A DNA stretch of 64,000 nt from Thermoanaerobaculia bacterium (GCA_963666565.1 OY762911.1:2208001-2272000); one strand, 5' to 3'. Shown: positions 1-64,000, numbered from the stretch's first letter. The notes: a model not told the origin generated them from the letters alone. A program made the numbers and translations.

Positions 1-14
1 GGCGCGGCGACGGG

Positions 15-1337
15 TCAGGAGGCGACCGCTCGCGGCCGCTGCATCCGCCGCTGCGAGCGCTTGAGCGCCCGGTCGAGATCGGCTGTGAGGTCCTGGGGAT
101 CCTCCAGGCCGACGGAGAGCCGCACCATCTCCTGGGTCACGCCGGACTCGGCGAGTTCCTCGGCGGTCATCTGCTGGTGCGTCGTGCTCGCGGGGTGAAT
201 GACCAGGCTCTTCGCGTCGCCGACATTGGCGAGATGCGACCAGAGCTCAAGGCCCTCGATGAAGGCGATCCCGGCCTCGATACCGCCGCGAATCCCGAAG
301 GTGAGCAGCGCGCCGCTGCCCTTCGGCAGCAGCTTCCGGGCCAGCTCGTGCTGCGGGTGGCTCGGCAGGTCGGGATAGCTGACCCACTCGACGGCCTCGT
401 GCCGTTCCAGGAACCCGGCGATCTCCCGTGCGTTCTCCACGTGGCGGGCGACCCGGAGCGGCAGGGTCTCCAGGCCCTGGAGCAGGTAGAAGGCGGCCTG
501 CGGGTTGAGGCAGGCGCCGAAGTCGCGCAGTCCTTCGAGCCTCGCCTTCAGGATGAAGGCCGGCGGGCCGTAGTGCTCGGCGAAGGCGATGCCGTGGTAG
601 CCCGGGCAGGGCTCGGTCATGATCGGGAACCGTCCGGAGGCGGCCCAGTCGAACTTGCCGCTGTCGACCAGGACGCCGCCCAGGGTGACGCCGTGGCCGC
701 CGATGAACTTGGTCGCCGAGTGCATCACGATGTCCGCGCCGAGCTCGATCGGCCGCGACAGGAACGGGGTACCGAAGGTGTTGTCGATCAGAAGCGGCAC
801 GCCGGTCTCGTGCGCGAGGTCGGCGACGGCGGGGATGTCCAGCACGTCGATCCGCGGGTTGCCGATCGTCTCGCCGAAGAACAGCTTCGTGTTCGGACGG
901 GCGGCGCGCCGGAAGTTCGCGGGGTCGGTCGGTTCGACGAAGGTCGTCTCGATGCCGAACCGGCGGAGGGTGTGGTTCAGCAGGTTGTGCGTACCGCCGT
1001 AGATGGCGGCCGAGGAGACGACGTGGTCGCCGGCGGAGAGGATGGTCGCCGCCGCCAAGTGGAACGCCGACTGCCCGGACGCGGTGGCGACCGCGCCGAC
1101 GCCGCCTTCGAGGGCGGCGATCCGCTCCTCGAACACGGCCACCGTCGGGTTGGAGATCCGCGAGTAGATGTGGCCGGCTTCCTCCAGGTTGAACAGGCCG
1201 GCGGCGTGGTCCGTGTCCCGGAACACGTACGACGTCGAGTTCACCACGGGCACGGCCCTGGCGCCGGTCGCCGGGTCGGGCCGCTGGCCGGCGTGAAGGG
1301 ACAGAGTGTCGAACTTGTAGAACCAGTCGCTGCTCAT
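15..1337 (-). CDS. metY: O-acetylhomoserine aminocarboxypropyltransferase / sulfhydrylase (PLP, Cys/Met metabolism)
   Basis: Motifs IYSRISNPT, HSATKFIGGHG and HLANVGDAKSLVIHPASTTH. True start taken as ATG 1337 (MSSDWFYKFDTLSLHAG), not the 2810 ORF start. Confidence 0.92.
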   Translation of the reverse strand: MSSDWFYKFDTLSLHAGQRPDPATGARAVPVVNSTSYVFRDTDHAAGLFNLEEAGHIYSRISNPTVAVFEERIAALEGGVGAVATASGQSAFHLAAATILSAGDHVVSSAAIYGGTHNLLNHTLRRFGIETTFVEPTDPANFRRAARPNTKLFFGETIGNPRIDVLDIPAVADLAHETGVPLLIDNTFGTPFLSRPIELGADIVMHSATKFIGGHGVTLGGVLVDSGKFDWAASGRFPIMTEPCPGYHGIAFAEHYGPPAFILKARLEGLRDFGACLNPQAAFYLLQGLETLPLRVARHVENAREIAGFLERHEAVEWVSYPDLPSHPQHELARKLLPKGSGALLTFGIRGGIEAGIAFIEGLELWSHLANVGDAKSLVIHPASTTHQQMTAEELAESGVTQEMVRLSVGLEDPQDLTADLDRALKRSQRRMQRPRAVAS

Positions 1338-1421
1338 GCGGTTGCCCCCGGGTCGATTGCGGCGCGAGGCGGACCGTGAGTGTAGCTGTAGCGGCGGGGC
1401 GAGGTGCCCGCCCGCCCGGCC

Positions 1422-1582
1422 GGGGCTTGGGGGGTCGGCCCCCTGGCGCCGCTCGCGCTTGGTCGGATGATGAAGGGGGGTGCGCTCGCTGCACTCCGCT
1501 CGCTTCGGTCCGTCGCCGGTTGCCGCACGGGCATGGGAAGTCGCTCGCTCCGAGCCGCCAGGGGGCCGACCCCCCAAGCCCC
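1422..1582. repeat. Palindromic MITE/REP-like element (27-bp perfect terminal inverted repeats)
   Basis: GGGGCTTGGGGGGTCGGCCCCCTGGCG at 1422-1448 and its exact reverse complement at 1556-1582. Internal CGCTCGCTTCGGTC is also present in the 8435-8613 element. Confidence 0.75.
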
Positions 1583-1616
1583 TGGGGCGGGCTGGACGTC
1601 GTCGGGCTGCCTCACA

Positions 1617-1677
1617 CTGGGTGCGCGGGTCCTCTGACCCGCTGCCGCCGAAGGCGGCCAGGAGAACGCGCCGGCCG
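1617..1677 (+). repeat. REP-like family A copy (single arm)
   Basis: CTGGGTGCGCGGGTCCTCTGACCCGCTGCCGCCGAAGGCGGCCA, identical to 57070-57113. Confidence 0.85.
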
Positions 1678-1748
1678 GAGGCCTGCGCCGCCCGGCGGTC
1701 ACTGCTCCCCATGTGTCGTGTGGCAGAGTCGGGCGCCGAGGATGCTCG

Positions 1749-2663
1749 ATGGGAATCGTCGAAGAGTGGCATGAGTGCCTGGACCGGGGGGAGATCCTGC
1801 TCCTCGATGGGGGTACCGGAACGGAGCTGGAGCGTCGCGGCGTGCCGATGGATTCGGCGGCCTGGTGCGGGACGGCGGCGTTGGAGCACCGGGAGGCGAT
1901 CCGTGACCTTCACGAGGACTACATCCGGGCCGGGGCCGACGCGATCGTCACGAACACGTTCGCGACGCACCGGCCGTTGCTGGAGGCGGCGGGCCTGGGC
2001 GACAAGGTCGGGCTGATCGTGCGGCGGGCCGTGGAGGCGGCGCTGGAGGCGCGGGAGCGGGCCGGGTGTCCGGGCGTGCTCGTCGCGGGATCGATGTCGA
2101 CCATGCCGGCGAGCAACGTCCGGGGCGGCTACGAGCCGCTCGACGTGCAGATGGCGGCTTATCGCGAGCAGTGCGGCCTGCTGGCTGACGCCGGCGTCGA
2201 TGTCGTCGCGCTCGAGATGATGCAGGACGGCGAGCGGGCGGCGCTCGCGTTCGAGGCCGCAAAGGAGACTGGCCTGCCGGTGTGGCTCGGCGTCAGCGCG
2301 CGGAAGGACCCGGACAGCGGCGCGATCACGCCGTTCAACTGGCCCGACGAGTCCTTCGAGGACCTTCTCGATGCACTGATTCCGCTCGGCCCCTCGATCG
2401 TCCACGTGATGCACAGCGAGATCGCGGCGGTGCCGGAGGCGGTGGCGATGGTCCAGGAGCGCTGGGACGGACCTGTCGGCGTGTACCCGGAGTCGGGCTA
2501 CTTCACGATGCCGAACTGGAACTTCGTCGACGTGATCGATCCGGCCGATCTGCTGGAGGAGGCGCGCGGCTGGGTGGCCGCGGGCGTTCGGATCGTCGGC
2601 GGCTGCTGCGGGTTGGGGATCGAGCACATCCGGTCCCTGGGGGCGCTTCGCGAGTCCGGCTGA
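1749..2663 (+). CDS. Homocysteine S-methyltransferase family protein
   Basis: N-terminal LLLDGGTGTELERRG, HEDYIRAGADAIVTNTF, and C-terminal IVGGCCG. Confidence 0.9.
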   Translation: MGIVEEWHECLDRGEILLLDGGTGTELERRGVPMDSAAWCGTAALEHREAIRDLHEDYIRAGADAIVTNTFATHRPLLEAAGLGDKVGLIVRRAVEAALEARERAGCPGVLVAGSMSTMPASNVRGGYEPLDVQMAAYREQCGLLADAGVDVVALEMMQDGERAALAFEAAKETGLPVWLGVSARKDPDSGAITPFNWPDESFEDLLDALIPLGPSIVHVMHSEIAAVPEAVAMVQERWDGPVGVYPESGYFTMPNWNFVDVIDPADLLEEARGWVAAGVRIVGGCCGLGIEHIRSLGALRESG

Positions 2664-2679
2664 GGAGGACGGAACGATC

Positions 2680-3162
2680 GTGGCAGCCGGAGGCGAACCG
2701 GATCGAGCCCGGACGGCTTTCGAGCCGCCGTTGCTCGTGCTGGTCTGCCTGGTCGTCGGCTTCGGGCTGTCCTGGCTGCTGCCCCTCCGGATCTGGCCGG
2801 TCGGAACCAATCGGGGCCTGGTGATCGCCGGCGTGGCGGTCGTGGCCGCCAGCTTCGCGTGGTTGGTCTGGTCGGCGTTGACGATGGTCCGCGGCGGCTC
2901 CTCCCTGCCGGTTCATCATCCGACCGCGAAGCTGGTGATCGGGGGGCCTTACCGGTGGTCCCGCAACCCGATCTACACCTGCATGGTGCTGGCGTTGCTG
3001 GGACTTGCGCTGGCAAGGGCCAGTTGGTGGTTCGTCGGGCTGGCTGTAGCGGCGGCGCTCCTGCTGCGCTGGGGCGTCATCCTGCGGGAAGAGGTCTACC
3101 TGGAACGCAGGTTCGGCGACGAGTACCGCGACTATGCGAGCCGCGTCCGGCGCTGGCTGTAG
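2680..3162 (+). CDS. Isoprenylcysteine carboxylmethyltransferase / PEMT-family membrane methyltransferase
   Basis: Hydrophobic helices; LVIGGPYRWSRNPIY and EEVYLERRFGDEYRDYASRVRRWL; GGAGG RBS upstream. Confidence 0.88.
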   Translation: MAAGGEPDRARTAFEPPLLVLVCLVVGFGLSWLLPLRIWPVGTNRGLVIAGVAVVAASFAWLVWSALTMVRGGSSLPVHHPTAKLVIGGPYRWSRNPIYTCMVLALLGLALARASWWFVGLAVAAALLLRWGVILREEVYLERRFGDEYRDYASRVRRWL

Positions 3163-5632
3163 GCGCCGGCGGCGCGCTCGCTGGGTGCGCGGGTCTTCTG
3201 ACCCGCATCGAGCGCGATGCTGCGAAGCAGCGAGCACGAACCTGTTCCGTTCGAGCTGGCGTTTCCTGTCGGCCATCGCCGTCGCCCTGGTCTTTGCCGC
3301 CTGCGGACCGCCGCGGGAGGACGCGGCGACCCCGCCGGCGCGCGCGGACGTCGAGCGCCTGCTCGCGGGCGCCTCGACCGGGCAGCCGCCGGTCGTCCTG
3401 ATCACGATCGACACGCTGCGGGCCGACCGGCTATCGAGCTACGGCTCGGACCGGGTCGCGACGCCGCACATCGACCGGCTTGCCGCCGAGGGCATCCGCT
3501 TCGCCAATGCGTCGTCGACGGTGCCGTTCACGCTGCCGGCCCACAGCTCGATCATGACCGGGCTCTACCCGCCGTCGCACGGCGTGCGCGAGAACGTCGG
3601 CTACGTGCTGGCGCCCGAGCTCGCGACGATCGCCGAGCGGTTCCGGGACGCGGGCTACCTGACCGGCGGCTTCGTCAGCGCCTTCGTGCTCGATGCGCGC
3701 TGGGGGATCGCCCGCGGCTTCGACGCCTACGTCGACGACTTCGACCTCGACGCGATGGCGGGCGCGAACCTGGGCTCGGTCCAGCGGGCCGGCACGGAGA
3801 CGATCGGGCACGCCCTGGCGTGGCTCGACGAGACCGTCCTTTCCGCTGGCCGCGCCGCCGATGCCAGCGGCGCTACGGGGAGGCCGCCCTTCTTCATGTG
3901 GCTGCATCTGTTCGATCCGCACGACCCCTACGAACCGCCCGAGCCCTTCCGTTCCGAGTACGAGGGGCGACCCTACGACGGCGAAGTGGCGTACACGGAC
4001 TCTCTGATCGGCGATTTCCGCGCCGCCCTCGAGCGGCGCGGGCTGGTCGACGAGTCCGTCGTCGTGCTGACGTCGGACCACGGCGAGGGACTTGGCGACC
4101 ACGGCGAGAGCTACCACGGGTTCTTCGTGTACGACTCCACCGTCCACGTGCCGCTCATCGTCCGGCTGCCCGGCGGCGTCGAAAGCGGACGGGTGGTCAC
4201 CGACGCCGTGAGCCACGTCGACATCGCGCCGACCCTGATCGAACTGCTGGACCTCGACGTGGCCGGCGCGTTCCAGGGCCGGAGCCTGCTCCCGGACATG
4301 CAGGGGCTGCCGAATCCCCTTGCCGAACGCGGCGTCTACGCCGAGTCCTTCTACGCGCTCGACCACTACGGCTGGGCGCCGCTCCGTTCGCTGCGCACGA
4401 CGGAGCACAAGTACATCGAGGCGCCCGATCCCGAGCTCTACGCTCTGCTCGAGGATCCGGGCGAACTCGCCAACGTTCTCCTCGAAGAGCGCGATCTGTC
4501 GCGCCGCCTGCGAACGGAGGCGCTCGAACTCGCGGCGGAACTCGACCGGGCGGCGCCGACTTCCAGCGCGGAACCGGACCTCGACGAGGACACGCTGGCG
4601 CAGTTGCGCGCGCTCGGCTACCTCGCCGGCCGCGGGGCCGCCGGCCGGGAGGACGCGGAAGGCCCGCGCGCCGACCCGAAGGACAAGGCGCACCTGCACC
4701 GCGCCATCATGCGGGCGCAGAGCGCCTTCGGCGCCGGCGACGAAGACGCGGCCGCGGCCGAGCTTCGGGCGGCCTTGTCCGAGGACGAGGGGCTGCTCGA
4801 CGCGCACCAGCTCCTGGGCACGATCACCCTCCTGGCGGGCGACCCGGAGCCGGCGATCGGCCACTTCCGGAGCGCGCTGGCCCTCGATCCCGAGCACCGG
4901 CAGTCCCTGCTCGGCCTCGCCAACGCCTACCGCGAACTGGGACGCATCGACGAGGCGGTGGTCGGCTACCGCCGGCTGCTCGACGTCGCGGGTCAGGATG
5001 CCAAGGCGACGATGGCGCTGGCGCGGATCCACGTCGACCGCGGCGAGCTGAGCGAAGCGGAGCGGGTGCTGGCGGCGGCCGCCGAGGGGCGCGAACCGCC
5101 CGCGGTCGTCACGAACAAGCTGGGCGAGGTGATGGCGCTCCTCGGCCGCAGCGGCGACGCGGAGGCGAAGTTCCGGCAGGCCATCTCCTCGAACCCGGAA
5201 CTGGGCGAGGCCCACTTCAACCTCGCCGTCCTGCTGGACGAGTCGGGGAGGACGGAGGCCGCGATCGCGGCCTACCGGCGGGCCGCGGAACTGAGGGCGC
5301 GGGACCACCGGCCCCGCTTCAATCTGGGCCGCCTCCACGGCCGGCAGGGCCGCGCGGATCTCCAGATCGAGGCGTACCGCGAAGCGGTGGAGGCGGCGCC
5401 GGACTTCGCCCTCGGCCACTTTCACCTGGCGAAGGCGCTGATGGATCACGGGCGCGACCTTGAGGAGGCGGAGGCCCTGGCGCGCCGCGGTCTGGAGGGC
5501 GAGCCGGCCGGCCGGGACGGCGCGCTCGGCTACTTCGTGCTCGCCGACATCCTGAACCGGCTGGGCCGCCCGGCCGAGGAACGGCAGGCACTGGCCCGCG
5601 GACAGGAGTTGCTAGCCGGCGGCGAACGCTGA
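3134..5632 (+). CDS. Sulfatase-like hydrolase with C-terminal TPR repeats, probable lipoprotein (true start probably ~3242, after the REP)
   Basis: LITIDTLRADRL, TLPAHSSIMTG, HLFDPHDPY and TSDHGEGLGDHGE; lipobox-like VFAACG; TPR helices in the last ~300 aa. Confidence 0.88.
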   Translation: MRAASGAGCRRRRRARWVRGSSDPHRARCCEAASTNLFRSSWRFLSAIAVALVFAACGPPREDAATPPARADVERLLAGASTGQPPVVLITIDTLRADRLSSYGSDRVATPHIDRLAAEGIRFANASSTVPFTLPAHSSIMTGLYPPSHGVRENVGYVLAPELATIAERFRDAGYLTGGFVSAFVLDARWGIARGFDAYVDDFDLDAMAGANLGSVQRAGTETIGHALAWLDETVLSAGRAADASGATGRPPFFMWLHLFDPHDPYEPPEPFRSEYEGRPYDGEVAYTDSLIGDFRAALERRGLVDESVVVLTSDHGEGLGDHGESYHGFFVYDSTVHVPLIVRLPGGVESGRVVTDAVSHVDIAPTLIELLDLDVAGAFQGRSLLPDMQGLPNPLAERGVYAESFYALDHYGWAPLRSLRTTEHKYIEAPDPELYALLEDPGELANVLLEERDLSRRLRTEALELAAELDRAAPTSSAEPDLDEDTLAQLRALGYLAGRGAAGREDAEGPRADPKDKAHLHRAIMRAQSAFGAGDEDAAAAELRAALSEDEGLLDAHQLLGTITLLAGDPEPAIGHFRSALALDPEHRQSLLGLANAYRELGRIDEAVVGYRRLLDVAGQDAKATMALARIHVDRGELSEAERVLAAAAEGREPPAVVTNKLGEVMALLGRSGDAEAKFRQAISSNPELGEAHFNLAVLLDESGRTEAAIAAYRRAAELRARDHRPRFNLGRLHGRQGRADLQIEAYREAVEAAPDFALGHFHLAKALMDHGRDLEEAEALARRGLEGEPAGRDGALGYFVLADILNRLGRPAEERQALARGQELLAGGER
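3181..3206 (+). repeat. REP-like family A copy
   Basis: CTGGGTGCGCGGGTCTTCTGACCCGC. Confidence 0.8.
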
Positions 5633-6472
5633 GGCCACGAGGTCCGCCATCCGTCGCGGATCCTCCAGCGGGCCGAGGTGGCCGAGACCCTCGATCTCCA
5701 GGAAGCGCACGTTCGGCAGTTCGCCGACGATCGCCTCGGCCCAGTACGCGGGCCCCGGCGTGAGCACGGCGCCGCGCATCAGGGTCACCGGGCACTCCAC
5801 CTGGCGGAGCCCGTCCCAGGCGCGGTGGTGCGGCCCCATCAGGTAGAGCTGCGCCTCCACGTCGGGGCTGCACTTGATCTCGACCTCGCCGTCCCCGGCC
5901 GGCGCGAAGCCGTGCCGGACGTAGGCATCCAGCGCCTCCGGGTCGAGCAGGGAGTAGGGAACCTTCTCCGCGTAGTTGGCGACGGCGGCCTCGCGCGACG
6001 CGAAGCGCCTGCGGCGATGCCGGGTCCGGTCGACCCACATGCCGAGACGGGCGTCGTCGTCGGTCACGCCGGGCGGATAGATGACCGGCTCGTAGCAGAC
6101 GAGTCCGGCGAACAGGTCCGGTCGCCGCGGCGCGATCATCAGCAGCGAGGCGGCGCCCATCGAGTGGCCGAAACCGAACAGCGGGCCGCCGGCGCCGAGT
6201 TCCAGCGCGTCGATCGCGGCGAGCAGATCCTCGGCGCAACTCTCCCAGGAGTAGTCGAGCCCGTCCGGCGCGGAGGCGTCGCCGTGGCCCCGCAGGTCGA
6301 CGCCGATGCGCCTGAAGCCGTCGAGCCGCTCCAGCATCGGGTCGTAGACCCGACCGTGGAAGCCGGTGGCGTGGCCGACGATCAGGTCGGGGCCTTCGCC
6401 GCCGAAGTCGTGGACCGCGAGTTCGACGCCGTCCGTGGACGGCACGCGCTGGACGGAGACCGGTTCGAGCAT
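5612..6472 (-). CDS. Alpha/beta fold hydrolase
   Basis: HATGF oxyanion region, DLRGHG, nucleophile GHSMG, and C-terminal GH. Confidence 0.9.
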   Translation of the reverse strand: MLEPVSVQRVPSTDGVELAVHDFGGEGPDLIVGHATGFHGRVYDPMLERLDGFRRIGVDLRGHGDASAPDGLDYSWESCAEDLLAAIDALELGAGGPLFGFGHSMGAASLLMIAPRRPDLFAGLVCYEPVIYPPGVTDDDARLGMWVDRTRHRRRRFASREAAVANYAEKVPYSLLDPEALDAYVRHGFAPAGDGEVEIKCSPDVEAQLYLMGPHHRAWDGLRQVECPVTLMRGAVLTPGPAYWAEAIVGELPNVRFLEIEGLGHLGPLEDPRRMADLVASAFAAG

Positions 6473-6567
6473 GGGCGGCGGAACCCGGGAGTTCGGGCCG
6501 AGGGAACGTAGCGGAGTGAGTTCCGGGGTGCAAGCCTGACCGCGGGGCTTCGTTGCAGAATAGGGCG

Positions 6568-7710
6568 ATGTTCAGGCAAGTCGCCCGGTTCGGCCGGGGC
6601 AGCCGCCGCTCGGCGGAGAGCGTTCGGGTGTGGAGGCTGCAGATCGGCTTCCTGCTGCTGCTCGCGGTCACCGCCGTGCAGGTCGTCTGGTGGCTGGTCG
6701 ACCAGTCCCGGATCGCGGACCGGATCGCCGCCGACCGGGTCGCCGAGGTCGAACTGAACCGCGAAGCGGCGGAGTCTTCGCTGCGGGCCGGCCAGTCGCC
6801 CAGGGAACTCCGCGCCCTCTACCCGCACCTGGAGATCGGCGACGGCGAGGCGCGGATCCGCCCGGAAGCCCGCGCGGCGATCGAGCGGGACCGCCGCAGC
6901 CACCTGAACCAGTACCGCTGGGAGGGCGGGTTCTTTCTGGCGGTCATCGCGGGCGGGGTCTTCCTTCTGTCCCGGGTGCTGCGCCGGGAGGCGGACCTCC
7001 TCGCCCGCCAGCAGAACTTCCTCGCCGCCGTGTCGCACGAGTTGCGGAGCCCGCTGGCGAGCCTGCGGCTGACGACGGAGACGTTGCTGCTGCGCGACCT
7101 GGTGGCCGCCGACCGACGTTCCCTCCTGGAGCGCAACCTGGAGGACCTGCGGCGCCTGGAGCGCATGATCGGCAACCTGCTGGAGACGAACCGGCTGGAG
7201 CAGGCGAAGGTCGGGCCGCGCCGCGAATCCGTCGACCTGGAGGACGCGGTGTCTCTCGCCTTCGCGGAACTGGGCCACCGGGCCGAGGGCGGCGGGGACA
7301 TCGACATCGCGGTCCGGGTGGAGGACGGCTTGGGGCTGAGGGCCGATCCGGTGGGCCTGGGCACCGTGCTGCGGAACCTGATCGGCAACGCGATCGAGTC
7401 CGCCCAGGCGGCCGGCACGAGGGTGGAGGTGACGGCCAGGCGACAGGGCTCGGCCGTGGAGCTCGAAGTGCTCGACGACGGCGTCGGCTTCGACCCCGCG
7501 GAGGGCCGCCGCCTGTTCGAGAAGTTCTACCGTCCCGGCAACGAGCTGCGGCGCGACAAGAAGGGCAGCGGCCTCGGGCTCTACCTGGTGCGCAGCTTCG
7601 TGGCGCTCGAGGGCGGCGAGGTGGAGGCGAGCAGCGAGGGCCCCGGCCGCGGCGCGGCGTTCCGCGTGACCTGGCCGGTCCGCGAGCGGGCCGCGGGATC
7701 GGCGTCGTGA
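6568..7710 (+). CDS. Membrane sensor histidine kinase
   Basis: Two TM segments; H-box VSHELRSPL; N-box NLIGNA; DDGVG, FEKFYR and GSGLGL. Start uncertain. Confidence 0.92.
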   Translation: MFRQVARFGRGSRRSAESVRVWRLQIGFLLLLAVTAVQVVWWLVDQSRIADRIAADRVAEVELNREAAESSLRAGQSPRELRALYPHLEIGDGEARIRPEARAAIERDRRSHLNQYRWEGGFFLAVIAGGVFLLSRVLRREADLLARQQNFLAAVSHELRSPLASLRLTTETLLLRDLVAADRRSLLERNLEDLRRLERMIGNLLETNRLEQAKVGPRRESVDLEDAVSLAFAELGHRAEGGGDIDIAVRVEDGLGLRADPVGLGTVLRNLIGNAIESAQAAGTRVEVTARRQGSAVELEVLDDGVGFDPAEGRRLFEKFYRPGNELRRDKKGSGLGLYLVRSFVALEGGEVEASSEGPGRGAAFRVTWPVRERAAGSAS

Positions 7711-8423
7711 GATCTCCGGCCGAGGAGCGGGCGCGGGTCCTGCTGATCGAGGACGAGGAGAACCTCGCCGCCGGCATCCGCTTCAACCTGGAGGCGGAGG
7801 GACTGGACGTCGACTGGATCGACGACGGCGTGCAGGCGCTGGAGCGGGTCCGGGATCCGCGCTACCAGCTCGTCATTCTCGACGTGATGCTGCCGGGCGT
7901 GGACGGGTTCACGCTGTGCGAGGAGGCGCGCAGGGGCGGCGTCGATACGCCGGTTCTGTTCCTGACCGCCAAGGCGGAGGTCTCCGACCGGATCCGCGGA
8001 CTCCGGGCCGGAGGCGACGACTACCTGGCCAAGCCGTTTCACCTGACGGAGCTCCTGCTGCGGGTTCAGGCGATCCTGCGGCGCCGTTCCTGGCGCCCCG
8101 GCGACGCGCCGGACGCGGTGCGCTTCGGCGGCAACCGTTTCGACTTCGCCGCCTTCGCGGGCGCTTCCTGGGACGGGCGGGCGCAGCAGTTGACGCAGAA
8201 GGAGGCGATGATCCTCAGGACCCTGGCCGAACGGGAGGGCGAGGTCGTCTCGCGCGAGGACATCCTGGACCGCGTCTGGGGCTACGAGGCCTTCCCGTCG
8301 TCCCGGACGGTCGACAACTTCATCCTCCGGCTGCGCAAGCGCTTCGAGCCCGATCCCGAGCGCCCGCGCCACTTCCACACCGTCCGCGGCGTCGGCTACC
8401 GGTTCACCGCCGAACCGGAGTAG
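7707..8423 (+). CDS. OmpR/PhoB-family response regulator
   Basis: GTG start overlaps the kinase TGA; LLIEDE, ILDVMLP, DDYLAKPF, and winged helix ending TVRGVGYRF. Confidence 0.93.
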   Translation: MRSPAEERARVLLIEDEENLAAGIRFNLEAEGLDVDWIDDGVQALERVRDPRYQLVILDVMLPGVDGFTLCEEARRGGVDTPVLFLTAKAEVSDRIRGLRAGGDDYLAKPFHLTELLLRVQAILRRRSWRPGDAPDAVRFGGNRFDFAAFAGASWDGRAQQLTQKEAMILRTLAEREGEVVSREDILDRVWGYEAFPSSRTVDNFILRLRKRFEPDPERPRHFHTVRGVGYRFTAEPE

Positions 8424-8434
8424 CTGCTTGGGCC

Positions 8435-8613
8435 GCCTGGGGCGGGGTCCGGGAGGAGGGGACCAGCGGACGCTCGCGCCCTCTTGGCGGATGAGGGGGT
8501 TGGGCGCTCGCTTCGGTCGGCTGCGCTCCGTTGCGGTGTCGGTCGATGTGGCGGCTTGGGCAGTCGCTTGCCTTCAGCTCGCTGGTCCCCTCCTCCCGGA
8601 CCCCGCCCCAGGC
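8435..8613. repeat. Palindromic MITE/REP-like element (34-bp perfect terminal inverted repeats) between convergent genes
   Basis: GCCTGGGGCGGGGTCCGGGAGGAGGGGACCAGCG at 8435-8468 and its exact reverse complement at 8580-8613. Confidence 0.8.
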
Positions 8614-8695
8614 TGGACGGCTTTGCCGGGCGGTTGAGCGGTGGACCTTGGGTGGAGATCCGGAGTGCTGCGGCAGTTGCTGGAGTGCCTGACGT

Positions 8696-9424
8696 TTACT
8701 GAACTTCGAGAAGTTCGATGTCGAAGATGAGGGCGGCGGCGGGTGGGATGGCGGGCGCCGAGCCTTGGGCGCCGTAGGCGAGTTCGGCGGGGATGAAGAC
8801 CTCCCATTTTGCGCCGGGCTTCATCAACTGCAGCGCTTCGGCCCAGCCCGGGATGACGCTGCCGATCGGGAACGTGGCGGGCTGGTCGCGCTCGTAGGTG
8901 CCGTCGAATCGCGTGCCGTCGATCAGCGTGCCCCGGTAGTGGACCGTCACCGCCTGGTTCGCGGTCGGGCTGTCTCCTTCGCCGGGGCGCACTTCGCGGT
9001 AAAGGAGGCCGGAGTCCGTCTTGACGATGCCCTCTTCCCTGGCCTTCTGGGCGAGGAAGACGGCGCTCTTGGCGGTGTTCTCCATCATTGCCGCCTGTCG
9101 CGCGCGGTCCGCGTGTTCCTGCATCTTCGCGCCGAGTTCGCCGAGCACGGTGTCGATCTCATCGGAGTCCATCGCCTCCGACCCTTCGAGCGAGTCCCTG
9201 AAGCCTCGGAGAAGCAGCTCGGCATCCAGGAGCAGGTCGTCCGGCCCCAGGTTGCTGCCGATGTTCACGCCGAGGGCGTAGGACGCCTTCTCGTCCCAGG
9301 TCTCGGCGACAGGCGTCTCGTCGTCGTTGCCGGCGGCGGCTTCTTCCTGGGCGCAGGCCGGCGCCGCGGCGAGGAGGACGAGGAGGGCGGCGGTCGGGGC
9401 GAGGCAGGTGCGTGGCTCGTTCAT
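8696..9424 (-). CDS. FKBP-type peptidyl-prolyl cis-trans isomerase (FkpA/Mip-like, exported)
   Basis: Signal peptide; KASYALG, VTVHYRGTLIDGTRFD, VIPGWAEALQLM and IPAELAYG. Confidence 0.93.
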   Translation of the reverse strand: MNEPRTCLAPTAALLVLLAAAPACAQEEAAAGNDDETPVAETWDEKASYALGVNIGSNLGPDDLLLDAELLLRGFRDSLEGSEAMDSDEIDTVLGELGAKMQEHADRARQAAMMENTAKSAVFLAQKAREEGIVKTDSGLLYREVRPGEGDSPTANQAVTVHYRGTLIDGTRFDGTYERDQPATFPIGSVIPGWAEALQLMKPGAKWEVFIPAELAYGAQGSAPAIPPAAALIFDIELLEVQ

Positions 9425-9595
9425 GGCGCGGATGGTATCCGCAAGCGCCGTCGGTCCTGTCGCGGAGGCGATGGTCGCCGCCGGCGTGGGACGAGGCTCT
9501 CCCTCGTCTCGACCGCGGCCGCGTTCGACCGCGAGACGCGCAGCGACGGCCTCGCCCGTGGCGGGCCGGCGTGACCGCTTCGCTATCCTCGCCTC

Positions 9596-10393
9596 GTGCA
9601 GCCGCTGCAGTTGATCCTCGTGGCGCTGGTGCAGGGGCTGACCGAGTACCTGCCGATCAGTTCGACGGCGCACACGATCCTGCTGCCGCGGCTGCTCGGT
9701 TGGCCGGACCAGGGGCTGGCCGTGGACGTGGCGGCGAACACGGGCACGCTGGCGGCCGTCGTCGCGTACTTCCGCAAGGACTTGGCGGCCTACGCGCGGG
9801 CGTTGCTGCCGGGTGGCGGGGACGGCGGGGACCCGGCCGCGCGGCGGATGATCCCGCTGCTGGCGCTGGCGTCCCTGCCGGTGCTGGTCGCCGGCATCGG
9901 GGCCGCGGACTGGGTGGCCGGCGACGCCCGGACGCCGGGAGTGATCGCCTGGGCGACGATCGGCTTCGGGCTCGCGCTGGGCGCCGCGGACCGCTGGGGA
10001 GCGCACGGCCGCCGGCTCGAGGACGTGACCTGGCGGCATGCCATGGTGTTCGGGCTGGCGCAGGCGACGGCGCTCATTCCGGGGGCGTCCCGGGCGGGCG
10101 TCGCGATCAGCGCCGGCCGGCTGCTGGGCTTCGACCGCGAGTCGTCGGCGCGTTTCGCCTTCCTGCTGGCGGTGCCGGCCGGCGTCTTCGTCGCCGGCAA
10201 GGACGGTCTCGACCTGTTGAGCGGCGCGTTGCCGATCGAGCAACTGCCGTCGCTGCTCCTGGTCGCCGCCCTGTCGGCGGTGGTCGGCTACCTGGTGATC
10301 GGCGCGCTGCTCGGCTGGCTGAGGCGCCGCAGCCTGCAGATCTTCGTCGGCTACCGGCTGGCGCTGGGCGCCGTCCTGCTGGTCCTCTTCTGA
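9596..10393 (+). CDS. uppP: Undecaprenyl-diphosphate phosphatase
   Basis: QGLTEYLPISSTAH and ALIPGASRAG motifs; multiple TM helices. Confidence 0.93.
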   Translation: MQPLQLILVALVQGLTEYLPISSTAHTILLPRLLGWPDQGLAVDVAANTGTLAAVVAYFRKDLAAYARALLPGGGDGGDPAARRMIPLLALASLPVLVAGIGAADWVAGDARTPGVIAWATIGFGLALGAADRWGAHGRRLEDVTWRHAMVFGLAQATALIPGASRAGVAISAGRLLGFDRESSARFAFLLAVPAGVFVAGKDGLDLLSGALPIEQLPSLLLVAALSAVVGYLVIGALLGWLRRRSLQIFVGYRLALGAVLLVLF

Positions 10394-10398
10394 AGTCC

Positions 10399-10541
10399 GC
10401 TGGGTGCGCGGGTCTTCCGATCCGCCCTCCGGGCGCAGCCGCGAAGCGACGAAGCCCGGACAACAAGACCGCCGGCCGAAGGCCGGCGACGATTCTCCGC
10501 CGCCTCCGGCGGCAGCGGGTCGGAAGACCCGCGCACCCAGC
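10399..10541. repeat. REPIN-like doublet of family A (inverted arms)
   Basis: GCTGGGTGCGCGGGTCTTCCGATCCGC at the left end; GCGGGTCGGAAGACCCGCGCACCCAGC at the right end. Confidence 0.85.
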
Positions 10542-10542
10542 G

Positions 10543-11610
10543 TCAGCGCTGGGTGCGTGCGACGATGGCCTCGCCCATCTCCGTCGTCGACGCGGCCGCG
10601 TGTCCGTTGGGCGCGAGGTCGGCGGTGCGGAGGCCGTCGTCCAGCGTCGCCGCCACGGCGGCTTCGACCCTCGCCGCCTCCGCTTCCAGGCCGAGGCTGT
10701 GGCGGAGCAGCATTGCTGCGCTCAGGATTGCGCCGACCGGGTTGGCGATGCCGTGGCCCGCGATGTCGGGCGCCGAGCCGTGGACCGGCTCGTAGAGGCC
10801 CTGGCGGCCGGCGCCGAGAGACGCGGAGGGCAGCATGCCGAGGGAACCGGCGAGGATGGCCGCCTCGTCGCTCAGGATGTCGCCGAACATGTTGCCGGCG
10901 AGGATGACGTCGTAGTCCGCTGGCGAGCGCATCAATTGCATCGCGAAGGCGTCCACGAGGTGGTGGGTGACCTCGACGTCGGGATACGCGCTGGCGACTT
11001 CGGTCACGGAACGCCGCCAGAGCCGCATGGAGGCCAGGACGTTCGCCTTGTCGATCGAGGCGACCTTTCCGCGCCGCCCCTGCGCCGCGCGCAGCGCGAC
11101 CCGGGCGACGCGCTCCACTTCGGCGGTGGAGTAGACGAGCGTGTCGTGCGCCACGTCGCCGTCGCCCTGTTCCTGGCGGGGACCGAAGTAGATGCCGCCG
11201 GTCAGTTCGCGCACGAACAGCAGGTCCACGCCGCGCAGCAGTTCCGGCTTGAGCGGCGCGAATTCCACCAGGGACTCGAACACCGGCACCGGGCGCAGGT
11301 TGGCGAACAGGCCCATCTCGGCCCGCAGGTCGAGCAGCCCCTGTTCGGGCCGGAGTTCCGCGGTCGGGTCGGACCACTTCGGCCCGCCCACGGCGCCGAG
11401 CAGCACCGCGTCGGCCGCCTTGCAGGCGGCCAGAGTGGCGGGCGGCAGGGGATTCCCGAAGTCGTCGATCGCGTTGCCGCCCATCGGGTGGGACTCGAGC
11501 CGGAACTCGTGTCCGCCGAGGGCGGCGACCGCGTTCAGGACGCGGACCGCTTCCGCCGTGACTTCCGGCCCTATGCCGTCGCCAGGGAGGAGGACGATGT
11601 TCGCCTTCAT
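10543..11610 (-). CDS. leuB: 3-isopropylmalate dehydrogenase
   Basis: [30 protein letters not shown] and [12 protein letters not shown]. Confidence 0.96.
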
Positions 11611-11640
11611 GGATCTGACCGCCGGCGGCGCCAACCTTCC

Positions 11641-11833
11641 GCTGGGTGCGCGGGTCTTCCGACCCGCCCGCGGGCGGCGCCGCGAGGCGGTGCGGCCCGG
11701 ACGATAAGGCCGCCGGCCTCCGGCCGGCGACCGCGCCAGGCGCGCCGCCAGCCACGGCGGCGCCGGCCTTGCGGCCGGCAGGAGTTCCTGGCCGGCTGCG
11801 CCGGCAGCGGGTCAGAAGACCCGCGCACCCAGC
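11641..11833. repeat. REPIN-like doublet of family A between leuD and leuB
   Basis: Same inverted arms as 10399-10541 and 31568-31761. Confidence 0.85.
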
Positions 11834-11902
11834 AGACGGGCGGTTCCCTGCGCGAGAGCGCTGCGGAAACCGGAGTGTCGGTTTTCATGGGAGTCGGTCC
11901 GC

Positions 11903-12526
11903 TCAGGCCGACCGGGTGTCGAGCCGGGAGGGGTGCGCCGCCTCGAACGCCTCGATCGCCGGCGCCCGGTTCAGCAGGTAGCCGAGCTGGTCCGTGCCGT
12001 CGAGCAGGCAGCGGCGGGCGAAGGGGTCGACCTCGAAGCGTGCCTCGCCGCCGCCGGGCAGGCTGAGGGTCCGCGCTTCCAGGTCGATCGCGACCTCGGC
12101 GGCGGGGTCGGCGGCGACGGCGTCGAACAGCGAGCCGGAGACCTCTTCGCTCACCGGCACGACGAGCAGGCCGTTCTTCAGCGCGTTGCTGCGGAAGATG
12201 TCGGCGAAGGACGTGCTGATGACGGCGCGAAAGCCGTAGCCCACCAGGGCCCAGGGCGCGTGCTCGCGGGAGCTGCCGCAGCCGAAGTTGTCGCCGGCGA
12301 GGAGGATCCTCGCTTCGGCGTGCTCGGCGCGGTTCAGCACGAAGTCGGAGATGGGCTCGCCTTCCGGGTTGCCGTCCCGGTAGCGCCAGCGGGAGAACAG
12401 GCCGGAGGCCAGGCCGCTGCGGTCGGTGACCTTCAGGTAGGACGCCGGGATGATCTGGTCGGTGTCGACGTTCTGGATCGGCAGCGGCGCCATCGTCCCG
12501 GTGTAGCGGGTGAAGCTCTTGCTCAC
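11903..12526 (-). CDS. leuD: 3-isopropylmalate dehydratase small subunit
   Basis: NVDTDQIIPA, NFGCGSSREHAPWAL and FADIFRSNALKNG; GTG start with GGAGG upstream. Confidence 0.95.
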   Translation of the reverse strand: MSKSFTRYTGTMAPLPIQNVDTDQIIPASYLKVTDRSGLASGLFSRWRYRDGNPEGEPISDFVLNRAEHAEARILLAGDNFGCGSSREHAPWALVGYGFRAVISTSFADIFRSNALKNGLLVVPVSEEVSGSLFDAVAADPAAEVAIDLEARTLSLPGGGEARFEVDPFARRCLLDGTDQLGYLLNRAPAIEAFEAAHPSRLDTRSA

Positions 12527-12617
12527 GACAGGACCTCCCGCATGTCGGTGACTCGTCCGCCGGGGTTGCCGGAAGGACGCCGCCGCTCGCGGCGGTTGGC
12601 GCGGCGCGGAACGACGC

Positions 12618-14054
12618 TCACGACAGCACCTCGCGGACATCGGTCACTCGCCCGGTGATGGCCGATGCCGCCGCCGTCAATGGACTGGCCAGGAAGGTGC
12701 GGCCGCCGGCGCCCTGCCGCCCCTCGAAGTTGCGGTTCGAGGTGCTGACCGCGTACTGGCCGGGCGCCAACTGGTCGCCGTTCATCGCCAGGCACATCGA
12801 GCAGCCGGCCTCGCGCCACTCGGCGCCGGCGTCGACGAAGACCTGGGCGAGCCCGTCGCGTTCGGCCTGCCGCTTGACGGCGTCCGAGCCGGGCACGACG
12901 AGCACCCGCAGCCCGTCGGCCACCTTGCGCCCGCGCAGCACGCTCGCCGCCGCCGCGAGGTCGCTGTAGCGCGAATTCGTGCAGCTTCCGACGAAGACGA
13001 CGTCGATCGGCTTGCCCTGAAGCTGCTGACCGGGTTCGAGGGCCATGTAGTCGAGCGCCTTGCGGAAGGAGGCGCGCTTCTCGGGTTCGACGGCGTCGTC
13101 CGACGGAATCGTCCCCGCGATCGGGATCGCCATGCCGGGGTTCGTGCCGTAGGTAACCATCGGCTCGAGCGCCGAGCCGTCGAGAGTCGCGGTCTTGTCG
13201 TAGCTCGCGCCATCGTCCGTGGGCAGCGACCGCCAGTCGTCGAGCGCGGCTTCCCAGGCGTCGCCGGCGGGCGCCATCGGCCGGCCCTCCAGGTAGGAGA
13301 AGGTGACCTCGTCGGGCGCGATCAGGCCGGCGCGGGCGCCGCCCTCGATCGACATGTTGCAGACCGTCATCCGGCCCTCCATGTCGAGCGCGCGAATCGC
13401 CTCGCCGGTGTACTCGAAGACGTGGCCGGTGCCGCCGCCGATGCCGAGCTTCGCGATCACCGCCAGGATGATGTCCTTCGCGACCACGCCTTCCCGCAGG
13501 CGGCCGTCGACGCGCACCTCGCAGGTCTTCGGGCGGTGCTGCAGCAGGCACTGGGTGGCGAGCACGTGGCCGACCTCGCTGGTGCCGATGCCGAAGGCGA
13601 GCGCCCCGACCGCGCCGTGGGTGCTGGTGTGGCTGTCGCCGCAGACGACGGTCATCCCGGGCTGGGTGGCGCCCAGTTCGGGGCCGATGACGTGGACGAT
13701 CCCGCGCCGTTCGTCGCCCATCGCGTAGAGCGGGATGCCGTAGCGCTCGCAGTTCGCCTGCAGCCGGTCGAGCTGGGCGGAGCCCTCCGGGTCGAGCACG
13801 CGGAGCCGAGCACCGTCGATCGAAGGGTCGGTCGGCGTCGAGTGGTCCATCGTCGCCAGCGTCAGGTCGGGCCGCCGGACGGGGAGCCCCCGTTCGGCCA
13901 GCTCGGTGAAGGCCTGGGGCGACGTCACCTCGTGGACCAGGTGCAGGTCGACGTAGAGGGTCGCCGGCAGGCCCTCGGCCTCCGCAGCGACGCCTTCCGC
14001 GGGGACGACGTGGCGCCGCCAGATCTTCTCGAACAGGGTCCGCGGCCCGGTCAT
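12618..14054 (-). CDS. leuC: 3-isopropylmalate dehydratase large subunit
   Basis: [46 protein letters not shown] and [12 protein letters not shown]. Confidence 0.97.
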
Positions 14055-15679
14055 GCGTCCACCGGCCGAGGTCTCGAGACCTGGAGCGTGGCGGGGCCGG
14101 CTTCGCCCGCCGTGTACTTGGTGCCGATCGCGGTCAGCATCCGGTTGAGCGCCGCCAGGTACGCCTTGGCGGAGGCGACGATGACGTCCGTGTCGGCGCC
14201 GTAGCCGCCGAAGACGCGGCCCTTGCCGCGGCCGCCGGCCGGACTCTTGATCCGCACCGTGACCTCGCCCATCGCGTCGATGCCCTCGGTGACGCTGTGG
14301 ACGTTGTACTCCAGCAGCGTGTTCTCGGCCTCGACCACGGCGTCGATGGCCCGGAAGGTCGCGTCGACCGGACCGGTGCCGACGCCGGGCGAGACGTACT
14401 CGTGACCGTTCGGCCCGCACAGGCGGGCGGTCGCGGTCGGCATGCCGGGCCGGCCGCAGGAGATCTGCAGTTCGGTCAGGGTGAAGATCTCGGTCGGCGC
14501 CAGGATCTCCTGGTTCGCCAGCGCCTGCAGGTCGGCGTCGGTGATGTCCTTCTTCTGGTCGGCGAGCTGCTTGAAGCGGCGGAACGCCTCGCCGAGTTCC
14601 TCCCGGTTCAGCTCGAAGCCGAGCTCCTCCAGCCGCACGCGCAGCGCGTGCTTGCCGGAGTGCTTGCCGAGCACGAGCTTGCTCTGGGTCAGGCCGACCG
14701 TCTGGGGGGTCATGATCTCGTAGGTGCGCTGGTCCCGGAGCATGCCGTGCTGGTGGATGCCGGCCTCGTGGGCGAAGGCGTTCTCGCCCACGATCGCCTT
14801 GTTCCGCGGCACCGCGATGCCGGTGTAGTGGGCGACGAGGCGGCTGGTCCGCACGAGTTCCGTCGTGTTCAGCCGGGTGCCGACGCCGTAGATCTTCGGC
14901 CTCGTGTGGAGCGCCATGACGACCTCCTCGAGCGAGGTGTTGCCGGCGCGTTCGCCGATGCCGTTGATCGTCACCTCGACCTGCCGCGCGCCGGCCTCGA
15001 TCGCCGCCAGCGTGTTCGCGGTGGCGCAGCCGAGATCGTCGTGGCAGTGGGCGGACCAGACGACGTCCCCGGCGCCTTCGGTGTGCTCCATGAGGTAGCG
15101 GAAGAGGTTGCCGTACTCGACCGGCATGTCGTAACCGACCGTGTCCGGGATGTTCAGCGTCGTGGCGCCCTCCCTGACGGCGAGCGAGAGCGCCTCGACC
15201 AGGAAGTCCGGGTCGGAGCGGCTGCCGTCCTCGGGACTGAACTCGATGTCGTCGCAGAGGGAACGCGCGTGCGCCACCATGTGGCCGACCTGGCTCAGCA
15301 CCTGCTCGCGGGTCATGCCCAGCTTGCGCTCCATGTGCAGGTCGGACGTGGCGATGAAGGTGTGGATGCGGGGCCTGGCCGCGTCCCGCACGCCTTCCCA
15401 TGCCTTGTCGATGTCCTCGCGCCAGCAGCGGGCGAGGCCGGCGATGACCGGCCCGTCGCTCCGGCCGACCTCGCGGGCGATCCGGCGCACTCCCTCCAGG
15501 TCGTCGGGACTGGCGGCGGGAAAGCCCGCCTCCATGACGTCGATGCCGAGGACGGCGAGCTGGCGGGCCACCTCCAGTTTCTCGGCGCTGGTCATCGTCG
15601 CGCCCGGCGACTGCTCGCCGTCGCGCAGCGTGGTGTCGAAGATCCGGACGTAGTCGCCCTTCCGGTCCTGTCCTGGCAT
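14051..15679 (-). CDS. leuA: 2-isopropylmalate synthase
   Basis: [30 protein letters not shown] and [11 protein letters not shown]; C-terminal regulatory domain (GTGPVDA). Confidence 0.95.
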
Positions 15680-15681
15680 CG

Positions 15682-16683
15682 CTACACCTCCTTGGCGTCC
15701 AGGAACGGCATCATCCGGCGCAGTTCCCGGCCGACCTCCTCGATCGGGTGGCTTCGCTCGCGCTGCCTGCGGGGATCGAAGCGCGGGCGGCCGTTCCTGT
15801 TCTCGGCGATCCAGTCGCGGGCGTAGGTCCCGTCCTGGATGTCGCGGAGCACCTTGTCCATCACGGCCCGCACGTCCTCCGTGATCATCTGATCGCCGGC
15901 GTGGTAGCCGCCGTGTTCGGCGGTGTCGGAGACGCTGTACCACATGTAGCCGAGCCCGCCCTCGTACATCAGGTCGACGATGAGCTTCAGCTCGTGCAGG
16001 CATTCGAAGTAGGCGACCTCGGGCTGGTAGCCGGCCGCGACCAGCTTCTCGAAGCCGGCGCGGACCAGGGCGGACGCGCCGCCGCAGAGGACGATCTGCT
16101 CGCCGAACAGGTCGGTCTCCGTCTCCTCGGCGAACGTGGTCTCGATCACGCCGGCGCGGGTGCAGCCGATGCCCTTCGCGTAGGCCAGGGCGTCGGCCAG
16201 GGCGCCGCCGGTGGCGTCGTTCTCGACCGCGACCAGGCCCGGCGTGCCGGCGCCCTCGGCGAACACCTCGCGCACCCGGTGGCCCGGCGCCTTCGGGGCG
16301 ACCAGGGAGACGTCGACTTCCTTCGGCGCGTCGATCTCGCCGTAGCGGACGTTGAACCCGTGGGCGAACATCAGGGTGTCCCCCGGCCCGAGGTTCGGCG
16401 CGATGTCCCGTTCGTAGAGCTCGGCCTGCACCGTGTCGGGCGCGAGGATCATGATCATCCGCGCCCGCGCGGCCGCTTCCGCGTTGCCGAGCACCTCGAG
16501 ACCGTCCGCCTCGGCCCGGCCGGCGCTGCCGCTGCCCTCGCGCAGGCCGACGACGACGTCGACGCCGCTGTCCCGCAGGTTCAGGGCGTGGGCGTGGCCC
16601 TGGCTGCCGTAGCCGATGACGGCCACGGTGCGGCCGTCGAGCCGGGAGAGATCCGCGTCGTCGTCGTAGTAGAGCTTCGCCAT
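15682..16683 (-). CDS. ilvC: Ketol-acid reductoisomerase
   Basis: [24 protein letters not shown] and [10 protein letters not shown]. Confidence 0.97.
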
Positions 16684-16723
16684 CTGGATGGGTTCCTCGC
16701 TGGGTGATTCGGGCCGAGGGCGC

Positions 16724-17269
16724 CTAGAGCACGTTGCTTTGCGCCGCCGCGCGGCCGCGGTTGGGCTTGAAGCCCTCGTCCTTCAGGGTGTGGCCGCCGC
16801 GCCCGAGCGCGATCACGCCGGTGCGCACCATTTCGACGATGCCGAACGGCCGCACGAGTTCGGTGAAGTGCTCGAGTTTCTCTTCCTCGCCGGTGATCTC
16901 GACGACCAGGCTCTCGGCGGAGACGTCGATGATCCGGGCCCGGAAGATGTCGCAGAGCTGGATCACCTCCCGCCGGTTCTCCGAGGAAGCCTTGACCTTG
17001 ACCAGGGCCATTTCCCTCACCACGGAGGGCTGGCTGTGCAGGTGGTCCACGTGGACGACGTCGACCAGCTTGTACAGGTTCTTGACCAGGCGGTCGGCTT
17101 CCGCGCTGTCCGACTCCATGACGATCGTCATCCGGGACATCTCGTCGCGCTGCGTGCGGCCGACGGACAGGCTGTCGATGTTGAAGCTGCGCCGCCGGAA
17201 CAGGTTCGCCACGCGGGCCAGGACCCCGGGACGGTTCTCGACCAGCGTGGCCAGGATGTGCTTCGCCAT
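16724..17269 (-). CDS. ilvN: Acetolactate synthase small (regulatory) subunit
   Basis: ACT domain [26 protein letters not shown]; EMVRTG. Confidence 0.95.
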
Positions 17270-17298
17270 GACGGGCTTCCTTCAGCGGCCGGACGACC

Positions 17299-19197
17299 TC
17301 AGACCCCGAACCGGGAACCCAGGGCGGCCGCGGCGGCCGGGGCTTCTTCGGGCTCGGCGGAAGGCGCTTCGGGCGCCTGCGCCGCGGCCGCGCGCTCGCG
17401 GCGCTTGCGCTCGAACTCCTCCGGGGTCGGCCGGCGGATCATGTCGTCGAGGTCGGCGCCGGCGGGCACCATGGGGTAGACGATCTCTTCCTTTTCGACC
17501 ACGAACTCGATGAGCGTCGGCCCCGCGGTCGTCTCCCGCGCCGCCCTGACCGCGTCTTCGATCTCGCCCCGCTCGGTGACCCGGACCGCCGGGATGCCGT
17601 AGGCCTCGGCCAGCTTGCAGAAGTCCGGGTTGACCATCGGCGTGGCGTTGTAGCGCTCTTCGTAGAAGAACTCCTGCCACTGGCGGACCATGCCGAGGAA
17701 GCCGTTGTTGATGATGGCGATGTGGACGTTGACCCGCTCCTGGACGGCGGTGGCGAGTTCCATCAGCGTCATCTGGAAGCCGCCGTCGCCGACGATCGCC
17801 CACACTTCCTGGTCGGGACGGGCCATCTTGGCGCCGATCGCCGCCGGCACGCCGAAGCCCATCGTGCCCAGGCCGCCGCTCGTGATCAGGCTGTGCGGCC
17901 GTTCGTGGTGGTAGTACTGGGCCTCCCACATCTGGTGCTGGCCGACGTCGGTCACGGTGACGGCGCCGCCGCCCGTGAACTCGAACAGGTCGCGGATGAC
18001 CTGGGCGCCGAGCAGCTTGCCCTCGGGCACTGCCGGGTGCTGGGGCGCGTCGACCGGGCGGACGATCTCCCGCAGTTCGGACTCGGTGCGCCACTCGGCG
18101 ATGCGGTCGAACCAGGCCTGGTTCGGCCGGCGCTCGACCCGCTCAAGCAACTGCCCCAGGACCTCGCGGAGGTCGCCGACGATGCCGACGTCCACCGTGA
18201 CGTTCTTGTTGATCTCCGAGGGATCGATGTCGACGTGGATCTTGCGCGAGTTCCGGGCGTAGGTGGCCAGGTTGCCGGTCACCCGGTCGTCGAAGCGCAT
18301 GCCGAGGGCGATCAGCAGGTCGGCCTCCTGGATCGCGTGGTTCACCTCGGCGCCGCCGTGCATGCCCATCATGCCCAGGCACAGCGGGTGGCGCTCGGAC
18401 ATGGCGCCCTTGCCGAGCAGGGTCAGCGCGACCGGGATCCGGGCCTTCTCCGCCAGTTGCGCGAGTTCCGCGTTGGCGCCGGCCATCGAGACGCCGTGGC
18501 CGGCCAGGACGATCGGCCGCTTCGAGTCCCGGATCAGTTCCAGGGCCGAGTCGACCTGGCGCGCCCGCGCGGCCCGCGGCGGACGATAGCCGGGGAGCTC
18601 GATCGGCTCGCTCGGGTAGACGAACCCGGCGCTCTCGATCTGGACGTCCTTCGGGATGTCGACCAGCACCGGCCCCGGCCGCCCGGTGCGGGCGATGTGG
18701 AACGCCTCGCGCATGACCTCCGGCAGTTCCTCGATCGACCTGACCAGGTAGTTGTGCTTGGTGATGGGCAGGGTGATGCCGGTGACGTCCGTTTCCTGGA
18801 AGGCGTCGCTGCCGATGGCGCCGGTCGGCACCTGGCCGGTGATGCAGACGATCGGCGAGGAATCCATCATCGCGGTGGCGATGCCGGTGACGAGGTTCGT
18901 CGCGCCGGGGCCGCTCGTCGCCATCGCCACGCCGACCTTGCCGGTGGCGCGGGCGTAGCCGTCGGCCATGTGCGACGCGCCCTGCTCGTGCCGGGTCAGT
19001 ACGTGGTGGAGTTGGGGGTACTTCGTCAGGGCGTCGTAGGTGGGCAGGATGGCTCCGCCGGGGTAGCCGAAGACGATGTCGACGCCCTCGCGCAGGAGGC
19101 ACTCGCAGACGATCTCGGCGCCGGTCAGCACGACGGCGTCCGTGCCGGCGCCCGCCTCTTCGCGTCTTCCGTCCGTTGCGGTCGTGTCGTCGCTCAT
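17299..19197 (-). CDS. ilvB: Acetolactate synthase large subunit, biosynthetic type
   Basis: FGYPGGAILP, RHEQGASHMADGYAR, TSGPGATN, DVGQHQMW, and TPP motif GDGGFQM...NN. Confidence 0.96.
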   Translation of the reverse strand: MSDDTTATDGRREEAGAGTDAVVLTGAEIVCECLLREGVDIVFGYPGGAILPTYDALTKYPQLHHVLTRHEQGASHMADGYARATGKVGVAMATSGPGATNLVTGIATAMMDSSPIVCITGQVPTGAIGSDAFQETDVTGITLPITKHNYLVRSIEELPEVMREAFHIARTGRPGPVLVDIPKDVQIESAGFVYPSEPIELPGYRPPRAARARQVDSALELIRDSKRPIVLAGHGVSMAGANAELAQLAEKARIPVALTLLGKGAMSERHPLCLGMMGMHGGAEVNHAIQEADLLIALGMRFDDRVTGNLATYARNSRKIHVDIDPSEINKNVTVDVGIVGDLREVLGQLLERVERRPNQAWFDRIAEWRTESELREIVRPVDAPQHPAVPEGKLLGAQVIRDLFEFTGGGAVTVTDVGQHQMWEAQYYHHERPHSLITSGGLGTMGFGVPAAIGAKMARPDQEVWAIVGDGGFQMTLMELATAVQERVNVHIAIINNGFLGMVRQWQEFFYEERYNATPMVNPDFCKLAEAYGIPAVRVTERGEIEDAVRAARETTAGPTLIEFVVEKEEIVYPMVPAGADLDDMIRRPTPEEFERKRRERAAAAQAPEAPSAEPEEAPAAAAALGSRFGV

Positions 19198-19211
19198 CTC
19201 GGCCTCCTCGC

Positions 19212-20168
19212 TCAGCCGGCCAGTGGCGGCGCGGCCTCCCGCAGCCGGGGCACCGGCGTGAGCCAGTCGTGGCGGTCGGGGATCCGGCCCTCGACCAGTC
19301 CGAAGAACTCCTCCTGGAGGTGGTGCGTGATCTCGCCGCGCGTTCCGCCGCCGATCGGGATCCGGTCGACGGAGCGCACCGGCGTGACCTCGGCCGCGGT
19401 GCCGGTCATGAACAGCTCGTCGGCCAGGTACAACTCTTCGCGCGCGATCGGCTGGAAGTGCACTTCGTACTTCAGGTCGCGGGCGATCGTGACGACCGAG
19501 TCCCTCGTGATGCCGCCCAGGATCGAGTTGTAGAGCGGCGGCGTGTAGATCGCGCCGTCCCGGATCAGGAACAGGTTCTCGCCCGCGCCCTCGCAGACCA
19601 GCCCGCGCTCGTCGAGCATGATGCCCTCGGCGTAGCCGTGCTGGCGGGCCTCGATGGACACGAACTGGTTCGTCACGTACTGCCCGCTGATCTTGCCGAG
19701 CGGCACGGCCGTGTTCGAGTTGAAGCGGCGCCAGGAGCTGACCGCGGCGTCGACACCCTGCTCGATCGCCTCGTCGCCCAGGTAGCGGCCCCAGCGGACC
19801 GCGTAGATGGCGAGCCTGGCACTGCAGTCGGTCGGATTCAGGCCCATCTCCTCGTCGCCCCGGTAGATCAGCGGGCGGATGTAGCACGACTCCAGGCGAT
19901 TGCGCGCGACCGCCTCGATGCACAGCTCCTCGACCCGGTCCTCGGTGCAGCCGGGATCCATCCGCATGATCCGGCAACTGTCGAACAGGCGCCGGACGTG
20001 GGAGCCGAGGCGGAAGATCGCCGTCGTCTCGCCCGTGTCGTAGGCGCGGATGCCCTCGAAGACGGACGAACCGTAGTGCAGGCCGTGCGTGGTGAGATGG
20101 ACCGTCGCTTCGGCCCAGGGTTTCCACTGGCCGTCGATCCAGATCCACTCCGATCGTTCTATGGGCAT
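19212..20168 (-). CDS. ilvE: Branched-chain amino acid aminotransferase
   Basis: HGLHYGSSVFEGIRAY, EGAGENLF, ILGGITRDSV and ELFMTGTAAEVTP. Confidence 0.95.
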   Translation of the reverse strand: MPIERSEWIWIDGQWKPWAEATVHLTTHGLHYGSSVFEGIRAYDTGETTAIFRLGSHVRRLFDSCRIMRMDPGCTEDRVEELCIEAVARNRLESCYIRPLIYRGDEEMGLNPTDCSARLAIYAVRWGRYLGDEAIEQGVDAAVSSWRRFNSNTAVPLGKISGQYVTNQFVSIEARQHGYAEGIMLDERGLVCEGAGENLFLIRDGAIYTPPLYNSILGGITRDSVVTIARDLKYEVHFQPIAREELYLADELFMTGTAAEVTPVRSVDRIPIGGGTRGEITHHLQEEFFGLVEGRIPDRHDWLTPVPRLREAAPPLAG

Positions 20169-20198
20169 GGCAATTGCTCCACTGGCGGTAGCGGCCGA

Positions 20199-20230
20199 AC
20201 AAAAAAGCCCCCAGGCGGCGCTGGGGGCTT
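20199..20230 (-). terminator. Attenuator terminator of the ilv-leu operon
   Basis: Minus strand AAGCCCCCAG-CGCCGC-CTGGGGGCTT followed by a T-tract, 30 nt upstream of ilvE. Confidence 0.9.
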
Positions 20231-20262
20231 GAAGTCGCTCGGTTTCCGGTCGGTGCGCCCGG

Positions 20263-20328
20263 TCAGCCCCCTGGGGTCGCAAGGACCAGGACCGGAACCG
20301 GCAGGGGAAGGGCGTCTGGACGAGTCAT
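20263..20328 (-). CDS. ilv-leu operon leader peptide MTRPDALPLPVPVLVLATPGG (21 aa)
   Basis: Short ORF with 4 Leu and 3 Val in 10 codons. Its 3' end (GGGGGCT) is complementary to the 5' arm of the terminator (AGCCCCC). Confidence 0.85.
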   Translation of the reverse strand: MTRPDALPLPVPVLVLATPGG

Positions 20329-20375
20329 GATGCAGGGAGTTCGGTCGATCTACCGAACGGCAGGTCGTGGGCGGG

Positions 20376-20405
20376 AGCGTAGGAGAGGAGAGGAGCGGCT
20401 GTCAA
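20376..20405 (-). promoter_or_regulatory. Sigma70-type promoter for the ilv-leu leader
   Basis: Minus strand TTGACA (20405-20400), 18-nt spacer, TACGCT (20381-20376). Confidence 0.7.
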
Positions 20406-20490
20406 GTCTCGCCCGCGCCGCCGGAACCGACACGGGCCGCCGAATCGGCGCTATAGTCGAACGTTTACGCGCGCGTTGCGGCGGCCTTCC

Positions 20491-23433
20491 GTGAAACTGT
20501 TCCCACGCCTCGAATTCCATCGCACCGGGATCGGTCTGCTGCCCGATCCCCACGACCCGGAACCGGGTTCGGCGGTCCACCTGGCCCAGGTGGCGGGGTC
20601 GAAGCGTCCGCTGACGTTCTGCAGTTGCTCGACGGGCCGGCGGAGCGGTTGCCGCCACCTCAGGCAACTGGAGGGCCAGATCCGGGAACTCCACCAGGCC
20701 GCCGGCGGCGCCTGGATCGACGCGTTCGCCCGCAGCGGCTGGTTCCGGCTGGCCCAGGCCCTGTTCGAGGAACGGCTGCCGGCGGCGTCCGACTGCCTGG
20801 TGCTCAAGGAGGGGGCGCGCGAGCCGATCCGCCTGTTCGCTCCCGATGGCACGGAAGTGCTTCGCTACCTGGAACAGGCGCCTTCCGCGGTCCGTCTCCT
20901 GGAGCGGATCGGGAAGCTCGCGGACGGCGTGTCGGCCGCCGACCGGTCGGGTCTGCTGGAGCGTCTCTCGACCTTCATGCGGACGCCGGAGGAGCAGCAC
21001 CTGAACAAGGCCGGGATGCAGACGAACCGGCAGTTCTTCGAGAGCAGCCTCTGGTTCCGCGTCGCGTACCACGCGCTCAGGGAGTACGGCGACATCAGGG
21101 GCCGGCTCGACGGCAGCGGGACGGCCGGCGCGTCGGTTCGGCTTCGGCCCTTCGTCGAACTCGGGAGCGGCACGGTGTTCCTGGCGGTCCGCGGGCGGGC
21201 GGACGGCCCGGACCTGTTCGAGATCGCCGTGCCGCGCCGCCGGGTCGGCGCGGCGCTCGAGTTTCTCGCCGACGCCGGGCAGGCGTCCATCGTGCCGCTG
21301 CCCGCGGCGGACCTCTTCTACGTCGGGCCGGACACGAAGATCCCGGCAGAGCGCAAGCTCGACGTCCTGCGCCTCGCCGCGGAGGGCGAGGAGATCCTCG
21401 ACGAGGAGGCGCGGAAGCGCTTCCGGTACGGCGATCTCGTCTTCGTGGAGGAGCTGGGAGCGCTCGTGCGGCGCTCGGACCGGGGGGAGAGCGGCTGGCG
21501 CGAGCCCCGGACGCTCGACCTCGAGGCGGCGCGCGTTCCGGCCCTCCGCACCGCGGCGCCGGTCCTGAAACCGGCGCCGGTCCTGACCGAGAATCCGCTG
21601 GCGAGCCTCGGCATCCTCACCGAGTTCGACTACATAGAGATCGAGCCGGACGAGGACGAATCGCTGTCCATCCGCTACGGCTTCGGCGACTCCGACGTGA
21701 GCCTCGAGGACCTGCTGGCGGCGAAGGGCGCCGGCCTGCCGTACCTCGAGACGGCGTCCGGCTGGATCGACCTGAACGCCCCGGCGCTCAGGAACCTCGG
21801 GTCGCTGCCGGCCCGGGCGAGGGCCCGGATGGAAGGCGCCGGCAACGGCGGTTCCGGGGGGCTGCGACTCTCCTCGGCCGAGCTGCTCCGGCTCCAGGCG
21901 TCGAGCACGGCGCCGATCCGCATCGAGGGCGAAGGCAGCAGGCACGACTTCCTGCGCCGCTTCCTGGACCTCCGCCCGGCCGATCCGATGGTAAGTCCGG
22001 GCGGACTGAAGAGCATCCTCCGTCCGTACCAGAAGCTCGGCGTCGAGTGGCTGAAGTTCCTGTACGAGAACGACCTGGCGGGTCTGCTGTGCGACGACAT
22101 GGGCCTCGGCAAGACCCACCAGGCGATGGCCCTGATGGTCATCCTGCGGGAGCAGTTGGGGGTCGACGAGCCGTTCCTCGTCGTCTGCCCGCGCACCGTC
22201 ATCAGCCACTGGCGCAACAAGCTCCGGGAGTACGCGCCGGGACTGCGCCCGGCGTACTACCACGGGCCGCAGCGCGACCTCGAGGAATCGCTCCGCGAGG
22301 GCGACACCGTCCTCACCTCGTACGGCGTGATGCGCAACGACGTCGAACGTTTCGGCGCGCGGCGCTGGGGCCTCATCGTGTTCGACGAGGTGCAGCAGAT
22401 CAAGAACCGGAGCACCCAGGGCTACCGGGCGGCCGTGGCGCTCAAGGCCCGGATGAAGCTGGGGCTGACCGGCACGCCGATCGAGAACTCGCTCACCGAG
22501 TTGAAGGGTCTGTTCGATCTCGTGCTGCCGGGCTACCTGGGCGGCGACGACACCTACCTCGACGTGCTCGGACCGAACGAGCTCGACGCGGACTCCTGGT
22601 ACGCGGCGAACCTGCGGCGCCTGACCGCTCCCTTCGTGCTGCGCCGGGTGAAGACCGCGGTGCTGGACGAACTGCCGGAGAAGATCGAGGACGTGCGGAC
22701 CTGCCGCCTGAGCGCCGAGCAGTTCGACCTGTACCGGCAGACGATCGAAACGAAGGGCGTCACGTTGATGAACGCCCTGCGGAGCGAGCGGGGCGCCCTT
22801 CCGTACATCCACATCTTCGCCCTGCTGAACATGCTGAAGCAGATCTGCGATCATCCCGCGCTGGCGGTGGGCGACCTCGACCGCTACGAGAACTACGAGT
22901 CCGGCAAATGGGACCTGTGCAAGGAACTGCTCGAAGAGAGCTTCGCCAGCGGCCAGAAGGTGGTCGTCTTCAGCCAGTACCTGGGCATGATCGGGATCCT
23001 GGAGCGCCACCTGGCGAAGCTCGGCGTCGAGTTCGTCACGCTGACGGGTTCGACCCGGCAGCGCGGGAAGGTCGTCGACCGCTTCAACAACGACGAGGAC
23101 TGCCGCGTCTTCCTGGGCAGCCTGAAGGCGGGCGGCACGGGCATCGACCTGGTGGGCGGTTCCGTCGTCATCCACTACGACCGCTGGTGGAACGCGGCTC
23201 GCGAGGACCAGGCGACCGACCGCCTGTACCGGATCGGCCAGAAGCGGGCGGTCCACGTCTTCAAGCTGATCACCGAGGAGACGCTCGAAGAGCGCATCGC
23301 CGCCATCATCGACCGCAAGCGCCGGCTCATGGAGAGCGTGGTGCAGGAGGACGACCCCCGGCTCAAGAAGATCTTCTCGCGGGAGGAGCTGATCGAGCTG
23401 CTGCAGGGGCCGGGCCTCGACGAGCCCCAATGA
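20491..23433 (+). CDS. SNF2-family (DEAD/DEAH-box) helicase with N-terminal SWIM-like zinc finger
   Basis: CSCx6CRH; LRPYQ, LCDDMGLGKT, DEVQQIKN, LTGTPIEN, SLKAGGTGIDL and QATDRLYRIGQ. Confidence 0.93.
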   Translation: MKLFPRLEFHRTGIGLLPDPHDPEPGSAVHLAQVAGSKRPLTFCSCSTGRRSGCRHLRQLEGQIRELHQAAGGAWIDAFARSGWFRLAQALFEERLPAASDCLVLKEGAREPIRLFAPDGTEVLRYLEQAPSAVRLLERIGKLADGVSAADRSGLLERLSTFMRTPEEQHLNKAGMQTNRQFFESSLWFRVAYHALREYGDIRGRLDGSGTAGASVRLRPFVELGSGTVFLAVRGRADGPDLFEIAVPRRRVGAALEFLADAGQASIVPLPAADLFYVGPDTKIPAERKLDVLRLAAEGEEILDEEARKRFRYGDLVFVEELGALVRRSDRGESGWREPRTLDLEAARVPALRTAAPVLKPAPVLTENPLASLGILTEFDYIEIEPDEDESLSIRYGFGDSDVSLEDLLAAKGAGLPYLETASGWIDLNAPALRNLGSLPARARARMEGAGNGGSGGLRLSSAELLRLQASSTAPIRIEGEGSRHDFLRRFLDLRPADPMVSPGGLKSILRPYQKLGVEWLKFLYENDLAGLLCDDMGLGKTHQAMALMVILREQLGVDEPFLVVCPRTVISHWRNKLREYAPGLRPAYYHGPQRDLEESLREGDTVLTSYGVMRNDVERFGARRWGLIVFDEVQQIKNRSTQGYRAAVALKARMKLGLTGTPIENSLTELKGLFDLVLPGYLGGDDTYLDVLGPNELDADSWYAANLRRLTAPFVLRRVKTAVLDELPEKIEDVRTCRLSAEQFDLYRQTIETKGVTLMNALRSERGALPYIHIFALLNMLKQICDHPALAVGDLDRYENYESGKWDLCKELLEESFASGQKVVVFSQYLGMIGILERHLAKLGVEFVTLTGSTRQRGKVVDRFNNDEDCRVFLGSLKAGGTGIDLVGGSVVIHYDRWWNAAREDQATDRLYRIGQKRAVHVFKLITEETLEERIAAIIDRKRRLMESVVQEDDPRLKKIFSREELIELLQGPGLDEPQ

Positions 23434-23504
23434 GCGGGGCGACGGCGAGTCCGGTCGATGGCGCCGAAGCCGGGGACCGGGGCCGGGAATAGGGTAGCGG
23501 GCCG

Positions 23505-25067
23505 ATGACCGCCAGGATCGATCTCTACGACACGACGCTGCGCGACGGCACCCAGCGGGAGAACGTCTCCCTGTCGCTGGCGGACAAGCTGGCGATCGCC
23601 CGGCGGCTGGACGCCTTCGGTATCCCTTACATCGAGTGCGGCTGGCCCGGCTCGAACCCGAAGGACGTCGACTTCTTCGAGGCCATCCGGGGCGTCGAAC
23701 TCGAACAGACGAAAATCTGCGCCTTCGGCAGCACGCGCCGCAAGAACGGCCCCTGCGCTCGCGACGGCAACATCCAGGCCCTCGTGGCCGCGGAGACGCC
23801 GGTCGTGACGATCTTCGGCAAGAGCTGGGACCTCCACGTCGAAAAGGTGCTCGAGACGGACATCGCCGAGAACGAGAACATGGTCCGGGACTCGGTCGGC
23901 TACCTCAAGGACCTCGGCCGCGAGGTGATCTACGACGCCGAGCACTTCTTCGACGGCTTCGCCGCGAATCCCGAGTGCGCCCTCGGCACGCTGCGCGCCG
24001 CGGCCGGCGCCGGCGCCGACTGCATCGTGCTGTGCGACACGAACGGCGGCGCCCTGCCCTGGCGGATCGAGGCCGGGGTCGAGGCCGTGCGGGCCGAACT
24101 CGGCGCCGATGCGCGGATCGGCATCCACACCCACGACGACGGCGGCTGCGGCGTGGCGAACTCGCTCGCCGCCGTGCGCGCCGGGGCGGTCATGGTCCAG
24201 GGCACGATCAACGGCTACGGCGAGCGGGTGGCGAACGCCAACCTGGTGACCATCCTGCCCGACCTCCAGTGCAAGATGGGTTTTGCTTGCGTTCCCGACG
24301 AGCGGCTCCGGGAACTGACGGCGCTGTCGCGCTACGTCGCCGAGGTGGCGAACATCGCCCACGACGACCACCTGCCCTACGTCGGCCGGAGCGCCTTCGC
24401 TCACAAGGGCGGCGTTCACGTGGCGGCGATGCTCAAGGATCCGGCCAGCTACCAGCACGTGGCGCCGGAACTCGTTGGGAACGAGATGCGCGCCGTGGTC
24501 TCCGAACTCTCGGGCCGCGGCAACATCGCCCACCTGGCGGCCGGCAGCGGGATCGGCGCGGACACGCCGCACGCGCGCGAGATCCTCTACAAGGTCAAGG
24601 ATCTGGAGAACCGCGGCTACAGCTTCGAGGCCGCGGAGGCCTCCGTCGAGTTGATGCTCCGCCGGGCCGAGCCGGGCTACGAGGCGCCCTTCCGGCTGCT
24701 CGACTTCCTGACCGTCGTGGAGCATCGCGACGGCCGCGGCGTGGTCACGGAAGCGACGGTCAAGGTCGAGCTGCGGGGCGGGGCCGTTGAGCACACGGTT
24801 TCCGAGGGCAACGGGCCGGTCAACGCCCTGGCCCACGCGCTGCGGAAGGCGCTGGCGCCGCACTACCCGGCGCTGAACGACATGCGGCTGGCCGACTACA
24901 AGGTGCGCATCCTGGACAGCGCCCAGGGCACGGCGGCCACGACGCGGGTGCTGGTGGACTTCACGGCCGGCGGCGACCGCTGGACCACGGTCGGCGCGGG
25001 CACGAACATCATCGAAGCGAGCTGGGAAGCGCTCTCCGACGCGATCGAGTACGGCCTGACGAAGTAG
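23505..25067 (+). CDS. cimA: Citramalate synthase
   Basis: YDTTLRDGTQRE, FGKSWDLHV, YDAEHFFDG, AHKGGVH and SELSGRGN, characteristic of the bacterial CimA clade. Confidence 0.9.
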   Translation: MTARIDLYDTTLRDGTQRENVSLSLADKLAIARRLDAFGIPYIECGWPGSNPKDVDFFEAIRGVELEQTKICAFGSTRRKNGPCARDGNIQALVAAETPVVTIFGKSWDLHVEKVLETDIAENENMVRDSVGYLKDLGREVIYDAEHFFDGFAANPECALGTLRAAAGAGADCIVLCDTNGGALPWRIEAGVEAVRAELGADARIGIHTHDDGGCGVANSLAAVRAGAVMVQGTINGYGERVANANLVTILPDLQCKMGFACVPDERLRELTALSRYVAEVANIAHDDHLPYVGRSAFAHKGGVHVAAMLKDPASYQHVAPELVGNEMRAVVSELSGRGNIAHLAAGSGIGADTPHAREILYKVKDLENRGYSFEAAEASVELMLRRAEPGYEAPFRLLDFLTVVEHRDGRGVVTEATVKVELRGGAVEHTVSEGNGPVNALAHALRKALAPHYPALNDMRLADYKVRILDSAQGTAATTRVLVDFTAGGDRWTTVGAGTNIIEASWEALSDAIEYGLTK

Positions 25068-25084
25068 CGCCGTACCCGGCGGGA

Positions 25085-28080
<2,996 letters not shown>

Positions 28081-28084
<4 letters not shown>

Positions 28085-29037
28085 GAGGCGAGCGCCAGTC
28101 GAACGACGTAGCCGCCATAGGCCGCGAGCAGCAGCAGGCCCCAGGCACGTCCGATGCTGCGTCCATGCCGCAGCATGTAGACGGCGAGGAACATGAGCAA
28201 GCTGAAGGCGAGCATGACCGAGGCGTCCACGCCCTCGGCGCCGAACGTGGTCTCGAAGGGCCGGACGAGCACCGCCGCCGGCAGGACGAGCAGGATGTTG
28301 AACACGTTCGAGCCGATGATGTTCCCCAGCACGATGCCGTGGTGCTTGCGGTAGGCGGCGACCAGGCACGCCGCGAGTTCCGGCACGCTGGTCCCGAAGG
28401 CCACGACGGTGAGCCCGATGATCCGCTCGCTGACGCCGAGGTCGCGGGCGAGTTCCTCCGCGGCCGGCACCAGGAGTTGGGCCGCGCCGACGACGAGCAG
28501 AACGAGGCCGAGCAGCGTGCCCAGGGCCGACTTGAGTCCGTTGGCGTGCTGCGCCTCGGCTTCTTCGACCTCCCCGGCGCGGACCAGCACGAAGAGGAAG
28601 TACGCCATCAGCGCGAGCAGGACGGCGCCCTCGAACCGGGCGAAGCGGCCGAAGGCGGTGAAGGTCACGACGAGCAGGGAGGTGGCGAGCATGAAGGGCA
28701 GCTCGCGCCGCACCAGACGCACGGCCTGGCGGTCGGTGGCGTCGTCGTCGTTGAGCAGCGGCGCGACCAGCGCCGACACGCCCAGGATCAGGCCGACGTT
28801 GGCGATGTTCGAGCCGACCACGTTGCCGTAGACGAGCCCGGTGGAGTCGCGCAGCGCCGCGGCTATCGCCACGCCGAGCTCCGGCGCCGAGGTGCCGAAG
28901 GCGACGACGGTCAGGCCGATGACCGTCGGGCTGACCCGCAGAACCGCGGCCAGCCCGGTAACCGAGCGCACCAGGACCTCGCCGCCGGCCCAGAGCACGG
29001 CGATGCCGAGGAGGATCAGCAGCAGGGAGATCAGCAC
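28081..29037 (-). CDS. Calcium/sodium antiporter (YrbG-like)
   Basis: Two alpha repeats, VAFGTSAPE...[10 protein letters not shown] and VAFGTSVPE...[10 protein letters not shown]. Confidence 0.93.
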
Positions 29038-29067
29038 GGTCCGGCTTCGGGTTCGCGGCGTCCGCGC

Positions 29068-30516
<1,449 letters not shown>

Positions 30517-30570
30517 TGCCCGCGCGGATCCGCGGGGCCGGGTTCAACCTATGCCCGCGGGCCGAAGTCG

Positions 30571-31518
30571 TCAATCGGCGGCGCTCACGAGGCGCGCCTC
30601 GACGGGCGCCGGGGGATAGAGGTTGGCGCGGTCGCCGGCGACGAAGGCGTAGACCCGGATTCCGGCCAAGTGGGCGATGTCGAGCGCCAGGCTGGACGGC
30701 GCGCCGACCGCGGCGATCGCGGGGACGCCGGCGACCGCGGCCTTCTGGACGATCTCGAAGCCGAGCCGGCCGCTGACGGCCAGGATCGTCGAGTCGAGGG
30801 GCAGCCGGCCGGCCCGGAGCGCCCGGCCGACGACCTTGTCGACCGCGTTGTGCCGGCCGATGTCCTCGTACAGCCAGAGCAGGTCGGCGTTCCGGTCCAC
30901 TACGTGGAACAGGGCGGCCGCGTGGACGCCGCCGGTGTCCTCGAAGAGGTCCTGCCGGACTCTCATCCTGGCCGGCAGACCGCTGACGACCCGGCGTTCG
31001 AGGTCCGGCGCGAGGTCGAGCGGAGGGATCGACGGCAGCCGCACCCACAGGTCTTCGAGCGAAGGCTTGCCGCAGACGCCGCAGGCGCTGGTGACCCGGA
31101 AGGCGCGCTCGCGCTCGCCGGCGTCCCGCCTGCGGCGCGCGCGCCGGCGGCCTTCGGCCGAGAGGCGAACGTCGACGGTGGCGCCGGGGACTGTGGCTTC
31201 CGGCGGCGCGGCGGTGGGGCTGTCGAGGCCGGGGAGGCCGCCGGGCGCCTGCCGGCCAGAGGGGAGTCCGGCCGACGGATCGGCGGGTTTCGCGACCCCG
31301 GCGACGTCCGCGGCGCCTTCGATCCAGCCCTCGGCGTAGAGGTAGCCGAGCGCCAGTTCGGCCTCGGCGCCGGGACTGCGCATCGTGACGACGATGGGCT
31401 CGCCGTCGACCCGGATCTCGAGCGGCTCTTCGACCGCCACCCGGTCGCGCCTCTCGCCGCCCTCGCCACGCTCGACGAGGACCTCCCGGGCTTCCGCGCC
31501 GGCGTCGCGCCTAGCCAC
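30571..31518 (-). CDS. fdhD: Formate dehydrogenase accessory sulfurtransferase
   Basis: VEEPLEI, TMRSPG, SACGVCG, TGGVHAAA and EDIGRHNAVDKVVG. Start uncertain. Confidence 0.93.
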   Translation of the reverse strand: MARRDAGAEAREVLVERGEGGERRDRVAVEEPLEIRVDGEPIVVTMRSPGAEAELALGYLYAEGWIEGAADVAGVAKPADPSAGLPSGRQAPGGLPGLDSPTAAPPEATVPGATVDVRLSAEGRRRARRRRDAGERERAFRVTSACGVCGKPSLEDLWVRLPSIPPLDLAPDLERRVVSGLPARMRVRQDLFEDTGGVHAAALFHVVDRNADLLWLYEDIGRHNAVDKVVGRALRAGRLPLDSTILAVSGRLGFEIVQKAAVAGVPAIAAVGAPSSLALDIAHLAGIRVYAFVAGDRANLYPPAPVEARLVSAAD

Positions 31519-31567
31519 GGCGGTTCGCCCGGTTTCGGCCGGGGCGGCGGCCCGGAACGGGCCATCG

Positions 31568-31761
31568 GCTGGGTGCGCGGGTCTTCCGACCCGCTGCCGC
31601 CGGAGGCGGCCGGAAAGACGCGCCGGCCGAGAGGCCGGCTCCGCTCGGCCTGGCGCCTCGGCTCGCAGCGGTCGCCGGCCTTTGGCCGGCGGCCGTGTCG
31701 TCCGGGCCGCGCCGCTTCGCGGCGCCGCCCGCAGGCGGGTCGGAAGACCCGCGCACCCAGC
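31568..31761. repeat. REPIN-like doublet of family A
   Basis: Inverted GCTGGGTGCGCGGGTCTTCCGACCCGC arms. Confidence 0.85.
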
Positions 31762-31844
31762 GGAGCGCCGGCTTCGCTCCGGCGGCCCGTTCCATGCAAG
31801 CGTGCACCGCGAGCCTTGCGAACGGCATTCCGCGGCGCGAACTC

Positions 31845-34097
31845 CTAGGCACGGCTGCGCACCCGATCTGCGGCCTGAAGGCGCCTGGACACGACGGTCC
31901 CGGCCGGTTCGACCCGTACGCGCACTCCGTACTCGGGCTCGCCGGAGTCGGGGTCCAGCGACCAGGGCAGGAGTTCCATGCACTCCGGCCAGTGGGCCTC
32001 CACGTTCCCCGGCTTGATCGGACCGAAGCGGGCCGCGAGTTCGAGCCGGGACACGGGCGACGAGACCGCCACGCGGTCGCCGTCGGCGATCCCCCTGGCC
32101 CGGCCGTCTTCCGCGTTCATCAGCAGGTCGGCGCGCTCCAGGCCGGTCAGCGCGTCGCGTTCCCCGTGGACCATCGAGTTGAACTGGCGGCCGCGGCGGG
32201 TCGAGAGGAAGAGCGCGCCGGCCTCCAGCGCGCGGCCGGCCGGCGGCGTCACGGCGTGGAAGCGGGCCCGGCCGGAAGGCGTGGCGAACCGGCCGCCCTC
32301 GAACAGGCGCTCGCTGCCCCACTGGAACTGGTCGCCCTTGCGCCGCAGGTTCTCGATGCCGGCGTAGCGGGGCTCGGCGCGGGCGATCTCGTCGCGGATT
32401 GCCGCCGTGTCCGCGAAGTCGAGCGCCCCGGCGGGTTCGGGCCGCGCCCGGCCGACGATCTCGCACAGGACCTCCCACTCGGGCCGGACCTCGCCAAGCC
32501 GCCTCGCCTCGCCGCCCCGGTAGCCGATCGGCGGCGAGAAGACGATGCGTCTCTCCGTCGTCGTCTCGGTCACGCCGCCGGGGATCTCGTAGCGGGTCGC
32601 CGCCGGCAGCAGCAGCACGGTGTCGCTCGGATCGACGAGCATCGCGCTGCTGAGCAGGATGTCCTGGTGGATCCGGAGCGCGGGCCGGTGCAGCGCGCGC
32701 TCGACCCGCTCCCGGTCGGGCGCCGTCTCGAGAAAGTTGCCGCCGAGGATCCAGAACGCGTCGATGCCGCCTTCGGCCGCGGCCTCGATCTGGCCGGTGG
32801 CGGCCAATCCGGGGCCGCGTGGCGGCTCGAAGCCCCAGACCTCGGCCCAGCGGTCGAGCGTCGCGGCTTCCGTCGCCGGCGCGCAGCCGACCTCGGACCC
32901 GCCCTGCACGCCGGAGTGGCCGCGGATGGGAACGAGGCCGGCGCCGGGCCGGCCGGGGAGGCCGCGCATCAGGCCGAGGTTGCAGAGCGCGAGCACGGTA
33001 TCGACGCCGTGCCGGTGCTGGGTGAGGCCCATCGACCAGACGAGGATCGTCTTCGGCTTTGCGCACAGGAGCGCGGCGAACCGTTCCATCTCGGCGCGGG
33101 AGGCGCCGCTGGCCGTTTCCAGCTCGCTCCAGGACGCGCTCCGCAGCGTCGCTTCGAGGGCCTCGAAGTCCTCGGTGGAGCGCTCGACGAAGCCGCGGTC
33201 GACGCCGCCGGGCAGGTCGAGGAGAGCCTTCATCGTGCCGTTCAGGAACGCGAGGTCGCCGCCGGTATCGACCGCGAACCAGTGGCTGGCCAGGTCGGTG
33301 CCGAAGACCGCGCTCGAAGCGACCGAGGGCACCCAGTAGCGCTCCAGGCCCGGCTCGCGGTACGGGTTGACGACCGCGATCTCGGCGCCGCGCCGGCGCG
33401 CGAAGTGGAGGTACTTGACGGTCACCGGCTGGTTGTTCGGCACGTTCGAGCCGAAGAAGACGATCAGGTCCGCGTCGAGCCAGTCGCGGTAGGAGTTCGT
33501 CGCGGCGCCGACTCCCAGGGAGCGCGTAAGGGCGATCGTCGAGGCCGCGTGGCAGAGGCGGGCCGCCGTGTCGACGTGCGGCGTGCCGAAGAAGCGGGCC
33601 GCCTTCTGGGCGACGTAGTACGTCTCGTTCGGGATGCCGCGCGAGGTCAGGAAGAAGGCGGCGCGCGCCGGGTTGCGCTCGCGGACCTGGGCCAGCCCGG
33701 ACGCCGCTACGTCGACCGCCTCGCGCCAGGAGATGCGCCGGAATCCCGGCTCGCCGGCCCGCCGGATCATCGGATGGGCGAGCCGCCCCAGGCCGCGCAG
33801 CGCCGTCGAGCCGCGGGCGGCCAGCGCCCCGGCGTCGGCGAGGACCGCCGGGTCGAGCGCGGGCATCGTGTTCAGTCGCAGCAGGTCGAGCCGCACCATG
33901 CACAGATGCACCCCGTCCAGCGTCCAGTCCCGCAGCCCGGAGGTCCCCAGCGCGCACCCGTCGCAGACCCCGTCGCGCAGGATGCGCCACGCGTAACCGG
34001 CCTCGTCCCGGTTGCGCCAGGCCACCTTCCCCATCTCCAGGTAGTGGCGCGGCTTGGTCTGGCCCAAGCCGAAGGGGGTCCGCAAGCTGGGACTCAC
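31845..34097 (-). CDS. FdhF/YdeP-family molybdopterin oxidoreductase
   Basis: GVCDGCALG, ARLCHAAS (Cys ligand), WSMGLTQH, PIRGHSGVQG and STRRGRQFNS; adjacent to fdhD. Confidence 0.9.
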   Translation of the reverse strand: MSPSLRTPFGLGQTKPRHYLEMGKVAWRNRDEAGYAWRILRDGVCDGCALGTSGLRDWTLDGVHLCMVRLDLLRLNTMPALDPAVLADAGALAARGSTALRGLGRLAHPMIRRAGEPGFRRISWREAVDVAASGLAQVRERNPARAAFFLTSRGIPNETYYVAQKAARFFGTPHVDTAARLCHAASTIALTRSLGVGAATNSYRDWLDADLIVFFGSNVPNNQPVTVKYLHFARRRGAEIAVVNPYREPGLERYWVPSVASSAVFGTDLASHWFAVDTGGDLAFLNGTMKALLDLPGGVDRGFVERSTEDFEALEATLRSASWSELETASGASRAEMERFAALLCAKPKTILVWSMGLTQHRHGVDTVLALCNLGLMRGLPGRPGAGLVPIRGHSGVQGGSEVGCAPATEAATLDRWAEVWGFEPPRGPGLAATGQIEAAAEGGIDAFWILGGNFLETAPDRERVERALHRPALRIHQDILLSSAMLVDPSDTVLLLPAATRYEIPGGVTETTTERRIVFSPPIGYRGGEARRLGEVRPEWEVLCEIVGRARPEPAGALDFADTAAIRDEIARAEPRYAGIENLRRKGDQFQWGSERLFEGGRFATPSGRARFHAVTPPAGRALEAGALFLSTRRGRQFNSMVHGERDALTGLERADLLMNAEDGRARGIADGDRVAVSSPVSRLELAARFGPIKPGNVEAHWPECMELLPWSLDPDSGEPEYGVRVRVEPAGTVVSRRLQAADRVRSRA

Positions 34098-34128
34098 GAG
34101 AGGATCATAGAAGAGCGAGGGCGCTAGA

Positions 34129-35997
34129 GTGTCGCCGGTGCGGATCTTCCGGGTCGTCGTGTTGGCTGTGGCGCTCCCGCCGGGCGCTGCCCTGGCGCAG
34201 AGCGGGCAGGCGGAAGTCGTTCCCGCCTTCGGGCCGGAGAACTTCGCGGTCGCGGTCGATCCGCGGGCCGACGGCTGGGACACCGAGGCGCTCAGCGAAC
34301 GGGCCGAGGCGCAACTCAAGAAGGTGGCCGGGTGGCTTGCGGAGGTCGCCGCGGGCGGGGCCGATGCCGTGCCGTCCGGCGAGGTCGCGCGGGTCGTCGA
34401 TCCGGGTTTCGAGTCGGACGGGTTCGTGCCGTCCTTGCGCTCGACGGCGAGCGCGCGGGCCGGTTCGCGCGCGGCGCGAGATGGCGCCGCGCAGGCTCCC
34501 GGCGAACTGACCGCGCGCTACCGGGGGCCGGCGTTCACCGTCGAGAGCGGGAGCGTCAGCGGCGCGGACGGGGCCTACCGAGGCGCCGAGGGGTTCCGGC
34601 GGACCCTCGGGGCGCTCGCGGAGCGGCTGGCCGGAAGCGGCCCGCCGCGGGCGGACTTCAAGCTCTACTCGATCGACGCCGGGTCGGCCGGCTTCACGAC
34701 GCTCGCGTACTTCGAGGCTTCGGTTGCCGGAGCGGGCGGCAGCCGCCAGTTGAACTCGGTCTGGTCCACGGTCTGGGGTTTGCCGGCCGACGGCGACGGC
34801 GAGCCGCTGCTGCTGCGGGTGGAGGTCGAGGGCTACGAGGAAACGGAGGCGCCCGGCGGCCCCCTCTTCGTCGACGTCACGGAATCCGCGGTCGGCCACA
34901 ACCCGAGCTACCGCGAACAGCTCCTGCAGCCGCCGGACGCCTGGCTCAACCGGATCACCAAGGCGGCCGGCTACAACAAGACCGGCTGGCAGGGGATCTC
35001 CGTCGCCGATGTGAACGGCGACGGGCTGGACGACATCTTCCTGCCCGAGCAGGGCGGCCTGCCGAACCGGCTCTACGTGCAGAATCGGAACGGCACGTTC
35101 GACGATCGCTCGGCGGAAGCGGCCGTGGACTACCTGGAGCGTGCGCTGGCCGGCCTGTTCGTCGACCTGGACAACGACGGCGACCCGGACCTGGTGCTCT
35201 CCAGCCGGCCGGCCGTACTGGTCCTGGAGAACGACGGCAGCGGCCGCTTCGCCCGGGTGCGCCACGTCGCCGGCGACATCCCCGACGGCAACTCGCTCTC
35301 GGCCGCCGACTACGACAACGACGGCGACCTCGATCTCTACGTCTGCGCCTACCGCCGCGCCTACGACGAGCGCGGCGTGGCGAGCCCGGTCCCCTACCAC
35401 GACGCGAACAACGGCGGCCGGAACGCGCTGCTCCGCAACGACGGCGGCTTCCGGTTCGTCGACGCGACGGCGGAGACCGGGCTCGACGCGAACAACCGCC
35501 GTTTCAGCCTGGCTGCCGCCTGGGAGGACGTGGACGGCGACGGCGATGCCGACCTCTACGTGGCGAACGACTACGGCCGCAACAACCTGTACCGCAACGA
35601 CGGCGGCCGCTTCGTGGACGTGGCGGGGGAGGCGGGCGTCGAGGACATCTCGTCCGGCATGTCGGTGAGCTGGGCGGACTACAACCGGGACGGCCGGATG
35701 GACCTCTACGTCGGCAACATGTTCTCGGCCGCCGGCAACCGGATCACCTACCAGCGGAAGTTCGAGCGCGACCGCCAGCGCGCCGGGCCGCTGGCCGACG
35801 TGCAACGGATGGCGCGGGGCAACTCCCTGTTCGCGGGTGCTTCGGGCGGCGGCTTCGTCGACCGCAGCGTCGAAGCGAACGTGACGATGGGCCGCTGGTC
35901 CTGGTCGTCCGTTTTCGCCGACATCGACAACGACGGCTGGGAGGATCTGGTGGTCGCCAACGGCAACCTGACCCAGACCCTCCCGGACGACCTGTGA
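34129..35997 (+). CDS. Exported FG-GAP/VCBS-repeat (CRTAC1-like) protein; N-terminal part of a predicted UGA-readthrough selenoprotein (34129-38466)
   Basis: Signal peptide; repeated DxDxDGxxDL motifs; ends PDDL-UGA with the same frame staying open for another 822 codons. Confidence 0.88.
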   Translation: MSPVRIFRVVVLAVALPPGAALAQSGQAEVVPAFGPENFAVAVDPRADGWDTEALSERAEAQLKKVAGWLAEVAAGGADAVPSGEVARVVDPGFESDGFVPSLRSTASARAGSRAARDGAAQAPGELTARYRGPAFTVESGSVSGADGAYRGAEGFRRTLGALAERLAGSGPPRADFKLYSIDAGSAGFTTLAYFEASVAGAGGSRQLNSVWSTVWGLPADGDGEPLLLRVEVEGYEETEAPGGPLFVDVTESAVGHNPSYREQLLQPPDAWLNRITKAAGYNKTGWQGISVADVNGDGLDDIFLPEQGGLPNRLYVQNRNGTFDDRSAEAAVDYLERALAGLFVDLDNDGDPDLVLSSRPAVLVLENDGSGRFARVRHVAGDIPDGNSLSAADYDNDGDLDLYVCAYRRAYDERGVASPVPYHDANNGGRNALLRNDGGFRFVDATAETGLDANNRRFSLAAAWEDVDGDGDADLYVANDYGRNNLYRNDGGRFVDVAGEAGVEDISSGMSVSWADYNRDGRMDLYVGNMFSAAGNRITYQRKFERDRQRAGPLADVQRMARGNSLFAGASGGGFVDRSVEANVTMGRWSWSSVFADIDNDGWEDLVVANGNLTQTLPDDL

Positions 35998-36008
35998 AGC
36001 TTTTTCTG

Positions 36009-36025
36009 GCGGCAGGTCGTGCCGC
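36009..36025 (+). promoter_or_regulatory. Candidate bacterial SECIS element
   Basis: GCGGCA-GGTCG-TGCCGC hairpin starting after an 11-nt spacer downstream of the in-frame TGA at 35995-35997. Confidence 0.75.
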
Positions 36026-38466
36026 GCGCGCCCGGGGTTCTGGATGACGGCTCGCCGGACGACCGGTCGCTGGAGCCCTATCTCGACGCGCTGCGCGCGC
36101 TCCACGAACGGCTGGACGAGGGCCTCTCCTTCAGCGGCAGCGAACGGAACTGCGTCTTCCTGAACCTGGGGAACGCCGGGCCGAACCGGGGCGGCGCTGG
36201 CAGCGCGGGCGGCGCTTTCGCCAACGCCTCGGCGGTGAGCGGCCTGGACTTCCCTGACGACGGGCGCGGCGTCGCCTTCCTCGACCTGGAGGGCGACGGC
36301 GACCTGGACGTGGCGCTCGGCAACCGGACCGCGCCCCGGCTGCGGTTGATGCGGAACGAACTGCCGGCGGGCGACCGGTTCGTGGCGCTGCGCCTGGAAG
36401 GCGACGGCGCCGGCACGAACCGGGACGCGGTGGGCGCGCGGGTGGAACTGGCGACGACGGACGGTGTCCTGCGGCGCTCGGTGCGCGCCGGCGAGGGCTT
36501 CCTCTCGCAGTCCAGCCGCTGGCTGCACTTCGGCCTGGGCGACGCGGACGTGGCGAGCGGCGTGACGGTCCACTGGCCCGGCGGCGCCGGCGAGACGTTC
36601 GCCGGCGTCGAGGCCGGCGGCCGCTACCGGATCGTCCAGGGCAGCGGCCGGGCGGAGGCGGCGCCCGCGCCGGCGCGGCGGACGCCGCTCGAGCCGCGGG
36701 ACCAGGCGCCGCCCGCGCCGAGCACGGGTTCCCGCGTCGTGCTGGCGCCGCGGCCGCCGGCGCCTTCCTTCACGCTTCGCCCCTTCGGCGCCTCGGAACC
36801 GGTCCCGGTCGAGGCGGGCCGCGGCCGGCCGGTGCTGCTCAACGTCTGGGCAAGCTGGTGCGCTCCCTGCCGGTCGGAACTGCGGGACCTGGCGACCGAG
36901 GAGGACGCGCTGCGCGCCGCGGGCCTGGAGGTCGCGGCCGTTTCGACAGACGGGATGGGCGAGGTGCCCGGCACGACGGAAGAGGCGGCGCGGAAGTTCA
37001 TGGACGAGGTCGGCTTCCCGTTCCTGAACGGAATGGCGACCGAGGAGACGCTGGACAAGGTCGAGATCGTCAAGAGGTCGCTCTTCGACCGCCGCTTCCC
37101 GCTGTCGCTGCCGTTCTCCCTGCTGATCGACGGCGAGGGCCGGGTCGCCGCGCTCTACCGGGGCGGCGTGGCCGCGGACGATCTGCTTACGGATCTCGAA
37201 CTGCTGGACGCGCCGGCTGCCGACCTGCGGACCGAGTCGGCGCCGTTCCCCGGCCGCTGGTACACCGATCCCCCGGAAGAGGTGTCGCTCGCGAGCTACG
37301 CGCGCTGGTACGAGGAGCGGTTCCCCGCCGAGTCGGTGGCCCTGCTGCGGCGCTCCGTGGAGGTCGAGCGGGCGCTCCTCGGCGCCGCCGGCGCGGCCTC
37401 GTTCGAGCGGCAGGGCGCGCGGGACCGCTTGTTCAGGTCGCTCCGGCGGCTGACCGTGCTGGAGAGCCGGGGCGGGAACGGCGAGGCCGCGGCCCGCTAC
37501 GCCCGCGCCGCCCTCGACCTGGAACCGGACGACCCGGCTGCACGGGCGGCTTACGAGAACGCCCGGGTCGACGCCGGCGACGTGGACGCCGTGCGCGCGG
37601 AAGTCGAGGCCGCGCTCGCGGCCGACCCTGGCAACGTCGCCGCCCGGGTCCGGCTGGCCGAACTGCTCGACGCCGAGGGCCGCACGGGCGAGGCGGTGCG
37701 GGAGCTCGGCCGCGCCGTCGACCGGAGCCCGCGCGACGTGGAACTGCGTTACCTCTACGGCCAGTTGCTCGGCAAGGCGGAGCGCCTGCGGGAGGCGATG
37801 GAGCAGTTCGCGGCGGTCGTCACCCTCGACCCGCGCCACGTCGAAGCGCACCGGGTCCTGGCGGAAGCCGCCGTGCGCAGCGACGAACTCGGGGCCGCCT
37901 GGGGCCACTACCGTGCGATCCTCGACGTCGAGCCGCGGGACGTGGAGGCGCTCTACGGCGCGGCCCGCATCGCCGCCGCCGCGGGCCGCCTGGACGAGGC
38001 CATCGACGGCTACCGGGCGCTTCTGGAACACGAACCCGGCCACGCGGCGGGCCGCCACGAACTCGGCCTCGCCCTGATCCGCGGCGGCCCCGCCGGCGCC
38101 GCCGAGGGCGCGGAACACCTCCGCCGCGCCTACGTGGAGGACCGGAACCTCCTGGCGCGAGGCAACGACATTGCCTGGACCCTGGCCACCCACCCGGACG
38201 CCGGCCGGCGCGACGGTCAGCTCGCCCTCCTGATCGCCCTGGAACTGAACGCCGTCGCCGGCGGCGCCGAGCCGGCCCTGCTTGAGACCCTGGCCGCCGC
38301 CCAGGCCGAGACCGGCGACTTCGAGACGGCGGCGCGGACCGTCGAGTCGGCGCTCCGGATCGTCGGCGCCGCGGAGGGCGCCTCGTCCGACCGGGAGCGG
38401 TTGATCGAGATGCTGAGGCGGAGACTCGAGCAGTACCGGCACGGGATCCCCGCGCGGGGCCGGTAG
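36019..38466 (+). CDS. FG-GAP end + ASPIC/UnbV + TlpA-like thioredoxin (WCAPC) + TPR; C-terminal part of the predicted selenoprotein
   Basis: DLEGDGDLDV, NRDAVGARV, GEGFLSQSSRWLHFGLG, LLNVWASWCAPC and TPRs. Same frame as 34129, with no RBS or signal peptide of its own. Confidence 0.88.
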   Translation: MPRAPGVLDDGSPDDRSLEPYLDALRALHERLDEGLSFSGSERNCVFLNLGNAGPNRGGAGSAGGAFANASAVSGLDFPDDGRGVAFLDLEGDGDLDVALGNRTAPRLRLMRNELPAGDRFVALRLEGDGAGTNRDAVGARVELATTDGVLRRSVRAGEGFLSQSSRWLHFGLGDADVASGVTVHWPGGAGETFAGVEAGGRYRIVQGSGRAEAAPAPARRTPLEPRDQAPPAPSTGSRVVLAPRPPAPSFTLRPFGASEPVPVEAGRGRPVLLNVWASWCAPCRSELRDLATEEDALRAAGLEVAAVSTDGMGEVPGTTEEAARKFMDEVGFPFLNGMATEETLDKVEIVKRSLFDRRFPLSLPFSLLIDGEGRVAALYRGGVAADDLLTDLELLDAPAADLRTESAPFPGRWYTDPPEEVSLASYARWYEERFPAESVALLRRSVEVERALLGAAGAASFERQGARDRLFRSLRRLTVLESRGGNGEAAARYARAALDLEPDDPAARAAYENARVDAGDVDAVRAEVEAALAADPGNVAARVRLAELLDAEGRTGEAVRELGRAVDRSPRDVELRYLYGQLLGKAERLREAMEQFAAVVTLDPRHVEAHRVLAEAAVRSDELGAAWGHYRAILDVEPRDVEALYGAARIAAAAGRLDEAIDGYRALLEHEPGHAAGRHELGLALIRGGPAGAAEGAEHLRRAYVEDRNLLARGNDIAWTLATHPDAGRRDGQLALLIALELNAVAGGAEPALLETLAAAQAETGDFETAARTVESALRIVGAAEGASSDRERLIEMLRRRLEQYRHGIPARGR

Positions 38467-38496
38467 TGCCGGCGGGGAGGGGCGGGCCGGGTGGCC

Positions 38497-38650
38497 TATA
38501 CTCCGCGCCGTGATCCCCGTTGGTCTGGCGGGAACCCAGGTCGGGTTACTCGCCGAATACAAGAGTCCGCTGTACCCGGCAAGGGGTAGCTCCCCAAGCC
38601 CAGGGCGAATAGGCGAGAACGTCGTGCTCGTCAGACAGCGCGGGGATCAC
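38497..38650 (+). ncRNA. Candidate structured RNA / cis-regulatory leader (copy 1), preceded by TATACT
   Basis: Closing stem GTGATCCCCG/CGGGGATCAC and internal hairpins that are conserved with compensatory changes in copy 2 at 44051-44152. Family not recognised. Confidence 0.5.
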
Positions 38651-38702
38651 AATGGCCCGACGCCAGTTCCGGCGTCGGGACCTCGACGTAGGAGTGATCC
38701 CC

Positions 38703-39362
38703 ATGCGTCGTACTCGCGCCGCGAGCGCCGTCCTGATCGAACACCTGATCGACGGAGCGAACCACGTCGGCCACCTCCACGTGGACTCCGAGGGCAGGAT
38801 CCTGGAGCGGAACGCCCGTGCCCGGGAGTTTCTGAAGAGCGGGCGGGGCGTTCGAGAGCGCCGCGGCCGCCTGACGGCCGCCAGTCCCGAGGACGCTGAA
38901 GCGCTCGAACGCCTGCTGGCGGACGCGTCGCAAGGCGCCGGCCGGACGTCCGTCGCCTTCGGCACGCCGGAGGGCCGTCGCGTGGTCGTCCACCTGGCGC
39001 CGGTCGTCGACGGCGCGGCCCATGACTGCGGCGTCGACGGGCAGCGGGCCGCGGCGTGCGTCCTGCTGGTCGATCCGTGGGGCGAGATCTCCCTGAACCC
39101 CGAGACCCTGGTGGACGCGCTGGGACTCACGCGGGCGCAGAGCCGCGTGGTTGCCGATCTCGTTCGAGGTATGACCACTCGGGAGATCGCGGAGGCGACG
39201 GCGCGGACCCACGGGGCCGTGCGGTGGCACGTCAAGCGGGCTCTTGAGAGGACCGAGGTGCGGAGGCAATCCGATCTGGTTCGGCTGGCGGTGGCCGCGA
39301 CTTCACTTCGGCTCGTGGATCGGGAGGCGGACACATCCTCCCGTCCCTGCCCATTCGGGTAG
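38703..39362 (+). CDS. PAS-like + LuxR-type helix-turn-helix transcriptional regulator
   Basis: VDSEGRILERNARAREFL and LGLTRAQSRVVADLVRGMTTREIAEATARTHGAVRWHVK...RQSDLV. Start 38652 or 38703. Confidence 0.8.
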   Translation: MRRTRAASAVLIEHLIDGANHVGHLHVDSEGRILERNARAREFLKSGRGVRERRGRLTAASPEDAEALERLLADASQGAGRTSVAFGTPEGRRVVVHLAPVVDGAAHDCGVDGQRAAACVLLVDPWGEISLNPETLVDALGLTRAQSRVVADLVRGMTTREIAEATARTHGAVRWHVKRALERTEVRRQSDLVRLAVAATSLRLVDREADTSSRPCPFG

Positions 39363-39502
39363 CGACAAGCCGGCGGCGCGCGTGGAACGCTCCCCGGCTT
39401 GAACGTCAGCCTTTGCTGCCCGCGCTGGGCAGGAAGCCGTCGAACCCACGAGGTGGGAAAGAGAGCGGTACCGACAACCGGTTCGCCGCGCTGGAGACCG
39501 TC

Positions 39503-42265
39503 ATGAACCGAACGCCCATTCACCTGCTGACCCTGGCCGCGGTCCTGACGCTGCCGGCCACTGCTGGCGCCCAAGCGCCGGCCCTTCCGATCGACGAACT
39601 GATGGTGTCCCGGTCGTCGGTGATCGTCTTCGGCGAGATCCGGTCGGCCGGATTGACGTCGAGCGAGCACTCGTTCACGGACAGCCTTCTGGAAGTGGAA
39701 GACGTGTTGAAGGGTGGGGTCGCGGGCAGCCAGATTGTGGTGCGGCACCCCGGCGGCCCGGGCGAGGGGTACGCCGGGGAACGACCACTCCTGGCCGAGG
39801 GCAATCGAGTGCTGCTGTTCCTGGGTGACGAAGAGAGCGGCGCCTACTCGATCGTGGAGTATCCCCTCGGGATCTTCTGGGAGGCGCGCATGGGCCACCG
39901 ATCCTTGCTCCTGGGCTGGGGAGCAGCGGCGGGCCCCGGCGTTCCGGCGGCCACTGAGCCGGGTTCGTGGCAACGTCCGCGGGACGGCGCTCGCTTCCGC
40001 CAGTGGATCGCCGATCGGGTGGCCGGCGTCGAGCCGCCAGCCGCGCACTTCACGACCTCGACTTCCGGCACCGAAGCTCCGGTGGGATCCCCGGAGGCCA
40101 CCACCTCGCTTTGCACGCCGACATCCGACGCGTTCCAACTCGACGGAGGCTACCGGGTTCGGCTGTGCTACAGAACGCCGCAGAACGATGTCGGGCAGGG
40201 CCGATCCGGCATCTGGGCCTCCGGTCAGGCTGGCCTCTTCTGGTTCTTCAGCCGCGACAACCCCGAAGCCCTGATCAAGGTCGTGGACGGTTGCGCCTTC
40301 AACCAGCACCGATGGGTCTTCTTCGCTCCCGTTACCGACCTCGGTCTTCACCTGCAGGTATTGGGTCGGACCAAGACCTGGACGTACACGAACCCGGTCG
40401 GCAGAACAGCGCCGGCGGCGGCCGACACCGCGGCGTTCTTCTGTGCTCAGGAAGACGGCGGCCGTCCGCCGGACGGCGGCGATCCGCCGGACGACGGAAC
40501 CGACGACCCGAAGCCAGGCGAGACGTTCCGGGACAATCTTCGTTCGGGCGGTTCGGGGCCCGAACTGGTGGTGATTCCGGCTGGGACCTTCCAGATGGGC
40601 TGCTTTTCGGGCGTGACTTGCCACGACAACGAGAAGCCGGTGCATTCGGTGACGATTCCGAACGTGCTGGCGGTCGGCAAGTACGAGGTGACGTTCGCGG
40701 AATGGGACGCCTGCGTTGCGGCTGGCTCGTGCAACCATCGTCCTTCGGACAGATGGGGACGCGGATCGCATCCGGTGATGGGTGTCTCGTGGAACGACAC
40801 GAAGGACTACATGCGGTGGCTCTCGCAGGAAACGGGCGAGATCTACCGCCTGTTGAGCGAGTCGGAGTGGGAGTACGCGGCTCGCGCGGGTTCGAGGACC
40901 GCCTACTTCTGGGGAAACGAAATCGACCGTGGTCGCGCGAACTACGGCAGCTCGCGGACCGTTCCTGTCGGCTCGTTCGGTCCAAACGGATTCGGTTTGC
41001 ACGACATGCACGGGAACGTGTGGGAGTGGGCTGAGGACTGCTGGAACGACAGCTACAAGGGCGCGCCTTCAGACGGGAGCGCGTGGCTTTCGGCTGACGA
41101 TTGCTCCCTCCGCGTTTTCCGCGGCGGTTCCTGGGCCGACAGACCGGTGTATGTCCGCTCGGCGAAGCGCGGTTGGAGCCCCGCCGATCACCGAGACTTC
41201 AACATCGGCTTCCGCGTGGCCCGGATGTTCGCCAGAGGGAGCGGAAAGACGGGTCCGGACCTGGTCGTCGAGCCGCCATCGGTCGACAAGACCGAGGTGA
41301 GGCCGAACGAGGTGTTCACCATCAGGGTCAACGTCGTCAACCGGGGCAACGCGACTTCCGATGCCACCACGTTGCGGTACTACCAGTCAAGGGACCGCAC
41401 GATCGACCGCTCGGAGGACCTCGACGTTGGCACCGACCGTGTGGATTCGTTGGCTGCTGGCCGCGGCAGCACGGAGGGCGGTCCCTTGAGGGCGCCATCG
41501 ACTGCCGGCACCTACTACTTCGGCGCCTGCGTGGACTCGGTAGCGGGAGACTCGGACAGGAGCAACGACTGTTCCAGTGGGGTGCGAGTGACAGTGAGTA
41601 TGACCGGCGGCGATCCTGGATTCAACCTGGCGTCCGAGAACGCGTCGCCCAGAGGGATCACGTATGCCGGAGGCCGCTTCTTCGTGGTGGACTCCAGTGA
41701 CGAAGAGGTCTACGCCTATCGTTCAGACGGACGGCGCTACGCGAGCCTGGACTTCGACCTGCGTTCGGTCAACACGGACCCTCAGGGAATCGCCTACAAC
41801 CGGAGCGTCTTCTACGTGGTCGACGTTGGAGACGAGAAGGTGTACGCCTACCGCGACGGACGTCGGTACGCCGGCGGGGAGTTCGACCTGCATCCCGCCA
41901 ACGCATCCGCGTCGGGAATCGTGTGCGCGGCGGGTCGCTTCTACGTGGCGGACCTGAGCGACGGGAAGGTGTACGCCTATCGCGGTTCGGATGGGCGCCG
42001 AGAGACCGGCGCGGAGTTCAACTTGGCTGGCGCCAACGGATATCCGTCGGGAATCGCCTACTCCGGAAGCCGCTTCTACGTGGTGGACCGCGACGACGAC
42101 AAGGTGTACGCCTACCGCGCTTCGGACGGGAGGCGGGACTCTGGCGCGGAGTTCAAACTGGATGGCGCCAACGGCGACCCTGACGGAGTGGTCTACTACG
42201 ACGGCAAGCTCTTCGTCGTCGATTCCCGTGACGACAAGGTGTACGTTTACTCCTTGGGTGGCTAG
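39503..42265 (+). CDS. Large secreted modular protein: N-domain, Cys-flanked 'DGC' domain, FGE-sulfatase (SUMF1/EgtB-like) domain, CARDB-like domain, NHL-like repeats
   Basis: GGAG RBS and signal peptide; LFWFFSRDNPEALIKVVDGC; LSESEWEYAARAG, GLHDMHGNVWEW and RGGSW...GFRVAR; PDLVV...VVNRGN; five GIxY...FYVVD..D.KVYAY repeats. Confidence 0.85.
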   Translation: MNRTPIHLLTLAAVLTLPATAGAQAPALPIDELMVSRSSVIVFGEIRSAGLTSSEHSFTDSLLEVEDVLKGGVAGSQIVVRHPGGPGEGYAGERPLLAEGNRVLLFLGDEESGAYSIVEYPLGIFWEARMGHRSLLLGWGAAAGPGVPAATEPGSWQRPRDGARFRQWIADRVAGVEPPAAHFTTSTSGTEAPVGSPEATTSLCTPTSDAFQLDGGYRVRLCYRTPQNDVGQGRSGIWASGQAGLFWFFSRDNPEALIKVVDGCAFNQHRWVFFAPVTDLGLHLQVLGRTKTWTYTNPVGRTAPAAADTAAFFCAQEDGGRPPDGGDPPDDGTDDPKPGETFRDNLRSGGSGPELVVIPAGTFQMGCFSGVTCHDNEKPVHSVTIPNVLAVGKYEVTFAEWDACVAAGSCNHRPSDRWGRGSHPVMGVSWNDTKDYMRWLSQETGEIYRLLSESEWEYAARAGSRTAYFWGNEIDRGRANYGSSRTVPVGSFGPNGFGLHDMHGNVWEWAEDCWNDSYKGAPSDGSAWLSADDCSLRVFRGGSWADRPVYVRSAKRGWSPADHRDFNIGFRVARMFARGSGKTGPDLVVEPPSVDKTEVRPNEVFTIRVNVVNRGNATSDATTLRYYQSRDRTIDRSEDLDVGTDRVDSLAAGRGSTEGGPLRAPSTAGTYYFGACVDSVAGDSDRSNDCSSGVRVTVSMTGGDPGFNLASENASPRGITYAGGRFFVVDSSDEEVYAYRSDGRRYASLDFDLRSVNTDPQGIAYNRSVFYVVDVGDEKVYAYRDGRRYAGGEFDLHPANASASGIVCAAGRFYVADLSDGKVYAYRGSDGRRETGAEFNLAGANGYPSGIAYSGSRFYVVDRDDDKVYAYRASDGRRDSGAEFKLDGANGDPDGVVYYDGKLFVVDSRDDKVYVYSLGG

Positions 42266-42379
42266 GCAGACTCTCCGCGGTCGACTGCGGTCGCCAGAGA
42301 GTTCCGTGGCGCTCCGAGGCGTTTCCGGTGCGCTTACGAGTGCAAACTGAACATGGCTGAGGAGCAGGCAATCGCAGAA

Positions 42380-42604
42380 GTGGAGTCCAACCTGAGTGCG
42401 TACCGCCTAGGCGATCGGCGGGGGCAGCTTCGCCCGCGAGGTCGGCTACCCCGGCCGACCGACTTCCGCCTGGGCCAGCTTCGCCGCCGTACGAGCACGG
42501 ATCCTCGTCTCGATCGGCGCATACCCGCTGTCGGCGCGGGCGTACTCCTCTCGAAACGCCGGATCCTCCATCAGGCGTGCCTTCAGGTCCTTCGGCTTCG
42601 TCAT
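42380..42604 (-). pseudogene. Degraded XRE-family HTH (HigA-like antitoxin) gene
   Basis: GGAG followed by MTKPKDLKARLMEDPAFREEYARAD...IRARTAAKLAQAEV, then a premature stop at 42446 inside the HTH. 3' boundary approximate. Confidence 0.65.
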
Positions 42605-42806
42605 GGCTCCACGTGTCCCCGGTGTGGCCAGCGTCGCCGTGTGTCGCCGTCTGTCGGCCGTCGCGTAGCGTCTCGCCAGCGTCCTCAAATCGCGCATCGT
42701 ACCCGGGCCGCATGCCGCAACCGTCCTTCGTCCCGGTTGAGCGGCAGGATTCCGTCTATGTCTGTAGGCGGCGCAGTCTGCGCCGTCGATCCCGCCAGCC
42801 CTCCCG

Positions 42807-43832
42807 ATGTCCGAGAAACCGAAATCGCCGAGCCAGTCGAGGCGGATCGCCCAACCCCACGACGCTCTGTTCCGGCGCGTGTTCTCCGAGCCGGCGCAGG
42901 CCGCCGCCCTGTTGCGCGAGTCCCTGCCCGCGGCCGTGCGGGACCGCTTCGACTGGAACACGCTGAGGCGCCTCCCGGACACCTTCGTCGACGAACGGCT
43001 CCGGCGGACCGAATCCGATCTCCTGTTCGAGGTCGACCAGCCGGGCGGCGAACCGCCGGCGCGGCTCTACGTGCTGATCGAGCATCAGTCCTCGCCCGAC
43101 CCGTTCATGGCGCTGCGCCTGCTGCGCTACTGCACCAGCATCCTGGAGGCGGCGGTCCGCGAGGCACCGGAGCGGAAGCGCCTTCCGCCGGTTCTGCCCG
43201 TCGTGTTCCACCAGGGGCGGCGTCCCTGGCCGTATCCGGCGTCTCTCGACGGGTTGTTGGGGGAATCGGCGCGTGAACTGCCCTGGGGGCCGCGGCTCGA
43301 CTTCCTGCTGCTGGACCAGGGCGCCGGCGGGACGTCCACGGTGGTGGGCTCGCCCCTGGGCCGGCTGGCGCAGTATCTGATGCTCGCCGTCTCGGGGCCG
43401 GAGTCCGAGCGGTCGGCGGCTCTTGAGCGGGCGGTGGAGTTGATGCGAGACTTGTGGTCGGCCGAGAGGCGGTACGACCTTGAGGTGGTCTACAGCTACG
43501 TGTTCGGCGGAAAGGAGGACCCGACCGTGATGGAGACAGTCGATGCGATGCTGAAGGAGATCGAGGCGAGGAGTCCGGACAAGCCGAAGAGCTTGGCCCA
43601 GTACGTCTGGGAGAACGGGCAGAGAAGAGGCCGGGCGGAAGGCCGCTCGGAAGGCCGTGCGGAGGGGGTCCGGCTCGGCGAACGCCGCGCCACGCTTGCG
43701 ACGGTCGAGGGCTTGCTGCGGGCGGGCGTGGACTGGCCGGTGATCAAGTCGGCGACCGGCCTCGACCGGCGCGGGTTCGACGCGCTCAAGGAGAAGCTGG
43801 GTTCCGGCCGGTCCGGACCAGCGGCGAGATAG
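42807..43832 (+). CDS. Rpn-family recombination-promoting nuclease / putative transposase (copy 1)
   Basis: PHDALFRRVF, SDLLF, YVLIEHQSSPDPFMALRLLRY, LPPVLPVVFHQG and C-terminal GRAEG repeats. Confidence 0.93.
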   Translation: MSEKPKSPSQSRRIAQPHDALFRRVFSEPAQAAALLRESLPAAVRDRFDWNTLRRLPDTFVDERLRRTESDLLFEVDQPGGEPPARLYVLIEHQSSPDPFMALRLLRYCTSILEAAVREAPERKRLPPVLPVVFHQGRRPWPYPASLDGLLGESARELPWGPRLDFLLLDQGAGGTSTVVGSPLGRLAQYLMLAVSGPESERSAALERAVELMRDLWSAERRYDLEVVYSYVFGGKEDPTVMETVDAMLKEIEARSPDKPKSLAQYVWENGQRRGRAEGRSEGRAEGVRLGERRATLATVEGLLRAGVDWPVIKSATGLDRRGFDALKEKLGSGRSGPAAR

Positions 43833-44050
43833 GCGCTACGCGGCCGCGACGTCGAGGGCCATGATACTGCGGGTTTCCTCGCTGAAATCGACGCTGATCG
43901 ACGGGAGGAACCTCCGATTGTACAGCCTTAGGTGTGGCACGGTCGGCCGTGGCGACATCGTTCGCCAGCGACTTCCGGCTGGGGACGTCTGGCTGGGTGT
44001 CCGGTGGCGGAACGCGGGCGGACGGGCCGTTGGCGCCGGGGGCGATGCCC

Positions 44051-44152
44051 TATACTCCGCGCCGTGATCCCCGTTGGCGTGGCGGGAACCCGGGCTGGTT
44101 CGCTCGCCGAACACAAGAGCCTGCCGTATCCGGCTGGCATGGGTAGCTCCCC
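44051..44152 (+). repeat. Second, 3'-diverged copy of the structured leader at 38497
   Basis: TATACTCCGCGCCGTGATCCCCGTTGG is identical to copy 1, and similarity continues to GGGTAGCTCCCC. Confidence 0.8.
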
Positions 44153-45191
44153 GCTGTCTTCCGGGCGACTCTCGTCGACTCGACTCGCGTCGTGCGTCGT
44201 TCTCTTTCTGGCCTTGGCGGCTACGGCTGCCGCCCAGGCGCCGGCCGCGTGGATCGACGAGTTGCTGCTGTCCCGGTCGTCGATCGTCGTCTACGGCGAG
44301 GTTCTGTCGACCAGCCGGGCGTCGTCGGGCGATCGCCCGGCCACGGACAGCCTGCTGGAAGTGGAGGATGTGCTGCACCTTCAGGTCACAGGTCCGAACG
44401 AGGAGACGTGGACATACACGAATCCGGTCGGCAGAACGGCACCGACGTCTGCCGATACCGCTGCGTTCCCCTGCGGCGGCGAGCCGGAGGAGGAGCCGCC
44501 GCCCGACGGCCCCGACATCGAGTGCGAGGACCAGAGAACGCTCGCGTTGGGCCACGAGGCCTACTTCGGAGGACGTGGAGTCGTCCGTGAATGGGACGGC
44601 GCCCCGATTCGCGTGGACATCGTGCGGAACTTCCCCGGGTTCGTGACCGACGCGGATCTCCAGGGGCTGCTCGAACCGGTCCGTCGACTCGCGGACCAGA
44701 TCGAAGCGCGGCTCGGCTATCGGATCATCGAAGTGGGCGGAGTGATCGACGTCCCGACCGGCGCGCCAGCGGGCTGGGACCGGGACTTCAATCGCTTCTT
44801 CGAGTCCTGGCGGGTCCGCGAGCGCGGGCAGGTCATCGCGTTCTACATGAACGACGACAACCCCCAGGATTGGGACGGCAGAGGCGGGTCGATCATGAGC
44901 GCTCACGCCTGTTGCGGAACCACGAGCTACAACAAGCGCGCCCTGGGCGCATGGTGGAACGACGGCGATCCGTGTTGCCAGGGAAACGCCAACGGACGCG
45001 ACGGAGCGGTGCTTGTCCACGAGTTGTTTCATCTCCTGAGTTTCAAGCACTCCTACGATCAGCTCGAACTGACCGGAGTCGAGATGTCGCGCGGCGGACT
45101 CGATCGTCCGTGGGTGACCGGTTCCCGGGTCTTCTACGCGACGAATGGCGACGTGGACAATCTCGCGTGCGTATTCCCCGAGGGGGGATGA
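44139..45191 (+). CDS. Secreted protein; internally deleted paralog of 39503 fused to a zinc metallopeptidase-like domain
   Basis: AQAP..IDEL..SRSS and TDSLLEVEDVL joined directly to HLQV...TWTYTNPVGRTAP; HELFHLLSFKH motif. Start uncertain. Confidence 0.75.
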   Translation: MGSSPLSSGRLSSTRLASCVVLFLALAATAAAQAPAAWIDELLLSRSSIVVYGEVLSTSRASSGDRPATDSLLEVEDVLHLQVTGPNEETWTYTNPVGRTAPTSADTAAFPCGGEPEEEPPPDGPDIECEDQRTLALGHEAYFGGRGVVREWDGAPIRVDIVRNFPGFVTDADLQGLLEPVRRLADQIEARLGYRIIEVGGVIDVPTGAPAGWDRDFNRFFESWRVRERGQVIAFYMNDDNPQDWDGRGGSIMSAHACCGTTSYNKRALGAWWNDGDPCCQGNANGRDGAVLVHELFHLLSFKHSYDQLELTGVEMSRGGLDRPWVTGSRVFYATNGDVDNLACVFPEGG

Positions 45192-45267
45192 AGGAGCTGA
45201 AGACGACCGTGAGCTTGAACGCAGACCTGCACTCCGGCCAAGCCTGCCGAGCCGAAGAACGGCAGCC

Positions 45268-48200
45268 GTGAGGCGCTCTCGCGTCGCGCTGGCGGTGGCT
45301 GGCGCCCTCGGCTTGGCGGGCGTCGGTTCAAGCGCCTTCGGCCAGTCGCCGCAACTCCACCCGGAACATGGGCGCGAACGCAGCCACGTTCGTCACCCGG
45401 CGCCCGCGGTTCTCGACGGTCACGTTCGACCGTTCCAACGCGCCTACGCTCGCAGCTCCACCTCGGCGTCGTCCTCCGGCAGAGTCTCCGTCACCGGGAA
45501 CGGCCAGATCCTCGTGGAACTGGCGCCGGACGAAACGACTGCCCCCAACCTGTTCGATCTCAACGGACGCACCCTGTTCTTCACGCCGGACGGCCGCGGC
45601 GGCTACTCGCGCTCGGTCCGGGCGGTCGAGTGGGAAGACGACATCGGCCCGGCGGTCGCCGACGGCGCCGAGATTTCCTTCGACGGGTTCAGCTTCGACT
45701 TTGGCGGTCGGGCGTGGACCTCGTTCTACGTGAGTTCGCGCGGCGTGCTCACCTTCGGCGAGCGGCTCAGGTACTCGCATGAGGGTCCGAATCGCGGCGA
45801 CACGATGCGGCAGATTCGCACCAAGATGGTGACGACGCCGACGATCAGCGTGCTGCACAAGCCCTTGCTCGGCGGTTTCTGGGGCGGCCATGGAAACAGG
45901 TTGCACGTGGCGAGTTCGACCGACCGGGTCGTCGTCACGTGGATCTCTCACGAGCCCGACTACTACCCGCACGGCGTCCCGCCGGAAAGGCCCACCCGCC
46001 TCCAGACGGTGCTGGCCGCCGACGGAAGCGTCCGCTTCAGCTATCGCGACGTGTCGTTCCGCGACGGGAACGTGGGCCTGTTCGCGGACGGGAGAGTGGT
46101 CAAGGGCAGGCTGATCGGACGCATCGTCGACGGCGCCGACTCCAACCTGCCCGGCCACCTCGACCTGCTGGAAGCCGCGATCTACGAATCGAACACGGAC
46201 GCGGTGATTCTCGAGTTCACGATGAGAGGCTCGATTGGGACGCCGCCCGCGGGATCGGTCTACTCGTACCGTTTCCACTTCGATACTGATCAGCCGTTCT
46301 GGACCGGGCTCGATTTCTCCGACATCGACCTGACCTGGGCGATCGACGTAACGGACACGGGAGAGCGTTGGGTGTGGGGCTCGGGCGTCGGCGGACCGAT
46401 GCAGAGCGACGGCGACAACCGCATCTCCCTGCTCGCGAATCTCGGCGAACTGCAGGGCGCTCCCTCCGCCGTTATCGGCGATGTTGCCGAGTTCGACAGT
46501 GTTTCCTGGGTCGGTGGCCAGGTGTCGCCGCCGGCGACGATCCGTATGCCGGTCATCGCCAGGACCGATTTGTCGAGATCCGATAGCCGGTCTTCCTCGC
46601 GCCAGAGCGAGATGTTTCACTATCAGGCCGTACCGGACCTGCGTTCGGTGACCTGTCGGGTCGTCGAATCCCTGGGCGACGAGTTCGACATGCTGGTGTT
46701 CCACAGCGAGTTCCGCATCGATCATCAGGAGTCCACGACGCCCTTTGTCGGGTACACGGCGAACAGTGCCGAGGGGCTTGGGCTCGATCTCTACGGGGAT
46801 CCTCCTTGCGGTAGGAGGCTCAAGGGCCGGTTTGCTTTGCCGGTCTGGATGCGGGCCAGTGCTGTGCTCGACTCGAGCCAGACGGGAGGGAGGCGTTTCG
46901 ACCACGGCCGGAGCCTGTTCGCGCACGAGTTCATTCACACCTGGACCGCCAGACTGTCGTACGTCCGCCGCGGCATGCGGGAACCGCTCTTCGGCGACTA
47001 CTGTCAGTGTCACTGGCGCGAGGAGCTTCACGCGCCAGCGGCGTTTCCGTGGCGTCCGGAGCACCCCGGACCGATGTCGATCATGGGCGGGACGCACTGG
47101 ATCGAAAACTCGAACGGTACGTTTACGCCGCAGAGAGGCTACTTCGAGGGTGGCCCTTCATGGCTCGATCTCTACGCGATGGGGCTGGCCGCCGCGAGCG
47201 AAGTGCCCGACATGTTCATCCTGAGAAACCCGGAACCCGTCAGGGAGGGGGAGTGGTGGGGACCGCATACGGGCGATCGGGAGTGGGTGTCGATCGAGCA
47301 GGTCATAGCGGCCGAGGGCCCGCGGAAGCCGTCCGCGCGGAATGCGCAGAAGAACTTCAACACGGGCTTCGTCTACCTGGTGGCGCCGGGAGAGACGCCC
47401 GACAACGAGATGCTTCGGCTGCACGCGCAGCACCGGGAAAGGTGGTCGAGCACTGGAACCACGTCACTGGCGGGAGATCCCGGATGACCGCGAACGTCAC
47501 GGGCGGTTCCGTCGATCCCGAACCCGAACCGCCTCCGGGCGACGGCGACTGCGTGGCAGGGGAGGAGACCCTGTGCCTGCAGAACGGCCGCTTCAAAGTG
47601 GAGGTCGACTGGTGGACGGCAGGCGGCGAGCCCTCCGCCGCGATCGTCGTGCCCAAGGGAACCGACGACTCGGGTCTGTTCCGTTTCTTCGACCCGACAA
47701 ACTGGGAGATGTTGATCAAGGTGCTGGACGGCTGCGGCGTGAACGAGCACGTCTGGGTCTACGGCGCTTCGACGACGGATCTCGGGTACGCGATCCGCGT
47801 GCGGGATACGGTCACCAACGCGGTCGCCAGGTACCGGAACGAAGCGGGCGAGCCGGCAAGGGCGATCACGGACAACAAGGCGTTTTCGGCGGCCTGTGGA
47901 GAAGGAAGCCTCGCCGAGGCTCTCGCGGACGGCGAGACCGGGGCGCGGTTGCCGGAGCCACATCGGAACCGCGCGCCGCTTGTCTCCGCGGCGTCGGGAT
48001 CGGCCAACTGCACGCCGAGCGGCACATCCCTGTGTCTGGCGGACGGCCGTTTCGAGGTGACCGTGGACTGGTCCACGGCGGACGGGAGGCGCGGCAGCGG
48101 CGGCGCGGTACCGGGCACGAGCAACTCCGGCCTCTTCTACTTCTTCGGAGAGGACAACTGGGAGATGCTGGTCAAGGTGTTGGACGGCTGCGGCGTGAAC

Positions 48201-48362
48201 GAGCATCACTGGGTCTACGCAGCAGCCGCCACGGACCTGGGGCTGGACATCGCGATGACGGATACGGCGACCGGCGCGGCATCGACGTACTCCAAGGAAC
48301 CTGGCGCCCCGGCGCCCGCGATCACCGCAAACGACGCGTTCGCCGGCAGTTGCCGGCCGTAG
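45268..48362 (+). pseudogene. Secreted HExxH metallopeptidase-like protein with two C-terminal 'DGC' domains; frameshifted near 47438 (ORFs 45268-47487 and ~47440-48362)
   Basis: Signal peptide; AHEFIHTW and MSIMG; reading continues sensibly HRE|KVVEHWNHVTGGRS in the -1 frame; FFxxxNWEMLxKVLDGCGVN occurs twice. Confidence 0.75.
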
Positions 48363-48413
48363 GAGTACTCCCAGCGCGACTCCGCTGCGCTGGCGCCAAG
48401 GGAACGGGCCCTC

Positions 48414-48451
48414 AGCTCGGTACGCGGGTCTTCTGAGCCGCTGCCGCCGGA
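48414..48451 (+). repeat. Degenerate REP-like family A copy
   Basis: GGTACGCGGGTCTTCTGAGCCGCTGCCGCCG. Confidence 0.6.
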
Positions 48452-48721
48452 CCGCCAGGAGATCGTGCCGGCCGCCAGGCTGGCTGTGGGCAGTTCCATG
48501 CAAGCCTGCGGCAGACGCCGGGTGGGCCGGCTTTCGGGCCCTCTGCCACGCCAGGCGGAAGCGAAAGCGGCGAGGCTGGCCTGGTGGCGCGCTCGTCGCC
48601 GGGCTTGGCGAGCCGTAGCCACGTCGAAGCGGCGCAACCGTCCCTCACCCCGGTTGCGCGGCGGGATTCCGTCTATGTCTGTAGGCGGCGCAGTCTGCGC
48701 CGTCAATGCCCAGACCTCGCG

Positions 48722-49738
48722 ATGCCCGAGAAACCGAAATCACCCAGTCAGCCGAGGCAGATCGCCCAGCCGCACGACGCCCTGTTCCGGCGCGTGTTCT
48801 CCGAGCCGGCGCAGGCTGCCGCGCTGTTGCGCGAGACCCTGCCCCCGGCTGTGCGGGACCGCTTCGCCTGGAACACGCTGAGACGCCTCCCCGACACCTT
48901 CGTCGACGAACGGCTCCGGCGGACCGAATCCGATCTCCTGTTCGAGGTCGACCGGCCGGGCGGCGAACCGCCGGCGCGGCTCTACGTGTTGATCGAGCAT
49001 CAGTCCTCGCCCGACCCGTTCATGGCGCTTCGTCTGCTGCGTTACTGCACGAGCATTCTGGAGGCGGCCGTCCGCGAGGCCCCGGAGCGGAAGCGGCTGC
49101 CGCCGGTTCTTCCCGTGGTGTTCCACCAGGGGCGGCGTCCCTGGCCGTATCGGGCGTCTCTTGACGGGCTCTTGGGGGAGTCGGCGCGGGAGTTGCCATG
49201 GGGTCCCCGGCTCGACTTCCTGCTGCTGGACCAGGGCGCCGGCGGGCCGTCCGCGGTGGCGGGCTCGCCTCTGGGTCGGCTGGCCCAGTATCTGATGCTC
49301 GCCGTCTCGGGGCCGGAGTCCGAGCGGTCGGCGGCTCTTGAGCGGGCGGTGGAGTTGATGCGAGACTTGTGGTCGGCCGATAGGCCGGAGGACATCGAGG
49401 CCATCTACACGTACGTGTTCCACGGAAGGGAGGACCCGGCCATGATGAAGGAGGTCGAAGCGATGCTGGAGGAGATCGAGGCCAGGGGTCCGGACAGTGA
49501 GTTGAAGAGCTTGGGCCAGTTGATCTGGGAGAGAGGCCAGAGAAGAGGCCGGGCGGAAGGCCGTGCGGAGGGCCGCTCCGAAGCCGTTCGGCTCGGCGAA
49601 CGTCGCGCCACGGTTGCGACGGTGGAGGGCTTCCTGCGGGCCGGCGTGGACTGGCCGGTGATCGAGTCGGCGACCGGCCTCGACCGGGGCGGCTTCGACG
49701 CGCTCAAGGAGAAGCTGGGCCCCGAACGGCCCGGATAG
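48722..49738 (+). CDS. Rpn-family recombination-promoting nuclease / putative transposase (copy 2)
   Basis: Near-identical to 42807-43832 over the first ~220 aa; shares the ~70-bp upstream sequence. Confidence 0.93.
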   Translation: MPEKPKSPSQPRQIAQPHDALFRRVFSEPAQAAALLRETLPPAVRDRFAWNTLRRLPDTFVDERLRRTESDLLFEVDRPGGEPPARLYVLIEHQSSPDPFMALRLLRYCTSILEAAVREAPERKRLPPVLPVVFHQGRRPWPYRASLDGLLGESARELPWGPRLDFLLLDQGAGGPSAVAGSPLGRLAQYLMLAVSGPESERSAALERAVELMRDLWSADRPEDIEAIYTYVFHGREDPAMMKEVEAMLEEIEARGPDSELKSLGQLIWERGQRRGRAEGRAEGRSEAVRLGERRATVATVEGFLRAGVDWPVIESATGLDRGGFDALKEKLGPERPG

Positions 49739-49745
49739 GCGGCCC

Positions 49746-50638
49746 ATGCTCACGGCACCCGTTACAGACGTAGCCGCCTTTCAGATTCTGGGCCCCAGGA
49801 AGCGGCAGGAAGACGTAGCGCTTCATGTCCGTCTTGGCCGCGGGCGGCTTCTAGTCGTTGCCGACGGCATGGGCGGCGAGCCGACAGGAGACGTCGCGGC
49901 GATGTCCGCGGTCCTCGGATTCGAAAAGGGGTTTGGCGTGCCGCCGGACGAGGCGGAGAGGAACATGCCGTGGGCGGCGCGGTTCATGGACGGCCTGCGC
50001 GGTGCCCTCGACGCGATGAAGGAAGCGCTGGACAGCGGAGAGGGCAAGGACGGCATGGCGACTACGCTGGCCGCGGTATGGGTGGACCCGGACGGGATTC
50101 GCTGGCTGAGCGTCGGTGACTGCGGCATCTGGGAGATCCGCGGATACGGCGAGGATCCCCCGCTACGCCTCAACGCTCGACACGGCAAGGGCAACGACGT
50201 GAAATCAGCCCTGTTGGCCAGAGGTTCGGGCCCTTCCACGAGCGGTCGATAGAGGCCGAGTTCTGCGTCGCCGCGATCGATCTGCACCCCGGCCCCCGCT
50301 CCCTGAAATCGGGCGGGCTGTTGGTGGGAAGCGACGGGTTGGACGTTCTCGGAAGTCCCGACACGGTCGGCGGCTGGAAGGAGACGGCGCCGACGCCAGA
50401 TTGGGTTCGGCAGTCGACGGAGGAGGAGTACACGCAGGTACCGCGGGAATGGAAGCGGGCGTTTCGCGAGATGAACCCGCGGGAGCTTCTCTCCCGCATC
50501 GAGTCCGTGCTCACGGCGGGTGCCGCGGGAGACAACACGACCGCCATCGCGCTGCGAAACAGGCCTACCCGCGACGAACGGTATGTCCCGGTGTCCGATG
50601 TGCCGGAGCGCGAACCTCTGGGCGGCGACCCGACCTGA
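49746..50638 (+). pseudogene. PP2C-family Ser/Thr protein phosphatase, frameshifted near 50216
   Basis: RQED, VVADGMGG and ATTL in the first frame; LLVGSDGL and GDNTTAI in the -1 frame. Confidence 0.8.
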
Positions 50639-50735
50639 AGCGCGGGCGCGTCGTCCACGGTGGCGGGTTCGCCTCCGGGACGCCTGGTCCAGCGGGGTAG
50701 AGTGCTCCCGTGAGAGAACGACAGGCTTCGGTCGG

Positions 50736-51749
50736 GTGACCGTGTTCGCCGAGAAGCCGCGAGGCGCAAGGCATGGCAGGGCCGCCAACGAAGCGAGTTC
50801 GCGCCTGACGAGCACTCGGGCAGCCATCGGGAGTGAACGACGCCTGCGCCTGGACGGGAACCGGGACTGGGTCATCCACGCCGACAACGCCGACGTGCTC
50901 CCCGCCCTTCCCGACGAGTTCTTTCGCCTGATCTACATCGACCCGCCCTTCAACACCGGCAAGGTCCAGCAGCGGAAGGAGATCTCGACTGTCCGCTCCC
51001 ACGAGGGTGACCGGGTCGGGTTCGGCGGCAGGCGGTACCGCACGGTCGAGCTTGGCACTACGTCCTATGAGGACGCTTTCGACGATTACCTCGAGTTCAT
51101 CGGGCCGCGTCTGGAGCAGGCTCGCCGGCTGCTGACTCTCGATGGCACGCTCTACCTGCACCTCGACCAGAGGGAAGCTCACTACTGCAAGGTGCTGCTC
51201 GACCGGATCTTCGGACGCGAGTGCTTCGTGAACGAGATCATCTGGGCCTACGACTACGGCGGGCGCTCGCGCCGCAGGTGGCCTGCCAAACACGACACGA
51301 TCCTCGTCTACGCCAGGGATCCCGAGCGCTACTTCTTCGACCAGGACGCGATCGAACGGATCCCGTACATGGCCCCCGGCCTCGTGTCGAAGGCCAAGGC
51401 CGAGCGCGGGAAGCTCCCCACGGACGTTTGGTGGCACACGATCGTGCCGACGAATGGCAAGGAGAAGACGGGCTACGCTTCCCAGAAACCGGAGGGCATC
51501 CTGCGAAGGATCCTGAGCGCGTCGTCGCAGGAGAGGAACTGGGTCCTCGACTTCTTCGCCGGATCAGGGACGGCGGCGGCTGTGGCACAGAAGATGGGCC
51601 GGCGCTTCGTGATGGTCGACAGGAACGACGAGGCCATTGCCGTCATGGCCGACCGTCTGGGGACGGCGGGCGTCAGATACGTGGACCGTCATTTCCGTCG
51701 CTTGACGGTCCAGGCGAATGACTCCGAACAGTTGGGCCTGTTGCCGTGA
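50736..51749 (+). CDS. Site-specific DNA methyltransferase (N6-A/N4-C, beta class)
   Basis: IYIDPPFNTG catalytic motif ahead of QKPE and the VLDFFAGSGT SAM-binding motif. Start uncertain. Confidence 0.92.
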   Translation: MTVFAEKPRGARHGRAANEASSRLTSTRAAIGSERRLRLDGNRDWVIHADNADVLPALPDEFFRLIYIDPPFNTGKVQQRKEISTVRSHEGDRVGFGGRRYRTVELGTTSYEDAFDDYLEFIGPRLEQARRLLTLDGTLYLHLDQREAHYCKVLLDRIFGRECFVNEIIWAYDYGGRSRRRWPAKHDTILVYARDPERYFFDQDAIERIPYMAPGLVSKAKAERGKLPTDVWWHTIVPTNGKEKTGYASQKPEGILRRILSASSQERNWVLDFFAGSGTAAAVAQKMGRRFVMVDRNDEAIAVMADRLGTAGVRYVDRHFRRLTVQANDSEQLGLLP

Positions 51750-52303
51750 AAGAGCTCGTAGCGTCGATCACCGATCCGGAAGTGCGGGAACTGGCGCTGT
51801 ACGCGGGGCTGCTCCGGGACGAGTACGCGAAGGACGAACCGGACCCCTGGCGGGACAGCCCGTTCGGCTGGATCAAGAACCGCCCTTCCAGACAGGTCGG
51901 TGCCATCGGTGAGCGGTTGGTGGCTGCATGGTGCGCGGCGAAGGACTTCGACGTCGTGAAGTCGCCCGACTCGGAGGCCGACCGGCTCATCGAGGGCCAC
52001 CGAGTCGAGATCAAGTTCTCCACGCTATGGACGGGTGGCGGGTACAAGTTCCAGCAGATTCGCGATCAGAACTACGAGTACCTCTTCGCCTTGGGGATCT
52101 CCCCGTTCGACGCGCACGCCTGGGTGATTCCCAAGTACGTCCTGAAGCAGTACGTGATCGGTCACATGGGTCAACACACGGGCGCAACCGCGACCGACAC
52201 GTCATGGCTCTCGGTCAAGGTGGGCGAGGAACCTGAGTGGCTGGCGGAATGCGGAGGCTCGCTGGCGAAGGTCCGCGACCTCCTTGCTGCAATGGACCGC
52301 TGA
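51746..52303 (+). CDS. Putative PD-(D/E)xK restriction endonuclease partner
   Basis: GTGA overlap with the MTase; GAIGE...EADRLIEGHRVEIKFS. Confidence 0.7.
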   Translation: MKELVASITDPEVRELALYAGLLRDEYAKDEPDPWRDSPFGWIKNRPSRQVGAIGERLVAAWCAAKDFDVVKSPDSEADRLIEGHRVEIKFSTLWTGGGYKFQQIRDQNYEYLFALGISPFDAHAWVIPKYVLKQYVIGHMGQHTGATATDTSWLSVKVGEEPEWLAECGGSLAKVRDLLAAMDR

Positions 52304-52340
52304 GAATGGCGGTGGACGCCCCCGGAAGCGCTCGAACCCT

Positions 52341-52500
52341 CGGCACGGCTCTACGTGCTGATCGAGCACCAGTCCTCGCCGTCCCGGGACTGGAGTCCCG
52401 AGCCGGCGTGGACTGGCGCGTGATCGAGTCGGCGACCGGCCTCGACCGGGGCGGCTTCGACGCGCTCAAGGAGAAACTGGCTTCGGACCGGCTCGGATAG
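52341..52500 (+). pseudogene. Rpn remnant (internal deletion)
   Basis: CGGCTCTACGTGCTGATCGAGCACCAGTCCTCGCC (ARLYVLIEHQSS) joined to the C-terminal AGVDWRVIESATGLDRGGFDALKEKL segment. Confidence 0.85.
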
Positions 52501-52566
52501 GCGGCGGGGACGCCGGGGCGACGGTCGAGAACGCGGCGGACCGTGGCAGAACCTGCGGAGTGGCGA

Positions 52567-52803
52567 TCACTGCATCGCTTCCGACTCATTCTCGATCAGC
52601 GCCTCGGTTTTTCCGCGGAAGTCGAAGTCCGGCACGATCACTTGCGGTTTGAACGTGATCCTGTGGTGATACGCGCTCACGTCTCCTGGACTGAGCTGCT
52701 CCGCGAAGTACGTGACGTTGTCCGACAGGCCGAGGAAGTGCTTGAGATGGAACGGTGTTTGGATCTGCCTCTGAATCGGACCGCTGGTGTAGGGGTTGCG
52801 CGG
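52567..52803 (-). pseudogene. Start-less C-terminal fragment resembling a phage-type lipoprotein
   Basis: Translates KHFLGLSDNVTYFAEQL...VSAYHHRITFKPQVIVPD; lower GC. Family recalled from memory, not searched. Confidence 0.5.
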
Positions 52804-55800
52804 TCACCGGAAGTCGTGGCTCGGGATCCGCTCCAGGCGGTCGATGGGCCAGAACTTGTCTCCCTTGACGGACAGCGAACCGTCCTTCTTCTGCAGCACG
52901 CCTTCGACGATCAGGCCGGAGGAGGAGACGATCGTTCGCCGGTGTTTCTTGAGCTGGTCCGGCATGACGACCGCTTGGCTCATCCCCGTCTCGTCTTCCA
53001 GGGTCAGGAAGAGCAGGCCGCGGGCGGTGCCGGGGCGCTGGCGGACGATGACGGAACCGGCGGTGCGCACGCGGCGGCCGGCGGGCCGGTCGGGGAGCTT
53101 GGCGGCGGGGACGACGCGGCGGCGGTCGAGCGCGCGGCGGTAGTACTCCATCGGGTGCGGCCCGGTGGTCATCGAGGCGACCGCGAAATCGGCTGCGGTC
53201 TCTTCCATCGGCGTCATCTCGGCGAGCGGCGACGGGATGGCGGTCGAGAGACCGGCGAACAGCGGTCCCTTCGGCTTCTCGACCTGGGCCGCCTGCCACA
53301 GGGCCGCGCGCCGGCCGAGGCTTTCGCCCAGTCCGCCGAGTGCGCCGAGGGACGCCAGCGCCACGAGTTCGTTCCGGCGCAGGCGGCCGCGCTCGGCCAG
53401 ATCCTCGATGCTCGCGAACCGCCTCGCCGCCTGCTCGGCCTCGATCCGTTCCGCCGCTTCGCGCCGCAAGCCCTTGACGAAGCGCAGCCCGAGGCGGATC
53501 GCGCCCGCCGGGGGCGGCTCGCCCGGCCCTGGCGCCTCGCCGCCCGCGGCGTCGCCCGGCCCTGGCGCCTCGCCGCCCGCGGCGTCGCCCGGCCCTGGCG
53601 CCTCGCCGCCCGCGGCGTCGCCCGGCGAGAACCCTGGTGGCGCGAGCCGTGCCACCAGCGAACCACTCCGTGCGCCCGTCAGTCGGGCGCACGGATGGCA
53701 CGCCGGCGCACCCGGTTCGCCGGCGTCCTCCGGCCGGTCCTGCCAGCGGCACCTCACTCCTGACTCGTTCACGTCGATCGGCAGCACTGCGCTGCCCGCC
53801 CGCTGGGCCTCGCGGACCAGGGTCGCCGGGTGGTAGAAGCCCATCGGCCAGGCGTTCAGGAGCGACAGGAAGAAGGCGGTCGGGTGGTGGCGCTTGAGGT
53901 AGGCGCTGGCGTAGGCGATCAGGGCGAAGCTGGCGGAGTGCGACTCGGGGAAGCCGTAGAGCGCGAACGAGGTGATCGCCTTGACGATCTGTTCCTGGGC
54001 CTCGCCCGCGATGCCGCGTTCGTTCATCCCCGAGCGCAGCCGCTGCTCGATCTCGTGCATGCGCTCGACGGAGCGCTTGAAGCCCATCGCCCGTCGCAGG
54101 TCCTCCGCCTCGCCGCCGGAGAAACCGGCCGCGACCATGGCGACCTTCAGGATCTGCTCTTGGAAGATCGGCACGCCGAGGGTGCGGCGCAGGATCGGTT
54201 CGAGCAGCGGGTGGGGGTAGGAGACCTCCTCGCGGCCGACCCGGCGCTCGAAGAAGGGATGCGCGATGCCGCCGACGATCGGGCCGGGACGGATGATCGC
54301 GATCTGGATCACCAGGTCGTAGAACCTGTACGGCTTGTGGCGCGGCAGGGACGCCATCTGCGCCCGGCTCTCGATCTGGAAGACCCCGACCGTGTCGGCG
54401 CGGCAGATCATCTCGTAGGTCGCCGGGTCGTCGGGCGGCAGGTGGGCGAGGTCGATCTCCTTCTTCTCGTGGCGGCGGATCAGGGGCACCGCCTCTTCCA
54501 GCGCGTTCAGCATGCCGAGGCCGAGCAGGTCGACCTTGATCAGCCCCAGGTCGGCGCAGTCGTCCTTGTCCCACTGGACGATGACCCGGTTCTCCATCGC
54601 CGCCGGTTCGAGCGGCACGATCTCGTCGAGCCGCCCGGCGCAGAGCACCATGCCGCCCGAGTGCTGGCCCAGGTGGCGGGGATGGTTCTGGAGCTGCCGC
54701 CACAGGCGGACGAAGATCCGGATGCGCCGGTCGCGGGGGTCGAACCCGAGCTCGGTGAGCTCCTCGTCCATCTCCTTGCTGTCGCCGCGGGAGAGGTCGT
54801 AGTGCCAGTGGCCGAGCCCCTTGGCCAGCCGGTCGACCTGGGACTTGGAGCACCCCAGCGCCTTGGCCGCCTCGCGCGCGGCCATGCGGTCGCGGTAGGT
54901 GATCACGTTCGCGGTCATCGCCGCGCCGTGCCGGCCGTAACGCCGGTAGACGTACTGGATCACCTTCTCGCGCTGGTCGCCGGACGGCAGGTCGATGTCG
55001 ATGTCCGGCCATTCGCCCCGCTCCTCGGACAGGAAGCGCTCGAACAGCAGGTCCATCTTCACCGGATCGACCGCGGTGATCGAGAGCGCGTAGCAGACGG
55101 CGGAGTTGGCGGCCGAGCCGCGGCCCTGGGCGAGGATCCGCTGCTCCTTGCAGAAGCGGACGACGTCCCAGACGATCAGGAAGTAGCCGGCGAGGTCGAG
55201 CTTCTCGATCAGCGCGAGCTCCTTCTCGAGCTGCGCCCCGGCCTTGGCGGTCAGCAGCCGGAAGCGTTCCCGCGCTCCCTGCCAGGTCAGTTCGCGCAGG
55301 TGCGAGATCGGCGTCTCGCCCTCGGGAACCGGGTAGTCCGGGAAGCGGTAGCCGAGGTCGGCGAGGGTGAAGTCGAGCTCCACGGCCAGTTCGTGCGCGG
55401 CGTGGACGGCGCGGGGGAGATCGGCGAACAGGCGGTGCATCTCCTCCGGGCTCCTCAGGCGGCGCTGGCGCTCGCGGGCGAGGCGGGCGCCGGCGTCGTC
55501 GACCGTCACGTGGTGCCGGATCGCGGTCATCAGGTCGTGGAGGGGCTTGTCGCGGGCCGCGGCGTAGCGCACGCCGCCGGTGGCGACGACCGGCACCCGG
55601 AGCCTGTCCGCCAGCCGGACCAGGGCCTGGTTGCGGTGTTCCTCGGCGCGGATGCCGTGGCGCGAGAGTTCCACGTGCAGGCGGCCGGGGAAGACGGCGT
55701 ACAGGCGTTCGAGCTGGCGCCCGGCCGCTTCCAGCCCTTCCCGCGCCAGCGCCCGCCCGACCGGGTCGGTTTCGGCGCCGGCCAGGCAGTGGAGACCTTC

Positions 55801-56508
55801 CGCGTGCTCCTCGAGCAACGTCCAGTCGATCCGGGCCTCGCCCTTGGGATGGCTGAGCGCCCCCGCGGTCAGCAGGCGGCAGAGGTTGCGGTAGCCCTGC
55901 CGGCTCCGCACGAGCAGGTTGACGCGGGTCTCCCGGTCGTCCAGGGCGGGCCGCTCCTCGCGCCGGCGCGAGACGGACGACGCTTGCGGCCGGTCGATGA
56001 CCGCCTCGGCGCCGACCAGGGCCCGGATCCCCGCTTCCCGCGCCGCCTTGTAGAAGCGCGGCGCGCCGGAGACGCCGTTCCGGTCGACGAGGGCTACCGC
56101 CGGCAGCCCCAGCGCCGCCGCTCGCGCCACCAGATCCTCGGGCTGGGACGAGGCGCGCAGGAAGGAGAACGACGACGCCGCGTGGAGTTCGGCGTAGGGC
56201 GGGGGCCGAAGCCGGCGTTTCGGCGGAGTACGGAACCGTCGCCGTCGCAGTTGCTCCTTGACCGCGCCCGGCGCGGCGTAGCCGGGGTTCGGTTCACCCC
56301 GGGCGTCGAGCAGGCCGGCGCCGCCGCGGTCGCCGTAGCCGCTGCCCTTGCGCACGGAACCGGAGAGCCCCATGTTGCGGGCCGGCACGTCGACTTTGGG
56401 GTTTTGGACCTTGGGGTTCTGGACCTTGGGTTTGGGGGCCTCGGGGGTGGCAGGGCGGGTCCGGGAGCGGCTGTTGCGCCGATTCTTGACGGGGTCGTCT
56501 CCAGCCAT
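52804..56508 (-). CDS. dnaE2: Error-prone DNA polymerase III alpha subunit
   Basis: YAELHAASSFSFLRASS, QGRGSAANSAVCY, PDIDID, YGFPESHSASFA, RQRPGTARG and terminal SHDFR. Confidence 0.95.
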   Translation of the reverse strand: MAGDDPVKNRRNSRSRTRPATPEAPKPKVQNPKVQNPKVDVPARNMGLSGSVRKGSGYGDRGGAGLLDARGEPNPGYAAPGAVKEQLRRRRFRTPPKRRLRPPPYAELHAASSFSFLRASSQPEDLVARAAALGLPAVALVDRNGVSGAPRFYKAAREAGIRALVGAEAVIDRPQASSVSRRREERPALDDRETRVNLLVRSRQGYRNLCRLLTAGALSHPKGEARIDWTLLEEHAEGLHCLAGAETDPVGRALAREGLEAAGRQLERLYAVFPGRLHVELSRHGIRAEEHRNQALVRLADRLRVPVVATGGVRYAAARDKPLHDLMTAIRHHVTVDDAGARLARERQRRLRSPEEMHRLFADLPRAVHAAHELAVELDFTLADLGYRFPDYPVPEGETPISHLRELTWQGARERFRLLTAKAGAQLEKELALIEKLDLAGYFLIVWDVVRFCKEQRILAQGRGSAANSAVCYALSITAVDPVKMDLLFERFLSEERGEWPDIDIDLPSGDQREKVIQYVYRRYGRHGAAMTANVITYRDRMAAREAAKALGCSKSQVDRLAKGLGHWHYDLSRGDSKEMDEELTELGFDPRDRRIRIFVRLWRQLQNHPRHLGQHSGGMVLCAGRLDEIVPLEPAAMENRVIVQWDKDDCADLGLIKVDLLGLGMLNALEEAVPLIRRHEKKEIDLAHLPPDDPATYEMICRADTVGVFQIESRAQMASLPRHKPYRFYDLVIQIAIIRPGPIVGGIAHPFFERRVGREEVSYPHPLLEPILRRTLGVPIFQEQILKVAMVAAGFSGGEAEDLRRAMGFKRSVERMHEIEQRLRSGMNERGIAGEAQEQIVKAITSFALYGFPESHSASFALIAYASAYLKRHHPTAFFLSLLNAWPMGFYHPATLVREAQRAGSAVLPIDVNESGVRCRWQDRPEDAGEPGAPACHPCARLTGARSGSLVARLAPPGFSPGDAAGGEAPGPGDAAGGEAPGPGDAAGGEAPGPGEPPPAGAIRLGLRFVKGLRREAAERIEAEQAARRFASIEDLAERGRLRRNELVALASLGALGGLGESLGRRAALWQAAQVEKPKGPLFAGLSTAIPSPLAEMTPMEETAADFAVASMTTGPHPMEYYRRALDRRRVVPAAKLPDRPAGRRVRTAGSVIVRQRPGTARGLLFLTLEDETGMSQAVVMPDQLKKHRRTIVSSSGLIVEGVLQKKDGSLSVKGDKFWPIDRLERIPSHDFR
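53519..53626. repeat. In-frame 33-bp tandem repeat (3.3 copies) inside dnaE2
   Basis: Unit TCGCCCGGCCCTGGCGCCTCGCCGCCCGCGGCG, encoding (GDAAGGEAPGP)n. Confidence 0.92.
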
Positions 56509-56734
56509 CCGTCAAGCGTAAACCGGGCGGTAACGGAAAGCAAGATCGCGGAGGCACGTTCGCCGTCGTCCTCGACGTCCACCGGCGTCAGGCCAAGGGC
56601 GCTCGGCGCCTTGCGCCGGTCCATCGCCGGCGCAACGGCACGCTCGCCGTGCTGTGGCAACATGGAAGGGTGAACCCGGCAAGCGGTTTCATCCATTCAA
56701 GCCGTCGAGCGACAGAGCAACAGGAGATTTGGAA

Positions 56735-57055
56735 GTGGCGAAGTATCTGATCGAGGCGAACTACACTCACAACGGCGTCCAGGGCCTGATCCGGGAAGGC
56801 GGCAGCGGTCGCCGGAAGGCGCTCAGCGAGACCGTGGAGGGCGCCGGCGGCACGCTGGAGGCCATCTACTACGCGTTCGGCGGCGCCGACCTCCTGATGA
56901 TCGTCGATCTTCCGGACAACGAGACCGCGGCCGCCGTTTCGTTGACCCTGAATGCCGGCGGCGGCATCCAGGTGACGACGCGCGCCCTGATGACGCCGGA
57001 AGAGATCGACGCCGCCGCGGCGAAGAGCGTGCCCTACCGCGCACCCGGCGTCTGA
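56735..57055 (+). CDS. GYD-domain protein
   Basis: AGGAG RBS; KYLIEANYT..GVQGL, GGTLEAIYYAFG and YRAPG. Confidence 0.85.
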   Translation: MAKYLIEANYTHNGVQGLIREGGSGRRKALSETVEGAGGTLEAIYYAFGGADLLMIVDLPDNETAAAVSLTLNAGGGIQVTTRALMTPEEIDAAAAKSVPYRAPGV

Positions 57056-57069
57056 ACCCGAGCCGCCTG

Positions 57070-57130
57070 CTGGGTGCGCGGGTCCTCTGACCCGCTGCCG
57101 CCGAAGGCGGCCACAAAGACGCGCCGGCCG
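57070..57130 (+). repeat. REP-like family A copy (single arm)
   Basis: Identical to 1617-1660 over 44 bp. Confidence 0.85.
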
Positions 57131-57165
57131 TCAGGCCGTCGCCGCATCTGGCGATGCCGCGGCGG

Positions 57166-58974
57166 TCAGGGCGCCCGCAGCGGCTGGCGGGCCCGGTAGA
57201 GGGCCAGCCGGTCGAGCCGCTGCGGCGAGTTGCCGCCGGCGGTCTGGCGCTCCTGCTCGAGCGCGCGCTCCTGCCAGAGCACGGCGTCGTCGAACCGCCC
57301 GGCCTCGGCGTAGGCCATCGCCAGCGTTTCCAGGTGGTCGAGCGCCGGCTGTTCGTCGACCACCGACCGCGCCAGTTCGACCGCCCGGACGCCGTCGCGC
57401 ACCGTCTCCTCCGGGCTCACCGCGAGCAGCCGCGCGAGCAGGTGGCGGGTAGCGACGTCGCCGGGGAAGCGCTCCAGCGTCTCGTCGAGGGCTCGGCGCG
57501 CCTCCGCGTAGCGGCCGGTCTCGAACAGCATGAGCCCGAGATTGAACCGCGCCTGCAGGTCGTCCGGCGTCAGCGCCACGAGGGCCTGCAACTGGACGGC
57601 CGCCTCCTCTGCGCGGCCCGTGCCGACGAGCAGGGCGGCGAGCGTGCGCCGCACCTCGATCGTCCCGGGGTTCGCGGCGACGATCTGCCGGAGCTCGTCG
57701 ATTGCGCCGGCGGCGTTGCCGGAGCGCGCCCGCGCTTCCGCCCGCTGCCGCCGCCAGTGCAGGTTCTCCGGCATCAGGTCGGCCGCCCGCTCCAGGTGCG
57801 CCGCGCCCTCCGTTGCGCGGCCGGCGCGGTTCAGGAACATCGCGAGGGCGTAGTGCGCCGGACCGTGTTCCGGGTCGAGCTCGATCGTCCGGCGCAGATG
57901 CCGTTCGCCGCGCTCGTTCTCGCCGAGAACCAGCAGCGAGCCGGCGAGGCGGAAGTGAGCTTCTTCGTCGGTCTCGTCGGCCGCGAGGATCTCCTCGTAC
58001 AGCGCGACCGCCCGCTCGTGGTCGCCCTCCGCGGCCGCGGCGACGGCGCGGTCGAGCGGCAGCACGACGTCCTCCTCGAGAGGCCGCAGCCGCTCGATCA
58101 GCGGGTCGTACATCGGGATCAGGACGTCCCGGTTCAGCCGCCAGGCCTCGGCGGCGCGGTCGGCGTCGCCCAGGGCGCGGTAGGCGAGGCCGACGTGGTG
58201 GTTCGCCTCGCTGCCCTCGGGCTGGGACGCCGCGACTTCCTGGAAGATCTCGAGCGCCCGCGTCGGGTCGCCCCGCTCGAGCGCGATGTAGCCAAGCCCG
58301 ACGCGGGCGGTCGCGCTCTCGGGATAGGCGGCGACCGCCGCCTCGTAGGCGGCCGCCGCGGCGTCGACCTCGCCGGCGGCGATCAGGAGTTCGGCATGGC
58401 GGATCAGGGTCGGCGGATCGTCCGGCCGGATGGCGAGCGCATCCTCAGCGCTCGCGCGCGCCGCTTCCAGGTCGCCGGTCGCGATGTGGAGCAGCAGCTT
58501 GAAGTAGGCCCACTGGAAGTCCGCCGGCGCGAGTTGCCGGAGCTGGTCCAGGCAGGCCGCTGCCGCGTCGTGAAGCTCGTAGTGCAGGTAGCGCGAGCAG
58601 AGATCGCCGAAGGTGTTCGCCGCCAACTGCGCCTGCATCGGCTCGGCGGCATGTTGCAGCGCCCCGGCCGTCAACGTCCGGTAGTCCCGAAGCCGCTGCG
58701 CGTCGACGGCGGGCACCTGAGACAGATCCGGCGCCGGCATCTGATCGAGGTCGAGCGTCTCCTTGACGCGGCGGATCTCCAGGAGTTCGGCGAAGTCCTG
58801 GCCGGGTGCGGGCAAAGACGCAGCGAACAGCGCCGCCCCCATGACCAGGCTCGCGTGCCGGACGCTACGAACTCCCGGTCGCCGCTCGACCGGCCTCCTT
58901 GAGGAACTCACCGCTTCTGGAGACGAGCGTACTGATCGGTCGGGAGAGAAGACGTGGCTGTGAACCGAGTTCAC
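57166..58974 (-). CDS. Exported tetratricopeptide repeat protein
   Basis: Multiple TPR helices; C-terminal RDGxxAxxLA...LETLAMAYAEAGRF, similar to the end of 36019-38466. Start uncertain (58974 or 58842). Confidence 0.85.
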   Translation of the reverse strand: MNSVHSHVFSPDRSVRSSPEAVSSSRRPVERRPGVRSVRHASLVMGAALFAASLPAPGQDFAELLEIRRVKETLDLDQMPAPDLSQVPAVDAQRLRDYRTLTAGALQHAAEPMQAQLAANTFGDLCSRYLHYELHDAAAACLDQLRQLAPADFQWAYFKLLLHIATGDLEAARASAEDALAIRPDDPPTLIRHAELLIAAGEVDAAAAAYEAAVAAYPESATARVGLGYIALERGDPTRALEIFQEVAASQPEGSEANHHVGLAYRALGDADRAAEAWRLNRDVLIPMYDPLIERLRPLEEDVVLPLDRAVAAAAEGDHERAVALYEEILAADETDEEAHFRLAGSLLVLGENERGERHLRRTIELDPEHGPAHYALAMFLNRAGRATEGAAHLERAADLMPENLHWRRQRAEARARSGNAAGAIDELRQIVAANPGTIEVRRTLAALLVGTGRAEEAAVQLQALVALTPDDLQARFNLGLMLFETGRYAEARRALDETLERFPGDVATRHLLARLLAVSPEETVRDGVRAVELARSVVDEQPALDHLETLAMAYAEAGRFDDAVLWQERALEQERQTAGGNSPQRLDRLALYRARQPLRAP

Positions 58975-59393
58975 CGTTCAAGGGTCGCCGGGATCTCGCT
59001 TCCTTGGAGACCCTTCGCCAGCAGGTACTGCCGGATGCGGTTGAGAAACGCGGTTGCCCGGTCGTACTCGTCCTGAGCGTCCTCGCTGCTGAAGTGTGCG
59101 AAGACGTTGTAGTCGGCCCGGATCCGATCGTCGAGACCCTCGCTGAGTTCGCTGGCCCAATGCGGCTCGATCTCTCCGGTCTTCACCAGATGGAGGCCGA
59201 ACATGCTGCGTACGCCGGTATGGGTGGACGTCTCGACCTCGGGAACTGCGAGGGCTGCCTTGGCCGCGTGGAAGATCGAGTAGTAGCACCTGGCTATCGC
59301 ATCCTCAACGTGGCCGGTTTCCAAGAGCACCCGAGAGGCGCCCAGGGCCGCCAGCGCGCGTTGCCACTCGGCGCCGATGAGTCTGCGGTTCAA
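58971..59393 (-). CDS. HEPN domain protein (toxin of a HEPN-MNT pair)
   Basis: RCYYSIFHAAKAAL, THTGV and RIRADY; TTG start overlaps the MNT stop. Confidence 0.88.
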   Translation of the reverse strand: MNRRLIGAEWQRALAALGASRVLLETGHVEDAIARCYYSIFHAAKAALAVPEVETSTHTGVRSMFGLHLVKTGEIEPHWASELSEGLDDRIRADYNVFAHFSSEDAQDEYDRATAFLNRIRQYLLAKGLQGSEIPATLER

Positions 59394-59725
59394 AGGACGG
59401 GCACTCCTTCCCGCTCGACGGCGGCCCGGTAGGGGGAACGGAGACCTCTCAGCGATTCCCACTCGCCCTCCGTGTACGCCTGGATCGAGGGAGCCATGGC
59501 GGAGGTGGCGGCCATGGTGTAGCCGAGCCGGCGGAGAGGCCGCATCAGATCGGCGGCGTCGTCCCGGACGATGAGCAGGAGATCGATGTCGCTCTCATCG
59601 TGTGCGTCGCCGCGGGCTTTGGAGCCGTACACGACCAGACGCCGCACGGCGTCGGCGTGCTCGCGCTTCAGCGCCTCGCGGTACCCGTCGAGCCAAGCCT
59701 GTTCTTCGGGATGGAGCGTGAGCAT
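59390..59725 (-). CDS. Minimal nucleotidyltransferase (MNT) antitoxin
   Basis: YGSKARGDAHDESDIDLL (GSx10DxD) and VEREGV. Confidence 0.9.
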   Translation of the reverse strand: MLTLHPEEQAWLDGYREALKREHADAVRRLVVYGSKARGDAHDESDIDLLLIVRDDAADLMRPLRRLGYTMAATSAMAPSIQAYTEGEWESLRGLRSPYRAAVEREGVPVL

Positions 59726-59811
59726 GGTCTTCGTCCTTGCTTCGCCGTCTGGCGAGCCTTGCGCGGCCGATTCTACTTGGGGCTCGCCGGGAGTCCGTGG
59801 TCTCCGACAGC

Positions 59812-60210
59812 TCAGACCTGCTGGTGGAAGTAGTAGCAGAGCCCGTCCGGCGCGACGACGAAGAAGACCCGGAACTTCTTGCCGTCCCGCTTGTCGATGC
59901 GCCAGTTCCTGGCCTTGACGCCGTTGCTCTTCAACTCGGCTCGCGCGCGCTTGATGTCCGTAACCAGGATCGCGGCGCCGTCCATGCTGGCGTCGCCGCC
60001 GTTGATCGCGAAGCCGATGCGGACGCCGTCGCGCTCCAGGATGACGGTCGGCACCGGCTCGTCGCGCCGCTCGGTTTCCTCCATGCCGAAGGCGTCTGCG
60101 TACCACTGTGCGGTCGCGTCCAGGTCCTCGACCGGCAGGGCCAGCACGTCGTCCTGGAACGGGTAGGCGGCCTCGAACAGCTTCACGAAGTCGAGCCTAT
60201 CGACTGCCAT
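59812..60210 (-). CDS. VOC (glyoxalase/bleomycin resistance) family protein
   Basis: [18 protein letters not shown]...FFVVAPDG. Confidence 0.8.
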
Positions 60211-60295
60211 CCGGGAACGCGGTCATGCCGGCCGCAGCCGGCGGAACGCGCCGGCCTTGCGCCGGGCGGCGCGGGTCGTGGAATCATCAGCCGCC

Positions 60296-60685
60296 ATGGA
60301 CCGCGAAGCTCTCGACCGCGCCCGGCACAAGGCGGAGGCCATCGGCATCGCCAACGTGCGGCGGCACATCTTCCTCTGCTGCGACCAGACGAAGCCGAAG
60401 TGCTGCGACCGTGAGCTGTCGCTCGAGTCCTGGGCCTTCCTCAAGCGCCGGCTCGTCGAGACCGGCCTCACCGAGTCCGGGACGGTGATGCGGACGAAGG
60501 CGAACTGCCTCCGCATCTGCGACGCCGGCCCGGTCGCCGTCGTCTATCCCGAGGGAGTCTGGTACTGGGGCTGCACCCCCGAAGTCCTGGAACGGGTGAT
60601 CCAGGAGCACCTGATCGGCGGCCGGGTGGTGGCGGAGCAGGTGATCGCCGGTCAGGCGCCCCGGCCCGCTCCGCCGGCCGATTGA
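60296..60685 (+). CDS. Thioredoxin-like (2Fe-2S) ferredoxin
   Basis: RHIFLC...KCC...[20 protein letters not shown]...IQEHLIGG. Confidence 0.92.
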
Positions 60686-60727
60686 GGCGTACTGGTGCGG
60701 TCGATCTCCAGTCAGGCCGCAAGGGCT

Positions 60728-60871
60728 ACTTGTAGCAGTCTGCCCTACTTTTTCTTGAATCGCTAAAAGCTGGGCAACTTCCTATAAGTGACCCGCAACC
60801 CCACAACTTGTAGCAGTCTGTCCCGCTTTTTCCCGAATCGCTAAAAGCTGGACAACTTCCTATAATCGACC
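60728..60871 (+). repeat. AT-rich ~66-bp direct repeat (two copies, period 78) containing a promoter
   Basis: ACTTGTAGCAGTCTG...GAATCGCTAAAAGCTGG.CAACTTCCTATAA at 60728 and 60806; TATAAT at 60861-60866. Confidence 0.85.
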
Positions 60872-60872
60872 G

Positions 60873-62063
60873 ATGGACCCGACTCGCAACCCGTACAGCC
60901 CTGGCGCCGGAAGCCCTCCGCCGGCCCTTGTAGGCCGCGGCGCCGAGCTTGAGGCGGTCCGCATCGCCATCGAGCGGCTTCGGCTCGGCCGTTCGGCCAG
61001 GAGCATGGTCCTGACCGGCCTTCGCGGGGTCGGCAAGACGGTCCTCCTGCAGGAGTTCCGCCGGTTGGGGCAAGGGAGGAGTTGGGTCTGCCGACCGCTT
61101 GAGGCTGGCCGTGGAATGAGCCTTCCCAACGCCATGGCCGACCTGGTTCGCAAGGTGCTCTTGCGTCTTTCGCCGGCTCACGACCTGGCCGACCGCGTTC
61201 GCCGGGCGCTCGGAGTGCTCAAGTCGTTCCAGATGAGGTGGAACCTCCCGGATGGAAGCGATCTGACCGTCGGCCTCGATTCCGTGCCCGGATGGGCGGA
61301 TTCCGGGCTCCTGGACGAGGATCTGGCCGGTCTCTTCACCGAAGTCGGCGAGGCCGCCCGGGATCGAGGCCGCGGCGTGCTGGTCACGCTCGACGAGGTT
61401 CAGTATCTGAAGAGGGAGGACCTGGGCGCGCTGATCGTCGGCTTGCACCAGATCAGTCAGAACCAGTTGCCGTTTCTTCTGATCGCGGCCGGCCTGCCGT
61501 CGGTGCCGGCGCTTGCCGCCGAGGCCAGGTCCTATGCCGAGCGTCTGTTCGACTTCTGGACGATCAACAGTCTCGGCGACGACGATGTCAGAGAGGCCTT
61601 GGTGACGCCGGCAGAGCAGGAGGGAGTAGTCTGGGAGGACGAGGCGCTGGACCGGATCGTCGCCAGAACGGAGGGCTACCCCTACTTCGTCCAGGAGTTC
61701 GGCAAGCAGTCATGGGACGTGGCCGAAGGCGCCGACAGGATCACTGCCACCGATGTCGACGCGGGCGTTCCGCTCGCGGTCGACGAGTTGGACACGGGGT
61801 TCTTTCGGGTCCGGGTCGACGGGACGAGCGACGCGGAACGTGAGTACCTGGCCGCCATGGCTTCTCTGGGAAAGGGACCCCATGCTTCCGGCCGGGTTGC
61901 CGCGGCGATGGGGAAGGACACGCCGGGCGTGGGAGCCTTGCGCCACAAGTTGATCGCGAAAGGGCTCTGCTACTCGCCCCGGTACGGCGAGATCGACTTC
62001 ACCGTGCCCCTGTTCGACGACTTCGTGCGACGCCGCCTGCGCCCGCTGACCGAACCGGATTGA
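60873..62063 (+). CDS. AAA-family ATP-binding protein with C-terminal winged helix
   Basis: NPYSPGAG, Walker A GLRGVGKT, Walker B TLDEVQ, GYPYFVQ and FTVPLF. Confidence 0.88.
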   Translation: MDPTRNPYSPGAGSPPPALVGRGAELEAVRIAIERLRLGRSARSMVLTGLRGVGKTVLLQEFRRLGQGRSWVCRPLEAGRGMSLPNAMADLVRKVLLRLSPAHDLADRVRRALGVLKSFQMRWNLPDGSDLTVGLDSVPGWADSGLLDEDLAGLFTEVGEAARDRGRGVLVTLDEVQYLKREDLGALIVGLHQISQNQLPFLLIAAGLPSVPALAAEARSYAERLFDFWTINSLGDDDVREALVTPAEQEGVVWEDEALDRIVARTEGYPYFVQEFGKQSWDVAEGADRITATDVDAGVPLAVDELDTGFFRVRVDGTSDAEREYLAAMASLGKGPHASGRVAAAMGKDTPGVGALRHKLIAKGLCYSPRYGEIDFTVPLFDDFVRRRLRPLTEPD

Positions 62064-62107
62064 GGCGATCGTCGGACGCCGAGGCGGGCGCTTCGTCTGT
62101 CCTCGTT

Positions 62108-63745
62108 TCAGTCGTACACCCCGTCCGCGAACCAGCGCTCCGACGTCCGGTCCCGGTAGATCCGGCACACCGCGCCGCTTCGCAGTTCCACGTCCCAGTA
62201 GTCCCGCAGCGCCGGCGCCTTTCGCCACCAACCCTCTTCGATCTCCCAGGGACCGGCGGCGACGCGGACCGCGCCCTCGATGCGGACGTGGCGCTCCTCG
62301 GTGGGCAGGGGATTGATCCGCACCGGCGCCGGGCAGGGCGCGCGGTCCTCGTCCTCGGCGGTCAGCACCTCGACCTCGACCGGCGGCCGCAGGGTACGCA
62401 CCGCCAGCAAGCCGCGGCCGGGCCGGGGTTCGAGTCGGATGCGGGGCGGCGGAGGCGGATCGTAGTCGGCCAGCCGGAAACGTTCCGGCAGGTGGCCGTT
62501 CCGGGTACGCGGCGAGCCGACCCGGTTCGGGCCGAGCAGGGCGAGCAGTCGGGCGGTGACGGCGGCCAGACGGTCGGGCGACAGGGCGGCCGGGCCGAGC
62601 AGGCTGAGCTGGATCTCTCGCGGAACGTCGGGATGGGCGAGCAGTTGCATGGACGTGATCGGCGCCCGCGGCGGCTCTCCCTCCAGGTGGAGGCGGACGA
62701 GCGACAGCAGCGTCCGCGCCTCGCGGGTGGGCGCCGGCAGTTCGATGGCCAGTTCGTGGAGGCCCTCGGGTTCGAGCTTGAGCGACAGTTCGAGCCGCTT
62801 GCAGCCCATGCCACGGGCGTCGAGCCGGGCCGTCAGGCGGGAGGCGGCGCCGCGGGCGGCGAACAGGAACGGTTCCAGGTTGTCGATCGGCCACTCGAAG
62901 GTCTGCGCCTCGCGGAAGGCGGGCGGTGGCGGACGGGGCGTTAGCGGCGCCGGGTCGAACCCCCGGGCAGCGGCGTGCAGCGCCGCGCCGCGCTCGCCGA
63001 GCCGGCTGTGGACCTCGCCCGCGGGCAGGCCGGCCAGATCGCCGACCGTGCGCAGGCCCCAGAGCTTCAGCGTGTGGAAAATCTCTTCGTCGTCGCCGTC
63101 CCGCGCCCCGGGAACGCGGGCGTCCTGCCCGCCCCGGGAGCGCTTCGGCGCGTGGAGGCTCTCCCGGCCGACCGCCGCCGCGCTGCCGGAACCGCCGCCG
63201 CCGCGCTTGAACAGGGACTCGAGCAGCAACGGCGCCAGGAACCGGGCCTCGCCGCGGGGCGCCACGACGTTCGGCGACCGCGGCAGGGCGGCCGCGGCCC
63301 GCGCCGCCAGCTTGCTGCCGGCGATGCCGACCCGGCCGGGGAGGCCGGCGGCGTCCATGTCCCGCATGATCGACTGGCCGAGGCCGTGCTCGTCGCCGTC
63401 GACGCCGGCCAGGTCGAGGTAGACCATGCCTTCGCCGGCGTCTTCCACCCGGGGTGAGAAGCCGCCGGCGATCTCGAGCAGCACCTCCTGCGCGGTGCGC
63501 TCGCGCTCCGGGTCGCGGACGCGGTCGACCAGGCCGGACTCGATGTTGCGGGCCTGGGCCACGGTCAGCCCCGGCCGCACCCCCGCGCGCCGCGCCAGCC
63601 GGGAAGCGGCGACGATCCGCGCCGACGGACCTTCGTGGACCACGACCGCCTCGCGGACGAGTTCCGGCGCCCCGCGCAGGTAGGCGGCGAGAGGAAACAA
63701 CGCCGCCCTCATGCAGGCGATGCGCGCCTTGCGCTCAGTCGGCAT
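62108..63745 (-). CDS. imuB: Y-family DNA polymerase-like mutasome protein
   Basis: GVRPGLTVAQAR, FSPRVE..YLD, WGLRTVGDLA, clamp-binding-like QLSLL and GPWEIEEGWW...RDYW...WFADGVYD. Confidence 0.88.
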   Translation of the reverse strand: MPTERKARIACMRAALFPLAAYLRGAPELVREAVVVHEGPSARIVAASRLARRAGVRPGLTVAQARNIESGLVDRVRDPERERTAQEVLLEIAGGFSPRVEDAGEGMVYLDLAGVDGDEHGLGQSIMRDMDAAGLPGRVGIAGSKLAARAAAALPRSPNVVAPRGEARFLAPLLLESLFKRGGGGSGSAAAVGRESLHAPKRSRGGQDARVPGARDGDDEEIFHTLKLWGLRTVGDLAGLPAGEVHSRLGERGAALHAAARGFDPAPLTPRPPPPAFREAQTFEWPIDNLEPFLFAARGAASRLTARLDARGMGCKRLELSLKLEPEGLHELAIELPAPTREARTLLSLVRLHLEGEPPRAPITSMQLLAHPDVPREIQLSLLGPAALSPDRLAAVTARLLALLGPNRVGSPRTRNGHLPERFRLADYDPPPPPRIRLEPRPGRGLLAVRTLRPPVEVEVLTAEDEDRAPCPAPVRINPLPTEERHVRIEGAVRVAAGPWEIEEGWWRKAPALRDYWDVELRSGAVCRIYRDRTSERWFADGVYD

Positions 63746-63921
63746 GATGCGGTCCGCGGCCGCAGGCGGCCGACGAGCAGTGATCCTCGGCCGCCCTCAT
63801 GCAGGCGATGCGCGCCTTGCGCTCAGTCGGCATGATGCGGTCCGCGGCCGCAGGCGGCCGACGAGCAGCGATCCTCGGCCGCCCTCATGCAGGCGATGCG
63901 GGACTTGCGCTCAGCCGGCAC
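63702..63921. repeat. 88-bp tandem repeat (2.5 copies) spanning the imuB start
   Basis: GCCGCCCTCATGCAGGCGATGCG recurs with its ATG at 63711, 63799 and 63887. Confidence 0.92.
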
Positions 63922-64000
63922 GGCGCAGAACCTCGACTGGCGTGCCGGCGGCGCGGCGGTTCTCTGTCCGGTGAGCTGGCGCGTCGGGCAGGGGACGCCG
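63911..64000 (-). CDS. 3' end of an upstream gene (position expected for imuA); partial
   Basis: Open frame ...RRAAGTPVEVLRRAG* running off the window; identity inferred from position only. Confidence 0.35.
   Translation of the reverse strand, partial: RRPLPDAPAHRTENRRAAGTPVEVLRRAG

Follow-up and report, generated by a model that had tools for sequence, protein, structure and literature searches.

A probable selenoprotein on a CRTAC1-like beta-propeller, interrupted by an in-frame TGA in a Thermoanaerobaculia genome

Two open reading frames follow one another on the plus strand of a 64,000-nucleotide stretch of Thermoanaerobaculia DNA (the window), at 34129-35997 (622 aa) and 36019-38466 (815 aa), and the question raised by this locus is whether they are two genes or one. 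They share a single frame, and the sole stop between them is the TGA at 35995-35997 (...TQTLPDDL*SFFWRQVVP..., the asterisk marking the TGA); reading through it yields a product of 1445 aa, terminating at the TAG at 38464-38466. NCBI and ENA record the two halves as separate proteins, as the original prediction had anticipated in claiming that annotation splits one gene in two. We consider it highly likely that 34129-38466 is indeed one gene, encoding an exported multidomain selenoprotein of ~1445 aa, for which we propose a redox relay between selenocysteine (Sec) and a CxxC motif as the explanation.

The 1445 codons begin with GTG, with GAGG 8 nt upstream. The first ~25 residues (34129-34203), ending ...GAALA-QS, look to the eye like a signal peptide, and the translations of homologs likewise begin with signal or lipoprotein-type leaders. 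An FG-GAP beta-propeller (34996-36363; Pfam FG-GAP_3 and FG-GAP, and a structure model of residues 270-1030) is interrupted by the TGA, with repeats scoring above the Pfam cut-offs on either side of it. Downstream follow a UnbV_ASPIC domain (residues 767-833, 36427-36627; Pfam E 1.3e-16), a ResA/TlpA-like redoxin domain (AhpC-TSA/Redoxin, residues 877-1013, 36757-37167; Pfam and Foldseek) containing the motif WCAPC at residues 910-914 (36856-36870), and TPR repeats (residues 1148-1320, 37570-38088; Pfam). Upstream, the minus strand encodes a molybdopterin oxidoreductase and FdhD. Translation and Pfam agree with the original prediction on the common frame with the TGA alone between its halves, on the resumption of FG-GAP repeats after the stop, followed by ASPIC/UnbV, thioredoxin and TPR domains, on the lack of a signal peptide in the second ORF, and on the divergent arrangement with the molybdoenzyme and fdhD genes.

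The same genome carries SelA (335 bits), a SelB wing domain, SelD (219.7 bits) and a tRNA-Sec with anticodon TCA (74 bits), so that the products of all four genes which it had seemed worthwhile to look for, selA, selB, selC and selD, are present. Other in-frame TGA genes of this genome pass the curated cut-offs of four NCBIfam selenoprotein models, scoring 486 bits for WAxxUGC_long (cut-off 300), 151 and 127.7 bits for UGSC (cut-off 125) and 336 bits for AhpD_rel_CFYUT (cut-off 175). A strong SelA match is found in 46 of the 49 phylum genomes that carry the TGA form of the present gene; SelA was not found in the other three, all of which have tRNA-Sec (68-76 bits).

Exactly one TGA, in an identical aligned column, occurs in 24 of 24 same-genus genomes, and the read-through frame is conserved in all of them. 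The family is present in 64 of 301 sampled genomes of the phylum, with a single TGA in 59 of the 77 copies listed, representing 49 of the 64 family-carrying genomes, and at that aligned column in all 56 of the copies fetched from this sample. Twelve more TGA forms come from records outside the phylum sample, whose titles name Planctomycetota, Phycisphaerae, Roseibacillus, Verrucomicrobiales, Akkermansiaceae, Vicinamibacteria and Gemmatimonadetes; the TGA form is thereby also found in Planctomycetota, Verrucomicrobiota and Gemmatimonadota records, making at least four phyla in all. A second subfamily (U-LPYILGAVAH) has a TGA at the same site and its own hairpin, with a GGUC loop and stems GCGC/GCGC or GUGC/GCAC. 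Contigs assembled from the runs of two studies, one of which may be the source sample, also contain the TGA; one RNA run that we examined had no coverage at the TGA.

Following the TGA are 11 nt (35998-36008) and then the putative SECIS hairpin (36009-36025), in which GCGGCA (36009-36014) and TGCCGC (36020-36025) form a 6-bp stem around the loop GGTCG (36015-36019; GGUCG as RNA), exactly the 17-nt hairpin and spacer originally described. The UGA-to-loop distance is 17 nt, and the hairpin overlies the codons W-R-Q-V-V-P-R. Its geometry fits the published bacterial SECIS model of PMC13188914 (a loop 3-9 nt long with G in its first two positions, and a UGA-loop distance of 16-37 nt). It resembles the consensus element of that model in being a stem-loop directly 3' of the UGA, with a 5-nt loop starting GG and a 6-bp stem, but here the stem overlies a conserved peptide motif, and hence the synonymous third position of the Arg codon covaries with the residue encoded four codons later (P, S, A or T). 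Small G-containing loops also occur in the other selenoprotein genes of this genome, one of them again GGUCG.

It should be said that the hairpin taken alone is not exceptional: its fold z-scores against shuffles are +0.58 and +0.93, and in this 70% G+C genome a generic SECIS-like hairpin with a stem of at least 6 bp follows 24% of 20,000 random TGA triplets, although one of that kind with a GGTC loop follows only 18 of the 20,000. The feature stands above chance because of the comparative evidence, namely the conserved TGA and the covariation. Across 64 distinct TGA forms 93.2% of cells are paired, a value reached by none of 500 shuffles, compared with 61.1% in 18 sense forms, which is no better than shuffles; since the rows are related by descent, these cell counts overstate the number of independent events. 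The middle stem pair is CG in 29 of the TGA forms, GC in 20, GU in 7, UA in 4, AU in 2 and other in 2, and is open in 13 of the 18 sense forms. All six in-register pairs are complete in 58 of 70 TGA forms versus 1 of 18 sense forms, and the 26-nt segment has an energy averaging -11.9 versus -6.2 kcal/mol. Twelve of the 70 TGA forms lack the full six in-register pairs, ten of them making four or fewer and folding in a shifted register, and five of the 18 sense forms still make at least five, L060 (codon GAG) keeping all six; the W-R-Q-V-V codons themselves impose part of the stem. Our conclusion from the alignments is that TGA forms retain the hairpin, as had been expected of them, and do so through compensatory changes, and that it decays in sense homologs.

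We propose that at the UGA the hairpin, encoded within the codons of the conserved motif S-F-F-W-R-Q-V-V, would recruit SelB carrying Sec-tRNA(Sec), that Sec would be inserted as residue 623, and that translation would then go on. On comparative evidence, decoding of this UGA as Sec623 via the hairpin is very probable. The Sec machinery, the one-column TGA across lineages and the covariation restricted to TGA forms all uphold the assignment of residue 623 made in the original prediction, which was also correct in placing it outside any UxxC/CxxU motif.

What, then, might the Sec do? An AlphaFold model of residues 270-1030 (pLDDT 91.8, pTM 0.92) shows two helices, spanning model residues 354-364 and 376-394, with Sec at the start of the first and a pLDDT of 94 over model residues 351-360. 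These form a two-helix insertion in the propeller (residues 623-663, 35995-36117), so the model would place Sec623 at a helix N-terminus within an insertion of a CRTAC1-like propeller. In 20 Sec forms the residue two positions before Sec is invariably D. Foldseek's best structural match is murine CRTAC1 (9etn_A, E 9.9e-26, target TM 0.71, 621 columns), and CRTAC1 is also the only relative returned by a sequence search of solved structures (E 9.5e-18). The present protein and CRTAC1 (crystal structure 9etn) have in common the FG-GAP and UnbV_ASPIC pair, the propeller fold and secretion, but CRTAC1 lacks Sec and the redoxin and TPR modules, and the Sec-bearing insertion falls outside the sequence alignment between the two.

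The redoxin domain scores 43.3 bits against Pfam AhpC-TSA (cut-off 26), and its fold matches ResA with a TM of 0.85 and 25% identity (Foldseek). As in ResA, TlpA and DsbE, its WCxxC stands before a helix (WCAPC precedes helix 643-654 of the model), but the domain is fused behind a propeller rather than being stand-alone and membrane-anchored, and the selenol that it presumably serves belongs to the same polypeptide. The TlpA and ResA equivalog models match residues 877-1013 below their cut-offs, so we describe the domain as of ResA/TlpA type and not as an ortholog. The TlpA-like selenoproteins (ResA-like WAxxUGC and UGC-containing TlpA) are likewise extracytoplasmic thioredoxin-fold proteins of Sec-using bacteria. 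They carry Sec within the thioredoxin-fold active site, whereas in the present protein the redoxin has retained its CxxC, and Sec is found within another fold ~290 residues before it; against the WAxxUGC model the present protein scores 29 bits (cut-off 300). The WAxxUGC_long selenoprotein of this genome is encoded elsewhere.

Sec623 could be a redox-active selenol at the start of its helix in the propeller insertion, which the WCxxC of the fused redoxin domain would regenerate or with which it would exchange electrons; on this view the protein would work outside the cytoplasm as a Sec-CxxC relay enzyme, its TPR repeats serving for partner binding. All 33 Sec forms checked have a ResA/TlpA-like CxxC domain, which makes such a relay the likeliest function in our view, although we are evenly divided on whether it is the true one. 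Any CxxC is present in 33/33 Sec forms, 5/12 Cys forms and 20/81 other forms, and an aromatic-CxxC motif downstream in 31/33, 4/12 and 1/81 respectively. These counts lend support to the earlier suggestion that the fused WCAPC domain could recycle the Sec, which we still put forward as a suggestion; with correction for phylogeny the Sec-CxxC link gains no support, as only three independent pairs are placed on well-supported branches. Subfamily B lacks a fused redoxin domain, and at one of its loci a separate gene for a TlpA-like lipoprotein (FWATWCQPC) lies two genes away.

The sense homologs, which run uninterrupted through the site, complicate the question of function. The original prediction expected TGA to alternate with Cys, and this did not hold: the residues at the site are S 14, C 11, D 11, A 5, G 4, H 3, E 3 and others in 60 homologs, and E 10, N 8, S 8, A 6, D 5, C 1 and others in a second set of 45, so that Cys accounts for only 12 of 105. 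Seven of the 12 Cys forms lack CxxC. Mostly non-Cys residues are unusual as replacements for a catalytic Sec, and two other roles for an inserted Sec have to be weighed.

In the first, Sec would bind a metal or metalloid within the propeller insertion instead of reacting as a redox nucleophile, and the sense residues would be alternative ligands. Most residues at the site are ligand-capable (S, D, E, N, H, Q, C, Y), the invariant D would suit such a site, and the FG-GAP repeats bear DxDxDG loops of the calcium type, a motif of these repeats linked with calcium. However, the non-ligating A and G are also common (9/60 and 7/45 sense homologs), the CxxC redoxin of every Sec form checked would be needless for a pure metal site, and profile searches of the protein matched no metal-binding family. 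We regard this role as unlikely. The second is a translational gate: the UGA and SECIS would chiefly make synthesis of the full protein depend on selenium, a 622-aa propeller fragment being made when selenium is low and the complete chain when it suffices, with selenol chemistry secondary. The site's tolerance of chemically unrelated residues, with Cys so infrequent, is in keeping with a gate, as is a tree on which U and sense states must have interchanged at least 13 times, four or more of these changes falling on well-supported branches. Yet truncation would cut a propeller blade, so the 622-aa product would probably be unfolded; Sec begins a helix, has invariant residues as neighbours and co-occurs with the aromatic-CxxC motif, and the sections of the review PMC13188914 that were consulted describe no such gate. 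We therefore think a gate very improbable, and continue to prefer the relay.

More radically, the TGA may be a true stop between two genes, whether a conserved split or a pseudogene, as the public annotation of separately called proteins implies. C-terminal halves of ~800 aa make up 60 of the 120 database relatives listed, and a GTG stands seven codons 3' of the TGA. The codons after the TGA, however, vary synonymously ahead of any restart codon: in all 69 distinct TGA forms codon +4 is Trp, +5 is Arg (via CGC, CGG, CGA and CGT) and +7 is Val (via GTC, GTT and GTG). In 61 of these forms no in-frame start-like codon occurs before +7 (the first is at +7 in 16 and +8 in 45); four have one at +2 or +3, and four have none within 14 codons. 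The seven codons between the TGA and the GTG are thus, to judge by their substitution pattern, under protein-level selection. A stop would also cut a propeller blade in a protein whose sense homologs are continuous across the site, and would leave the second ORF without a signal peptide despite a redoxin domain of the extracytoplasmic ResA/TlpA type, while a pseudogene would not retain, across four or more phyla, both a one-column TGA and a hairpin that covaries. Two genes are accordingly a highly improbable reading. That the UGA is read through without Sec, by near-cognate Trp or Cys or under a deviant genetic code, would likewise yield the full-length product, has nothing specific in its favour, and is scarcely credible given that the genome's other in-frame TGAs coincide with the established Sec sites of UGSC, WAxxUGC and CFYUT selenoproteins, that SelA or tRNA-Sec is found in 49 of 49 TGA-form genomes, that hairpin covariation is restricted to TGA forms, and that Trp occupies the site in none of 105 sense homologs.

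The catalogue of prokaryotic selenoproteins in Table 1 of PMC13188914 comprises 119 families, and that table holds no FG-GAP, UnbV_ASPIC or TPR family. No NCBIfam selenoprotein model reaches its cut-off against the present protein, and the terms FG-GAP, UnbV_ASPIC and TPR were not found in the papers searched. Measured against these catalogues, models and papers, we judge this to be a new selenoprotein family, widespread in bacteria. Tentatively, and with belief falling somewhat short of even, we suggest that it may be the first selenoenzyme on a CRTAC1-type beta-propeller, a relay from Sec to CxxC that works outside the cytoplasm, is of ancient origin and occurs in four or more bacterial phyla. 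Many lineages would later have disarmed it, exchanging Sec for residues without redox activity and losing the CxxC by decay, with the propeller retained for a second role outside redox chemistry. If true, a selenoenzyme of this kind would represent new redox chemistry, and would offer a hint at the role of the ASPIC/CRTAC1 fold.

The two open reading frames at 34129-35997 and 36019-38466 (both on the plus strand) lie in the same frame, and the only stop that intervenes is the TGA at 35995-35997. Translation through this TGA gives a plus-strand product of 1445 residues, ending at a TAG stop (38464-38466), which starts at a GTG codon with GAGG 8 nt upstream and whose N-terminus, judged by eye from the translation, reads as a signal peptide. 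Pfam places FG-GAP repeats before and after the TGA, so that the stop cuts the propeller; these are followed by a UnbV_ASPIC domain (residues 767-833), an AhpC-TSA/Redoxin domain (residues 877-1013, with WCAPC at 910-914) and TPR repeats (residues 1148-1320). The hairpin GCGGCA-GGTCG-TGCCGC (36009-36025, plus strand) begins after 11 nt from the TGA. ORF, sequence and Pfam checks thus bear out the original prediction in its shared frame, lone TGA, 11-nt spacer, hairpin and domain order. Ahead of the propeller, residues 30-270 (34216-34938, about 240 residues) gave no Pfam match at E < 0.01; the region is conserved among homologs, one of which has a DUF4440/NTF2-like hit. Our conclusion from the sequence comparisons is that the UGA at 35995-35997 very probably encodes selenocysteine (Sec623).

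The gene had also been described as divergent from a molybdoenzyme and fdhD, and a molybdopterin oxidoreductase and FdhD are indeed encoded upstream on the minus strand (30571-34319), with GcvP also encoded upstream on that strand. The longest ORF of the molybdoenzyme (TTG at 34319) would overlap the start of the selenoprotein gene; its true start is probably further inside. Directly downstream is a large FGE-sulfatase and CARDB ORF (39413-42265, plus strand), whose product may be a relative of formylglycine-generating-enzyme-like proteins or of ergothioneine-type C-S oxidases, and a YhgA-like Transposase_31 ORF (42807-43832, plus strand; E 2.5e-38) follows the selenoprotein gene at a distance of about 4 kb.

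A search of the host genome for the Sec machinery, proposed with the original prediction, found SelA, SelB, SelD and a tRNA-Sec with anticodon TCA. Scanning the same genome for in-frame TGA codons with coding-like flanks gave 74 candidates, seven of which were run against NCBIfam. Four of the seven exceed curated cut-offs (WAxxUGC_long, UGSC twice and AhpD_rel_CFYUT), two fall below cut-off (Prx-type WUPYC-like and PrdB/GrdB-type UPVC-like), and one is merely two neighbouring genes. The six that resemble selenoproteins, each with TGA at a known selenoprotein position, lie outside the window (C1:1177399(+), 2172334(-), 4259244(-), 4074554(+), 1133915(+) and 3877257(-)), and the Prx-like WUPYC gene also has the hairpin loop GGUCG. 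No classical Sec-FdhA (TIGR01553) was found above cut-off in the host genome, and none of its other FG-GAP/UnbV paralogs carries a TGA at the Sec623 site.

Taken alone, the hairpin is not above chance. By single-sequence folding, the segment downstream of the TGA does not stand out from shuffled versions (z +0.58 and +0.93), a method that also fails to pick out the SECIS of the host's known selenoprotein genes. Hairpins with a stem of at least 6 bp that fit generic SECIS criteria follow 24% of 20,000 random TGA triplets of this genome (70% G+C); those with a GGTC loop and such a stem follow just 18 of the 20,000. An Rfam search returned two chance microRNA matches and nothing else. The case therefore rests on comparison across genomes.

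All 24 same-genus genomes have the ortholog, each time with a single TGA that falls in one and the same alignment column. Database entries for near-identical halves carry the names Holophagales or Acidobacteria. In the phylum sample of 301 genomes the family occurs in 64; one TGA is present in 59 of the 77 listed copies, spread over 49 genomes, and none in 18, and in every phylum-sample copy retrieved the TGA lies at the same column. A strong SelA match is found in 46 of the 49 TGA-form genomes, compared with 241 of 301 in the sample as a whole, and the three TGA-form genomes that lack one have tRNA-Sec at 68-76 bits. Among genomes with sense forms only, 4 of 15 have no strong SelA match, all four from one genus. 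A scan of named genomes, which is a sample and not a census, added at least 12 more TGA forms from Planctomycetota, Phycisphaerae, Verrucomicrobiota (Roseibacillus, Verrucomicrobiales and Akkermansiaceae), Vicinamibacteria and Gemmatimonadetes records. The original prediction had also called for confirmation of the TGA in reads, and run contigs from two studies, one of them possibly the window's own source, carry it; RNA run X19 has no coverage at the TGA. It is important to note that the phylum-sample, SelA, hairpin, tree and independent-pairs counts include the unpublished genomes G088 (TGA form) and G189 (sense form), and the SelA tally alone also includes G063; dropping them shifts each count by one and leaves our conclusions unchanged. 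In a pair of genomes from a single genus, the TGA-bearing family gene is followed by selA at distances of 1.6 kb and 5 kb (G060:C1:1155171-1158285 and G212:C9:32301-38712).

A conserved hairpin had been expected in TGA homologs, and all six in-register pairs are formed in 58 of 70 distinct TGA sequences, the remainder folding in a shifted register, compared with 1 of 18 sense sequences. Mean energy of the 26-nt segment is -11.9 kcal/mol in TGA forms and -6.2 kcal/mol in sense forms, and the geometry falls within the published bacterial SECIS model as set out in the main text of PMC13188914. In an alignment of 64 TGA forms, 93.2% of cells are paired, a value reached by none of 500 shuffles and by none of the slid controls (19-69%), although the cells are not independent events because the rows are related. 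The middle pair of these 64 is CG in 29, GC in 20, GU in 7, UA in 4, AU in 2 and other in 2; its 5' base is the synonymous third position of an invariant Arg codon, which pairs with the second base of the codon four further on (Pro, Ser, Ala or Thr). Pairing drops to 61.1% of cells among the 18 sense forms, a value not above shuffles, and 13 of them have lost the middle pair. The W-R-Q-V-V codons impose part of the stem, since at least five pairs are kept in 5 of the 18 sense forms, and six in one. Our reading of these alignments is that the hairpin is under selection only where the codon is TGA. One sense homolog (L060, genome G125), with GAG at the site, has a perfect 6-bp GGUCG hairpin, which may reflect recent Sec loss or may simply follow from the W-R-Q-V-V-A-R codons.

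The codons that follow the TGA were compared in 69 distinct TGA forms. Ser at +1 is encoded by AGC, AGT or TCG, Trp at +4 is invariant, and Arg at +5 and Val at +7 are invariant through four and three synonymous codons, respectively. In 61 of the 69 there is no in-frame start-like codon ahead of +7 (the first is at +7 in 16 and at +8 in 45); a start-like codon occurs at +2 or +3 in four, and four have none within 14 codons. Sense homologs run uninterrupted through DL-x-SFFWRQVV. The codons after the TGA behave as coding, indicating that translation continues past it.

In a second form of the family, subfamily B, the TGA occupies the same site, but LPYILGAVAH comes after it instead of the subfamily A peptide. 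The hairpin here is a separate one with a GGUC loop, and its stem shows a compensatory change from GCGC/GCGC to GUGC/GCAC. Subfamily B is less common than subfamily A in the phylum sample; its loci are L034, L035, L036 (two tandem copies), L038 and L039, and also L218 and L224. The proteins are FG-GAP/UnbV proteins of about 820-860 residues without a fused redoxin domain. Neighbouring genes encode an acyltransferase, a TlpA-like lipoprotein (FWATWCQPC), a TPR protein and an FAD amine oxidase, the separate TlpA-like lipoprotein gene lying near one locus and the TPR gene near another.

The original prediction had expected TGA to alternate with Cys, but Cys is seldom found at the site in sense homologs. 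In a first sample of 60, six rows of which are distant and lack the motif, the site residue is S in 14, C in 11, D in 11, A in 5, G in 4, H in 3, E in 3, Q, Y and N in 2 each, and R and L in 1 each, with one gap. In a second sample of 45 it is E in 10, N in 8, S in 8, A in 6, D in 5, R and Q in 2 each, and G, M, L and C in 1 each. This second sample came from a protein-representative search, the top rows of which are mostly long multi-repeat FG-GAP proteins and sense forms; it served just to enlarge the sense-form sample, and the share of Sec forms is not derivable from it. That Sec stands opposed to mostly non-Cys residues is unusual. A FastTree phylogeny of 143 rows, read without a root and hence without a direction of change, requires 13 or more switches between U and sense states, four or more of them on well-supported branches, with several deep clades all U; we consider repeated Sec loss more likely than repeated gain of TGA and SECIS at one site.

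An AlphaFold2 model of residues 270-1030, built from 50 aligned sequences (pLDDT 91.8, pTM 0.92), places Sec623 (model residue 354, local pLDDT 94) as the opening residue of helix 354-364, which with helix 376-394 forms a two-helix insertion in an otherwise all-beta propeller. The reactive Cys or Sec of thioredoxin-fold enzymes and peroxidases is usually at a helix N-terminus. The best fold match to the model is the crystal structure of murine CRTAC1, the sole solved relative by sequence, whose alignment leaves the two-helix insertion uncovered; matches to the C-terminal domain are ResA, TlpA and DsbE.

All subfamily A Sec forms examined keep the redoxin domain. Within 150-470 residues downstream of the site, 31 of 33 Sec forms have an aromatic-CxxC motif, as do 4 of the 12 Cys forms and 1 of the 81 others; any CxxC occurs in 33 of 33, 5 of 12 and 20 of 81, respectively. 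These counts ignore kinship, and an independent-pairs comparison of Sec against CxxC gave just three pairs on supported branches. As a resolving cysteine, Cys675 (in ERNC) was rejected: it is not conserved in 20 Sec forms and its association is weak. A complex prediction for the propeller and redoxin parts of P0006, a Cys-form homolog, scored 0.00 and bears on contact in neither direction. Three observations fit less well: CxxC is missing from seven of the 12 Cys forms, Cys is rare at the site, and U/sense changes recur on the tree. They leave room for Sec623 to serve as a metal ligand or for a regulatory role of the UGA. We favour a putative redox relay because of the predicted position of Sec at a helix N-terminus, the ResA-like domain and the co-occurrence of CxxC. 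In such a relay, to which we lend about half our confidence, the Sec623 selenol in the propeller insertion would pair with the CxxC of the fused redoxin domain, outside the cytoplasm.

Full-text literature searches for selenoprotein with FG-GAP, and for selenocysteine with ASPIC or CRTAC1, returned nothing relevant. No entry for FG-GAP, UnbV_ASPIC or TPR appears among the 119 families in Table 1 of a May 2026 review (PMC13188914), nor do these terms occur in the main texts of the review itself, deep-Sep (PMC12013277), the GOS paper (PMC2398784) and a 2022 review (PMC9312934); supplementary tables and subscription journals could hold an earlier listing. The read-through protein reaches no model cut-off in NCBIfam release 20. 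The selenoprotein family is thus likely to be new to the literature.

The family is large, widespread and systematically mis-annotated: in public records its halves are entered as separate proteins, the C-terminal half titled 'tetratricopeptide repeat protein' and the other a propeller fragment. Since it is annotated as two unrelated ORFs, the selenoproteomes of Acidobacteriota, Planctomycetota, Verrucomicrobiota and Gemmatimonadota are undercounted, and a family model would mend many annotations. The Sec context is unusual, unlike the usual UxxC/CxxU sites of thioredoxin folds, in that Sec is predicted to open a helix of a propeller insertion while the same chain carries a dedicated CxxC domain; it is also unusual for the SECIS to be encoded within a conserved peptide motif. 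Selenoprotein gene finders depend on Sec/Cys pairs, and the non-Cys sense residues and motif-embedded SECIS make useful test cases for them. To our knowledge, no molecular activity has been assigned to CRTAC1-type proteins, and a bacterial CRTAC1 relative with an evident, predicted redox apparatus offers a testable lead on what that activity may be.
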